DNA of 63,577 nt, counting the filler, from Pelomyxa schiedti (lineage: Eukaryota > Protista > Evosea), in NCBI GenBank assembly GCA_020536535.1. It is 5 parts of 5 records of this genome, joined end to end, with 100 filler letters (N's around TTAATTAATTAA, not from the genome) between each part and the next. Parts side by side here need not be neighbours in the genome. Positions count along the whole stretch, not along the records: positions 31,131 to 60,877 come from JAHLWZ010001008.1; 4 more parts are not named here. One strand, written 5' to 3'. Both the position numbers and the translations under genes were made by a program. This document shows positions 1 through 63,577 of the stretch, one piece after another. Numbering within the stretch: the stretch's first letter is position 1; each line of letters starts with the position of its first letter. The notes below the pieces were generated by a model. It did not search any database and was not told the origin of the DNA. It was given only the letters and a program-made list of their open reading frames with translations.

Positions 1-302
1 CGACGAGCATCATCAGTTCGTCATCAAACAAGGGTGCTCCCCTCAAGTCCCTGTTCAGGTCATCTGCTGCGTTTTACATTTATGCCAGTGGAACAAACCT
101 CGCTGGTGATTGGTATGTGTGACCATTCCCTGCACACCTCGATTCCTGACGTTTTGTTACTTCAAGGATTTTTGTTCCCTGAAGTCAAGATTGGAGCCAC
201 ACTTACTTATTTACTCAGTTGTTGCTTTTTCCTTTTGTATAATCCTCTCTGTAATGGAAATCGTTCCGAAATGGATGATGTTGCTCTTATTTCTGCATTT
301 GC

Positions 303-3300
303 TTGTTGAGCTTCGTCTTTTTCCTCGTCCATTCACCGAAATCCACAATCAAAGGAGTCTCGACGCTAGTCACAGGCCAGCCGTCCACCTCGTACAACGG
401 CGAGTGGAAAGACAACAAGATGCACGGCCGCGGAGTGCTGTTCGTGTCGGGAGGGTCGTGCGACAGCGAGTGGAAGAACGGCGTAGCGGACGGGTGGGGC
501 GCCGACTGCCCCCGTCGTGGTGGGTGGTACGAGGGGCTGTGGCGCGGCGGGCACTGGCGCAGGGGAGCACAGCACCACAGAAACGGCAACGACGTGTGGG
601 AGGGCGATTGGGCGTGGGACGACACGGCGAAGGAACACAGGATGCACGGGTGGGGTGTGTGGAGGAAGAGGATGACAAAGGGCGATGACGGGAGATACAC
701 CGAAGCCCAGCCTGCCTCCCGTGGATTCTTTGACTTCTTTGGTGAAGGTGCCAGATTCGTGGATACCCTCAAGAATGCTGTTGTTATTCAAGCGGCGGTG
801 AAGGTTGTTGATGTCAAAGCAGCTGTGAATGCTGAGGCACATGGCAAGCCCGTCAATCTTGAAGTTGGTCGTTCCAAGAAGAAATCCAAGTCATCTTCAA
901 GCAGCAGCAACTCAGGACAAAACAAGGGATTGAAACTGGGTCGGGGCAAGGTTGAGGCCAAGGCTGACGTTAAGGTGGTGGCTGATGTGAAGGCAGATGT
1001 TAAAGTGAATCCCAAAAATGCAACGGAGTGGGTGACAGTGTATGAGGGAGAGTGGAATAACGGGCAGAGGCACGGGAAAGGAACGTGGAGGTCACTCTCG
1101 GGCACAATCTACTGTGGTGAGTGGGACCACAATGTGATGAGCGGAACAGGGAGGATGCTCATTGGTGAAAACGATCCACTCAACGACCCAGGAGGGAGCT
1201 ACGTGGGTGGCATGAGGGATGACAAGTTCTACGGGGAGGGTGAGAGAGTGTGGTCAAATGGTGACAGGTATCAGGGAACCTGGAATGATGGAAAGGAGCA
1301 TGGGAACGGCACGAAGAAGTGGGCCAGGGATGGGTCATCATTCACTGGTAAGTGGGTGAATGGTGTCCCTGTCAATGGCACACTGGAGTGGCCAAATGGT
1401 GACAAGTTCACAGGCACTTTCACGGAGGAAATGAGTTGTGCACAACAAGGTGAGAACCGGATCAGATACTGTGGTGAGGGTTTTCTGTCATTGGATGGAA
1501 ACAACAAATTAAAGGGAAGTCTGCAAGGCAACAACACATTCCACGGAGCTGATGGGGTTACTTCCCACGTTATGGGATCATCCTCGACACAGTTGGTACA
1601 CAGCCCACTCATCCAGGTGTTAACTCTGTTCCCCTCTTATTTCACAGAGTAACAAAAAAAAGAAACTGAAGGAGGAGCACAACAAAGAGAGGGAGACTGA
1701 AAGAAACAAGTGGAACAATGAAAGAACACAACTTCAGGACATGCTTAACACCACAGAAATGAGGCTACAGGCATGTGAACGTTCACAAATTATCCTTCAT
1801 TAACAACCACTTCCAAAAAAAAAAAGGAACTGACCCACGAGAGAGATCAGCTTCAAGAGCAACTACGAGATACAAAAGAACTCCAGTCCAAACAAAAAAA
1901 TGGTGAGGAAGAAGAATGTGATGGGGTGAACACTGCTGGCTCAATACTTGGTGCCGACAAAACAACGCGATCAGAAGCACTGTCTGAGTTGAGCACAGCA
2001 TTCAAGGTGGCCACCAAGTTCCGATCACAGTTGAAAAAAGCAGCACCTCTGTTGGTCTCACTTGAGGAGTCAGTTTCGGGACTGAATCAGTTCTTACAAA
2101 GTGCCACTGAAAGGAACCAATCACTTGAAGTTCACCTCACGGAACTGGCAACTCTGAGGGAATCACTTGAAAAGGTTGAGGAGTCCGACACAAAATGCAA
2201 GGAAATCCTTGGCCAAACACTGACGGGCATGAGCAGCGACTCAGACATTCAGCAGTGCTCCAGGAACATCTCAGCATTAATTCAGAAGCTTCTGGGAACC
2301 AAGCCGTCTTTGCTGTCAGGTTGCACCAACACAGAAGAAGTACAGGAAAGAAGAAGAACACCTGCAGTTCCATCCAAAGGTAAACGTAAGTATCTCTGTT
2401 CTTCTGACAACACACCCAGACATCAACAACTTGATGAAAACAAAACCGTGGTTGAAAACTGTGGAACTTCCTCCTCCACCCTCCTCTGGTACGTCAGAAC
2501 CTTTCACATCAATTCTGAGAGGGATCGCTATCAAAGCATCACTGATTCAAGGAGAATGCAGCAAGTTTGACAACTGTAGAAAGCTCATTGAAGAACACAC
2601 GCTGTTGCGCAAGGAGTGCAATTCACAGGCAACACTGGGCCAAGACCTCGGCAGGGAAATCGAGGAGCTCCTTGCAACATGCCAGGGCACCAATGAGCAG
2701 TACAAAAGCAAATACATGCTGATGAGAGGGCTTGAGGGTGACGAGCAGTTCATGGCACACCCTGATGTGTGGTCTCAGCTCTCTGTGTTACTCCCACGTT
2801 CACTTCAGTCAGTGGTGGATGTCACATTGTCCAAGTGTGCGTCAACAAGGAGCATCAACGAGCAATCACAAGTTCCTAATCCTTCCACCACTGCTGCCAC
2901 AACAGCAACAACAACAAAAGCGCAGCAGCCTGGGTGCACCTCAGAAATGATGACTACGGGAGGAATCATCGGCATGACAACAACAACACCACCAACCCCT
3001 GAGTCAGGGGTGAACAGCTGCTCCAACACAGGAATGGTGATGAGCAACAGCATGGAGTGCATTGTTTGTGATGAGAGGCCACGCAACATCAGGTTCCACC
3101 CTTGTGGTCATGGCGTATGCTGCTCTGAGGTATTATTATTAATTGAAAATTAATTATTTTATCTATCACACAGGGACACACCCCTTCAACAACCAACACC
3201 GACACAACTAACTTGTGTGAACAACCCCACAAATAGTGTGCATCAAATGTGAGGAAGTGTCCATTCTGCCGTTCTCCAATCCAACAGAAACAGAAGTTGT

Positions 3301-3308
3301 TCCTCTGA
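303..3308 (+). CDS. MORN-repeat protein with coiled coil and C-terminal C3HC4 RING (putative E3 ligase); 5' end unresolved
   Basis: Multiple MORN repeats (YNGEWKDNKMHGRG, YEGEWNNGQRHGKG, YQGTWNDGKEHGNG). Introns at about 1616-1652, 1771-1826 (GC-AG), 2380-2419 and 3130-3236 join the ORFs and give CIVCDERPRNIRFHPCGHGVCCSE|CASNVRKCPFCRSPIQQKQKLFL*. Confidence 0.85.
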
Positions 3309-3793
3309 TGCTCTGACAAAAGAAGTAAGTGGGTGATGGCTCCATCCTTCCAAAATTCCTTTTTGTTTGTGGAGTGGGGACCTGATTGACTGAGTTGTGG
3401 TAAGAGAAGTATGGTGAATGAGTTGTCTTGTGAAAGTGATGACTTCCCGAAGTGAGTGAATCAGACAACTTCTGGGAATTCAATGAACGTGATGCTGTGC
3501 TCTGGGTCCACTGAATACTTGGAATTCAGGGGAAGAACCTGGGCTTATAAGCAACACACTTTCACCACACCTCCACCAGATCAATGGGATTGAGAGTGGA
3601 AGGGTTCATTGGGGTGGCGAACCTGCAGATGCTGTGGCAGGTGCACACGGCCAATACTAAGCAGAATGATTGCATTGCCAGAAGAAATTTCCAGTCCAAT
3701 TGGTGGTCCACACTTTATAGTGCTCGTCTGATGAAATGCAGAACAATTACTGTAATTGATGCCGTGACACTTTTTTTCCCTCCCAGGACAAAA

Positions 3794-5062
3794 TTAGTGG
3801 ACTGAGGTATCAACAAGGTCCATGAGCCATCTATGTATCTCCCAATTCAGTACAACAAGCCCTGATGATGCTTCAATCACTTGCAACTTGTCATCTCGCA
3901 TTAGCAGTATGAACCCACCACCTCCAAGGGCAGTGGTCATGTCATCAATAGGTATGGTCCTGACCGAAAAAAAATCTCTTGTTGTTTCGTTGCAGTCCCA
4001 AATGTCCAACTTATGTATGTCTCTGTGGAGGATTGAGAACTGGGAGCAACTCAGTTGATATAATGTGCAGTTGGATTCATGGGGATAGAGCTTGTTCACC
4101 CTTCCATCATCGGAGTGAACGGCAACAATGATTGACATGAGGGAAATGTTGTAAGTCTGAACAATGAATATGTGATGACTGGCAATGTTTCTCAGCACAA
4201 TAAAATCCCCTGTTTGCCATCCACCGTCCTCGAAGTTCAGTTGTGGAAACGGACAGGCAGTTACCTTCACAACCTGCAGTATTCCGGTTGAGAAGGTCTT
4301 TTCAACATCCACCACCAAGAAGGACCTGCTTGTGTCCATGTTCTTCATGAGAATCACTGCCTGTGACGAAACGGCTTCAACCAGAACAAAGTTCACATTT
4401 CGAGACTCAGGGAGTTCTACAACAACCGGGGGAGAATCTTCCGCCCCGACCGGTGTGACAGCGAACTGCTTGCCTCCATTTCTGATTTGCAACCACCACT
4501 TACCATTTGTTTGCCAGCGGGTCTTCATCAGCTTGGTCTGCCCAGTGAGTGCATCCTTGAGCCTGGTAACATTCTCGCGGTGGAAAAACTGCAAGACCCT
4601 ATTTTCATCGACCCACCTCAGCGGCATTGCCTCCCCATTTCCAACCAGATCCCTTGCCTTGGAAACGTGCACAACAGTGGTGATTCCCATAAGCAAGGGC
4701 GACATCCCAAACTGGATGAAGACCCAGCGAGCTTCGTCGAGGAGATGGTCTCGAGGCAGGCCGACCAGTCTCAGTGTAAACACCCTGTGGCAGCCGACGA
4801 CCCAGTCGTCCCACAATTGCTTGAGCAGGTGCGTGCCCAAAACTCGAGCCGGCGATCTGGCCCCGCACCTCGCCGACTGCACGGCAACAGCCAACGATGC
4901 GAATTGGTCAGCGGCGAACAGTGCTGTGTGGAAAACGATGTCGCCCAGCCAACTCGGTTTCGTCACTGCGACATGGTCGATCCAAGGTTGAGATGTGCCA
5001 AGTACATTATTATCTGTGCCGAGTCTCGGTCTCTTGTGTATCTGTGAAGCCTCGTCTGACAT
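3794..5062 (-). CDS. Intronless hypothetical protein (about 420 aa), probably from a lineage-specific family; C-terminal half beta-rich
   Basis: Long uninterrupted ORF, likely start MSDEASQIHKRPRL, with N-terminal motif DQFASLAVAVQSARCGARSPARVLGTHLLKQLWDDWV; no recognisable catalytic motif. Confidence 0.7.
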   Translation of the reverse strand: MSDEASQIHKRPRLGTDNNVLGTSQPWIDHVAVTKPSWLGDIVFHTALFAADQFASLAVAVQSARCGARSPARVLGTHLLKQLWDDWVVGCHRVFTLRLVGLPRDHLLDEARWVFIQFGMSPLLMGITTVVHVSKARDLVGNGEAMPLRWVDENRVLQFFHRENVTRLKDALTGQTKLMKTRWQTNGKWWLQIRNGGKQFAVTPVGAEDSPPVVVELPESRNVNFVLVEAVSSQAVILMKNMDTSRSFLVVDVEKTFSTGILQVVKVTACPFPQLNFEDGGWQTGDFIVLRNIASHHIFIVQTYNISLMSIIVAVHSDDGRVNKLYPHESNCTLYQLSCSQFSILHRDIHKLDIWDCNETTRDFFSVRTIPIDDMTTALGGGGFILLMRDDKLQVIEASSGLVVLNWEIHRWLMDLVDTSVH

Positions 5063-5120
5063 ACAACGCCCTGGGTTCGCCGAAATTGGCTTTTTATTTG
5101 AAGAAAGTAATAACACGTTG

Positions 5121-7755
5121 TCAAAGACCAAGAATCACCAGGAGGAGAATAAAAATAACAGCAAGGATGAGACCCATGGCAAGTTTGTGCCTGATCCACG
5201 CGTCGCTGTATGCAGGGCAATGGTGTCGCAAAAAAAGATGCTGCGATGTAACGCCAGCTCGTAGCAAAATCACGAATTTGTCATACCAGATGATCAGCCC
5301 GACAATAGTCCCAAGAATTCCAATTCGCTGCATGTGAGTCAATTGACGGGATGAGTGGGAGGTTGTTGGAGGTTTGGGGTTTGTTTGTTTGTTTGTTTGT
5401 TTGTGGTGGGGTGGAGTGTGGGGCGATTGATTGATTCACGGAGGAGGATTAAAGCAAACCAGGGATTTGTGGTTGTCACGTTCCTTCCAGATGTATTTGG
5501 TGAACAGGAACGTTGATGACAGCATCACAGCGGAAGCTACAGCCACGAAAATCGGGTTCACGTGTGTCTGTTCATTTGTTTGGTGAGTGGGGACTGATTA
5601 AGGTTAATAGTACTATTGATCGGAAGAAGCAAATCCACTCTGACGGAAAAGGGATGGCTCCGGCGATCACAATGGCAAACGGGAACCAGTAAAAGCTATT
5701 TGTCTGCCGGAAGAGGTGAGATTGGGATGAGAAAAAGGAATTCACCTCAGATGAAAGGGAAAATGCGAAAAGAATGAATGCACTCACAAGTGAAAACTGT
5801 TGAAATTTGGCAGTGTGTCGTGAGAAAAGGGGAACTTACCCACAGAGAGCAGCTAATGTAATTCTGATCCGGTGGCCAAAGCGCACAGTTGTTATCAGTC
5901 TCCTTGCGTGGAATGCTCAGGCACTTCACAAGCAAGATGATAATTGGAATCAGTCCAACAACTCCAAGTGGATTCCTCAGCGAAGCCAAAACCTTGGAGT
6001 CATAACTGTCTTTCTTCATAGCACTCTTTTGTACAAAGAATCCCAGCCACTGGAATTTCCGTGTTTGTGGTGGTCACTTCGCAAAAGAAGAAGTGTGAGA
6101 ACAGACCTGATAGTGCCAAATGTAACACCACAAGAAGCGTGCCACATCTCTTGGAGACCACCTGAGAATTGTTGGGAGAGATGTGAAGAGAGAAGGTGAA
6201 AGAGAACCATTTGTCGTGAATCAATGGATTGTATCCCGGAACATCACCGGTCAGAGGCATGGGAACTCTGCCCTTTTTCCTCATCACCCAAAGGAACTTC
6301 GCTTTGGAGTTGCTGCAAAACTTTTCCGGTGATGTTGTTTGCCACGTTTTCAGTGCTTCCATTTCGGTGCGGTTGCGTGTTGCATTTTTCCACTCCTCTT
6401 TTTCCTCAAGGGGAATGGTCTCGTCCATATATGTCACAGCGTTTCTCACTGCGTTGCGAACTTCTTCTCTGCACAATAAAGATGTTTGAGATTGGTGTGA
6501 CACGACTGTTTGGAGGGTAAAACACACATTATGTGAGGAATCCAAACTGCATCGTCGGCTGACAATTGCCTGCGCCAAATTGTGCACACTTGACTGCACG
6601 ACAGGCAATCCTTCCAGGACAAAAGGCTCCTCCCACAATACTATTGAAATGTTGGGGTTGTAAAGAAGCTACTTGGCGGAAGGGGTACACACAGTGGTGA
6701 AAGTACACACAAGTCTGAGAGCGAATGTACTCATTTGCATCTCACCAGAATTCATAGGCTCTCCGGGTGCTCCCTCTTCACTTGAATGTATCTGCCTTCG
6801 ACAGGACTTGGCTGGCATCTCTTCTTGTTCCTCGAGTGAGCTCATTGATTGGTTGGTGAGCTCAAGTTGAAGCTTGGTCTTGTCGTCCAATTCCTCACCA
6901 GTTGCTGGAATCGTTACAAGCTCATCTAATGTCACAGAAGTCTGTTGTGGGCATCCCTGGAGTTGTTTGGGGAAATTTATTGTGAGGAATATTATTTGTT
7001 GCCGGAAACACTTGCCTTGCATTGGGAATTGTGAAAGAATTCTTCCACAAGAAACATAGCGATATCATGGTGACCAGTACTCTCAGCAACTTCACATGGT
7101 GTGTCACCGTATTTATGACGAAGAGTGGGGTTTGCATTGCCTGTGTCGGTGGTCGTTCATATAATTATACATAATCTGAAAGAAAGTACAGTTTTGAACC
7201 AGCACTTTCACAACATGGAGATGTCCCTGCATTACAGCCCACATAAGAGGTGTCCTCCAGCGACCATCTCTGACATTGACATCAGCGTGATACTGCTTGA
7301 CCAAAATGTATGCAAGGTATGCATGCCCACTGTAGTATGGAATGACTTATGGTTGAGAAAGGGAAGTGCACTTAATAATAAACAATAAAAGAAGAAAGTG
7401 CGTACGAGAAACATGCAAAGTGAAGCGGTGACATGCCAATTTTCTTTTTCACAGTTTTCTCTGTGATATTTACATCACAGTGGCACTGGTCAATCAAGTA
7501 CCTGGTGGTCCTCACATATCCTCTCTTGCACGCGATGTGCAGAGGGTACAAACCTATTTTATTCATGGTTATTGTTTCTTCACATCACATCACATCCCAT
7601 CAGAGAGAAAGGGAGGCAGGGCACAGGGCGTACATACCTTCTCGATATGGACGCGTGAGCCAGGCAGGGTCGTAGGCAGTCATCAGCCTTGGGATCGACT
7701 CAGGATCTCGCAGGAAGGCCTCGTGGGGCGCCAGCTTGGCCAGTGCCTCCCTCAT
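5121..7755 (-). CDS. N-terminal ankyrin repeats plus C-terminal multi-pass membrane domain
   Basis: Ankyrin motifs (LYPLHIACKRG, MSPLHFAC, DVNVRDGRWRTPLMWAVMQGHLHVVKVLV). Spliced 3' exons give several hydrophobic helices (GVVGLIPIIILLV, FSLVSAFILFAFSL, PIFVAVASAVMLSSTFLF, GLILAVIFILLLVILGL*). Confidence 0.7.
5379..5403. repeat. (GTTT)n microsatellite inside a predicted intron
   Basis: About six tandem GTTT units. Confidence 0.9.
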
Positions 7756-7976
7756 CGTCGACGAACTACCCGTCGGCGACCCCCCGCCGTTATTCGCTGC
7801 CGTTGCTGATGCTGTGTCCGATTCGGCTATGTTTATTGTTCCTGCTAGCAGCCAGGATCGGCTATCGAGTAACTGCCTGGAGGTTATCCTATCGTTTAGA
7901 TCACTGACGACTTTCAGTAAAATCAACCTCCAAAATTTGGTTTGAATGGAGTGTCAATCGAGCATGTGTTACTCAA

Positions 7977-10515
7977 TCATACACCAAGGAACCACACCCT
8001 TTCCAGCACGAACCTGCACATCTTTGGTTCCGTTGCGCCATTGTTCTCCAGCAAGTCCAGTCTCCAGTACCTGTACTTGTCGTTGTTGTTGTCATCATCC
8101 ACCCTCCAGCACCTCGGCCACGCCTGTGACGTGCAATCCGCCTCCTCGCACTGCAGAACCGGCACCCATAATCGCTTGTGCCCCGGCGGGGTGTTGGTGG
8201 CCGACAGCGAGAATGTTTTGACAGCCTGGGGGTCCCCTCCATCACTTGAACGGTTCTTCATTTGGAATTGGGTAAGCCTCTTAGGTCTCTTCAGGTCATA
8301 CACTATCCAAACAATTCTGTCTGTTGTATTGTATTGTTGGGGTTAGGGTGGGTGCAAAGAAAGAAGAAAAGCTGATTTTGTTTTTATGAGTGGTATGTGC
8401 ATGCGAAGTGTATGCTTGTTGAAGAGTAGTACAGAAAGGGGTGATTAGAGAGTGTGGCATACTTAAAAGAGTGGGGTCAGTATCCATTTTCCTATTTGTG
8501 GGTGAAGCGTAGCTCTGTCCATTGTCCAGCAGTGTGTTGACCGCGGACCAGTCCTTATTAAAAGATTCTGTGGAGGCAATAACCTTTGCATTTAGCACAT
8601 GCTCCCTCATCTTCAGCCTATGCACGCTGGCCTGGAGTGTAAGTACCTGCGACTTTGCAAGTGCCAGTTCCTTTGCCATTGCCTTCAGCTTCCTCCTGTC
8701 ATCTCTCTCAATTAAGGGCGACTTGGGTGCACAATCACTGTCAGCTTTGCTTGGTTGACGTGGGAACCACTTTGAAAACATTGTCTGAAGGGGCTTGGTA
8801 TTTAGGTTCTTTGTGAAGCTCTCAAGTGTTGCACATGGAATCAGTGCATTGCTGTTAATCATCCCCATGGCCTCTACTTGAAGTGAATCCAGCCTTTTCT
8901 TCATTGTGCTCTTCTTCACAAGGTCTGTGTCTCCAATGTTAAGTGCCTTTTCCACTACTTTTTCCAGTCCTGATTTGTACACATCAATGCATTCTTGCTG
9001 TTCTTTCAAAATTGAATCTTAGAGGAATGTTACTCACAGTGACCCAAATGCAGCACATCAATGAAATTGATCTATGAAACTGAAGTGTGAAATTGTATTG
9101 CTGTACCTATCAAGCTCAAGAGTGCTCTAAGTGTCCGTCTAGCTGCATATGCTTGTTGCTTCATGGGAGCTTTAGCATCATCTACATTCTTAAGAATTGC
9201 ATCAGCGTAGCCATGTATATCCAAACGAGACTGTTCAACGTTGTTTATAGCTGCATTTACAACCACCATGCTGTCTTGAAGTTTTGCAATAGAACCTGTA
9301 GCGGCAAGAGAAACTGTAAGCACACCAGCTCAAGCTTTCGTTCTTTTTACTCAGGTCATATCCACACACATACTTGAAATGAAGATTTGCAGCATAAGAA
9401 TACCACTGCTTATGGGAAGGCATTTGTGAGTTGCGTGAACGCCGCCACTCTTGGAACACAGTGAACAAACAGCTTCATGGTCAACATCACAGAACAGATC
9501 AAGGTCTCGAAAGCCGTGAATAGGACACTTCAACACCGGAGCTTCCAGCAGTCCTTCTACCAAGGGTTCCATCTGATAAGGAGTTGAGAAACGAGAACTC
9601 CGGAGCGGATATAAATACCTTGTGTGAGCTTATCTCAGTTCGTTCATGGCGAAGGGTAAAACACTGGGAGCAAAGTTTCATGTTGCATTGTTTGCAAACA
9701 ACGGAAACTGGATTGCAGACACCCTTTTCATTCTTACAAATGGCCAGCATGCATTCCTTTTGCTCTCAGTTAAAATTTGCCCAGGACGTATGAGGGACAT
9801 ACTTCAGGGGCACTTGAAACGAGATTTGACAAATCGGGAACCAGTGATGATGAAACTCCGCAGCTTGGTACAGGGCAATTGACCTTGATTTCGTTTTCGT
9901 CCTGATTCTTATCTTTCTTGCCTGCGGAGGGATTTATTAAAAACACGGTTTCGGAGCCACTGCAGCCATATCGCAATCATTACCATCGACACAGTCCAAT
10001 TCCAGCAGGTTATTTTCATCATCGTAATCGTCGCGCTTTCTCTTTCTGCTCGGATTATCTTCCTCCTCGTCGTCACCCCCCTCCGCCATCCCATAATTCT
10101 GCCGCCCCATCATCGCCACTCCCCTCTCCTCCTCGTTCGCGGCTAGTAGATCGGACATGGCGCGCCGTGCTATCTGGTGGATGCTGCGCAGCGACGCGGC
10201 GGCGGCGAGGGTCCCGTAGCACCCGCGGCACACGACGTGCCCGCACCCCCCCGGGAACACCACAGGGTCCGCCGCACACGGGGCGACGCACACGGGGCAA
10301 GGCCGGGCGAGCGGGCCGCGGGCCTGCTGCGGGAGCGGGGGCGGGGCAGCCGCCGGAGCGAGGGAGAGGGGGTGCCGCGCAGCGGCGGGAGTGGGCAGGA
10401 GGCCGGGGCGGAGCTGCACGGGCAGAGCGAGGATGGACTCGCGATCGAGGGCACCACCACCACCAGGGGCGGGCGCATGGCCGTCGACGGGTAGCGGCTC
10501 CTTGTTGTCTGCCAT
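7977..10515 (-). CDS. TRIM/RBCC-like protein: RING - B-box - B-box - coiled coil - F5/8 type C (discoidin-like) domain
   Basis: RING CPVC..CGHVVCRGC..CPVPSC; B-box1 CKQCNMKLCSQCFTLRH..H; B-box2 CPIH..LFCDVDHEAVCSLC..H..H; heptad-rich region; C-terminal WIVYDLKRPKRLTQFQMKN...YRYWRL...LERVWFLGV*. Confidence 0.8.
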
Positions 10516-10749
10516 GTGGGCACAGGTTCTGGAGATCTTCCTGAATTGATTCCTGGGGAGAATGTCGACATACTCTGACACCCCAGCGATGTGCCACACG
10601 AGGGAAGTGGTGTCTAGCACGCACACAAGAAATGGCGGAATAAAAAAAACACCAGACCGCCAATCGTGAGCTACGAAAATGACAGCGTCCGGTCTGTTGA
10701 TTACTTTATTCAACCAAATCCCTTCTTTTTTCAGGTTGCTTCTCGGGTG

Positions 10750-12261
10750 ATGAGCGACCACGCAGCAACAGCAGGCAGGGAGGAAGGCCGCGCCACGGGG
10801 ACACCCGCCGGGCCCACTGCGGCCTACGCGGACGGGCAACTGAGCGGGCAGGGGGTCCGGGCTGCGCTTGGGTGGGTCGCGGCACCAAGAGAGGGGCAGG
10901 GCGACGGGGGCGAGGGGGGCGAGGGGTCGGGCTCGGCGGGGGGGCTGGGGGGACTGGGAGGGGAGTACGTGGGGACGTGGGGGAGCTGCGTGAGGGTGTG
11001 CCGCCCGTGGCACTCCCTGTTAATCCCCTTGAGAAAAAGTATGCTTACTTATGATTTAGTGTTTTTGCGTTGTGGGCTGGTGGCATCGCTATGTGTATAT
11101 TATTAGAGTGGCGTTGATGTGGGTGTGTGGGATTGGTAATTACTGTGCTATGAACTGTTACTCCCAAACTCTCTTAGGGTTTACTTTATTATCTGAGGAG
11201 TATGTAAACAGTTATATCACGCAGGATTTGTTGGCGTGCTTCAAGCCACGCAATGCACAAGTCCCTGTGGATGACGAGAGAATGGCTTCCATTCTTGACG
11301 AAATGGGTACAAAGCTGCGCGCTCTCAACTTCGGGTACGTTTCTTCCGGTCTGTTCTGACTGGCACTCACACAAATGACACAGAGTTGAATCTGACACTG
11401 GAAGATCAGGATTGCTGCTTCACAAGGCCGTGCGCCGTTCAAGTGTTCGTGCTGTCAGCTTGTTGTTGAAGCATGGCGCAAACCCTCATGTTAAGAGCAA
11501 GCGCGGGGCATCGGCTATGTCTTTGGCTGCTGGGAAAACTGAAATAGAACAACTGCTCGAGAATGCATCCAAGTGCCACACAAAGCCATTGGACCCTCCG
11601 TTCATCCGCATTGTTGTTAAGAATATATGCTACACTCCTGATGACTATTGCCCATCTCCATGCTTCTTGGGTGATGGCAAAGTTACATGCGCACTGACCG
11701 GCGCCTCTCTATGTGTTTCTGATGTGAGACCCGGAATGAAACTGCGCGGGCCGCCTCCACGAAATACTCTCTCTGCCACAACGACGATATCCCAAATACA
11801 CAGAATTGAACGCACTCCCGTAGAGAAGGTGATGCAAATAGCTTTTGTCAACTCTTTGGGCCTCACTCCGGAACATAGAATCGTGACTCCAAAAAAGAGG
11901 TACTTGACGCTTTCCTGCTTGCACGCATTACTCTTTTCAATAACAGAATAAATGATGCTAATGACGAAGAACCTGGTTGGGTAAAAGCTGGTGATGTTGG
12001 GGAACTGTCAAATGTGTTTGTCAAGGAACTTTTCAACTTTGAACTTGAAAAGGTTACGATTTCACCCCCAATGTGCCACAATTCTAATTTCTTTCTTTCA
12101 GGATGAAGACAATGAATCCTCGGCAGTGATGATAAACGACCTGCAAGTTTCCACGTGAGTATTCATCATTCCATCATTTTTTCCTCACTCTCATTCCTTG
12201 ACCACTCAGTCTGTCAACCCCCTTAACAAGAGAACCACAGAGGAGTTCAATTAAACTTTGA
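10750..12261 (+). CDS. Ankyrin-repeat protein fused to a C-terminal Hint (Vint-type) domain
   Basis: Ankyrin LLHKAVRRSSVRAVSLLLKHGANPHVKSKRGASAMSLAA, then CFLGDGKV..VSDVRPGMKL, LGLTPEHRI, WVKAGDV, LFNFELE, AVMINDLQVSTL after removing GT-AG introns 11900-11946, 12053-12101 and about 12156-12209. Confidence 0.8.
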
Positions 12262-12465
12262 TAGAAATATGAAATGCTATATGTTATTTCCCCTTTTCTT
12301 TCTTACATTGTCTACTTCCGTGAGGAACGGCAGTAGACAAACAAATATGAAACAGTATATTTGAGCGTAAGGCTCATGAAGGGTACCTAGTTCACAGCCA
12401 TTCATCTCCGGTGATTCCCTGAATCATCACCCTTTGTAAGCGGTAAAAAAACCAACGGGTGTTCG

Positions 12466-15400
12466 ATGGGCAGTCCCATGATCATAATTGGAGTGGCTGT
12501 TGTTGTTGCATTGGTTGGTTGTATCTGTTTTTGTGAAGCGGGGACTGTGACACCTCCACTTGGCGTGTACCCTCAGGTGTTTGGGTCAGCTTTTTTTCTT
12601 TTGTAAATCACATTTTTATTTGGTGCAGTGCTTTTGGAAGGTAGGTGGTCCCAACTGATTTGGCAAATGAATAGGTGTATAGGCCTGAGCAACACCCTCA
12701 GAGGGACAGGTTCAGTGTGGCACCTCCAACTTGGGACACTTTCCAGGGTGTCACGCACTTTGCTACTTTGAGGTGGCATTTACTGATCCAAGTAAATTTG
12801 TTAATATGTGGATTGACTTCTTTTTCTCAGAGGGTTTTCTCTGGATAATAACGGAAATATCGTGGACTACAAGGACACGATTGAATTGTACTCCCAGTTT
12901 GGTGACATTCTATGGCCGTTTAAGGTTGCGTGATAGATGCTGACAAGTACTCCTGGCTTATCTGCCCCCTAATTTTCAGGATGACATATTTGCCCCCAAC
13001 TTGAATGAAGTGGTAGACTATGTTGCTTCCCTTGGAATGTATATAAGTGACTTTCTTTCATCTCTGTCCCTACTTCTCATTCTTTTTTCCAGCTGACATT
13101 TGGGGATTCGTCCCCGGATCTGGACCCGGTGACTGGGAAGAGTTTACCCCACCGCCAGAAGCTCTTGAGTACCTTGAAGCAGTGCTTGGTAGCCACTGGC
13201 TGGGCATGGATGTCGGCGAACAAGGTACTTTTGTAGGGGAATAGTAGGGGAATAAATAAAACTTCTGATACTGTTAAGATGGCCGATATATCGGAGGATA
13301 CAGCACTCAGACAATACCGCTGTCAGGTTCCCATTCCAGTCATTTTCTTCATTTCCACTACTTTTTTGACAAGATGGAAACGGTACTGCCTGCTCTTTAC
13401 ATAATTGAATCGCCTAATACTATAAAAGGAATTAGGAGGAAAAGTTGCTGCCTTGACTTCTCTTTACATGCCGCATTACCTGCTGCAATCTGGTAGGTAC
13501 ACAGTGGCCGGATGTGAAACCGCTCAGGCATTGCCAAATACTCAATTATTCTATTCTTTCACCCGAGGTAAATCTTGCCTTAGTTTGGAAATTCTTTAAC
13601 TGTGCCTCAATTGCTTGAAAAGGAGCCTGTAAAAGATATGGTATATTGTGGTTTGGAAATGTGAGTATTTACAATAGGTGGGGGTACAAGACTTTTCTCC
13701 CTCTAAACAGTACAGCCCAGTTCCAGAAGGTAGATTCATCAGTGTGGTTTTGTTACTTTTCAACTCATTCATTGCAGCCTGGAGCATACACGTGCAATTC
13801 ACAGAATGATGGTGGTACTGAATGCGGACCTTCTCTGGCGTTGATGAAACGTTTAATGTACTCACAAATTTTCTATAACAGTGCTTATGTGAGTATGGAG
13901 AATGGTTGGCTTTCAGGAACTGAAATCACGTCAGCTGGCTCCATACAGGTTAGTGTGTTACTTTCTAATTTTCCTCATCCAGTACAGAAAGGTGCCCTTG
14001 AGTGGATCTCTCAATACCGTACACCAGGAATCCACTTAGCAACAATCGGAGTAATGTTGGACTTTTTCCAAGGGTATCTCTGGGAATTTGCGAATTTTTC
14101 TTACTTCTCTTGTCAGGTATGTGCCTCCTCGCCACTTATACAGTGGTTCTATCTACAGAAATTGGGGAACTCTGCCCTATGACACACAAAAAGGAGATTA
14201 CTTCACAGGTATCCTCGCAAGGTTTTCCCTCCTTACATTATTTTAGACGAATTGTTTCGGCTGGTATATCCTGGGTATCAAGACAGCAGCTACTTTCACA
14301 GTGAAGGTTGTTGGCCGTTTTTACACACATTTTTACCTAACACAGCGGGTTTCACCACTCCGACACCCTATGGAGACTCGATAGACATTCTACTGCATGA
14401 TGCGCCACAGTGGTTGATTAATCGATATGACACAATCATCGTAACTGGTACTTTGGAGCATGACACTACTGAGATAGGCTCTAAACTTTCCAAGTTTTTC
14501 CTGCCATAATGTACCAATTTTCTAATGCTACTAGGTTCATGCAGCAAGGTGGCCATGTGATTCTTACATCTTCAAATCTTGCAGCAATACCAGGTGGCCT
14601 GGGTGCATGCACCACTTCAACCGGGAGTTGCTTCACTGTAGCTGCTAAAACTCAAGTTTTACTCGCGAATGGAACAACGATTGTTGAACCGCTTTCTTTT
14701 ACTGCATGTCCTATTAGTTGCTCTGGGAGCAGTGTGCAAGTACTGGCACAAATAGTATCCTCTGGAACTCCTGTTGCTTTGCAGAACACAGTTGGAGATC
14801 TGAACGGAACCTTGATTGTATTAGGACCGCCCACTGCTGTGTCCCTTGAATCACAGAAAATCACTGGCAACTCCGAGGTTATCCTCAACTAATTTACTTC
14901 TTGTATTCACTGCCCATTTAGGATTCAAGCCTTTCTTCACCTCATCCAATTGTGTCCAGTGTCCGAGGAGTTCTTGATTTGATTTTAACAAGTCGCATGC
15001 CGTTCCGCGTTTCCTCTGGTTTGACGTGGATTGCCTGTCGAAATGCCACCAAGATATATACTCTTCTCGTGAGCAATCCAACCTGGGGCGAACTTCCCAT
15101 GAACATAGAATCACAAATTGGAGCAATCGCCTCTTTATCGGAGATTCCTCTGGATCAGTCAGAGAAAAATCAAGTTGGATATGTCCCTGACGGTTACGCA
15201 GGAATTGACTTGGGAAGCAGCACAGCCACCACAATTGCTGGTGGAGATACCAGAGTATTCAAAATTTCCCTTCAATCTGAAGATGGTGTCAAGGCAAGTC
15301 TTTTTTTCTTTTGCTTGTTAACTCATAGAATACCAAGGTACTTTCAGAAGTGGCTCCAGAGAGCCGGCTTTTCCGAGTAGGTTACAATCTCCTCAAACCA

Positions 15401-16308
15401 GGCACTCACGCATCTTTGCGAAATTATCTGGCCCTGTCTCCAATTGTTTCCGAAACATTTGACACCGCCATGGTGGATTGGACTTATATTGCCGGGCGTT
15501 CCACAGAATACCTTCAAGTGGAAGGGCAGTGGCTTGCCAGCCGGAAATGGAGGCTCATTGTGGATGCCTCTAGTGGCATTGACCTCTATCCCGGAGATGG
15601 AATCTACAACTATAGGCTATTCTACCAGAAATTTTCATTTTACTAATTCCTCGTAGGTTATGCAACAATTCTCAACCGCAATACAGCAATTCTTTTGCCG
15701 GCCTGCAACAACTTATTACAAAAATGGGCTCAATGGGAGTAGCCAATGATCTGCTTCTAACTACACACAGAGTACCGGAAAACAACTACACCCCGGAACA
15801 AACACACTCCGACTTTGCAGAATCTCTCCGGAACCTCATCAGCTTCTCTGAACCACTTGGAATCCACATACACCTCCGCTACAGCCTCAAGAACGACTTC
15901 TTGAATTCTCTACTATCTACCTCGGCATGGGCCGCATCTGTACACGCAGACCTGAGGGTGGCTATTGAACTGTCACTTGCCTCATACAGGAATGACCTCC
16001 GGAGCGTCATACAGGACACTGTTGCCTCACAAGGAGGAATCATTCTAGTTGCCGGACATGATTCCGATGTGAACTCCGGCATATGTGATGAATCAGAGGC
16101 TATTCTGCAGTGCACAGAGACCACACAGGACAGTGTGGGACTCAGGCTTACTTCTGCATGTAGTGCCGGCCTGTGCCTTACTGAGAAAAGTGATGGTGAT
16201 ACAATCCCGGAACTTGTTATCATTCTGGATGGTGTTGCTGACTCTGAGGGCTCACAGCAGGCCCTGAATGATTTAGGTTGGGTGTCTTCTGTACTCGCTG
16301 AGAATTAA
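12466..16308 (+). CDS. Large secreted protein of unknown function, possibly a TIM-barrel glycoside-hydrolase-like enzyme
   Basis: Signal-peptide-like MGSPMIIIGVAVVVALVGCICFCEA; many spliced exons with conserved-looking motifs WLGMDVGEQ|DGRYIGGY, GCETAQALPN, WFGNVSIYNRWGYK, GPSLALMKRLMY. Confidence 0.7.
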
Positions 16309-16408
16309 AATGGAAGATGGAAGAAAAAGGTAATACGATTTGAGGAATAATTTAGAAATTAGCGAGTTACACACATCTCTTGTTGAGTTTTGGTTTTTTT
16401 TTCCCTGA

Positions 16409-19400
16409 TCAGCTGGTGATGATGGATTTTAGAACCTCAAATTCGGCCTAGCTCAAATTAGAATTTTTTCAATTTGCTGCTTGCATACAAGGGCTAGATA
16501 GTCCTCAGCTGAAGTGTCATCACCTGCTTTCAGTGACGTCTCAATTGTAGTGAAACTTTCCGCTAACTTCCGAACCTTAGAACTTAATTAAATCGAGGGT
16601 AAAAATTAAGCGGGCACATACAACGATTGCCATTAATTTTGGGTAATCATCTTCTCTTAGCTGCGAGTGTGTTTCATCAGGTGGAGCGCTATCTGGTTTT
16701 TCCTTGAAGAAAGGCTTTTAGAGAGAGGAACATAATAATGGGTACATACCGTTATGAGAACTATGAAATTGTCCATTGGTTCCCGCAGAGGTTCTATTAG
16801 CTGGGCAATTATCTCCATGTGGGAAGTCTCCAGGGAATCTCTAGAAACGAGTGTCAAAATATGTCAAAAAAGTGGGAGAGTGGCTACTCTTGTCTGGATG
16901 CATTTGCCAAACTTTGTATTACTTTGGCAATCATTGTCAGAGCTCTACGATTCTCGGGCGATATATCCACTAAAAAGAAATGTTTGATATAAGATGCAAT
17001 GTGGGACGGTACCTGACGAGAGATAAAATTGCTCTGGGAAGAAAACTGAACATTTGTGTTAGTCAGTCAGCCTTTTTATAAATGTTTTCGTACCAGCGGG
17101 GCAGAAGTATCTTAGGAAGAAAACTGCAATGGCCAAAGTGGAAGCGAGTTGGGGTCGTCCCTGTTTAACCAGAACTTGTTTAAGCTCCCATAGAACAAGT
17201 CGGATATTCCTGTATGATATTTTAGGTACAAAAAAAAGAAAGTCACCATACAATGGAATCAGGTTAACATTCCGGAAAAGATTTTCTAAAATTGCTTGAG
17301 AAATTACAGCCAACCGCACATTGGCAGAGAATCCATCTCCATCTCTGTGGAAATTTAGTGGGTTCCGCCGGGGGAAAAAAAAGAAACACACCGAAGCTCT
17401 ACTCCAATCGTAGAATCGGCTAGAAGACTGTCGATATGTGGCTTCAAAACCGTGTTCAGATATTGAAAACCAATAAGTTTGAAATAGTGCATCGCGAGCC
17501 TGGTAGCCAGTGTGTTCTGCCGTAAAAATGTTTTATCCGATGCTACAAACAATGCTCATTAGAAGGAAGAAACTACAACAGGGTACCAATGGTTACTTCT
17601 CTTGTGAGCAGTTGTACAACGAGATTCCGGGCCATACTTTTTTGATGGAATATGCGGATGAGTGCTAAAGAAAATGCATCTTCAGAAGAGCTCCACAATG
17701 CTCTGCATATTGCCATTGTTATGTATAGTTCTGGGTTTGTAAGTATCTAAAGAAAATCAGTTGAGTGTTATCGGAGTAAAAAGTTACTGATTGCAGTTGG
17801 TCAAAGAAGTCCTTAGAAATCTTGAGGTACTTATTTCTATCCATCGCGGTAGTGAAACTCAGAGAAAATGATATTTCCCCTGTAGCCTTACTGCCCTTCT
17901 CAACACTAATTGGGGCAATGCCATTGCTTAAGGGTTTTAGTGGCTTTTCCTCTTTTGTTGCACTACCTCTGCCAATGGGAGAAATCAGAAACTGGCACGT
18001 CTACAAATCCAAGAAGTTTGTCCTTGGACAGCTTACCACAGCTCATTACATCAATTCTTAGTGCCCTTGTACTTGGAGGAACTTCTCTGAATGTAAGTAA
18101 ATAATTGTAAGAATCGTTATTGTCACTCACATGGAAAATTCTTCATCCCTAATAAACTTTTAGAAGTTTTCAAAGTAAAAGGATGACTCACCAGACTGGG
18201 TTTGAGTCACCTTCTACAAGTTTTGCTCTGAGCCGTTTGACAGCTGGAGACGCTGGGGTAGTGGAAGTGGTGGTATTCCCCCCTGCTAGAGAATCCACGA
18301 GATAGATTTCACAAAATGTGTTTGGCTTGGGTTTCCCTCCGTTCGTTTTCAAGTTTGTTCCCCCCGTGACTATCAGTCCCAGTTAAAAAAAGATAGATGA
18401 GAGGGAGTAGGTACGATGAACTGTGAGCAGGGCACTTTTAAACGTGTTCACAGCATCCATGAGATTTTTCATTGTTGTAGACCGCCAATCAAAACCTCGA
18501 GGCCTTCCACCTCCACTGCCACTTTCAGTTTTGGTGCTTGAAGTGGAGGAAGTGGGTGCAATCTCCTTAGAAGGTGGTGTGGGAGAATGGGCAGGGGAGT
18601 GTGTGGTAGTGGGGGAAGACTGTGTAGGTGTGGCAGCCGTTGTCTGGGCGGGAATTGTCTGTACCGGTCTTCTTCCAAGAAGAGGCCTAGCAATCCTGGC
18701 TCCAATGGACGAAGGATGGACATGATGAATGGCAGTGGCGAAATGCGCGGGAGATGGTATCGGCGAAGAACCAGTGGATTGGGTGGATGCCGCCTTGAGT
18801 GAAGATGCAGCCAGCAATGACCCAGCAGAAGAGCTCTGGGACAGCATAGAAACCAAAGGATCCTCGTTCACGCTCATCAGAGTATCCTTCCTCCCCCTCC
18901 CATTACTCCAACTATTCCCAGTACTAGTGTCTGTTGCACTAACAACAGGGGGAGGTGGAGGAGGAGGGGCTGGGGGTATAACTGAAACATTACTGATAGG
19001 ACTATGAGCATCTCTATCTTCTCGAATATCCTCATCACAAGTAATAGAAATTGTGGTAGTACTACCAGTGTTCCCATCGAATTGTCCCATAACTGCGGGT
19101 TCGGCTTGGTCAATGACACAACACGTCAATGAGGGCGACGACGACGGCGATGGCGAGGGCGATGAGGCGCCGGAGTTAATTATGGGAACCACAAAGGGCG
19201 GGGGAGCAGCCGGAGGGACCAGGAGGGGCGGTTTCGGCGAAGCGGGGGCCTGTGATGGGGGCGGCGACGGCGCTTCAAACGATGGTGCGGCTACGTCGGG
19301 CGCGAGGACGCTTATGTCGCCGGGCGAATCGGCACGGGACACGGTAATTGTGGGTGTTGTAGGCGCGGTGGGAGTAGCCGATTCTACTTGTTGTTGTTGT

Positions 19401-19567
19401 TGTATCTGAGAGCTGCAATTTGGGGGCAGCGGGGGTGGTACCAGGTTCACATCACCGGAGGAGGGGGGAGGCGGTGGTGGGGACGATGGCGGTGGGGGAA
19501 TTATGGGACCGGATTGGTTAGTGTTGTTGGCGGTGTGGTGAAGGCCCAGGAACGTAGTGCGTGACAT
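16409..19567 (-). CDS. Ras GTPase-activating protein with long proline/serine-rich N-terminus
   Basis: RasGAP arginine-finger region FLRQNTLATRLAMHYFKLIGFQYLNTVLKPHI and the FLR motif FFLRYFCPA; polyproline N-terminal exon. Confidence 0.85.
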
Positions 19568-19820
19568 TTCGCCGCGAAATACCGTTTCGTTGTTTTGGTT
19601 TGTTATCAGGAGGATCTGACAGAAACTGATAAACGCATCCTCTGGCTTCGAAAGCTGCCGTCGTTCAGTGGTGCGGTTGGTGCCATGGAAACAGCGGTTT
19701 TCCTTCAATCCCTGCGGACATGAGGCTGTCACTGACGAATCCTTCTCAGAAGCAATCAAACGCCGATCATTCTGGACTCCGAAATACGGTGAAGAAAAAA
19801 ACAAAGAAAAGACACAAACG

Positions 19821-20212
19821 ATGGGGGTACAACCGGATGGTGACGGAGATTTGTTGAGCACAGGTGCAATTGTGGGAGTGGCGATTGGGTCGGGCATCGC
19901 TGCGTTCCTGCTTGCTTTTCTTCTTCCGTGTTGGCCCAGCAACATCGACCCTTCTGAGAACGCGTTTTTAAAAAAGTATTTTCCACGTCTCTTATGTAAA
20001 TTTCGAGTTTAATCCACAATATAGGCACTTTAAGGGACAGTACACACCTGGGGGTGTTGGAGGTCTGGCCTGGTTGATATATAATACGGGAATTGCTTTA
20101 CTGGATTGCGTCATTGTGGCGGTATTTCCCCTGCTGTTACTTTTCAATTGTAATTTTTTTATAGGTTGCAGTTGGGTTGATACTGGGATTGTGTGCGTTT
20201 TCCCTAAAATAA
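19821..20212 (+). CDS. Small (about 100 aa) 2-3 TM membrane protein, copy 1
   Basis: MGVQPDGDGDLLSTGAIVGVAIGSGIAAFLLAFLLPCWP..; two GT-AG introns give ..GGVGGLAWLIYNTGIALLDCVIVA|VAVGLILGLCAFSLK*. Coding status is supported by a diverged paralog about 950 nt downstream. Confidence 0.65.
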
Positions 20213-20766
20213 ACCCTATCCTCACCGAGAAACTAACTGAAGAACAAACACCCAAACAACAACAGGCCCACAATCCGTTGTTGAGATTGTGCTTGTGTCT
20301 GTATTACCACCAGTCATCATTCCAGTAATATCCTCAATCCCGTGGATATTCTGGGTGTGGAATCAAGACTGGGAAGACTGAGCCAGAGAGACTGGGACCT
20401 GGTCACGATGTGGTGACGCATCACAGCTCTGCTTTCAAGCTAGGGATTCACTGTAGATAATGAGTATTACACTTCCACATCCTAGTCACACGAATTATGC
20501 ACAAACCATGCAATTGTAAGGCAGAAAAAGTGCCTTTATCCTTTCCATGTCGATGCTATAATGTGGTTCAACAACTTGCAGGGTTGTTATTTCAAGTACT
20601 TGATGGGGCTTGTGTAACCAATGGTAGATAACCAAGTACTTGGGCTTATAAACAAGTAGTTTGACTTCGCAAAAAAAAAAAGCATACAACAACCGATTTC
20701 TTCTCCGAAGCTTCACTGAGGAAATCCCCCTAAACCAAAAAAAAAAAAAAAAAAAAAACCAAACGA

Positions 20767-20889
20767 ATGGTGATGGGGGTACAACCTGATGGCGAGGGAG
20801 ACTTGCTGAGCACAGGGGCAGTTGTGGGAGTAACGTTTGGGTGTGGTGTCGCCACATTCTTGATTGCTTTTATTCTTCCTTGGTGGCCA
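20767..20889 (+). CDS. Small membrane protein, copy 2 (truncated by gap)
   Basis: MGVQPDGEGDLLSTGAVVGVTFGCGVATFLIAFILPWWP aligns without gaps to copy 1, with synonymous and conservative changes. Confidence 0.65.
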
Positions 20890-20989
20890 NNNNNNNNNNN
20901 NNNNNNNNNNNNNNNNNNNNNNNNNNNNNNNNNTTAATTAATTAANNNNNNNNNNNNNNNNNNNNNNNNNNNNNNNNNNNNNNNNNNNN
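20890..20989. other. Scaffold gap with artificial TTAATTAATTAA linker
   Basis: 44 N + TTAATTAATTAA + 44 N. Confidence 0.97.
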
Positions 20990-22479
20990 GCGCGGCGCCG
21001 TGCTCCCGCGCGCCCGGCGTCGCCGGCGACGACGCCCGCGGCCGCTACGGCGGAGGAGGACGAGGAGGCGCGGAGGGTGAGGCGCCACGAGCGCAGGCTG
21101 ACGTGGCTGTGCGCCGCAATAGAGTTCCGCGATAAGATCCAGGTACACCCGCGTGCTCGTGGGGTTGCGTACACGTGTGGCTATTGTGGGACACACACGA
21201 CAGCGGGGGAAGGGGAATGTGGAGGGGGGCGGGCGGCGGGGGGGACGGGCAATTATGGGTTGTTGTGTTATGTTATGTATGGATATTTGGTTGTGAACAA
21301 AATGTGGACCGGGTCATTTAAATTTAGTTTATTATTACCAGTGGACTGCCCTTATATATTTCAAACGATTTTTTATTACAAACAGCCTTGCTGACCATGA
21401 TCCCGACTTGTTGATGTAGTTGTTTTTTTAGTTACCAAAAAAGCTTAATTCTTATGTAAATTCTTTTAGTGTGACTTGCATATTCTTGGCAGGCAAGATT
21501 GAGGAGTATAGAATCAGCCTACATCAGCTCTGTGATATGATTGAGAACGCAACAGCACCCAAACCACACGCCCCTGGGATAGGCCAAATTAGAGTAACTG
21601 CCGCTAAAGTAATGGAGTGCGAGTTGGGGCTTCTCGCTGGACTCCGCTTTAACCTCATTGTGTATCACCCGCACAGAAGCTTTAGAGGATTCACTGCTGA
21701 CTGGTGCAAATTTGCGGTGTGCCTCCTCCGAGTTCTTTTTCCTTCCGTTTACGGTAGATTGAATATTTTCAGGAATCAAATAAAATAAGGCAACCAGATG
21801 CTGATGCCCTAATTAGGACGGGAAACAAATTTCTGCATGAAGTCATGCTTACCGACGTTCCCCTCATCTACACGCCTGGACAAATTGCACTTGCCGCATT
21901 GCACCACGTACTGACCACTGTGGAGCCGTTCTCTTCCGATAAGGAACTACTATCTTCACACCAAAAGTTCGCAATATATTCATTCCTCCTTCGCACGTTT
22001 CATGATACAACTAATATTGCAACCAGGTACATAAACGCGAAGCTGTGCAAGGTACCGTGGCTCCCGCAGCTCACCACTAGTGTCATACCATCAATCCTTG
22101 CAATGGTATCCCCACAATCCCGCAACCCAAGTACTACTACATCACCAACAACACCCCCAGTCACTGTCACCACCACCNNNNNNNNNNNNNNNNNNNNNNN
22201 NNNNNNNNNNNNNNNNNNNNNNNNNNNNNNNNNNNNNNNNNNNNNNNNNNNNNNNNNNNNNNNNNNNNNNNNNNNNNGTGGCTCCCGCAGCTCACCACTA
22301 GTGTCATACCATCAATCCTTGCAATGGTATCCCCACAATCCCGCAACCCAAGTACTACTACATCACCAACAACACCCCCAGTCACTGTCACCACCACCCC
22401 TACACAACAATCCTCCCCTCAATCACAATCCCCACCAACAACAATAAAAACACCACCACCAAGCACACAATCCCCCTGA
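20990..22479 (+). CDS. CCNH: Cyclin H-like (CAK/TFIIH cyclin), 5' partial
   Basis: WTALIYFKRFFITNSLADHDP..VTCIFLAGKIEE, ECELGLLAGLRFNLIVYHPHRSFRGF and LTDVPLIYTPGQIALAAL match cyclin H/C-family boxes. Confidence 0.85.
22057..22398. other. 100-N gap flanked by an exact 121-bp duplication (assembly artefact)
   Basis: 22057-22177 is identical to 22278-22398 across N 22178-22277. Confidence 0.93.
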
Positions 22480-22675
22480 AACCCACACATAGGGCCCAAA
22501 CTTTTCGCCTCTATTTCTATCCCTGTTTCTAATCCTCCAAAACAAAAGGAAGAAAAAACAACACAACGAACCTTGGAGGCGATAGTTGCCTGCGCAATCA
22601 ATCGGCCGATTGTTTTTCCCCCGGAGCACCACAAACAAACAAAATAAACAAGACTTGTCGACCAGTACGACTAAG

Positions 22676-24889
22676 ATGTTGTATTCTACGTCGGCGTTGG
22701 GGGGGTTGATGTCGTCGGGGGTTGTTGGTGTAGGCGTCGATACATCGCAGCCGCAGCCGTGCAAGGTGTTACACTTCAGGAACGTGAACCCCGAAATAAC
22801 TCAGGTTGACTACTACGTAGCAAAACTTTGTTTGGGGTTTTTTTTTTTCGGTTTTGTACTTGTAATACTGGAACATGTTTGGTGGTTTTAAGTGGGCTTT
22901 TTTTTTTCCCCTCTTTTTCTGTTTCTTTTTTTTTCCTTACGTCCCATAGGAAGAACTTGTGTCTGTGTGTACACCGTTCGGAGCTGTGGAGAAGGTTATC
23001 ATGATGAAGTCAAAGAAACAAGCAATGGTACAAATGCATGAGATCAGTGCAGCTATCAACTTTGTTACCCACCACATCAACGTCCCCATCAAAATAGGGC
23101 ATGTTCTATCTTGATTTTTATCGCGCACTTACCTCTTTCCTTAGAGGGAAAACGGTATACGCCAGTTTTTCCAAGCATCAAGAGCTGACAACAGTATGTA
23201 AGAAAACTAGAATTACACATTCTTATTCATCCCGCAAGGAAACGGCCAACAAAATCCTGCTGGTTACCTTTTTCAACGCCTTACATGCGCAACTGGGAGA
23301 CGCCTTGATGACACTCATATCCGTCAACTTCGTGCATCAGATTTTCAGCTCTTATGGCGTTGTACAGAAGATTGTCATGATGAACAAAGATGCAGGTGTG
23401 TGACTACGTTTTTAGTTGTGTGTGACTCGTGTTGGCTTTCTTTGAAAATACCTCCGCCCGTTCCCCGCCACATCTCCCTCTGGCAAGGCCCAATATGCTG
23501 ATCACTTCCCTCTTTCCCCCCCGTTCTCCCATAGTTCTCCCAAACATCTCCCACCATTCATCACTCCCCCCGCATTTTGTGCGGCACAGCTTCCAATGAT
23601 AACGTAGCTAAGGAGACAACAGTACTTTCAACATCACCTTCGAATACCCTCTTCTCTCTACCTTGTTTTAAAGTCTTGTATTTCTACAACTCTCACTTGT
23701 TTGTTACATAACAATTGTACTTTACGTTCCCACCCTCTCCCTCCCATTTTTATATTGCAGGCATTCAGGCTCTTGTTCAATTCACTTCCATTGATGAAGC
23801 AATTCGTGCCAAGTCAATTCTTAGTGGCTACTCCTTCTACGCGGGCCCTGAAGTTGGAAGTTTTACCATTGACACCCAGTTCAGTAATCTACATGAACTC
23901 ACTGTACGTCAAGCTTCTGATAGAGCAAGGTATACTACTTTACTTTTATGTTATGAGGGTAAACCTTCTTTTAGGGACTTCACAACCCCAGCTGTTCCCC
24001 TTGGAGTTCTCAACTTACAACAAATGAATACTCCAGCGTTGGTGGCGAGGGTCTGTGTCCCCTTCTTCCTCCTCCAACTTACAGTTTGTGACAGACGATT
24101 CTTTACAATCAGCAGCAGACCCAACAACAATTGCAGGCTGCCGCCGCGGCCGCGCAAGTTACATCCAAACTGTCTGGCTCCAGCGCTGTTTCCGCAATTA
24201 TGACAGCTGCTCTCTCTCGCCCTGGTGAGCTAGACTTTATACCAGTGGATACACCACAGAAATTTGAACTGGCCACAGAGCCGATTCACCCACCGCAACC
24301 CCAACCCTCTTCCGGCAACACAGAGAATATCAAAGCAGAGCCACTTGCATCAAAACCAGACCCGAAGGCATCTCAATCCACGCAACCACAACAAGAACCT
24401 TCCAGCACCCATCATGAAGCTTCTCCAGGCACAATTACACAGCACACCATTAAGTCTGAGAAGGAACCCCCAAAGTCAGATAGTAACAGTAGCGCAACTA
24501 CTAGTACAAGCACCCAGGACAAGACATCATCCCCAATTCATTCCCCGCCAAGTGCCGGTACCACCACATCATCCACATCCAATTCTAAGGACAAGGAAAG
24601 ACCCACAGGTATTCCAAACGTACAGCTAATAACACTGAACTAATTCTATTTTACAGATAGGAAGCGAGGCAAGGATTCTCTGTCACCCCCACGGCCACAA
24701 TCCCACAATAACTCTGTGCCGGATACACCAAAACAGTGCATTCAGCCACAGCCCTCCGACATACAACCAACAGGGCCAAAGGAAAAGAAGCCCAGAACAT
24801 CAGCAACCACAGGAGGAGATACCACCACATCGGCAACACCAAAACCCCCATCCTCAGCCTCCCCCTCCCCCAATCCACACAGTGAGTGA
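22676..24889 (+). CDS. Polypyrimidine tract-binding protein / hnRNP L-like protein (two RRMs + low-complexity tail)
   Basis: RRM1 KVLHFRNVNPEITQ|EELVSVCTPFGAVEKVIMMKSKKQAMVQM..GKTVYASFSKHQEL; RRM2 NKILLVTF..VHQIFSSYGVVQKIV..GIQALVQF..QFSNLHELTV..DRARDFT. Confidence 0.85.
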
Positions 24890-25169
24890 CTACTGTGTGA
24901 CTCACGTCCAAAAGAATGAATGTCAATTGTTACCTCACCCATGCATCTATTCGCAGTACTTCTACCCACGCAAAGCTGTGGGTAAAAATAAAATTTTCCC
25001 AACGTTATTACGAGGCTGGGTGATGGATCCCACGGCACCGAACGACTTACGCTTTATTGAACTGCGCTACTGACAAAAGATGACAGTTGCGTAGTCTTAT
25101 GGCACGGGTCATCCTGTGCCAAGAGTCCTTCAGAGAAACAAGTTTTTCTTCGAATACCATTCCACCTCA

Positions 25170-28100
25170 ATGACATGTACACCACCTGCAACCACGTCCA
25201 CCACGAGCCAGGGGAATAGTGTCACCTCGGCCGATGCGACCACGCCCGGTAGCATGCCGTCGAGGGCGAGGACGCGGCACCAAGGCCGAGGCGGGCACGC
25301 GCAGCAGCCGCACCCCCTGCGGGAGGCACACGTCCCCGCCACAGCCACCCCTGCTGCCGTCGCACTTATGGGATGCCCCGACAATATTGTGTGTGTTGAG
25401 AGTTTGACACAAGGGAAAAAAAAAAACAAAACACCCCATGTTTATTGTGGCCTATCAATAGGAAAGGAAAAACATGCAAAGAGAAATGAATGAAATACGG
25501 CAAGAGAACGAGGTACTCAGAAGCGAGAACAGACAACTTGTTAATGACGCACTGTTACGTGATTTACGGCATACTCGGCAGGTGACTGATTTAACTCATA
25601 ACACTGAACTTCTCCAGGTAATTCCATTATGGAGACCAGCTGGAATTCTATCTAACTTTATAATGTTTCTGCAGCAAACAGTTGGTACCCAAACGGATAT
25701 CCTGATTAAAATAAGGAATCAGATTCATAGACAATCCTGCCACTCCAGAGCCAACAAAACAATGTTCACACCAAACCACCCAACTAACCGTCCCTCTCAC
25801 AGTCCAATCCCCTCCTGTGAGTCAACTTCAGACTTCAACCCAGCAGAGTCAGTCCAGCAATTTGCGGAATCTGAAGTATTCCCTTTTCTCGAAATTCTCA
25901 CCAAGTATGCTGTAAAGAATTTCCCTTTTCTTTACCAGCAAAACAGCCAGAGTAGTGAAGTGGCTCTCCTTCAATCTGAGAGAGCTTCTTTGAGGAAACG
26001 GCTCTCCCAGGCAGAAGCGGAGATTGCACAGCTTCGCGCCACTTTATACAACCTCGAATCAAATCACGCTTCACTTGTCTCCGCAATTAAAGCTGCCAAA
26101 GCCCAGGTTTAAGTATGCTTTTCTTCTATTAATCTAACCTGTTCCGACAGTCAGAACAAGCCTTGAAGTTGGCAAAAAGGCAAGCTCAGAAAAGAGCGGC
26201 AGCAGTGTATGAGAAGCAAATATCCGATCAACAAGCTCAAATTGCGCAACTTAAACAAGTTATTGAGGTTGCATCCTTTCCTGTAAATACATCACCCATA
26301 ACTCACCAAGACAATTCAAAGAAATCCACCAGACCAGGAAGAAGCTAACTCGTAAGACCCCGTTCCCTTTCACAATTGTTAACCATTTCCACAGTGATTC
26401 CAGTTCCTCTCATGAAGCCACTCCAACAGCATCCCCTCCACTTCACTCATCTGATCCTATACATTCCACTTTCACTTTACCATTTTCCCCTTCACCTCCA
26501 CCATTACCTCTGTACAGGCAAACACCTACGAAAATAAAGGTTGAATTAGATCAACTGAAACAAATGTTACATGAAATACACAAATATGATTCCGACAGTG
26601 AAGATATCTTTATACATTCTAAGCACTGTTTATGGCGAAAAATAAGACGATCATACAAAACCAAGAAATCTCTGTCATGCGATTCTGATTCAGATGGCTC
26701 TAGCTTTACAATTCATTCAGGAAAGAAACTGGACAGTAATAATTGCCCACAGGCTGCACAGACTCCTACCAACACAGAAACCATCAGCAAACCGCTCCTT
26801 GAGGAAACAACCCAAACAGATTCCACCACTGAGTGCAACCTGAAGTCAGATATTCCTACTCTTGTTTGTGAGAATTCTGAAGAACCACGCGACAACAAAG
26901 GAGGCGATTCTCAAACAGCTGAGCCCCCAAAAGAAACTCTGGATAGCTCACCTTGCGCAAATTCTCCACAAGAACAGCCTATTGTGAAGCAGGACGGGGA
27001 TGGAGAAAGTGTTCCAGTCCCAGAGTCAACCACACACGAGGCCCCAAATGCAAAGACTCCCGAGGACGCAGCAGAGGACAAGTTGCAAAGTCCAAAAGAA
27101 GGAGAGGCTCCTAGCAGTGTTCCCCAAGATGCCGAGAAGGACAAAGAAAAGAACGAGACGAAGGAAGAGAAGGAGGAGGGGGAGGAAGAGGAAGAGGAAG
27201 AGGAAGAGGAGGGTGAGGGTGAGGATGAGGAAGAGGATGAGGACGATGAGGAATATGAGGATGAGTCTGAGGACGTTCCGGTGAGGCATCATATAACTGT
27301 GTGGGATTGCCATGCCTCTCATTACGATGGAGAAGTTTTTAAGTTTGTAGTTCAGTAGAACCTATCTCTCCTCTCACTACCTTAAGGCCGCCTGAAGAAA
27401 TGGGGGACGTATTCGACCAAATAACGATGGTCATCCCAGACCAGTGCGCACCACCAAAGTTGTAACTTGCCTTAACCTTAAAACCAGTGAAAGAAGAATG
27501 GAATGCGCCCTAAAGGCTGAGCAAGCCCGCAAAGAAGCGTTAAGTAAAATACCTGAAACCGGAATCCTTGCAGAGATCAAGCAAATTAAACCAAATTCTG
27601 AAAAGAGAATTGCGGTATGGTTACTGTGGTAAATCAGATTGACCTTACTTTGAGATAGTCCATAAAAGAAGCTGAAGACCTTGTACTTCAAAAAAAATTA
27701 GAGAAAGTTACTGCTGAAAAGAAAAAAGTAGATCTCCTGCTTCAGGTATATTACTCTTTCCCTACATACCTGACATTTGTCCTAAGGAAGGAAAAACTAC
27801 ACTTAAGTCTACCGGCATGTTTGATAAGTTAAATACTTTGGAACAACAAAGGATACAGCAGGCCAGATCCCGTTGGAGGTTATTTCAAACCAGTTTCCTG
27901 ATTCCTCAACTTGTCACAGAGATGACAACCCCCGCTCCGTGGTTCGTGGTCACAATTCAGTGTGTTGCGTTATCATCCTTACATTATGTTTACTTTTAAA
28001 GAGCAAAATTCACGACGACGAAGGCGACCTTGTTGAATATGACAGCAGCCAGTTTTTAAACTATCGGAATTGCACTAATCTAGTTGAGGGAAAGAGCTCC

Positions 28101-28977
28101 TCAGGAGAAGCCTACATTAGTTCTGCCTCTTTTTCAGATGATGGAGCTTCATCGCTGAGTGATGAAAGTGGACTTTCTGGGATGTGGCAGAAATTGATTC
28201 CTTCTTCAAGAAGATCGTCTTTAGGTTTCTTCTCCCTGTTCCGTGGCGCAACTTACATTTGCAATTCTAGGTGGACTTTCCACGCTTGTGAAAGATATGA
28301 TGGGCAGCAACCTACCCCAGCCAACCGCACTACCAGCTTCAATACAAAAACTAGTACAACCAGTCCCGCACACAGCTTCCCAGACAGGAAACTGTGACAC
28401 AGTTTCTTCCTCCAAAATGCCGACAGAGCGGTCTGTGATAGCACCACCGGCCGCGAAGCTGCCCAACACCCCAGGCCGAGCTTTGACCCCGAACACCAAT
28501 CTCCTGAAGCCCGCAAACAACTCACCAAAGCTCAAGCCCAAGTCCGGAAGCTCCGCATCATCATCCCACAGTAACTCCACAAGCCAACACTTCCCGCACA
28601 GCAATGCCGGGTCCTCCGGCTCCACATCCAACAAACTTCTTCGCACCCGCATCATTCCCCCACACTCCACAACACCAGCAAACAACTCCGCAACACTTCT
28701 AGTACCCCCTTTTGGCACCAAATCACCACAGCTTAAAAGGAGGTCAGATGCCGGGCTACCATCCCCAATCACAACAACCAACACAACCACAGTCACAACA
28801 ACAGCATTCACTAGCAACAGCAATCATAAGGCACGGTCACATAGTGGCTCAGATAGTAGCCGCTACGAAACAGCACCATCTCAAAAGAAAGCCACACAAA
28901 ACAACAACAAATCAAACAGCACAAGCACAACAAAAACCAACAAGGTGCAACAGAGTGGTTCCAGTGAGGAATTGTAA
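25170..28977 (+). CDS. Coiled-coil / acidic / Ser-Thr-Pro-rich protein of unknown function (may be one or two genes)
   Basis: Consecutive same-strand ORFs linked by short GT-AG introns; heptad-rich segments and a poly-E/D tract near 27170-27270. Confidence 0.5.
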
Positions 28978-29099
28978 TGTAGAAACTAATGTTTTAATGC
29001 TGAGAAGCAACAAGAGTTTGTTTTGTTTTTATTTATCAACATTCACTTGTACACACCTCCTAGGTCGTTCTTTTACAGTAAGAACAAAAGCCCAAGTAA

Positions 29100-31030
29100 T
29101 CAGTGCTTGTGGTGTCTTCTTGGCTTCTTTTCCTCAACAACTGGTTCTGCTGGTTGTTCTGGAGCTACGGCTTGTTCTTCCTCTTCACCTTTGTGATGCC
29201 TGTGTTTCCTGTGATGCTTGCTTTCCGGTTCTGGCTCTGCTACTGCAACTGGTTCCGGTTCTGCGGGCTTTTGCTCTTCGACGGGTTCTTCCTTACGGTG
29301 GTGCTTCCTATGTTTCTTGGTTGTAGCGTCGTCTGGAACTGTTTCCGGCTGTGGTTCTGGCTGTGGTTGTGGTGCCGGCTCAGGTTCGGGTTGTGGTTCA
29401 GGGGCACCTTTGTCACGGTGCCGGTGCTTAGATTTCTTAGGTTCAGTGACTGGTTGTGCCGGTTCTTCTTGTTTGGGCTCTTCTGGTGTTGCTTTTGGTT
29501 CTTCGGGTGTTGGAGTTGTTTCTTTGGGTTTCTCTTCAATTTGGTGATGCTCTGGTTCTGGTGTTGGCTTCTCTGGTTCCTCCGTAGGGATGCTTGAGGG
29601 GGCTGCTTTGGGTTCAGGTTGTTGTTCGGATGAAGTTGTTTGAGGTTCCGCAGGCAGAGTAGCGGCTGGTTGAGTAGTACTTGGGGGTTCCTCATGTTTT
29701 TCCGGTTCCGGGTCTGTTCTAGCTTCTTCTTTTGGTTTCTCTGGTTCGGCAGTCTGTTGCTCCTCTGGTACTTCAGCTTGTTTGGTTTCCGGGTGGGGTT
29801 CCTCGGCTGCAGGAGTAGACTCGACCATGGGTTCTGATTTATGTTCTGCCGTGATTTCAGCTTCTGGTGTAGGATCTGGTTTGACCGGTAGCTTTTCATG
29901 TTGTGGCTCTGGTNNNNNNNNNNNNNNNNNNNNNNNNNNNNNNNNNNNNNNNNNNNNNNNNNNNNNNNNNNNNNNNNNNNNNNNNNNNNNNNNNNNNNNN
30001 NNNNNNNNNNNNNGTGGGGTTCCTCGGCTGCAGGAGTAGACTCGACCATGGGTTCTGATTTATGTTCTGCCGTGATTTCAGCTTCTGGTGTAGGATCTGG
30101 TTTGACCGGTAGCTTTTCATGTTGTGGCTCTGGTTCCGGGACAGGAGCCGGAGTAGGTTTTTCTTCTGGTTGTGGGACCTCTGGTTCCGCAGGAGTGACC
30201 TCGGTTGCCTTTGGGCCTTTGGTCTCTTCAACATTGGGAGTGTCTTCCTTCACTTCGGGCTCAGCCACTTCAGCTTTCGGTGGTTCCTTTTCCGTAGTTT
30301 TTTCCGGCACAGGTTCCGGTGTAGCAGGTTCACTCTATTGGATACATTAGAGAGACAATACAGTAAATACACTCACTCCCACACTTTGCTTACCTTGGTG
30401 GGTGTGGGTACCTCCGGCTTCTTTGCCGCAGTTTCAGTCTTGGCATCCCCAGGTTCACCACCATTAGCCGAACCGGTTTCTTTCGTTTTAAGCGAACCCT
30501 TGACCGCCGGCATCGTCGTCGTTGTTGCAGTTGCATTAGAATTGGCGTTGCTATCCCCACCACCACCACCACCACCGCAACCTCCACTCACAGTCGCCTC
30601 CTGAGTCTGCTTTTGCTTCTGCGGCGTAGCAGCAGGTGCTGATGTTGATGACGCCGGGGAAGAAGAGGCAGTGTTGGCGATTCCGGTACCCCCGCCGTTT
30701 GTCTCGAGTTGCTTCGCGGTCACAGGGGTCCTCCTGGCCACGCCCCCCGCGCCCTTGACCGGCGGCGGGGGCTTCTCCGACGCCTTCTGCGCCAGCTCCT
30801 CGAACTTGGCCACCGCGTTCAGCTTCCCCCTGGGGAGCTGCGGCGCCGACGTGGTGGTGGCGGTGGCGGGGGTAGGCTGGGCCGCGGGGCCCGCGCCCGA
30901 GGAGGAGGAGGCGGAGGCGGCCTTGGGGCAGACGACGAAGGCGTGGGGGGAGGCGGAGCAGTGGGTGTGGACGGTGCCCCCGCACGCGGAGCAGGTCGAC
31001 GCGAGCTGCTTGGCCTTGCGGAGGTCGTCC
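29100..31030 (-). CDS. C1 (DAG/PE-type zinc finger)-like domain plus long P/E/K-rich low-complexity protein, 5' partial
   Basis: CSACGGTVHTHCSASPHAFVVC fits the Cx2Cx4Hx2C..C second half of a C1 domain; PE-rich repeats and KHRKHH patches follow. Confidence 0.6.
29793..30134. other. 100-N gap flanked by an exact 121-bp duplication (assembly artefact)
   Basis: 29793-29913 is identical to 30014-30134 across N 29914-30013. Confidence 0.93.
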
Positions 31031-31130
31031 NNNNNNNNNNNNNNNNNNNNNNNNNNNNNNNNNNNNNNNNNNNNTTAATTAATTAANNNNNNNNNNNNNN
31101 NNNNNNNNNNNNNNNNNNNNNNNNNNNNNN
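31031..31130. other. Scaffold gap with artificial TTAATTAATTAA linker
   Basis: 44 N + linker + 44 N. Confidence 0.97.
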
Positions 31131-31301
31131 ACCTTCCCGTTTTGTAAGTTTTTCTGGGAAGTCCTCGGAGGACAACCGCCAAAAAATGTTTGCCCCCAGC
31201 GTCCACTGTTGAGTCCGTAGCCCAATTTTGCCTAAAGTGGGGAATGGATATAAACCTCTATCACACTGCACTTACTTGTACTACAGGTCACCTTGCAACT
31301 C

Positions 31302-31689
31302 CCTCCCTTTGGAAGGGTGCGGGATTGCTCCAGTGGATATATATGCATTCTGCGGAAGGATGCATATCTTCTGAGGAGGAGGGGGGAGGTGAACACCCTT
31401 TGTATTACACCCGTCATTCTAGTATTTTGCACCCTTTGGGGGGGGACGCACAAATACACAAGGTGGGTTGAGAGGGACGAACACACACTGTGGGGAAGGG
31501 TGTATGTTCGCCCTGCCTGTGCACCTCATGGAGGGGTGCCACAGAGGCAGTGATGGGGGAGGGTGGGGGTTGGGGGTGGAGAGCAGCACCCTGTGGAGGG
31601 GTGTAGGCTCACCTTGCATGTGCACCCTTTGGAAGGATGCACGTGGGGATGGGGATGTGGGTGGGGATATACACTCTGCGGAAGGGTGT
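31302..31689. repeat. Array of about eight 19-bp imperfect palindromes (consensus approx. RCACYCTKYGGARGGRTGY) with irregular spacers
   Basis: Copies start at about 31302, 31345, 31429, 31485, 31521, 31586, 31622 and 31671, with a partial copy at 31393. Confidence 0.8.
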
Positions 31690-31972
31690 ATCATTCACAC
31701 GCACCTGCCTGCATCCCTCCGCGCACATGCACTCCTCCCTGGTTCTCCCTCGGCGGCTGGAAAGACCACAAAACTGTAGCATTTGTCTGGAGCAGATGTG
31801 GTCCAGACATTTCTGAATTTTCCCTTCACAGGGTACAGATAACCAGTACCCTGTTGGTGCCAAAATAAAATAAAAAGTGTGAGTCCCAAACTTGGGTTTG
31901 TACAAGAACAGTGTACACTTTCTTGTTGGATTCTTGTCTCGAGTCATGCACACTGATGTGTGTGGTGGAAAA

Positions 31973-34884
31973 TCACACCATTCCAGGGGGAGGTTGCCAT
32001 ACACATACTGAGGCTTGTGATGTTCCAGCCCAGATACTGGCACTGTTATGAACCGGCACTGCAACGGTACGCTTCCCGAGGCCCATGTTGCACCCATCAA
32101 CGTGAAGAACACGTAGGCAAGTCATGGTCAGCGGGTCCCACACATGCATGTTACCCGTGGAGTCGCAAGCAATGACCAGGTTCAGTGCGGGGCTGAGTTG
32201 TTCAATGGTTACTGACGGGTCATGTTTTAGTGTCTTGATTTCCTTTCAATGTGTTAGGGATGTATTACTTGAGGCGCAAGTATTACCGTTCCTGATATGT
32301 CATAAATAGTTATAAAACTCCCTCCGGCGACCCAGTATTGGTCTCCTACTGATAGAAGTGCGGTTTTCCTTACGGGAGTTGTAGGTGGAGGAGCCTCCAC
32401 TTTAGCGGTGTCTGGGTTGAGCTTTGCTATTCCGGCAGAAGAAGCAAGCCATATGCTTTTGCCAAACTGTTCCATGGAGAGAACATCCCACTGAATATTG
32501 ACTTTATGCTTGATCGAACCGTGCTGACAGGTTTTAGGATGCAAGTATTGAGCAATCGCAAGAACGTACTGTGCTTAGGATTGAAATTTGACAGCCAGGA
32601 GAGGGATTTGAGGCACAACTCCAGACTCTAGTGTGCGATGTTTCTACTGCACAAAATCTAGAGACTACCCTGAAACCTGGGTCATGGGCCACAACTCTTC
32701 TGAATTTAAATGTCTGGAAAGATCAGGGTCAGAGTTTTGAAAGTGTAATTACATTGATGTCGATGATATAGACAGAAGAATCAGAAGATCCAGCCCATAC
32801 AACCCGCTTCTGGTGGAGAAGTGCATTAATGTCAGTATGATGGAGCTGAAGCTGGGTCAATGACTTCAGTTCGTCAGCTTTCCATATCGATAACATACCA
32901 CCACTTCCACCAACCTGTGTGAAAATGAGCACTTGGCGGTGTTTTCATGACTTACCCATACACTGCTCCCCACTGCTGCTACACAACATATAGGAATGGG
33001 AGGGTTCGTTTGTAGTGTAGTAGGTGTAAGCTCACGAATGAATTGTGGCTGCTCTGTTGTCAAAAAGATAAGCAACATAGATTCTACCTACCCTGAGAGC
33101 ACGCTGCCGCGGTTCTACAGATGAATCTGTTTCCCGAATTTCTGGACTTGACTTGGGTGGGTATGGGGGGGTCTGTGCTAGATTTAGCTGTTTGTAACAT
33201 GTGCTATTTTAAAAAAGGGGGGTTGCAACAAGCATACACTAGGTTTCATGGGCAGCTGTGGTGATTGGTTAAATATATCAAGTACATTTGGGGCACTAGC
33301 GGCAGTTGTATGTTGATGATGGTGATAGTGCCGATGCTTTCTTCTGGACTGAGCGTCTGCAGGAATGGGATCTGAAGTTGGAGCATAGGCACTTGAAAGA
33401 TTATAATCACCATTGGCACCATTTTTACTGCCGCCGGAGAGTGACAAACTTGGTGGAGTTGTATTGGGAGGTTCGTCCATACTGGTACTAGGTAGTACCT
33501 CAGTGGAAAGAGTAGAACCCACTGTTGTAGCTACAGTAGTAGCAGGTGCGGGACTGGGAGGAGTGACATCGTCCCGACTGGCTGTTGGTTGTGGGGGAGT
33601 GGCACCATTTCCAACGACATCCTGGAACGGGAATGAGAGAACTGCCGAAATTCTAAATGTTTACCTGGAGCCATGGATGCTCCAATAATATTGCGGCTGG
33701 TGGTCTATCAGTAGGGGTTTTTTGAAAGCAGCACATCAAGAAATTTTGAAGAGGCTTTTGTTGGGGGAAATATGAAATAGGGGTAAATCACTCTTGTGGA
33801 CAATGCAATGAATACCTGAGAAGCGTTTGGTATTGGCATTGGACTTTGAACAATTTTGAACATAGCACTCATTGCATTGAATCTATTGTTTTCGGTAAGG
33901 TAAAAAGCAGAGTAAATGGTCTTACTTGAAATAAGGAGGCTCTCCTGTAAGTAGCTCTACAATGGTACACCCCAGACTCCTAACAACATTAAACTCTCAT
34001 TCATTACAAAGCATTTACCATATGTCTGAAAGAGTGTTATGTCCAGATTCAGTAATGACTTCTGGAGCCACTATAGATCCAGAATTGAGTTGAGTTATTT
34101 AGTGTCAGTGGACATACTCCAAAAAGGGGAACCGACCACAGTGTAATGCTTTCCGCCGTCTTCTAATGCTGCAACGCCAAAATCAGAAAGTAAAACTTTG
34201 CCTTGGTTACTTAGTAACACCTACTAGCACATATAAATGAGAAATATTGATCAAGAAGGGGAAAAAAAAAAACATGCATTGGCAGCTTTTATATCTCGAT
34301 GTATGACACCTTTCTCGTGTAGATATGCAAGAGCTTTTAGAATTTGAGCGACATACACAGCAATACTATGTTCAGGGAGATGGTTAAGCTCCTTGAGAAG
34401 CTTTAAAAGAGAGCCGTTTTGGGCGTACCTTGAAAATATTACCCAATAATAGGGGGAAAAAGGAGATTACTCTAAGAAAATGTATACGTGGGGAGGGCAC
34501 TCCCAACTTCCCAATATCCGCACAATGTTATCATGTTTCAGCACAGATAAGAGCTTGATTTCGTTCTTGAGAAAGTAAGATCAGAAACACAAAGTGACAA
34601 GCCAAGGGATGAATTTGCGTACATGGAAGGAAGCCAAAGAAGCTTTTGGAATTCCTTTCGTCTCTATTCTTTTAGCTGCCACGACTTCCCCAGTGGAAGC
34701 ATTTTGTGCCTTGAACACTGACGCGTAATTTCCCTTGCCGATTTTCTCCCCGATAATCTGCCGCGATAAAAACACCGCAGAGTTTGCGTTTGCGTTACCG
34801 ATAATAATAAACGCTAATGTTACGTACGAATGTGCCGAACGATGTCGTCAAGATGCTAGTAGCGCCGCCACCGCCAGAGGCCAT
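31973..34884 (-). CDS. STE-group (Cdc15/SepA-like) Ser/Thr kinase with C-terminal WD40-like beta-propeller
   Basis: IGKGNYASVFKA, VAAKRI, NEIKLL, HRDIKAAN|VLL, SDFG, VVGSPFW|MAPE, SDIW|SLGCT; C-terminal repeats such as VWAGSSDSSVYIID and IWAGTSQASVCVW. Confidence 0.9.
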
Positions 34885-35187
34885 TTGTTTGTTTTTTCAC
34901 TGGCCTTTTGCTTTTACCGAGAAAGGAGATCCGTTTCGTGTTATTTTTGAAGATCTTGAGCATTTCCTCCCCTGAGGGATGCTCTGCTCCACCACGAACT
35001 ACCATTGTGATTGGCACATCACTCCGGTTGTCGCGGTGAGAATCTCCCGAAAACTCAGAGAATCTGCCTGTTGATGGCAGATGCCAAAACCAAAAACACG
35101 ACTCAATAAAAATAAGCTACAATTGTCAGGCGATCTCGCGTCCGGAACCGGGGGTGGTGTTTGTTGACTGCAGTGATTGAAAGAAAG

Positions 35188-38100
35188 ATGTCGTCGTCTG
35201 ATCTGTGGCAGCAGGTACCTTGTTGTTGTGCGACCGTGGGTTTGGTTTTTTTTCTTTTTTTTTTCTTGTGCTGGAAAAAGACCTACAGTTGTTCTATTTT
35301 ACCTAAATGCTTTTTTTACCTGTTGCAGGTATTGAGTGCTGTTGGCGTTTTGTACAACGACAACACTCCCAAGGCACTTCATAGGCAAACAAACGAGTGA
35401 CTTTTCCACCCTTTATCTCTTTTTTTTAATCTCTAAATCCAACTAGCTGGCTTGAGGAGTTTCAAAGACTTCCACAAGCTTGGGAAATTGCTGATAAGCT
35501 GTTACGTGATTCGTCAGTTGGGTTAGCATCCTTCCTCTCTCTTTTTTTTTTAAAGAAAATTCCTTCCACAGGCTTCAAGCCCATTATATTGGTGCTATAA
35601 CGCTGCACACAAAGATTAGGCGCGACTTAATGGATCTACCATCAGATGCTTGTATTCAACTCAGAGATAGTCTCCTACAACACATGCTGAGGTGCTGTGA
35701 GTCATGACAGTCGCCATTCCTGAGTTTTGTGTTCACAAATAGGTTTAAAAAGGGGCCCAACTGGGTTTTATCCCGAATTTGTATGTCTATAGCGTCTTTG
35801 GCTTCACAGATATCAAATCTCTGGCCACATCCAGTAAACCAGCTCTTGCAGGCTTTCGGTGTGAAGCTTTTTCTCAAGTACATATTTAATCTGGGTTGTG
35901 TGTAGGTAGCAACGCTGAAACTGTAGGAGTACTTGTAGAACTTCTATCTGCAATTCCAGAGGAAGCAGCACGAAGTAGAGGGCATCTTCAAAGAGAAATT
36001 TCCCGCTCATTTGACGACATGTTGATTGAATCGTGTTCTGGGGTGTTGCAATTTTTGAACCTCTGTGCTCACCATACAAACTCTGCAACCACAACTACTG
36101 GCTCTGGCACGGCAACACCAGGACAAGACACAACTGCCAGCCCTGTACAAATATCTGTGGGTCTTAAGGAAGTATGGATCAAGTGCATAGTATTTTCTAG
36201 ATAAACGACTTTCAATGCTCTCAGATCTTCCAATGTTATTTAAACTGGTTGCGGTTTGTAAAAATTCCGTACGATATTATCAACAACTTTCCCATGACAT
36301 GGGCAGCCTGGGATGTAATCAAAGACACCACACTGTTTTGTGTGTCCTCCCACTTTTTCCCATGTGCGCTAACTTGTATTATTAAGCCAGTGCAGTAGAC
36401 CTAATATGTGGTAAATCTGTTCTTCTAATCTTTCACTTCTCAAGCCTTACAGAGATCGTGAGATTAAGTGGCTATCTTGTTCCACCCAGTGAAATGAAGT
36501 ATGAATAAATTATTCTCCATGGTACTAAATTGGTCAAGTCCAATGAGGCAAAAAGTGTTCACACTTTCTGCGCCATTGATATCGATGTATTCACCATTTA
36601 GACAATCTGGAAAATGTTAATAGCAACCAGGTACCTTCAAGCTGTACAAGCCCAGGACCCCGACTTGGCACATGGCCTGACAAGAATATTTGTTGAGGTT
36701 CTATTATCTTTAATCTGTTTTTACTTTGTTTTACTGATACGACCAACCTCTCAAGATTGGAGAGACATATAGCAACTTTATTGCACAGGTGTGCTATACT
36801 ACTTCATTCCTGTTCCTTATGTATTCGGTTTAGGGATCTCCAGAAGTTCTTCCCATTGTAGGAGTTTTGCTTGAGTGTAGTGCGAACAATGATGAAGATA
36901 TTTCTGGGATGACCTGGCAACATTGGCACTTACTATCCCGAGCTATTTGTTCTTTGGTGAGAACTACATTAGCCATTTACAACTGAAAGTTTCCTTTAGA
37001 GAAGTAAACAAGCACAGACCACACCACAACAGCAACAGATATTTTCTGGTTGTTTCATGAAACTGATCCAACTTTTGATGCAACATATGATGCTTCCACC
37101 TAATTACGAAACACTCGCTTCTGAACGGCAAGAGGAAGTGAAGCACTACCGCAGGTAGAATTCATGACACGTCAGAAGAATCTCATTTTCATAGATATGA
37201 GCTTGCTCACTCCGCCAGAGACGGTTTGCATTCCACTTTATGATGTACTTTTAACGACATAGGAAGCTGTTACTGTAATTACCTTCGACAGCACTATTGA
37301 GTCACTCTCTCAGGCTTTAACCGTGACCCTTGCGCATCATCAAACTTCCTCTGATTGGAGGCCCACTGAGGCTGTATTGTACATGCTGCGATCTGTGGCA
37401 AGGAACTGTGATATGAATTCATCCACCGGTACCACATTATGCCAGGTTTCCTTCTTTCAACATTGTTACTTCTTAACCTGTGAGTAGCTCCTATTGCAAT
37501 TGCCTACCCTTCCAAAAAAAGACTTTTTGCTCTACACGGCTATCATGTGTGTTGGGCGCTATTCCGATTTCATAGCCAAAAATCCGCAATTACTTTCAAC
37601 CCTTTATTCCTTTGTCGTTAACAAGTGTGTGTCCTTTCCAAACCCGAAATAGTTCACATTATTTAGTTTTGGAAACAAAGAACTCGCAAGTGCCTGTGCT
37701 CTCTCTTTCAGACACCTCTGTGAGTCTGCACCTGCAGTGGTGTATACTTCCGTTACATCAATTTTACAGTTATATGATGCTCATCAGCAACTTCCTCTCT
37801 CAAAGACCGATATGGAGGTTTCTTTCCTTTATTATTCCGTTGTGCCTCTTCACTTCTAACCTCGTTGTGTTGGAAATAAGGAATTTTTTATGGGTGTTGG
37901 CTTCGTTGTGTCCACAGCCCCACCACCCGATATTGACAACATCTTGACTCGATTGTATACTCCTGCAGTTTCAAATGTCCACGCATGTGTAGCAGCGTGT
38001 GCTACCGCTTCACACACTACTGCACCGACGGTGACTACTGTCGACAGCGCACAATCTATCCCCACTGCCACATCTCCAGATTCTATACTCGCGCTTTGCA

Positions 38101-39239
38101 TATCCTTGCATAAACTAGGGTGTTTACTGCGTTATGTGAAACCTCAACCACTGGAGGGCCACCCCCTTCCCGGCTATCTTATATTTGAGAAGGTTCTACT
38201 GCATTAAATAAAAGTAACGATAAAAACAACTACAGATTTGGCCACTTCTGGATTACCTCCTCGCACAGTTTGCTTCGTATGTTCAAATTATTGACAATGT
38301 ATGTTCCTGCATAAGGAATGCTGTACATTCGTGCGGCACCAAAACTGCCCCATTGGTACACCAAATAGTGCACTCTGTGTGTTCCTCTTTCACAAAAAGC
38401 AAAAATTCTGCAAGTACTCGGTTTTCCCTATTTGTAAGCAATCTTACACGAAACAGTTTTGTTCACTCTCAGCTTCATTATAAGTACCTTTGCCAAAGAT
38501 TCCTCGGTGCAGTCACCACCAATTGCCGATTTTATCTATAGCATTGGAGAATCATCAAGAATTGTCCTCACATCAATTCGTACCCCTGATGACTTTGCCA
38601 ATCAACCAGGTCTGTCAGAGAAACTCTTCATTTTGTGTGAATTACAGTTCTGGAACAGACGTCATACGAGAGTTCTGTGAACTTATCACGCAATTCCTTT
38701 ATTACTATCCAGGAGTACTAGTTCCCTCTGATCTCCTTCCACCATTGTTTGAGTGGGGCCTGCCCGGGTTCACCTTGTTTGAGCAACAAGCTTTCCAGGC
38801 ACTCAAGTCAATGTACGAGAATCTTTTCCTTGCATGCCGGCCACCGCGGGGTTCTACCACTCCTTCGACTCTGGGTACTCACCTGAACACACTGCTGACA
38901 AATACACAGTCTCAGCTAGGAACGAGATTCGTTCAAGCAATGCTTGCTGGTGTTGCATGGCTACAGCCTTATGCCCGAGTATGTGAGGTCAGGGACCTGA
39001 TACTGTCTGCGCGGAGATATGACTACAACTTATTCGCCCAAATGTGTGCCTCTGCTCTTACTGTGGGACTACCCAAGCCAGGCAGTGGTGCAAGTGCGGA
39101 GGTTGTCAGTGTGCCCAGTGTCATTACTGAGGCCTTTGTGCGGTCAATGAAAGTCTCGCCAGTGGAAAGCGCTAGTGAGGATGCGGAACATGTGTTGATT
39201 GCTTTGGAAGACTTCATACATTCCTGCCGTACCCTGTGA
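35188..39239 (+). CDS. TNPO3: Transportin-3 / Mtr10 / importin-13 family karyopherin
   Basis: VLSAVGVLYND..WLEEFQRLPQAWEIADKLL..GAITLHTKIRRDLMDLP..LRDSLL; LVELLSAIPEE; WRPTEAVLYMLRSVA; helical HEAT-like exons throughout. Confidence 0.8.
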
Positions 39240-39321
39240 TTTAAATAGACAACCAACACATAACACACTCTTCATCAATTTTTTATTTTTTTATTTTCGA
39301 CTGTGGAACTTTTGTTGTAGT

Positions 39322-42300
39322 TCAACAACCTCTCCCACCAGTGAGAGTGCGAATTGTAACTTTTCCGGCGTTGCAAATGAGAGGGATTCCATGGAATTGT
39401 ACGCCGCACATGGAATCGGCATACATACCCTGTTGTAGGTGAGTTAGTAGCGTGGAACATTAAGACAGGGCACTTACATGGTAGACTTCCTCCACACTTT
39501 CATAAGGTACCAGTGCAGCCGGTGGTGCCATGATGCAGCCGGGGAGTAAAAGCCTCTCGCCTAATGCAGCAGCGGCTGGAACATCTAGCAGTTCAAATAC
39601 ATCCTTGCCGTCTTGAAGAATTTCGATGCCTGTCAGCTTCCCGGAAGAAGTGACACCTGGTTTATTGAAGTGGTAAATTAGTGGGATTGTTACTTCTCCT
39701 ATTATGGTCAACCTTTCACGGAGATGGGCTTAATATTACATGTTACTACAACAAGGCGATTCTTGCTTTGGGTTAGAGATGAGAGTGCAAGTGGTGGGGT
39801 AATACTCGTAGTTCCTCAATTGGAATATATTCCACTATGGCACTTACAATTTGACGGCGAGGGAGAGATGGGCCCATATCAACATCCTCAACATACAATC
39901 TGCATGAGAAAACGGATTCAGTGTCAACTGTAAAAATAGAATCTCTTCAACTTGTCAGAGTTGGGAACGCGTCTAATTGAAACAATTTTTCCAATTCGGA
40001 GTTCTACTTCACTGAATTGAAGGATTGGGACTAGATAATATTAATAGGTATGAGATGTGCATCAGTAGACATACTGTTTTTGAGGTTTTTAATTGCAACC
40101 CAATGTAAATTTCCAACGCAATCACCAGTAACAGCAGGGAGAGGTTCGCCAGTCAGATATTCCTTGAATGGTTTGGTACACATAGTATTCATGCTAGATA
40201 GTGCCGTAGGAAGATAGAACGCGAGCAACTCCTTGCCAGCAAAAATATCCTGGGGGAGATGAGGCAACTTCTATCGGAAGGGCAAATACCCAAATTCTTA
40301 TTGTCTTATCAGCTGCTGCTGACGCAACCAGACAAGGATTATCAGCGAAGAAACATACGGATGAAACTTCGTGTGTATGGCCCAACAGGGTTCGTAAATG
40401 TGAAAAGGAGGCTACATCCCATACGCGTACAGTGTGATCCTCTCCGCAACTAACAATCATTCTGCCTTGGAAGTGAAGGTTTAGTTGAAGCTACATTGAG
40501 GATAGTTTACCATCAGGAGAAAATCTGCATCCAAGGAGGCCGGCTGTGTGACCCTGCAATGTTGATAGGGTCTCCCCAGATTGCGAATTCCACACCTGTA
40601 ATTCCTCAGAACAGGTCCAACAATCATAGAAGGTAAAACCTTCACAGTAGTGTCCTTTGATGCCGTTGCAATGAGGGTGCTCCCTGGAGACATATCGATT
40701 GAACTGATCCACCCTTTGTGTCCTTCTAGTATTCCAACCTGTTGCCCTAAAAACCGTGTCATGAAGCACCTCTTTTATTTGGTGAGTAACCATTAGCAAG
40801 TAACCAAATTCTTGCAGAGCCATCTACACTGCCGGTTACCGCATACCTTGGAGATTTCAACTTCCATTAGAGAGCAAAGAGAAGATATACCTTCCATCAT
40901 GTGAGATTGCACAGGAAAATACCGGTTGGGTGTGACCTTTTAGTGTTATAATCTCTTGTTTAGTCTGAAAGGGATTAAACTAAAAAAAAAAGGAGCAGTA
41001 TTATTCACCTTGATTTCCCAGATCTTGGAAGTATTATCGCTAGAAGAGGAGATAAGTAAAGTCCCATCAGGATTGAGCGCAACGGCATTTACCTGAAATA
41101 TATAAACGAAGAGAATAAATACTTCCTGATTTTACCCGCTTTGGATGTCCCGAAAACACAGCCATTTCCTCACGGGAATCATTGAATAATTTGGCCAGCC
41201 TGTCCCAGGAACCTTGCACATATTACTGAATAGTAGGGAACTCGATGCGCAGACCGCTGGCCAAAATGTGTGCCTTTGGTGAGTAGCATACAGATATGAC
41301 CATCGCAGAGTGTTCACTTGTGGAACTGCGAGACGTGGCCGCCAAGGTCTCTGACACAGAATACAAACTTAAAACCAATGTCGGGATTATTGTATTGGGA
41401 AAAAGAAGGAAACCGCATGGCCATATCAGCAGAACCAGTTAGCATGTATTTAGAGTCTGGAGAAATTGCAACGCAGTTGATGAAATGAGAATGGCCCTCC
41501 ACAGTAACCATTTCAGCCCCTTATAACATGAGTATTACTTTGTACAATAGTAAGATAGACCTGTGGTTATGTTCCATATTTTGGCTGTCTTATCAAAAGA
41601 CCCAGTCAGCAAGTAACCTGCAGTGCAACAAGCGCAAGAGCTGACTCTGTCACAGATTAGGACTAAATGAAATTAGTGATAGCAGTGTACCTCTGTACAT
41701 GTCCGGTTAATTCCTGAATGAAAGACCCATCAACTCCCCATTTTGCAATAGTCCTATCTGTGGAGACAGTAAAGACAAACTTCTCGTGGAAGACACAGGC
41801 CTATGCTACAATTAAATAAAATAGATCCGGAGATTAACGAACCTGAACGGCCTTAGTGTGTCTTTTGAGTTCTATAGGTTTTGGATCTATCTTCACTTCA
41901 CTCTTAGCTGACACCAGCTTCCATACCCGAGCAGATTTGTTGTTGGCTGTTGTAGCCAAAAGCCTAGTGTACACAATGAGTTGTAAGAATCAATGGTTGT
42001 GGAATACGTCTGGGTCTCATCAATGGCAATTGATGTTATTTCGTCAGTGTGTGCAGAGAGGAAAGAGGTAGGTTGGACTTTTTGTGCTGAAGAAGGTGGC
42101 ATATCTAGGTGATACACACAAACTCTACCATCCGTATAGCCTACGAAAACAGCAGCGAAGCTTGAAGAGGGATGTAAAAAGGTTGTGCAACAACGTGCTT
42201 CTGTTTGATTTTCACTGGGGGGTGTTTAGATAGGTACGGGTGAATGTACACATACCACATCAGAGTTGCCATAACACTGGAGGAGGGAACATGCCAACAA

Positions 42301-45300
42301 AGGGTATAGCCACAGTCATATGAAACAAAGAGGTATTTTGGGGTTACCCAAACACAACAATTGGCACTTCCACTGTCCATACCAGTACTGGCTGAGGCAT
42401 TGAGGGTCTGAAGTTCAGTACAAGATGATGTTTTCCATATCTGGTATTTTGTTAATTTACTTTTTGTCACACAGCGACATAAGATACCTTCACGAGACCA
42501 CTCCTTTTGTAAGTTGATGCAATAAACTCAGAATCAGGAGAAAATTGGCAACTCAACACCTAAAAAAGATTCAGTGAGTGATATGGCTTGGTTTGAAACC
42601 TCATTGGGTCCAGTCATCTCTCCCAAGTGTTTGCTCTCGAAGATTCTCTTGTTTACCCAGATTGCATGTGGGCTCTGAATCTCCTGTAGTAATTTCATAG
42701 CTGCAGTTGAGACCATAGATGATTCATCAGGTAATGCTGCTGCTTGCTGAATAGTGCATAACGGGTGAAGAGAAAGGGCTGTATAAGAGTGCATGACAAA
42801 TTTTCTGAACAAAAATGAGTACGGAAGAAAGTAGAACTGGGGCACAATATACTTGAAAGACTGTAATTTTTTTGAGACATGATCCAGTGGTATCATATTG
42901 AAGTCTTCAACTAGCATTGGGGCCATATGAAGGCTGCATTTGCATTGAATGAACTGAAGGTCACAAAGTACATTTTCCACAGATTCCCAATCACCTTTAA
43001 CACATTAGAATATTTCAATTAATTAGCCATCCACCTGCTTGCACGAGATGATAAGGTAATTCAGAGATGGCATGTGGGTGTGCTGTTCTCCATATCAAGT
43101 TCCCATTGGAGTCTTTAATGTGAGATTGCTCAAGGAAGTGGTCTGCCAGTTTCTTGTGAATTTCTACTCGTTCAGGTTCCTGTGACAGAAATCGAGCATG
43201 AACTGCGCATTATTTGTACAAAAAAGTTATTGAGGAGACAAGACCATGTACCTGCTTTAGCCAACTGTTGATGGAAGAAATCGACTCGTCCTTCATTGTT
43301 ACTACCGACGTTCCTTAATAGCATCTTCAACGAAAGGAAGACTGCTGTCCATAATGCAGGAGGAACTGCCAGACACTCCACAATGTCGCTCACAAACAAA
43401 CCATGCCTGGCACATCTGAGTAGAGAAAGGGTAGTGCGAACGACATCAGCCCCAATTTCTGTTTGGAGTCTTTTCAGAACAGTTCCCAGAAGATCTGTGT
43501 TGAGACTTGTAAGAGGGGACGCGAACCTTACCCCACTCACCGGGAATACTATCAGGAAATGACAGAATTTTATCAGAGAGCCTCTCAAATGATCCGAATA
43601 GGCGAAGTTCCTCACAGGCCACTGATAAGTATAAAGGATTCCCACTTGCACTTTTGGAGAGAAGTTGTTGCATCTGAAGGGAATCCAACTTTTTGTTATA
43701 AGGAGACAACAGTTGCTCAACGATCTCCTGCCTAGTAGGTGTAACAACTAAAATCCATCAAAATTCTTCACACCTATGTGTCATATCAAGCTCAGGTACT
43801 TGTAATTCAGGAGTTTTGCGTGATCTCAGTACATCAAGGCAATCGCCTGCCAGACAAGAAACAACTATTTTCACGTTGCGTGGCAGAGTGGCAGGCAACC
43901 ACGCAAGCCTGTGGCTATTATTGAAATCTTCCAGCTGGTTCAACGCATCTATGACAATAAGTAACTTATCTCGCTCGGTGGCAATCTGGCTGTATGTTAA
44001 ACATTCGAGTCCATTGGTAAAGCTATACTTTCTGAAGAAGCTGCTGCCAAGTGGCTTCCAACTCGGAAAAATCTGTGAATGTTCCCACTTCAAAGGCGTA
44101 ATAGTGTGCTATTTCATTGCATAATCGCGTGAGCATTTTGGTTATATCAGTACTTGTTGGGCTTCCCCCAATAAAGTGAGGAAGAACAAATGTGTCTCTT
44201 CAAAACGTAAGATGAAATCAGAAGAATAATGTGTAAAATGAAACCTGTAGCTTGCTGAGTAGCGCCTCACAAAATGAGCTAACAAGGAACTCTTTCCTGA
44301 TCCAGGAGTTCCTATTACAGCAAGAGCTCTGGAATTGGAGTCATCCCGAGCATAAGTATCCAGAGCTTCAAGAAGTGATTCTCTGCCTACAAATCGTCCA
44401 CCACGCAACTCGATGAACTCCTCATGGTAGGATCTGGGAAAAGTGGGTGAGGCTTTTTTTTGCTTGACCAAGCCACCTTTCTACTGCTAATGGGCTCCTA
44501 GGAGCTACTGCAGAGGGGTATATTCTTTCTATTGCAGCCCAAACATCAGTCTCAAATTTTTCAGCGAGAGTTTTTAAATTCATTGCAGTTCCTTCTCCTA
44601 TCAAGAGATAAGAGGAAATAGTGACAGGAATATATCCGTACCATTATACTGTGGTGTGTACTCAAATATGGAAGAGAAATTTTCTCTAATTGTAGATTTA
44701 AGCTTAGTCATCTGTTGTACTTTGACTGGTAGCTCGTCTTTCCACTGTGCTTTTACCTGGAACTTGTTACAGAGGATGAAATAAACTGCTATGGGTACCG
44801 TTGATGGCAATGAATCCAAGAAGGATGGATTTCGGAAATAAAAAAGGGAGGCATGGCTGGAGTTGTTCTTTTGATCTATAGCACCACATTGTACCTATCT
44901 GATCTTAGACCAACACTCTTAGGGGTATTGCTCACTTCCATAGCTGTGACACTGAGTCCATTTTGCCACCGGAATTTGATTTTAACTTCATCAGGCACTT
45001 CATTTGGTTCAGGTATCCACCCGTATCTACTCCGTTTTTGGTGATTTGTTTTGAAGTGGGTTTTTCTACCTTTCACCAAGGAAACAACAGAAGACATTCG
45101 ATGAAGAAGCAGTGTCCAGGCAGAGCTTAACAACTTGGTTTTGTTTTGAGTCTTCTTCCGTGATTCCCCATCTAGGGCATGTAAGTGGCGAAAAAAAAAG
45201 CACTTCTTGGTTTGCCTGAGATCCGCTTCAACTAAGTGTATCTTTCTTGCCAGGCACCGCTCCCTGAGTTTGGGAATTACCTGAGATGGTTTGTTTCGTA

Positions 45301-48266
45301 GTTAACCAGCTTGATGGAAAAAAAGACTGGACACATTTTTAATTAAAATATCGCGCTCAGAATTCATGTCCACAAAAGTGGAAGAAAGAAACAAGTTAAT
45401 AGTGCGCCAGACATCTGTATCATCTAATAATGTATTTAGGATTTTGTAGTTTAACCAAAGAATATCTGCCTTCATATCCTTGGTGAGATGACTTTTGTTC
45501 TGCCCCAGTGAAGAAATATTTGACAGGAGAAATCGTTGGGGGAGCTCCAGCAAATGTCATGAACTTCACTCCCAACCTGAGTTTCTGTTAGTAGTCAGAA
45601 TGATAGAAAGTAACAAGCAACCCTTCAGTGGTGGAAGATATTGAAATTGGGTCATCTGACGCCCCTTTTGATATCAAGAATAAAGCTAGTGTGGAAGCTT
45701 CAGCTGCACGTGCCATCTGAACTGCAGTACACGGCCCAACTCGTGAAACAAAAGCATGTACATCTGCTCCACGCTCAACAAGGAGTCGGGCAACGTCTTC
45801 TAATCTAGGGGCTATCATTTTTTTTCTCTCATCAGCCACAACATACCCTTTTGAGGCTGCAAGGTGCAGTGGGGTCAGTCTTTGCTTTGTTGTCAGGTCT
45901 ACGGCCGCCCCTAGATCTAGTAGAATTGTAACAGCTTCAACCGAGCCATTGGTAACTGGTCAAGAGGTTTAAAAGTGAGGGTTTCGGTGAAAGCTTTGCC
46001 TGCAAGGTGAAGAGGTGTATTTCCCGAGATGTTCCGCGTGTCAATGAGGCCCTCCTGCTGAGCTCTAGTTGCAAGAAGCTTGACACATTGTAGACTATCT
46101 ACTTGCCTTCAGAATCGCAAGAGAACGAGGCAAAGAGAGAACCTCCACCGATGGCTACATGCAGAGGTGTTTGCCCAGCAGAATTGGCAAGTAAATTGGC
46201 TCCGCTTTCAAGCAATAACCTAACCTTTGTACAGTTCATTAAATTGTTGTGGAAAGCCGTAGTATACCATATCAAAATCGCTGTTTGAAGCGGCAATGTG
46301 AAGAGGAGTATTGAGTACTGCATTCTACATTATGGTTTCTAATTTTCGCAATGAGTGTAAATACTCACTTTCTTATTCACATCCGCTCCGGCCTGAATGA
46401 GAATTTGAGCTTGTTTGCAATTCTTCCTGAAAGTGGCACTATGCAATGGACTATTTGATACGTTGGACCATAAAGGGTACCTTCCTTCAATTTACCTATC
46501 TCCTCCTGAAGAGGTACTGTTTACAACCTTATTTCCTGGTACTGCCTTCAATAGTAGTTCTAGAACCCCAACATTTTCACTACTGATTGCTAAAGGTTTT
46601 CTTTGGTGAATGAAGTCGACAAGAGAGGAATGAAAACCTGATGAAATGGCAGTAGGGTGAGTGTCCACAAACTTCATCATAAACTCTGAACCTGGGGGAA
46701 GATGTTAGTTGAGTGTTCCACTTTACAGCTTCTGCCATACCCGTAGATACAAAATATTCCAGAGTTGAAATGTTTCCTGCCGAGCAGGCACATTCTAAAG
46801 CTGTTGCAAGATGACCAAAGTCAACTTTTTTGGATACATTAGCCTAAAAATAGGGTAAGAAAAATGGCCAGGGGAAATTACAGTACTGTGAATAGTGCCA
46901 CTGTTGCTGCATTTCCAAACATTGATGCATAACATATTGCCTAAGAGTTTGAATTTAGTATTCATTGAATACAAGGGAAATGAATACATTCATTCCATTG
47001 TCTGAGGATATTGGGTCAGCTCCTGCTTCTAACAAAAGGCGTGCTACCTCGGCATGACCAAAGTAACATGCATGTGACAGTGGACTGGAGGAATTATAAG
47101 GTCAAAAGGAAATTTGGGAATCATCATCACGTTGTTGGGCCAGTTTCGTTGTCATTTACAGGAGAGGGATTTGCTTTGCAACGCAGAAGAGCCGAAGCTA
47201 CAGCTGCATGACCTTTAATCGCACATACATGCAAGGGGGTCTGCTTCTTTCGGTGCGTATTTATGATGTTTACATCTGCTCCAAAAGATAGTATTTTCTC
47301 GACCACGTTTATACTTCCTCTCAAGGCTGCTATGTGAAGAGGGGCCTATATTATGTAAGTCTGACATTGGAGAGGGCAGAATTACCTGACAGTGGTCATT
47401 TAACAGAGAGCAGTTGGCAGAAGCACTATTCACTAACCATGAGAAGATTTCAGCGTTATCATTCCAAGATGCAACATGAAGTGGTGTCCATCCCGGCCAA
47501 GGGAAGGGCTGTCTTGACTTGACAGGTCCTTCACTTGCCACAGAACCTGGAACTTTAACAGTATTTATGTCCAGCTGGGCAGTTGTAAGCAGCCTCTGAA
47601 CATCACGCAACTTACCTGGAGAAAAAAAACATGAGGGAACATTTGTAACCCTCGTGTTGACCTTGATTTACTGCTGCGATTAATCTCGCATCAGGAGATG
47701 TACTGGAGCCAACCTTGCCCTTTTGAGGAACAGGTGGTGCAACTTTTTTTGGTTCCACTGTAGGCTCAACTTTGTTCAGAGGAGGGGTTGGAGCAACAGG
47801 GGGTGGTGCTTTAACTGCGGGAGCTGCAGCAGTAGTTATTGAAGGAGGTTCTGAGTTTGTGAGTTCAGTGTTTTGCACCGCAGCTTTGACAGGCTTGATA
47901 TGAACTGGGCGTGGTATACAAGAGACACTTTGATGTTGTGGTGATTTGCGAGGAACTTTTTTACCAGACACTTTTGGTTTTGCTTATTTATGTGTTAAAT
48001 GCATGGCAAAAAGAGAGACGATTTCCTACCAGACACCTGAGACTTGGCTTTTTTTTTGTTTTTTTTCGACTGTAAGCAACACAAAAAAGAGAAAGAGATG
48101 GGGGAAAAAAAAAAACACAGCGAGTACAAGTGCGTGCCGCGGGTCTCACTCTCTTTTGTTGTGCACCAGCACCCTGCCCTTTATCCATCAACGCAACCAG
48201 AAAGGGGTTCTGGAAGTTGGCAGGCACACTAGACGAACAACCCAACAGTACTCCCAACAAATCCAT
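39322..48266 (-). CDS. Giant STAND NTPase: ankyrin repeats - DUF4062 - NACHT - WD40 repeats - EMAP-II/Arc1p-like tRNA-binding domain (TEP1/NWD-like)
   Basis: Ankyrins (GWTPLHVASW, QTPLHVCAIKGH, GQTPLHVAI); DUF4062 WRTINLFLSSTFVDMNSERDIL..DLR|WGIT; Walker A VIGTPGSGKSSLL; Walker B LLIVIDALNQL; GNPLYL; RVDFFHQQL; many GH..WD repeats; terminal ELRIGKIVSIRRVPNSDKLYVEDVDMG..NRLVVVTCNIKP..GVTSSG. The 5' start is approximate. Confidence 0.8.
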
Positions 48267-48405
48267 GTCCCCGCCTTGGCTCTCTCTGTTGCTTACAACT
48301 CTTGTCGGTTAATTCTTGAAAGGTCTCTTCTGATCGGGTATTTCCGAGAGACGTCTCTTCACCTAAGGAAAGGCGAAATCATTCGTTGTTTTTTGCTTCG
48401 ATCGC

Positions 48406-49493
48406 ATGGCAGCGACCACCTCGCCGACAAAAAGAGGCACGGGCAGTGGGACTGATAGACCTGAGATGATGAGGGTGATGTGTGGAGATGAGAGCAAGTG
48501 GGGGGACGAGGGCACGAGGGCGGCGTGCATTGGGATACAGGTGCTGTCTGACTTGCATTTGGAGTTCGAAGGGCACGACAGATTCACGTTCGCGCCCGCG
48601 GCGCCCTACTTAGTCCTTGCTGGTTTTTTAGTTTCTTATTCTTTCTGTGATTTTCGGTTTAGATGACGGTGTTGCGAACATTCTTCTCGTTTTCTTTTGT
48701 TTTTGTTTTTATTTGTTATTTGTTGTTACGGTTGCTGGATATTAGGTGATATTGGGGACCCATTCGAGGATTCGTACGTGAATTTCTTGCATGCACAGTC
48801 GCGCCAATTCACTCACGTTTTTGTTGTGGCTGGGAACCATGAATTCTATGGCCACAAGCACACCGAGTGTGAAAATGTGATACAAGCTCTATGCGATAGT
48901 GCCCCTGAAAGAAATTGCACTTTCCTCAAAAAGGGTGTGTTCACCCTACTCGGAGGTGGTTGCTTGAGAGTTTTTGGTGCAACCTTGTGGTATGACCCTG
49001 ATGCTGTGAGAACTCTCAATGATTACACTGAGATACACCGCGATGATGGAACCCCAATCAGAGGGGCAGATACCACAAGATGGTGCAAATCCGATCGTCA
49101 TTGGATCAAATCCCAGCTCAAGGAAGCCCGCAAGTATGTACCACATGTTTTTTTTTTCACATCGTCAGGCTAAAATTCTGAAATAGTAATGGTCAGCTGT
49201 GCCTTGTAATCACACATCATGCACCAAGGCCCAGCCGGTGGCGTGGTGATGGTGTTGAACTACGGCCGGTGATTCAGAAGCAGTATCATCTCCCGGTATG
49301 GATACACGGGCACACACACCGCACTCTATATTATACTGTGGACACTACTCTGGTTGTGAGCAACCAGTTGGGATACTACTACAGCAGCAACAAGAAAGAT
49401 GCAGCTTTCCGGCAAGAACTGGTTGTTTACATAAACCCCATAACCGGAGAGACCTGGATGGTAGGTGGGCAACCACTGATTAATAAAGTGTAG
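48406..49493 (+). CDS. Calcineurin-like metallophosphoesterase
   Basis: SDLHLE, LA|GDIG, AGNHEFY, ITHHAP and WIHGHTH metal-binding motifs across three exons. Confidence 0.9.
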
Positions 49494-49637
49494 CCAACTG
49501 GCAGCACAATCGGTACACTTTATTGACTCATAAAAAAAAAAAAGCACCCATTTTGTACTATCTTCGTCGTAGCCTTTTCAACAATTTCTCAGAGATCATT
49601 TCCTCTCATTTTTGGTATTTTTTCCGATAGCGATTAC

Positions 49638-52600
49638 ATGAAGCTGCACTCGTTCGAGCACTGTATCGTTGTCGAAGACCCCAAGAAAGGTGGTGCATTG
49701 TGTGTGCGACGAACATCGTCGTCACTTGCCTTGCAACACATTGCATGCTCTCCAGGAAGCGATTTCAGGTGTTTTTTTTTTTTTTTTTTTTTTTGGTGCA
49801 GTAACAGAGTCTCGTTTGTGTGGCAGTAAAATAACTTTCATACAACGAAAAGCAAGTTCGAGGGCCGAATGGCTGTTGGACCTCCCAGGGATGTATGTTT
49901 TATACTTGGTTTTCTCAAATTGCTCTCTGGTTGCTTGTCTTTATTTTATTCCTTTTACCTTATTTTTTTTTCCAAGGCAAGTACATGCTTGTTGTCACTG
50001 AGGACGAGTGTGTAGGTTGTGTTTACCCAAATGCCGACATTCATAGAATTGTGCAAACATCTTTTTATCCTCTTGGCAATGTTTCTGCATTATCAGATGA
50101 AGACGTAAAGTGTCCCACCTTTTGGTTTTAACGATTGAGACCCAATCAAAATCATAACTTCTGGATGAACAGCGCAAAGCTGAGAGTGGTTTCATTTCAC
50201 AGCTCGTATCATTCATGGAGCACTGCAATTTTTACTTCAGTTTTACCCATGATATTACCCGTTGTGCTCAAAGTATTTCAAATCTCACAGAGGCCATAAG
50301 GTGCATGCCACAGTGGATGCAGGTGCTACTTTTTATCTGGATATTAATATGTAACCTCTCTATTAGGCTGATAGAAGGTTTTTCTGGAACTTTCGTCTTT
50401 GTAAAGATATGAGAGATGTCGAATTGCATGACTGGATTGTGCCTGTGATGGATGGATGTATCAAAATGGATTTTCATACTAACACTATACACTTACACAC
50501 CAACCAAACCAGTGGAGTTTGCCTTAACGCCCCCAATATATTTCAATCCAACCTTTCCAGATAAGGGAAGAAGACTTCAAGTGCATTTTGATTTCCAGGA
50601 GAGAATGCTCCCGAACAGGTACTACTGCCAACATACTTTCCAGTCATATGTAGATTTATTCCTTTCAAGGTACTCGTTTCAATGCGCGAGGTGCTGATCC
50701 TTTTGGTCATGTTGCAAATTTCGTCGTACGCATCTTTTTGAGTTTTCTCTTATTGTAACCCAAAAATAGGAGACGGAACAGCTAATAGTAAATTCCTATT
50801 ACTACCTCTTTATCCTACCCTTTTTTTCCTAGGTGTATGGTACCATTATAAGCTCATTTGTAATGACTAGGGGTTCGGTACCCTTGCTCTGGGAACAAAA
50901 AAAGGGATTCAAACCAAAGCCTGTGCTAGTTGGTTCCAAATTTATGGTACTTGAATCTGATTCATGAAGAAACCACCTTTCCAACAAAATTAAGAGCGAA
51001 GCTTTCCTACGGCATATGACTCGACAAGTTGAATTGTACAAATCAGTGTACATTGTAAGCTTATTGGATCACAACGGTAATGAACAAGAGCTGTCTGAGG
51101 CTTATGAACGTTACTTTAACTTCTTTGCGATTCCCGATACAAAGTCAGCCTTTCTTCCTCCTGTAGTTTTCTGACAATAATGAAACAGGTTTTTTTCTTT
51201 TGATTTCCACACTGAGTGCAAAGGAAATTCCTTGGAAAATATTCAAGTACTACTATCTTTAACCATGAAAGATCTTGAAGCAAATCAGTGTGCCCTAGAA
51301 ATCACCTTGGTTGATCTGACCCACTTATAGGTACTTCCTTGTCTCTGGCAGTAGGCTCGTTTTATCCCAATCTGGTGTTTTTCGAGTGAACTGTGTTGAT
51401 TGCTTAGATAGAACGAATGTTGTCCAGGTATTGTAGTGCCACATTATTGAACTTTGTATTCATTTTTTTTCCCCCTTTTGTTTTATGCCAGAGTGTTTTT
51501 GCAAAACACATGATTCAGAAACAATTATCACATCTTGGCTTTATCTCTGGCTCAGATAGTCTGAGTGCACTCCCGTTCTTCGATACTCAATTTACTGCGG
51601 CATGGGTTAACAATGCCAACTACCTCAGCAGTCAGTACACTGGCACAAGTGCTTTAAAAACCGATTACACCAAGTAAGAATAAGTAAATAAATCAATTTC
51701 GATTAATTCATTTAATGGCAGAGCCGGCAAAATTGGGATGCGCGCCAAAGTTTCTGATGGTGTTACCTGCTTAAAGCGAATCGTGCAGCAGTATCAGGAT
51801 GATGATAAGCAGGAAGCCATAGACCTATTCCTTGGCAATTACACAGTTGGTCAAGTGTGTCTTCGTATTAACTTGTTTCCCTCAGTAATTCTTTTTGATG
51901 ATATCAGGGTTCCATGCCTGCTGTTTTTGAAGCGGAAAAGATTGATCAATTTGGGAGAGCAACGGGTGTTGGAGTGAATATCACCTCAAGCACATTCTAT
52001 GAATATGACAACGACCTAAAACATCTGACAGAGTTTCCCCTTTCTGAAGTAAATGACCTCTTTCAGTCAGAAAACAGCCTCTCAAATTATTTTCCAGCTG
52101 ATTGACATTGAGAAAGAACCCAAGAATTATAAGTAAACCTCGTGCTCGTTCTGAATATAAATATAATACAACTCTACCCTTATAGTCGAGTTCGGGTCTT
52201 CATGGAACGTGCTGCTGCTGCTACTACTTACTCTTTTTCCTCTCCGATTTTCCGGGAGTACTTTTTGGATATGATTAGATGCTATAGGTTTGGTCTCCCA
52301 CGAGATAGGTGAGTTTTATTACATGCCTCTGTTAGTGATACCTTCAAGAATTCAGATAAAATCCAACTTAAGTATGTTCATTGGCTCTTGGAATCTTGGT
52401 ATGAGCCTTTATTCCTTACTGTTTGATATTTCTGCACTCATCTGAGATAAAACACAAAAGCTGGGCAAACACCAAAAGAGCAGCATTTGGCTGACTGGAT
52501 TCCAAAAACATGTGACCTATATGCAATTGCTGTTCAGGTATTCTGAAGTAGTTGCACACACGTTAATATGACTAGGCTTGTGCTTACACTCCACCATCCA

Positions 52601-54715
52601 CTTTTGCCATGCATGATGCAAGCCACTGGACACTTCTCCTTCAGAAACACTTTGGGCGAGGTACCATGCAATGAAATTTCCATCTCACTTTAGAGCTTTT
52701 CTTAGAGTTCGAATCTATTGCCACAGTGACAGTGAGACAAACCACCCTAACCATATTGGCTAAGAAAGCCATTCTCCCTTCAATACACGCCATCGAAGTA
52801 TAAGTAATGTCGATATTTGAAACTCTAATTTCTGATCGTAGACCTGCTCTGTGAAACTTCAACCTAGAGGAAAGCATACCACGGATGAGGCTGATCAACC
52901 CAATCGACCCGCAGATAAACAAAAAAATGTGTTTGGAGGAGGTATGGGTACTACTTAATTACCTCATGGACTTACTTGTGGCCATAGCTGTTTATTTTGA
53001 TGTGGAAGAGACCCGTATCTGCTTAATGAACTATCAACATGAGGAACATTCTTTGCCAAAGGTAAAGTTCACACAAGAAATAAGTTGACTAGAATACAGG
53101 GGGATAATTATTTATATCTTCGCAAAGATGTAAACTTGGATGTTGATTTCCAACATTTATTCTGGATTGGGTCCCTTGACAGCTCCGTCGTTAACAGTTC
53201 TACTCTTCTCCATCTTGTCTTCTGTTACACCCTATATTTACAGACGTAAACTCAGCCTCTTCCTGTTGGGCTGATTTGTATCCTGCTCCCAGCAACTCAG
53301 GCTCTCTAATTTATCGACCTTTGCACAGTTCCTTAGCGTTGTCTTCCATTGGCATTCACCCAAGTGATTTGTAATTTTCTGAAAACTTGAGATAACAAAT
53401 TTACCCATTTCGTGCAGGCCAAATTCACCTTTATCACTTCAGTTTATGCTCCCGATAGTCCGGCAGCCTAGCATTCCAGAAAACTTTGGAACCCTCTCTA
53501 TAGGGCTAAGAAATCTCTCTGCAAAGTAACCCTTCTATTTTTCTCACCTTTGGCTTAATTCTATGCAGCCTCAAAGTGTCTGAAGGAGCTAAAAAACCTT
53601 ACTTTATCATACATGCACCATTTCTAAAAGGACCTTTGAAGACCAGCGCACAATCAAAGGTATGGTACTCAAAGATTTCAATCTAAAGTGCCTAGACCCT
53701 CACTCCTGTCTGGTCTGAGCAATTTGAACTTCTTATTTTTGTATGTGATAGAGAGTTTCTAGCCACTCAGCATTTAGTTGTAGAACTATGGGCCAAGGGT
53801 CTGCATTCTTCGTCAGATCATATCTTTGGTTCCTATCCCCTCAGAGCATGCTCCTTGCAAGTAACTTTCACACTAGGCTGTGGTATATTACCACTTGTAA
53901 CTGTCATCAAATCACGGGGAGACTACGTACCATTTGAAGTAGAGCTTCTTCAATGTGGGAAGGCAGTTGCTTTGGCAAGGGGTGAACTCAGTGCGCAGAA
54001 TACAACTTCTGGACAACCGAATCCAAGAACACCTCCCGGCCAGACATCAACAAATGAGTTGCTGCTGGATCTTGATGATGATGTTCGAACAAAGCCTATC
54101 CTCATACCCACATCTACTCCCTCTCAAGCTGTGCAAAGCACATCACCAACACCATCACCATCAGCGTCACCGAATTTACTTATGCCACAGTCTCACATGG
54201 ACTCCACTTCAGCACGTCTGCGTCCCCGGACACCCTCACCACCTCCAAGTGGGTTCTCTCTTCCTTGGCGAAAACCAGCCATATTTCACTCCATAACTGG
54301 CAAATTTAGCCAACCCACTGCACACCCAACACCCACACTGGCAGCAAATGTAACTCCGGTCTCAACCACGATCGACAAGGTGCCCAATTCCACTGACAAC
54401 ATTCCACAAATTCTCATTGACAACCTCCCACCACCGCCGCAGTCACTCGCAATTTCACCCAGAATGCAAGACCCCACTCCCTCCCCAGCTTCCAGTCCCA
54501 CTTCGACACCCACACCATCCGTTATCACAATCACCACCACCGCGGCAAGCGAAACACAAGTACTTGTACCACCAAAGCCAACAGCGATAAGAACAGCTCC
54601 CACTAAGGCCCTTCCTCGTGTTCCCTCTCCTCCATCCAGGCCGCCCCCTCCTCCTCCTCCCTCTGCTACCTCACACACAGGATCATCGTCTACTTCACCC
54701 CCAAGTCTCCTGTGA
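49638..54715 (+). CDS. Synaptojanin-like protein: SAC1 phosphatase - degenerate inositol 5-phosphatase-like region - C2-like - proline-rich tail
   Basis: [47 protein letters not shown] (CX5R), [27 protein letters not shown]; later [27 protein letters not shown]; polyproline C-terminus. Confidence 0.85.
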
Positions 54716-55025
54716 TACAGAGACACTTAGAAACTCTCTGTCTACAGCCATGGGACTTGGTCGTTTGGTTGTCTGTACTCTTTTTTTTTGTGCAGGAAAC
54801 TTCTTCAACAAGCTTGACGAAGTTATGCCCGAAAAGAGAAGAACTTGTTTTTATTTGGAAGATAGGGAGGGACGAGGAATATCGTCACACAAGCCAACAA
54901 CTAATACGGTTCAACACCAAACATGAAGGTAATGGAATCAGTAATTTAATTCTTATGCTTCGAATTCTGGTGTAGATCGATGTACGGGGGCCATTCTTAG
55001 ACCTTTAGAGTCATTTATTCGATTA

Positions 55026-58000
55026 TCAGACAGCCACAAACAGGAGAAACAAGGACACAAAAATGGCTGCCAACGAAGGGAGTGACAGGGAGCTGTGGCT
55101 GATTGAAAAGGTGGAGGGATAGGAACTCTCTGATTGCCAGGACGACTGCTTTACAATGGAGAATGACCCGGATGGGGATTCGGAATGGGAGTGCGAGTTG
55201 GATTGGGATTGTGAATCGGAGGTGGTGTGCGACTGAGCCTGTGATGTGGACAATGACTCGGATTGGGATTCGGAATGGGAGTGTGACTTCGACTGAGATG
55301 GAGACTGGGTTTGTGAATGTGACTGTGACTGCGATTTTGATTGAGATGCGGTATGAGACTGTGAAGTGGGTTCAGAGGTAGAAGTTGACTGGGATGTGGG
55401 GTGGGAATGTGAGTAGGATTGGGACAAAGACAAGGACTCGGAGACCGTAGGTGTGGAATGGGGCTGAGATGAGGAGAGTAGGTTGGAGGTGGATTTGGAT
55501 TGCGAGATAGATAACTGGGACTCGTCAGATTCGGAGAGGGAATGTGAGTGAGAGACGGAAACTGTATCGGAGGAACTGGATTTTGTAACACAACTGTAGA
55601 GTGCACAGGTGAGGCTTTCGATCTAGCTTCATGTTAAATTTTGATTCCATATGTGGATAGAAAGGATCTAGCATGCCATTTCGGCAATCCGGATTCGTTG
55701 GTCATAAATAAGAGATGCATCTGTTGTGAATTGCCCGTTGCTATCAACAAATATTGTCTGGGGTACAGAGAGAAGGGCTGAAGCATCTTGAACCAGCTGA
55801 CTAGAAGGATCAAGTGCTGGGTTGTTGACCAAATCTTGGAGAACGATGAAGTACTCCAGATCTTCAAGTCCATCACGAAGAACCTCCAATCTGCAACTGT
55901 CTACAGGAGCATCAGTAAGGAGAGGCGATGTTGTTTCCTGGAAGCGTGTTATAGAAGAGGCCTATTAAAAACGAACACACATTCCAATTCTTAGGAGGGT
56001 ACAAAAGTCTGCCATCGCCGTTTCCCCAGGGTGTTGGAGTTACAGACCCATAACCTGTTTCCCATGACATGGGATCTTCATCTGGGTTTTGTTTATCTTA
56101 GGATCTGCAAAGAATCTTGGGGTAAGTACAAGGGTCTTGGAGTGATGTTGGATAAGCCACATCACTGGTCCAGTAGTTTGCACTCCATATCAAAATGCCA
56201 TCCAGCTCTAGGTTTGTTTTAATTTTGTCCTTTTTCCAAAGGAGCTCATGGCATACTGTATTGCCACACTGTCCAGGGCCACAATCTCATTTCGGTGGCT
56301 GGGTGGTCTATGAATAGTCCCAAGTACGGGGCTTTAGGGCAGCAACAAACATAATCCCATGCGAATTCTCCAAGGCTTCATGGAGTTAAGTGGTTATCAC
56401 TTTATTTCTTAACCAACTCTTGTCGTGGCTTAGCTTTGTTATAGTCGTAGTTGGAGATCACTGGGCACCAGGTATCCACATAGCCATAGAGATCGGAGAT
56501 GGGCTCTTCCGTTAAAAATCTATCTAACTTGGGAGCAGCATCTTTGATGGCCTGCATTCCTTCCTGAAGAAGATCTCTTGGTATACAATGGAGTCGAATT
56601 TACCAACCTGAACGAACTCGTAGTCTTCTGGGGCAGGTTCATCAAACCAATAAACAATGGATTTTGGGATGAGTCCACGATCATACAGGAAGTTTTCAAT
56701 AGTTTCTGTGCAACAGGTTACCTAGGCCAGAACAATAATCACAGAAATTACTGGCGTAATCGTTAAACAGAGCTGTATGTTCAGGAGATCCCTTTTTTTT
56801 TTTTTGGCATGTCATGTTACACCAAAATAGTGTTGGAATGACTTACCCAAGGGTGGCCATTAATTTCGCCAATTTCTCTTTCATAAAAAGAGCCACTACC
56901 CATCCCTTGTAAGTACCTTTGGGACTGTTACACAAGTTTGCAACCAGAAAATCATACACATTATAATTTGTGAAGCCATAGCCTGAATTGCCGAAGTAAG
57001 TTTGGTAGTTAGAGTCAAAGTCATCAAGGTAGTACTCCCAATACTCTGTTCCGTTAGATGCAGTAATAACTTCAGCCCAGATCTGTTCTGCCGTAAATAG
57101 ATATAAAACAACTGATATTACACACATCATGGTAAACAATAGGGTTTTCTGGAGAAATTCTATGCGACTTAAAATGGTCTAGATAGGCATTCCAAACTTG
57201 CTCAGAGTCAGGGTCCGAAACGTGGTGGTATTGTTTAATCATGTCTAACAGAAAAGAATTGTTTGAAGTGATACTATAGGTTCGGCAATAATATATACCT
57301 GAGGAAAGACCAAATGACGATTTCAAGGTTGGGTGATCAGGAATGGAAAAGTTGTACACTCTCAATTTAAGGGGTACTGTCACTTCAGTGGAATCCACTA
57401 TCAAGTGAGTGGAAGCTGAATATCTGAAAACAGTAAGTGGCGAACAGGAGTTGTTATACGTACGTTCCAGAAAGAGTATCTTTGGGAATGTGCACAAGAT
57501 ACCAGAGAGGGCAGTTGGTGTTTGGGGGACAAGTAAATGGAAGTACAAGTGGGGTAAGTGGATCTGGCCAATATTCTTGTTCAACACCCAGTTCATCAGT
57601 CGCTTCAGCAGTGAAGACATACTCCACCTTGTTCATTTTGAGCAAATGAAATAAGCAAACCACTGTGCACTTTTCTCATAGTCACTTCAGTGGAGTCAAT
57701 TGTATCTTCTGAGGAGACAAAATCAGATACTGTGACTGAGGAAAAAACAGATGGAGAGTTCCCAGAGTGAAATATGAGTTGAAAAGGCTCATACTCATTT
57801 CGGGCGGCAGATATCTTTCTGGGGATTAAAAAGGAAAAAGTCTAAAGAGCATACATACCGAAACTGATGAAGAATAAGTTACAGGGGGGGATCGCTCAAG
57901 ACTGACTTTGTATGAACCATCACACCACCAGAAGGACCCTGTTGGCACTGCCGTTGTTATAGACTGGCCAAAAGTTGGGTCGTAAAGATGGTTGACTGCT

Positions 58001-59743
58001 GAAAAAGTGATCCATGAGCACGAATAGGAATTATCGCAGTCCAGAACTAGATTAGATGCGCACTTAAAGTCTATGACTTGGTCATCGCCCCCAGGGAGTG
58101 TGTCTAGAAAACGTTAGGGCGAAACTCAGAAGGGGGTAGTTACAATTGACTTGAAGTGGTAGGTCACTGGAGCCAGAAATAGTAAATGCAGAGTCACCTT
58201 GGAGCACAACTGCAGTCGCACGGTGATCTCTTGGGGTAGCTGAAACAAACGCTGATGTCTCACTTGAACCTCGATTCTTCAGAAGCAGATTCAGTGTAGA
58301 ACTGGAATATATATTATGAAAGTTCTGACTCTCTTTTTAAATTCGTTAATTGTTTTAAAAAAAAGATGTCGATAACCGTGATCAAATGCAAGTATAACAG
58401 TGCAATTCGTGCCATCTGGGGGGCAATCGTTTGTCAGAACTGCTTGATCTCCAGTTATGTCGACACTTGATGGAAGGGAGATATTGAAAATCCATTGGTC
58501 CACCTGTGAGTCTTAGAAAAAAGTAATTGAGGCTAGAGGTGGGTGGACCTGAAATGAAGCTGACGAAGAGGCAATAAGCAAAAAATTTACACAGGAGGTA
58601 TCAGTGACTGGAAAATCTTTTGTTGACTTCGAAGATATTGTTCCCATTAGAGTCGAAGGTGTACCATCAGCTCCACAGTATACCTGGTATACAGTGAGAA
58701 GAGAGCCAAATAGGGACGAGGTGTACAGAAAGTGAGCCAGATGAATAGTAACTAATTTCAACCCTTAAATTTCCAGTACCACTAAAATTATGAGAAAGTG
58801 GATGCTTAAGCAGGATGAAATCTTTTGAACCAAAAATGAAGCGGTCCGTATTATACCTGAAAGGATATAAATTAAACTCAGGAGAAGGATCATACGTGAC
58901 AGAGAAATTGCTTATTGTGCTGCGATAGTTGGAGGAGTATGAGATCTCGTGATCAAATGACGATGAGTAAACTGAGTTGGCAATTTTTTCACCAGGGCCA
59001 AGTCGACCGTACCCATAAAATGAGAAAGGAAGAATATCAGACTAAGGGATTATTAGAAATCAGAGACAAGTTTAGGAAAACCTGGCGTAATTCAATTTTA
59101 TTGAATGTGCAGGAGCCATTAATTTGCCACTGACCCATTCTTATTGATGCTGTCTTAGATTTGTAGTTTACACGTACAAGATATCTTGGAGGAGTGACGA
59201 ATAGTACTTGAACTGCAGTGCCTACCTGTACTTGTACCAACCATCAGAAAGAGGTTCGCCTGGCTCATATGTATCTACATTAACTCCTGTCACCTAGGAG
59301 ATCTTTTAAAACCTTCTAATGTGAAAGGCTCTCATACTCCTGACGTTGCCGTTCCAGATTCACTGTCAAAGACACATTTTTGATAAAAAGAAAGCTGTGT
59401 GCGGGAATTTAGCATGGCTATGCAACCCAATGGTGCCAAACCTCATAAACAGAGAGCGGTGTCACAGTAAACTGAGAAGAAACCATGGTGCTACTCGAAT
59501 TAGCGTAACCAGAAACAACCAAACAAAGGTCGGATGTGGCGTCGTATCCACAACCCTTCTCTCGAACAACCTGCTCCCAGTAAACTTTAATAAAAGAGGA
59601 AACGGATCTTACACCTGGCAAGATCCATCGCCATCGCACGTCCACACGTACGGACGCAACGGAGATCCACAAGATCCAATAATAATGACACCCACCAACA
59701 CCATGAGCCATCTCACGACATTACGGTTACACCGCTGAAACAT
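55026..59743 (-). CDS. Secreted / membrane-anchored DUF4091 (GH123-like) glycoside hydrolase with Ser/His-rich stalk
   Basis: Signal peptide WLMVLVGVIIIGSCG; SAARNEYEPFQLI, PLWYLVHIPKD, WFDEP, GNGDGRLLYPP, EVLRDGLEDLEYF; (S-x)n stalk and a C-terminal hydrophobic tail. Confidence 0.75.
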
Positions 59744-59954
59744 TGCGTACGGGTCGTCTGTACTGGTTTGTTCGTTTTTTTGTTTTTCCGTTGACTGACG
59801 CCGGAAAAGATGATGATCTCCACAAAATGTACTTGCCAAAATAGAACATGCTTGAGTTTAGCCGAAAGATTCAAAAAAGTGCACAAAACAAGCACGCCGG
59901 GCTTTTATTGCACGCGCAGGCTTCCAAGCCTCGAAATGGTGTGGGTGGTGTGAA

Positions 59955-61206
59955 TTAATGGTGCTTGTGGTGGTGTCCTTCAGCCTCGCTGACGACTACG
60001 TCCACCTCGTCATCCACCTTGGACAAGAAGAGGGCGTGATAGGCTATTTTGAGGAACATGTAGAACCAGAACCAGTGGAGTGCAAGCAGCCCGCACAGCA
60101 TGAAGTTGAAGAAGTAGTACCCTTCACTGTGGAGGGTGTTGTCCTGGTTGATGAGGATGCCGTAGGCTTCGAACATTGTGCTGTGGATGACCCAGCCGGG
60201 GAACACCCAGAGCCGGTACCATATCCACGTGATGATGGTAGATATGAGGAGGAAGATGGATGTCTTGACCAGCCTCACCTCGTTTGTGCACCGCATTACG
60301 TTCACAAACACATCGCCAACGTCGTGGAGTGCCAGGACGAGCGTGCCGATTCGTACGTAGCCATAGGCCCAGGAATATACAATGAGGAAGACCTCCAGTG
60401 CGTGGTGAAAGGCCATTTCAATGAAATCACGTCTGTGCTTCCGTATGATGAGAAATACGAGCGATTGAAGAGCATAGCCAAGAGAAAACATGTAGTACAT
60501 CTTGACCTGTACACAACCTTGAGTAAGACGCATAAACAAAGGTCTCACGGCACAACACAGTTCAATAACCGGCTTACACATTATAGACAATCTTGTTATT
60601 CCCCAACCACAATCCCAAACTATGGTATATTTAAATAAAATCCCAAGCACCATCAAGGTATGCATACACTTGTATAGTCATTGTTCTGGTTCCAAAGGTC
60701 TCTCCAGCAATTGCGTGTATCACCTGATGCTCCAGGAACGACGACTCCTGGCACCCATTCCTTGTCATACAGTGCGTACCAGCCGAACAAAGTTGCTGGC
60801 ACATAGTAAATGACAAGGTACATGCAGTGCTGGAACTTTTCCTGTTGAAACAGTTACAAAAAAAAAAAGAAACTTAANNNNNNNNNNNNNNNNNNNNNNN
60901 NNNNNNNNNNNNNNNNNNNNNTTAATTAATTAANNNNNNNNNNNNNNNNNNNNNNNNNNNNNNNNNNNNNNNNNNNNCGGCACCGTAGAGATTCTACCTG
61001 GCTCTGATTAAATTGTACATGGGAGAAAGTGTCTTCCATGTGCGGTTGAGCTTGTTGGGTATTGCTCCCTCTAGGGACGGTTTGATTGGCGTTGTTTCCA
61101 CCGTGATTGTTTTCCCTGTTGCGCTTGGTGCCGCCTGTGTCTCGCTCTGTTTGCCCTTTTGTTTCTTATGTGCGCTCTTGCTCGCACTTCGCCCGTCATT
61201 TGGCAT
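59955..61206 (-). CDS. LAG1: Ceramide synthase (LAG1/LAC1, TLC domain), interrupted by a gap
   Basis: Lag1p motif RRDFIEMAFHH..SW..GYVRIGTLVLALHDVGDVF; WIWYRL..P; FNFMLCGLLALHWFWFYMF. Confidence 0.92.
60878..60977. other. Scaffold gap with artificial TTAATTAATTAA linker
   Basis: 44 N + linker + 44 N. Confidence 0.97.
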
Positions 61207-62144
61207 CTTTTTGGTCCGTCGTAAGTAGCCTCCACCTCACCATCGCTTGTGGTTTTTATCGGTACAGGGGTGTATCGTTATTTGGCATGGGAGCAAAACG
61301 TTACCCTCCACCCCGTGTGGAAAGAAACAAAGGTGTTCAGAGGTGGATTGGGTTTAGATAGTGACCACCACACAGTGAGGTGTAGCCCAGGGTCCCAACA
61401 GATTCGCTGTAGTTTTCCCAGAAATCCAACAGATGATATCATATCAATGATGAGATCATTGATTAGAACAACAAGTACGCCCACAAAATGTCGCAGTATT
61501 GGAGGTTAACAGTGAGGGAGTGCGATGTTTCGGTACATTAGAGCTACTGCCTTTCGAACTATAAGTCGATCTATATCCAGGTTGGTGTTTTGGAGTGGGG
61601 GACTGCCAGCTTCGCCAGTACACTTTTCGAGCCAGCTTACAGCTGCCACCACAAACACCTTGGTACCATACACTGTCTCATAGCAAATAATACCACAAAC
61701 CACAAAAAACAAAAAAAATACAAAACCACAGCCCCCGTGTATAGGTGCCAAACCAGTGCCTGTGGCACCATTTGATTTGTTTTTTCATATGTAAAAAGTT
61801 CCTCAATGACCAAACAAAAAAATCTTGGGTCCACATGTGTGGTTCTTCCCTTCCCTGTTTGGGCTTTTTGTATTAAAAAAACCCCCCAATGTGATATTTC
61901 TCATTTAGTATTATTTGTTACAAAGCTGTATGCAGTGGCTGCATTGGTGCACCATTGAGAAGATTGGTGCTTTCTTCATTCCGGTATCCCCCTCTATCAA
62001 ATATTTAGTTTTTTATGTATGGGCAGGGCAAAACCTTGGTTTACGGGCAACAATGAGAAGAAGGCAGGAAGAAGTTATCTGTAGGTTGTGATTAGGAGAG
62101 GATGTGGTAAATGAGCAGAGGCCTGGGGGAACCAATAGGCCATG

Positions 62145-62244
62145 NNNNNNNNNNNNNNNNNNNNNNNNNNNNNNNNNNNNNNNNNNNNTTAATTAATTAA
62201 NNNNNNNNNNNNNNNNNNNNNNNNNNNNNNNNNNNNNNNNNNNN
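62145..62244. other. Scaffold gap with artificial TTAATTAATTAA linker
   Basis: 44 N + linker + 44 N. Confidence 0.97.
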
Positions 62245-63577
62245 TGTCTTCCTCACCCCTGATTTAGGGCCTGATGGGGGAAGGTGCCGGTATGCTCCCC
62301 CACTTCCTTTTTTTCATTTTGACTTGGAAATAGGGCTCTCCAGCACGAACTCAAGCATACATTTTGGCACCTCCATCCCCTTCCCCTTCACCACTTTTTT
62401 TTTTTTTTTGGCACACTTAACCCACACCAGGGAAATCTACTAAATTTTTAAGGTGGGGTATTATGCTGCTTTTAAAAGCTTGGCATGTTGCAAGTGAAGA
62501 CCAAGACAAACCTACATTTTCGTACCCTAAGTTTTTAGAGTTTGTAATATCTCATTTAAATTCTTTATTTACCACTCCACAGTGTAAAGACAATCATTAT
62601 TTGCGGACTCTTTTTGATACTTAAGCTGATTCGTTTTTAGATTATAAATAAAGTTCACCAGCAGTGTCCCAACTCTGGATAAAGATACACTTAAAATTAC
62701 GGGGTTTTGCGGCTCGATTCCGGCCAAACCAATTTTTTTTTAAATTTGCCTGAATCTGAGACGTGGTTCCTCGACGAGGCAAAACGCATTTAGAGCACGC
62801 TGCAAGACAGTACAACCGATAGTACTGTCCTTCGACTCCACAATGGGCATGTTTTTGGTCCGAACAGAGGCATCCCAGCTCTAAAACCCTGCACACAAGT
62901 TTCGGGGCAAAAAAAAAACTGGAGAGCCAGATTCACTTTTTCTTTATTATTTTAAAGACGATTGTCTCAGAAATTCCACTTTTTTGAATTATTGAGTCAT
63001 CCGTGCCTGCCTGCATTCTGCTACTTCTTCCCTGAGTTCTCGGTTCTATTTATTGTGGTGCTGTGGCAGTGCCGCCTGCAGTGCTACTGTGATTCTGGCG
63101 GATGCCAGTGGGCATTTTGGACACCAGCAGAGTTTTGTTTGGTTGCAGCATGTGTGCTGTCGTGATACTGGTGGGTGCTGGTGAATGCTGAGTGTGGCCG
63201 GCAAGCAGTGGTGCTGTGGATCAGGTCTGTGCTTATAGGCATCACTTCCAGGGACTGCTTGGGGTTGTTGTGGATGTGTGCTGGCGTGCCCCTTCACATT
63301 AATTGTTTCAATCCTTTGGCTGTAAGTGGTTGTTACTAAGTGCTAGTGAGAATGAAGTAAGATAGGGTGAGTATACCAGTAGATCTAGTTTTGTGCCTAT
63401 CAGCTTGGTACTTCAAGGGCAGCGGAAATAACAACAACCAAGGGACACCTGCAGAGATTAGAACAAGATATAAACAGAAGAGCTGAAAGTACCTGTGGGG
63501 AGGTACTGCACAGACTGCAGCAGGCAATTGAAGAAGTAGTGGTGCTGATACCCTGAACTGAAGGCGGCAGCCTCCAC

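Follow-up and report, generated by a model that had tools for sequence, protein, structure and literature searches.

A probable minimal Vint domain behind an ankyrin-like module: a candidate self-cleaving protein of the amoeba Pelomyxa schiedti

Results

Gene structure and transcript

The gene described here lies at positions 10750-12261 (plus strand) of the window, the whole stretch of Pelomyxa schiedti DNA that was analysed (63,577 nucleotides, filler included), and encodes in six exons a protein of 390 amino acids. The source is the single-cell genome assembly of this anaerobic amoeba (52.4 Mb in 5337 scaffolds). We derived the gene model from the sequence itself and from an alignment that included two paralogs elsewhere in the genome, on contigs C564 and C642. 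Its product is identical to Pelo_16096 (P0008 in what follows), the public product of the same contig, C1081, which is annotated as a "hypothetical protein"; whole-protein results below refer to the database entries of P0008 and its paralogs. The exons add up to 1173 nt, which corresponds to 390 codons and the stop (ATG at 10750, TGA at 12259-12261). The exons and the predicted features of the product are as follows.

10750-11038, plus strand: exon 1, residues 1-96 plus one base; Gly/Ala-rich N-terminus with the start codon
11178-11334, plus strand: exon 2, conserved helical stretch leading to the ankyrin-like module; 3' junction present in an RNA contig
11384-11899, plus strand: exon 3, ankyrin-like module, variable linker and N-terminal half of the predicted Hint domain in a single open frame; both junctions present in RNA
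11406-11564, plus strand: putative ankyrin-like repeat(s), residues 157-209, from Pfam Ank, Ank_5 and ESM features
11562-11660, plus strand: linker before the predicted scissile bond, 33 codons, fast-evolving, ending in Ser-Pro241
11661-11663, plus strand: Cys242 (codon TGC), predicted nucleophile, in Hint motif A (P/C-F-x-G, the slash marking the predicted scissile bond)
11865-11876, plus strand: Thr310-Pro-Glu-His313, Hint motif B, kept in all three paralogs
11947-12052, plus strand: exon 4, middle of the Hint domain with the conserved Trp332 and the motif F-like LFNFEL; both junctions present in an RNA contig
12102-12154, plus strand: exon 5, final strands of the Hint fold (VMINDLQVS-T), aligning to the canonical I-N-G-x-E-C-V-T; junctions present in RNA
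12210-12261, plus strand: exon 6, completing Thr374-Leu375, then an unconserved tail predicted to be disordered and the TGA stop

The gene is expressed and spliced as modelled. Introns of 49, 47, 49 and 55 nt, all GT..AG, are absent from single-cell RNA-seq contigs, giving RNA support to four of the five junctions (11334/11384, 11899/11947, 12052/12102 and 12154/12210). The splicing proposed in the original prediction included a small last exon, which changes the end of the product from ...VST to ...VSTLSTPLTREPQRSSIKL; the RNA contigs skip these four introns exactly as predicted, the last one among them, and the transcript is spliced in frame. Every peptide stretch quoted in that prediction is found in the sequence. 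The junction of exons 1 and 2 lies outside the coverage of the RNA contigs; it is placed where the paralogs are conserved and where the public annotation has it. In two further runs of the same study, of unrecorded type and presumably genomic, the stretch is unspliced. The RNA contig shows an A/G difference at 11641 (Asp235 to Gly, in the fast-evolving linker), and so does one of the two genomic runs. RNA editing at this position was rejected because the same G occurs in a DNA run; the difference is allelic.

The surroundings of the gene hold several further elements. Some 35 nt upstream of the ATG, at 10630-10716, lies a MITE-like element. It is about 90 nt long and has imperfect terminal inverted repeats of 27 nt. 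A first pass returned 300 candidate copies in the genome, and the 40 that were scored gave 47 matches at 77-100% identity (most at 82-90%); the word depth of the element exceeds 3000 in the genomic runs. A head-to-head neighbour occupies 9351-10515 on the minus strand, its start codon about 234 nt from that of the Vint gene. It carries a weak RING finger (21.8 bits, at about 10204-10299) and two B-boxes (9616-9741 and 9411-9533, one of them over the cut-off at 36.9 bits), and because of this combination its product is predicted to be a TRIM-like E3 ligase. Two ordinary neighbours lie on the plus strand, an open reading frame with MORN repeats (303-1652, 62 bits) and one ending in a C3HC4 RING finger (2431-3153, 29 bits).

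N-terminal half of the protein

Exon 1 is rich in small residues (24 Gly and 13 Ala in 96 residues) and differs from the paralogs by indels. The highest Kyte-Doolittle mean over 19 residues in P0008 is 1.2; the protein thus has no hydrophobic segment, which argues that it is not secreted. The ankyrin module of the original prediction holds up as a real but faint signal. The ESM Atlas features of residues 97-236 fall in ankyrin clusters only (score 0.92, with few features in common), and the Pfam scores, at 19-21 bits, lie at or below the cut-off: Pfam Ank gives 21.1 bits on the exon alone, equal to its cut-off of 21.1, and 19.1 bits on the full protein. Ank_5 reaches 20.1 bits in P0008 and only 12.6 bits in the paralog. 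Residues 157-209 may thus form a small ankyrin-like module.

Sequence evidence for a Vint-type Hint domain

Residues 241-378 very probably form a Vint-type Hint domain, as the original prediction had proposed. Vint is the top-scoring family for the whole product: Pfam Vint (PF14623) matches full-length P0008 at 27.7 bits, a marginal pass over the cut-off of 27 (E 2.8e-6), and aligns residues 241-382 to positions 1-120 of its 166; the Hog profile (PF01079) stays below its own cut-off. The paralogs remain under the Vint cut-off, with 22.7-26.5 bits for the C564 product (P0002) and 23.1 bits for the C642 product (P0007), and Hint PF01079 is their second-best family. A separate profile, built from 121 canonical Vints with the Pelomyxa trio excluded, is collinear with P0008 across profile positions 4-118 and scores 22.7 bits; 2000 sequences made by shuffling the residues of P0008 reached 6.1 bits at most.

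In the alignment of 124 sequences Cys242 (124/124) and His313 are the sole invariant columns. Motif A of P0008 reads S-P-C242-F-L-G and fits the Vint pattern (P or G)-C-F-x-G, with Pro at position -1 in 79 of the 121 canonical Vints. Motif B (T-P-x-H) has Thr in 99%, Pro in 94% and His in 100% of them. Overall, P0008 shares 15-27% identity with canonical Vints and is identical at 14 of the 31 columns that they conserve at 80% or more, among them C-F-x-G, T-P-x-H, Trp332 and the terminal T-L. By its ESM Atlas features, the Hint N-terminal half taken alone falls among clusters of PT-HINT, Hint_2, Hint, intein and Vint (scores 0.83-0.93).

Searches with shorter queries or smaller profiles gave fainter signals. 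With a profile of the Hint N-terminal half, the best non-self match in the whole genome is a bona fide Vint locus on C222 (E 0.2). Aligned by hhalign to seven local Vints, the same half gives a weak match (probability 16-22%, P about 1e-3) that is in register at Cys1 and at T-P-x-H; an HMM of these seven local sequences gives about 4 bits. Pfam scans exon by exon returned Ank only and no Hint family, and the locus is absent from the matches of six-frame Vint and Hint scans of the genome. A word-index protein search with exon 3 returned one unrelated ankyrin protein only. Sequence searches of the PDB gave no match with the Hint N-terminal half and chance matches (E about 1) with the C-terminus of a paralog.

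Structural model of the domain

The AlphaFold2 model of residues 238-390 of P0008, computed with an alignment of mostly canonical Vints, is all-beta (pLDDT 83.9, pTM 0.77), with its last 12 residues (model residues 142-153) disordered at pLDDT below 50. A single-sequence AlphaFold model of the paralog P0002 reached a pLDDT of 31.6. In a Foldseek search with the P0008 model, the Vint crystal structure of Tetrahymena thermophila (PDB code 8r2c) ranks first (E 1e-5); next come DnaB mini-inteins, the BIL2 domain encoded at the BUBL1 locus of Tetrahymena and the autoprocessing domain of hedgehog. VIA-align also puts 8r2c first and superimposes model residues 2-145 on it (chain residues up to 138 of 169) with Z 14.9 over 121 residues and an rmsd of 2.9. 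The 50 matches listed are all Hint folds. The Z scores are 13.6 for the BIL2 domain and 12.4 for the hedgehog autoprocessing domain (PDB code 1at0), in which model residue 5 (Cys242) falls on Cys258; Cys242 superposes on intein residue 1 also. Since the model leans on the alignment of canonical Vints, the structure is a less independent argument for the assignment than the sequence statistics are.

Paralogs, distribution and selection

P0008 has two paralogs only, P0002 (Pelo_7103, on C564) and P0007 (Pelo_8207, on C642). An exhaustive HMMER search with the Hint N-terminal half detected no relatives beyond this trio among 1.84 billion representative proteins; repeat proteins sharing a K-P-G-M-K-L motif were returned and judged irrelevant. 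The annotations of the three paralogs are inconsistent with each other. The C642 copy (C642:12131-12633, minus strand) carries a frame-shifting deletion of 4 nt in the exon 3 linker. The public model P0007 bypasses the deletion and is unlike the other two in its ankyrin region. This frameshift reflects either a pseudogene or an assembly error, and because of it the trio may be partly decaying. The public C564 model uses another junction of exons 1 and 2, dropping about 20 residues, and ends at a TGA within the unspliced last intron, an intron that the RNA of the window copy splices.

Ratios of non-synonymous to synonymous change (pN/pS), computed for P0008 against the two paralogs, differ strongly along the gene. 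They are lowest in the N-terminal half of the Hint domain (0.18-0.28), followed by exons 4 and 5 (0.29-0.48; exon 4, 0.29-0.37) and exon 2 (0.32-0.39). Exon 1 together with the ankyrin part gives about 0.7-0.8 (exon 1, 0.73-0.79), the tail after Leu375 about 1.1-1.25, and the 33-codon linker before Cys242 about 2.3-2.4 with both paralogs. These values indicate that the Hint core is the most constrained part of the protein, under purifying selection, and that its immediate flanks are free to vary.

Selection of this kind bears on whether the Hint match could be fortuitous, or the gene a decaying pseudogene without function. The frameshifted paralog, the exon-wise searches without a Hint family and the restriction of detectable relatives to P. 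schiedti would fit such an explanation. It is nevertheless highly improbable: the whole product passes the Pfam Vint cut-off, its profile score stands far above that of any shuffle, the transcript is spliced in frame, and the Hint exons are under purifying selection.

Departures from canonical Vints

The domain of P0008 is a minimal Vint, a Hint core without the C-terminal extension of the family. This extension, of roughly 45 residues (Pfam profile positions of about 121-166), is missing. After the fold, 13 residues remain in P0008, while each of 115 canonical proteins has at least 34 there (median 61). The fold itself ends in V-S-T-L-S-T where canonical Vints have C-V-T-L-G-H, in which the His is found in 121 of 121 and the Gly in 113 of 121; the His position (377) is Thr in P0008. 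Further replacements are Arg for Pro314 (100% in canonical Vints), Lys-Ala for Phe334-Pro335 and Met for Asp267. Any of these replaced near-invariant residues (His377, Pro314, Phe334-Pro335, Asp267) could matter for catalysis.

The architecture departs from the family as well. The original prediction had noted that Vint is normally fused to vWA, and canonical Vints are indeed VWA-Vwaint-Vint proteins: among the 120 relatives listed for a Pelomyxa canonical Vint, Vwaint is found in nearly all, VWA in most and a U-box in about half. P0008 has neither partner, VWA and Vwaint giving no Pfam match at E values up to 10.

Such losses would also fit a Hint fold that no longer cleaves and that has a binding or a structural role as the C-terminal module of an ankyrin protein. 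The missing TLGH His, the other replaced near-invariant residues, the loss of the entire extension and a Pfam score barely at the cut-off all speak for this alternative. We consider it rather unlikely, although it is the most serious competitor to cleavage, as Cys242, Thr310 and His313 are kept in three paralogs under purifying selection (pN/pS 0.18) and the Pro-Cys-Phe junction matches the Vint consensus.

Predicted self-cleavage

The Cys at position 1 and the Thr and His of motif B are the residues that Hint domains need for the N-S acyl shift. P0008 retains these first-step residues, with Cys242 in the junction Pro241/Cys242-Phe and with Thr310 and His313, and all three paralogs have them, in agreement with the original prediction that the residues for N-terminal cleavage are intact. 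Active self-cleavage of P0008 is on this basis the predicted outcome, with the balance tipping slightly in its favour. Cys242 would attack the carbonyl of Pro241, shifting the Pro241/Cys242 bond to a thioester, which would then be resolved by water or by a small thiol or amine. The products would be an N-terminal fragment of about 26 kDa (residues 1-241, with the ankyrin module) and a Hint fragment of about 16 kDa; neither splicing nor C-terminal cleavage would follow. Intein-type splicing, which the original prediction had already thought unlikely, was rejected because P0008 has no terminal His-Asn and no C-extein. An N-S acyl shift followed by hydrolysis or thiolysis is the most economical mechanism because the protein lacks an Asn, a C-extein and a region for adduct recognition.

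The original prediction had left a choice between release of the N-terminal module and Hedgehog-style ligation of it to a nucleophile. Release stands as the preferred outcome; ligation is the less likely of the two because the C-terminal extension of canonical Vints is absent. In a ligation, the thioester at Pro241 would be handed to a specific nucleophile, either a lipid or metabolite, as in hedgehog, or a protein amine, and the ankyrin fragment would become attached to it and not merely set free. In favour of this, the hedgehog domain and the Tetrahymena BIL2 domain from the BUBL1 locus are among the best fold matches, and Vint domains here and elsewhere adjoin domains of the ubiquitin system (U-box, F-box, Kelch). 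For the Tetrahymena BIL-ubiquitin-like proteins, transfer to the amine of another protein has been proposed. P0008, however, has no counterpart of the hedgehog region that specifies the adduct, and its fold is followed only by the 13 unconserved residues predicted to be disordered; ligation appears improbable.

Taken as a whole, we regard as probable the reading of P0008 as a soluble protein of 390 residues in which a Gly-rich N-terminus, an ankyrin-like module and a linker precede a minimal Vint domain that would release itself in a Cys242-dependent manner. The original prediction had called this an unusual cytosolic system, which is too strong: a cytosolic location is not unusual for Vint, since Vint proteins have been argued to be processed within the cell (Buerglin 2008, PMC2362128). 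The lack of a signal peptide in P0008 agrees with the intracellular processing proposed there. No report on the biochemistry of Vint domains was found in the literature searched, the 2008 family description (PMC2362128) being the only account of Vint there.

Vint loci elsewhere in the genome

A six-frame scan found about 46 distinct loci over the Vint cut-off, the trio excluded. The eight best score well above the rest, and of the five that were scanned all have Vwaint and two have VWA. At one locus (C529, L018:946-2154, minus strand) an F-box and a Vint domain share one open frame. For 22 weaker Vint loci the 2 kb upstream were scanned; of the 78 open frames there, 11 have Kelch repeats and seven an F-box. 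Linkage within the same gene was seen at C529 only. At several Vint loci (C886, C563, C427 and C387) a Kelch or F-box frame precedes the Vint domain on its own strand by no more than 2 kb, a putative linkage. On C48, an open frame of 569 amino acids (C48:21502-23208, which is L031:3-1709, plus strand) with an NRPS-type Condensation domain (E 1.5e-11) precedes a weak Vint locus by about 1.3 kb. Such a domain is unusual for an amoeba, and gene transfer or a contaminating or symbiont scaffold is possible.

Discussion

The predicted domain combinations look like a lineage-specific spread of Vint onto interaction domains and adaptor domains of ubiquitin ligases. The C529 frame and the roughly 46 loci suggest a burst of domain shuffling akin to that of the nematode hedgehog-related genes, but intracellular. 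A bolder view would make Vint a general C-terminal module that releases or conjugates intracellular interaction domains: ankyrin in the trio, F-box and Kelch at other loci, VWA or U-box in canonical Vints. The trio would be its minimal form, without the extension, and the thioester would serve to conjugate the N-terminal fragment to another molecule instead of merely being hydrolysed. We think this a long shot; if true, it would place a Hint-based conjugation system beside the ubiquitin system.

P0008 is a known domain in an unusual arrangement. Pelo_16096 is already public as a hypothetical protein with a precomputed Vint match. It is not mentioned in the literature searched, and the genome paper (PMC8887013) mentions neither Hint nor Vint. 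What is new is the pairing of an ankyrin-like module with a Vint domain in a protein without Vwaint, together with the truncation of the Vint domain itself. A bare Hint-core Vint on a cargo other than VWA is a simple test case for whether the core alone cleaves, and for the role of the canonical His and of the extension. Vint has, to our knowledge, received less study than the other two Hint families of eukaryotes, and one structure of it has been deposited. Should P0008 indeed cleave itself, such small Hint cores would be of interest to protein engineers.

Comparison with known Hint systems

The closest systems are the VWA-Vint proteins (PF14623, PDB code 8r2c), with which P0008 shares the P/C-F-x-G start, the T-P-x-H motif, the conserved Trp and a fold that ends in I-N-x-x-x-x-x-T-L. 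It differs from them in its ankyrin-like N-terminus in place of VWA, Vwaint and U-box, and in the loss of the invariant TLGH His and of the C-terminal extension.

With the hedgehog Hog/Hint domain (PF01079, PDB code 1at0) P0008 has in common the fold, the superposition of Cys242 on Cys258 and the spacing from Cys to Thr (+68) and from Cys to His (+71); the hedgehog counterparts are Cys258, Thr326 and His329. Neither protein has the Asn, and because no Asn is present only N-terminal cleavage is possible. In contrast to hedgehog, P0008 has Pro instead of Gly at position -1, lacks the sterol-recognition region and a secretion signal, and scores 13.5-16.4 bits with PF01079, below the cut-off of 29.7. 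Without its sterol-recognition region, the 17-kDa Hint core of hedgehog likewise reaches the thioester stage and undergoes cleavage by small nucleophiles, but it transfers no cholesterol.

Inteins and bacterial intein-like (BIL) domains share with P0008 the Hint fold, the T-x-x-H motif and Cys1; the Z scores for DnaB mini-inteins and the Tetrahymena BIL2 are 12-13.6. Inteins differ from it in having a C-terminal His-Asn, a +1 nucleophile and a C-extein; the terminal Asn of the RecA intein has its structural counterpart in Thr374 of P0008, after which an unconserved tail of 16 residues follows.

The nematode warthog, groundhog and quahog families resemble the Pelomyxa Vints, as an analogy only, in placing one Hint-type domain behind many unrelated N-termini in a lineage-specific expansion. 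Theirs is a Hog domain on secreted proteins, whereas that of Pelomyxa is Vint-type and apparently intracellular.

Follow-up and report, generated by a model that had tools for sequence, protein, structure and literature searches.

The gene described here occupies positions 39,322 to 48,266, on the minus strand, of the 63,577-nucleotide stretch of DNA that we analysed (the window). It encodes the Pelomyxa schiedti protein KAH3743239.1, labelled 'TEP1' in GenBank, in 53 exons and 52 introns (median intron 44 nt, three GC-AG) with no internal stops. Our model gives a protein of 2194 aa, against 2188 aa in GenBank, and the two differ only in aa 40-52. All features are on the minus strand. The predicted exons at the N-terminus (47,705..48,266) give a hydrophobic start and then a Lys- and Pro-rich low-complexity stretch, as in the relatives L001, P0006, P0007 and P0008. 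An ankyrin array (45,666..47,704, about aa 140-625; Pfam Ank_2, E 1.6e-66) occupies the place of TROVE-vWA in TEP1. It is followed by a TIR-like DUF4062/NIR/TeTIR NADase domain (44,518..45,409, aa 681-888; PF13271, 41 bits), a NACHT/STAND NTPase (43,704..44,396) with intact Walker A (starting at 44,312) and Walker B motifs, and a helical, winged-helix, APAF1_C-like region (42,690..43,703; PF17908, 27.9 bits for a cut-off of 22.8). The WD40 region (40,091..42,626) has about 14 blades by strand count, i.e. two propellers. Five exons (39,322..40,030) then encode an EMAP-II/Arc1p-type domain (PF01588, 72 bits for a cut-off of 27). The Pfam matches of the spliced protein above cut-off are Ank, DUF4062, NACHT, AAA_16, APAF1_C, WD40 and tRNA_bind. 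Hence, the order proposed by a previous sequence-only reading, with ankyrins preceding a TEP1-like core devoid of TROVE, is borne out by profiles. Within aa 1-700 Pfam matches only ankyrin families and no TROVE, which is found in the Arcella and Heterostelium controls; nor does the protein match a synthetase-binding GST-like domain.

The fusion of the WD40 repeats with the EMAP-II domain is real and transcribed. A 44-nt phase-1 GT-AG intron (40,031..40,074) separates them, and its removal brings the OB exon into frame with the last WD40 strand. If left unspliced, the WD40 frame meets a stop codon at 40,033-40,031, and no ATG opens the OB frame downstream of its preceding stop. The sequence-only reading had described this intron, the lack of an independent ATG and the translation of the region correctly: over this region our model agrees at every residue with both the RNA-derived protein P0001 and the GenBank model P0004. 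The splice joint 40,030/40,075 is found in RNA contigs of all three Pelomyxa runs (2116, 991 and 2134 nt), which come from one sample of one study, and is absent from the DNA run. These contigs also hold the next two OB joints and run from the WD40 exons past the stop, extending 306-315 nt beyond 39,713, i.e. over the last two exons and 19-28 nt of 3' UTR. Among relatives, a single ORF covers the complete architecture in the contigs L002 and L003, as does a Trinity ORF of Mastigella; the genomic ORF of L004 is unbroken from NACHT through OB, and L001 and Balamuthia also have a phase-1 intron in the WD40-OB linker. The in-frame stop within the intron and the single sample behind the RNA runs might suggest a WD40 gene ending inside the intron and a separate OB gene wrongly joined by annotation, but the RNA joints and the uninterrupted ORFs of the orthologs rule this out for practical purposes.

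The link between the ankyrins and DUF4062 (45,424..45,621) consists of a 107-nt exon flanked by the introns 45,621-45,577 (GT-AG) and 45,469-45,424 (GC-AG). RNA had been called for at these junctions as well, and here the support is of another kind: both introns are backed by RNA piece ends, loose ends, a frame check and unbroken X1 coverage from 43.9 to 45.7 kb rather than by printed joints. RNA coverage has gaps near 43.5-43.95 kb and 42.8-43.0 kb, and no single Pelomyxa contig covers the entire gene.

The order ankyrin-DUF4062-NACHT-WD40-EMAP-II is found in seven organisms, Pelomyxa, Mastigella, Balamuthia and four further eukaryotes, and thus spans Evosea and Discosea. The suggested search across Amoebozoa therefore reveals a fusion conserved in two phyla, and the six other organisms rule out a recent shuffle restricted to Pelomyxa. 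Among the matches seen there is one copy per organism. In a tree of the core alone all ankyrin-type proteins cluster in a single clade (100/99), whose sister is the TROVE-bearing TEP1. Within the ankyrin clade the OB domain is ancestral and was lost once. The loss concerns one subclade (P0012, P0015, P0045; the incomplete P0010 was left out of the scoring), whose members retain all catalytic residues and in which we searched downstream for a hidden OB exon and found none. TEP1 itself, a vault-associated NADase (TROVE-vWA-DUF4062-NACHT-WD40), shares with the Pelomyxa protein the DUF4062-NACHT-helical-WD40 core, the essential NADase residues and the habit of carrying an appended domain of RNA-binding type. 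Yet the Pelomyxa protein lacks TROVE and vWA, has ankyrins and EMAP-II at its two ends and falls outside the TROVE-TEP1 clade, which rules out orthology. Since genuine TROVE-TEP1 occurs in Amoebozoa as well (Arcella, Heterostelium and others), the GenBank name is a paralog mislabel, and the 'TEP1' annotation is hereby corrected in Pelomyxa and Balamuthia. None of the sampled proteins combines TROVE with EMAP-II. Our literature search returned no relevant paper on the architecture, in agreement with the sequence-only reading, which knew of no description. Amoebae have a sister protein of TEP1 that is old and apparently undescribed.

Other searches added little. Word-based searches with the OB region gave no long relatives, one of them returning only the query, and are uninformative because relatives do exist. 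A metagenome scan with an alignment of the OB domain produced 50 loci but no NACHT, WD40 or ankyrin in their vicinity, the Atlas feature search returned generic WD40 clusters alone, and P0002 was discarded as a spurious Ig-repeat match. The OB-only tree identifies no donor of the domain: five of the seven family domains cluster (95/85), monophyly of all seven is neither supported nor rejected (p-AU 0.40), and the branches of the family are long relative to synthetase-type domains.

Three 2026 preprints (bioRxiv 10.64898/2026.05.01.722283, 2026.09.04.749371, 2026.09.21.753143) showed that DUF4062 acts as a TIR-like NADase, in TEP1 as well as in bacterial defence. They do not identify the activator of the eukaryotic proteins, and their main text mentions neither tRNA nor ankyrin. 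In Pelomyxa the domain lies directly upstream of NACHT, has the RWG loop and matches the human TEP1 TIR structure 11gz_A (E 2e-35), with the putative catalytic Glu791 (44,938-44,936) aligned to E1008. Human TEP1 requires F902, R914, R942, C959 and R976, while S905 lines the pocket. These residues, together with W943 and E1008, are kept in 9/9 aligned proteins of the ankyrin clade. The substitutions in Pelomyxa concern R908 (to Val), partly dispensable in human TEP1, and R954 (to Gln). With all essential residues kept, the Pelomyxa protein is a predicted NADase, and NACHT with both Walker motifs, the helical domain and the C-terminal repeats give it the layout of a STAND or NLR-like receptor.

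The EMAP-II domain comprises an OB core (aa 2030-2127) and a C-terminal subdomain (to 2188). Its AF2 model (pLDDT 88.8) matches the folds of TyrRS-C, EMAP-II and Arc1p-C in Foldseek (1ntg, E 8e-15; 1euj; 4r1j; TM 0.76-0.79), so that a complete EMAP-II/Arc1p OB-fold, as first proposed, is present. Pocket residues were mapped by motif spacing onto PMC11286949: D226, S227, K269, V271, M273, R274, S278 and M281 of Arc1p correspond to D, K, K, I, V, K, S and K in Pelomyxa. The Ser of the A76 pocket is present in 7/7 members (Ser2097 in Pelomyxa, 39,648-39,646), the C75-stacking position is Arg or Lys in five, and the A76-stacking Met is kept in four, which thus retain both Ser and Met, and replaced by Lys in Pelomyxa (Lys2100), Mastigella and L001. 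To judge from these residues, the 3'-CA pocket of the predicted tRNA-binding domain seems largely kept. The basic surroundings are not. The NPKKKxW patch of synthetase-type EMAP-II domains, a proposed tRNA-binding motif (PMC12840782), is absent from all seven members, whereas a KK-x-W/F motif occurs in 11/12 eukaryotic comparison domains. No basic region adjoins the OB domain either, and the isolated Arc1p OB does not bind tRNA without its basic middle domain.

We tentatively propose, at slightly less than even confidence, that this ancient amoebozoan paralog of TEP1 is a STAND NADase whose activity is controlled by exposed 3' ends of tRNA. In the resting state, both WD40 propellers would keep NACHT closed, as STAND biology and Apaf-1 suggest. 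By analogy with Trbp111 and Arc1p, the EMAP-II tail may catch the single-stranded 3'-CA of mature tRNA or tRNA-like RNA. Such capture would be weak, of micromolar affinity or worse, probably with help from the neighbouring propeller or from avidity. The polarity might also be reversed, bound tRNA keeping the enzyme off and loss or damage of the CCA end turning it on, and the ankyrins probably set location or recruit a partner. In favour of tRNA gating count the transcription of the fusion and its retention in seven organisms, the pocket residues, and the sister clade with another RNA-binding domain, TROVE, which no sampled protein combines with EMAP-II. The OB core is also about as conserved as the second propeller and more than the ankyrins (mean pairwise identities of 39%, 41% and 34%). 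The residues shared with human TEP1 and the active NADase of the Dictyostelium TEP1 TeTIR argue for the NADase switch. On the other side stand the missing patch and basic linker, the Met to Lys changes, the three OB-less relatives with intact catalytic residues, and a linker of only about 10 residues between the last blade and the OB in a model that does not fix how the domains are arranged (pTM 0.49). Weak or absent in vitro activity of several TeTIR domains that have the catalytic Glu also counts against the switch. The more specific idea of an NLR-like receptor whose synthetase-derived domain reads tRNA 3'-CCA ends directly, with destruction of NAD+ in response, is possible but more doubtful. 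It would hardly single out uncharged tRNA, as once suggested, because OB folds of the Trbp type are blind to the 3' diol and may also take aminoacyl-tRNA; ends that carry a 3' phosphate or an extension, or that lack CCA, are rejected (PMC11286949).

What else might the domain do? It might serve only to bring the protein close to synthetases, ribosomes or vaults by binding tRNA or a partner protein, with a different ligand binding the WD40 propellers and activating the protein. The usual role of EMAP-II OB folds is to concentrate tRNA locally or to set localisation, not to signal (PMC11286949), relatives without the OB have persisted with their catalytic sites intact, and the model shows no fixed OB-propeller packing. 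But the domain has been kept right behind the sensor repeats, on a short linker, in two phyla, and the protein lacks a GST-like domain for binding synthetases; we regard such tethering as rather unlikely. Less likely still, the domain would be an integrated decoy mimicking synthetase or Arc1p-like EMAP-II tails, so that bacterial or giant-virus effectors that bind, cut or modify it activate the receptor. In plants, NLRs with an integrated domain (RRS1-WRKY, for example) have a foreign host-protein domain after the sensor repeats, and the position of EMAP-II is the same; the lost basic patch, the pocket changed in archamoebae-type members and the long OB branches fit this idea. Yet the plant-type integration is lineage-restricted, variable and often paired with a helper, whereas here one domain is fixed in an ancient architecture across two phyla, in single copy among the matches seen, with an invariant pocket Ser and no helper STAND gene seen adjoining the Pelomyxa gene. 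The decoy raised by the sequence-only reading, if taken as recent, is thus weakened by an old and stable fusion. Finally, a signalling tail released by proteolysis, as caspase cleavage frees EMAP-II from AIMP1 (PMC11286949) and as in TyrRS, or a fading appendage with no switching role, agrees with the poorly conserved C-terminal subdomain (23%) and the loss in one subclade, but the very short linker without visible conserved cleavage motif and an OB core conserved at propeller level make it improbable.

If the receptor does read tRNA ends directly, amoebae would have a GCN2-independent route from tRNA status to cell fate that dates back to the origin of Amoebozoa, and RNA 3'-end binding would be a common input of the TEP1 clade, through TROVE in TEP1 and EMAP-II here. 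The ankyrin clade possesses a domain whose pocket and ligand, the 3'-CA of tRNA, are known from structures. Therefore, a defined ligand, defined mutants and natural controls without the OB make it possible to test whether RNA switches TEP1-type NADases. A domain that is known to hold tRNAs by their 3' tip is a concrete candidate for what activates these enzymes, and the protein is a candidate immune or starvation receptor of amoebae. GCN2 is a signalling kinase that reads tRNA with a HisRS-like domain, also from the synthetase world; here the domain is an EMAP-II OB fold, the effector a STAND-controlled NADase, and tRNA sensing a proposal. AIMP1/p43, TyrRS, plant-type MetRS, yeast Arc1p, Plasmodium tRip, Entamoeba synthetases and bacterial Trbp111 share the OB and C-terminal subdomain fold, but are synthetases or cofactors, so that our results place EMAP-II outside the synthetase world. 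Apaf-1 is likewise a STAND NTPase with an APAF1_C helical domain and two C-terminal WD40 propellers, but has NB-ARC instead of NACHT, CARD instead of an enzymatic effector, and neither ankyrins nor OB. In bacteria, NIR/TeTIR-bearing defence proteins of the Avs and NLR-like kinds (PsAvs2, Swarozyc) also join a DUF4062 NADase to a sensor, with a STAND module and C-terminal repeats in Avs, but sense phage proteins via TPR or auxiliary domains, whereas the Pelomyxa protein is eukaryotic, intron-rich and extended by ankyrins and EMAP-II. Its gene shows no synteny with neighbouring genes; in Pelomyxa it lies head to head with a phosphoesterase gene.

The gene at 48266-39322 (minus strand) joins 53 exons into 2194 codons with zero internal stops in a frame check; the median intron is 44 nt long, and 3 of the 52 (45999-45956, 45469-45424 and 45215-45172) are of the GC-AG type. 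This joined model served for the frame check and local comparisons; database searches used single exons and, later, database proteins. As the sequence-only reading had it, a 44-nt GT..AG intron (40074-40031, phase 1) leads in frame into the C-terminal OB segment (39322-40030), retention of the intron terminates the frame at 40031, and the reading-frame check found no ATG belonging to the OB frame. The locus is present in one DNA run and in three single-cell RNA runs, the latter from one sample of one study and seen as contigs rather than reads, with an alignment covering 39700-45699. Each of the three RNA runs shows the splice at 40030/40075 and also the two OB joints that follow it, on contigs measuring 2116, 991 and 2134 nt. 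The longer two begin near 42.2 kb, inside the WD40 region, and the RNA contigs extend 306-315 nt past 39713, a length that agrees with the last two exons and a short 3' UTR. The proposed ankyrin-DUF4062 junctions were borne out in part: introns 45621-45577 and 45469-45424 show piece ends, loose ends and unbroken coverage by contig X1. RNA coverage has gaps near 43.5-43.95 kb and 42.8-43.0 kb. Intron 41964-42007 is kept in X1 and removed in X3, another Pelomyxa RNA contig. At 42103, 44827 and 44978 the RNA contigs differ from the DNA by one letter, which reflects either alleles or strain differences.

The exon search led to P0001, the translation of the 2116-nt contig, whose cluster contains KAH3743239.1 ('Telomerase protein component 1', Pelomyxa schiedti, 2188 aa), identical to the joined model except at aa 40-52. 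Ankyrin repeats, DUF4062, NACHT/AAA_16, APAF1_C, WD40 and tRNA_bind all pass the curated Pfam cut-offs (tRNA_bind with 72 bits over profile positions 1-95 of 96), and TROVE gives no Pfam match, so that the domain reading made by eye holds. For the tail, modelled with AF2 (pLDDT 88.8), the best fold matches are human TyrRS-C, EMAP-II and Arc1p-C (E 8e-15 to 9e-13, TM 0.76-0.79); the tail is thus a full eukaryotic EMAP-II domain, more than a Trbp111-size OB. About 14 WD40 blades are predicted, with no fixed inter-domain arrangement in the structure model (pTM 0.49). In several members of the family a short hydrophobic segment opens the protein and a stretch rich in Lys/Arg comes next (47980-48266 in the window; 1423-1520 on metagenome contig L001), possibly as a targeting signal or an auxiliary RNA-binding region.

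The architecture is not peculiar to Pelomyxa. We searched with the DUF4062-NACHT core, excluding the OB, within a length window and by word sharing; PF01588 ends the best 5 of 623 matches: Mastigella eilhardi (2111 aa transcript ORF), Balamuthia mandrillaris (KAL6066503.1) and the eukaryotic proteins P0006, P0008 and P0009, with one copy per organism among the matches seen. Mastigella and Balamuthia share the ankyrin-core-PF01588 order, and the named members represent both Evosea and Discosea. A seventh member, on the 449-kb L001, has every domain in the right place, with segments that are roughly 30-55% identical. P0006 and P0008 are each one ORF spanning its whole contig, and genomic contig L004 holds a single unbroken frame from NACHT to the OB core, with ankyrin pieces upstream. 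Pelomyxa, L001 and Balamuthia have in common a phase-1 intron in the WD40-OB linker. Mean identity among five full-length members is 50% for DUF4062, 45% for NACHT, 41% for the second propeller, 39% for the OB core and 34% for the ankyrins. In an IQ-TREE analysis of core columns, leaving out OB and ankyrin columns, ten ankyrin-type proteins form one clade (100/99), sister (99/97) to the clade (100/99) that includes the TROVE-bearing TEP1 proteins of animals and amoebae. Two state changes suffice for OB presence, a gain at the base and a single loss; no hidden OB exon was found downstream of three OB-less relatives. OB-less ankyrin-DUF4062-NACHT-WD40 relatives with long unbroken ORFs lie on metagenome contigs (L006:246-5405, L059:2727-7883, L057:4001-9589), one of them from a Tara marine sample, and are natural controls for OB function; the cluster of P0045 has 17 members. 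Within the TEP1 clade, an amoebozoan subgroup (Acanthamoeba, Echinamoeba; P0026/P0141, P0035, P0039) has DUF4062-NACHT-WD40 proteins of about 1500 aa with no TROVE detected. In the L014:1-1818 ORF (contig GC 0.70) a full EMAP-II domain is preceded by a RING/TRAF-like zinc-finger region, through either another non-synthetase EMAP-II fusion or an unspliced read-through.

The Pelomyxa protein is a member of the DUF4062/NIR/TeTIR-NACHT-WD40 STAND family, and its core probably works like those of TEP1 and Avs. Yet orthology to TEP1 is rejected, because TROVE is absent and the clade is separate. In the TeTIR preprint the C-termini described are WD40 or TPR only and the sole N-terminal extension is TROVE, and the main texts of bioRxiv 10.64898/2026.05.01.722283, 2026.09.04.749371 and 2026.09.21.753143 mention neither tRNA nor ankyrin. 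We found no published description of the full architecture in the mainly open-access literature searched. This is hence a conserved amoebozoan subfamily whose architecture is apparently undescribed, around an already known core.

NADase activity of the TIR-like DUF4062 domain has been shown for human TEP1, bacterial defence proteins and Dictyostelium TEP1 (bioRxiv 10.64898/2026.05.01.722283, 2026.09.04.749371, 2026.09.21.753143). The Pelomyxa domain aligns to the human TEP1 TIR structure (11gz_A, E 2e-35) and retains F902, S905, R914, R942, W943, C959, R976 and E1008 (Glu791); the same set is conserved in the other ankyrin-clade proteins of the alignment. The differences are confined to R908 and R954, both variable. 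Walker A and Walker B are intact in its NACHT. NADase activity is likely, though some TeTIR domains with the catalytic Glu have little or no activity in vitro.

The ligand of the OB folds of Trbp111 and Arc1p is the 3'-CA of mature tRNA in single-stranded form, Trbp111 refusing 3'-phosphate or extended ends and not reading the 3' diol (PMC11286949); Arc1p also requires its basic middle domain (PMC11286949). When motif spacing is used to place the pocket residues, all seven members have the Ser of the A76 pocket, five have Arg/Lys at the C75-stacking position, and four have the pocket Met, which is Lys in Pelomyxa, Mastigella and L001. The NPKKKxW patch, a proposed tRNA-binding motif of EMAP-II (PMC12840782), is lost in all seven, and the OB lies only about ten residues from the last blade. 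These residues point to a specific pocket retained and non-specific basic surfaces dropped. This fits a low-affinity end-reader that would depend on aid from the propeller or on oligomer avidity; a domain drifting toward protein binding would also fit. We slightly doubt, while preferring it to its rivals, a STAND switch that responds to tRNA 3' ends when these are exposed, in which WD40 propellers would autoinhibit at rest, a tRNA 3' end would occupy the OB, NACHT would then oligomerise, and NAD+ hydrolysis would be the output. Polarity might be reversed, loss of intact CCA ends being the trigger. Sensing of uncharged tRNA, as first proposed, is not expected to work by chemical discrimination, given the unread diol; exposure of free ends might act as a proxy. 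The composite description, a tRNA-end-sensing NLR-like NADase, is more tentative still. A tether or scaffold with another ligand is rather unlikely, and an integrated decoy, another early suggestion, more so. A cleavable or decaying tail is improbable, and an annotation artefact is hardly credible given the joint in three RNA runs.

The gene stands head to head, across about 140 bp, with a plus-strand calcineurin-like phosphoesterase gene (PF00149, 48406-49173), which was not found beside the relatives tested. Tail to tail, about 80 bp from its stop, lies an intron-rich plus-strand gene (about 35800-39239), presumably of the importin-beta/transportin-3 family, two ORFs of which had no Pfam match. 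Near the contig end is a minus-strand TLC-domain (ceramide synthase-like) gene (PF03798, 59955-60665).
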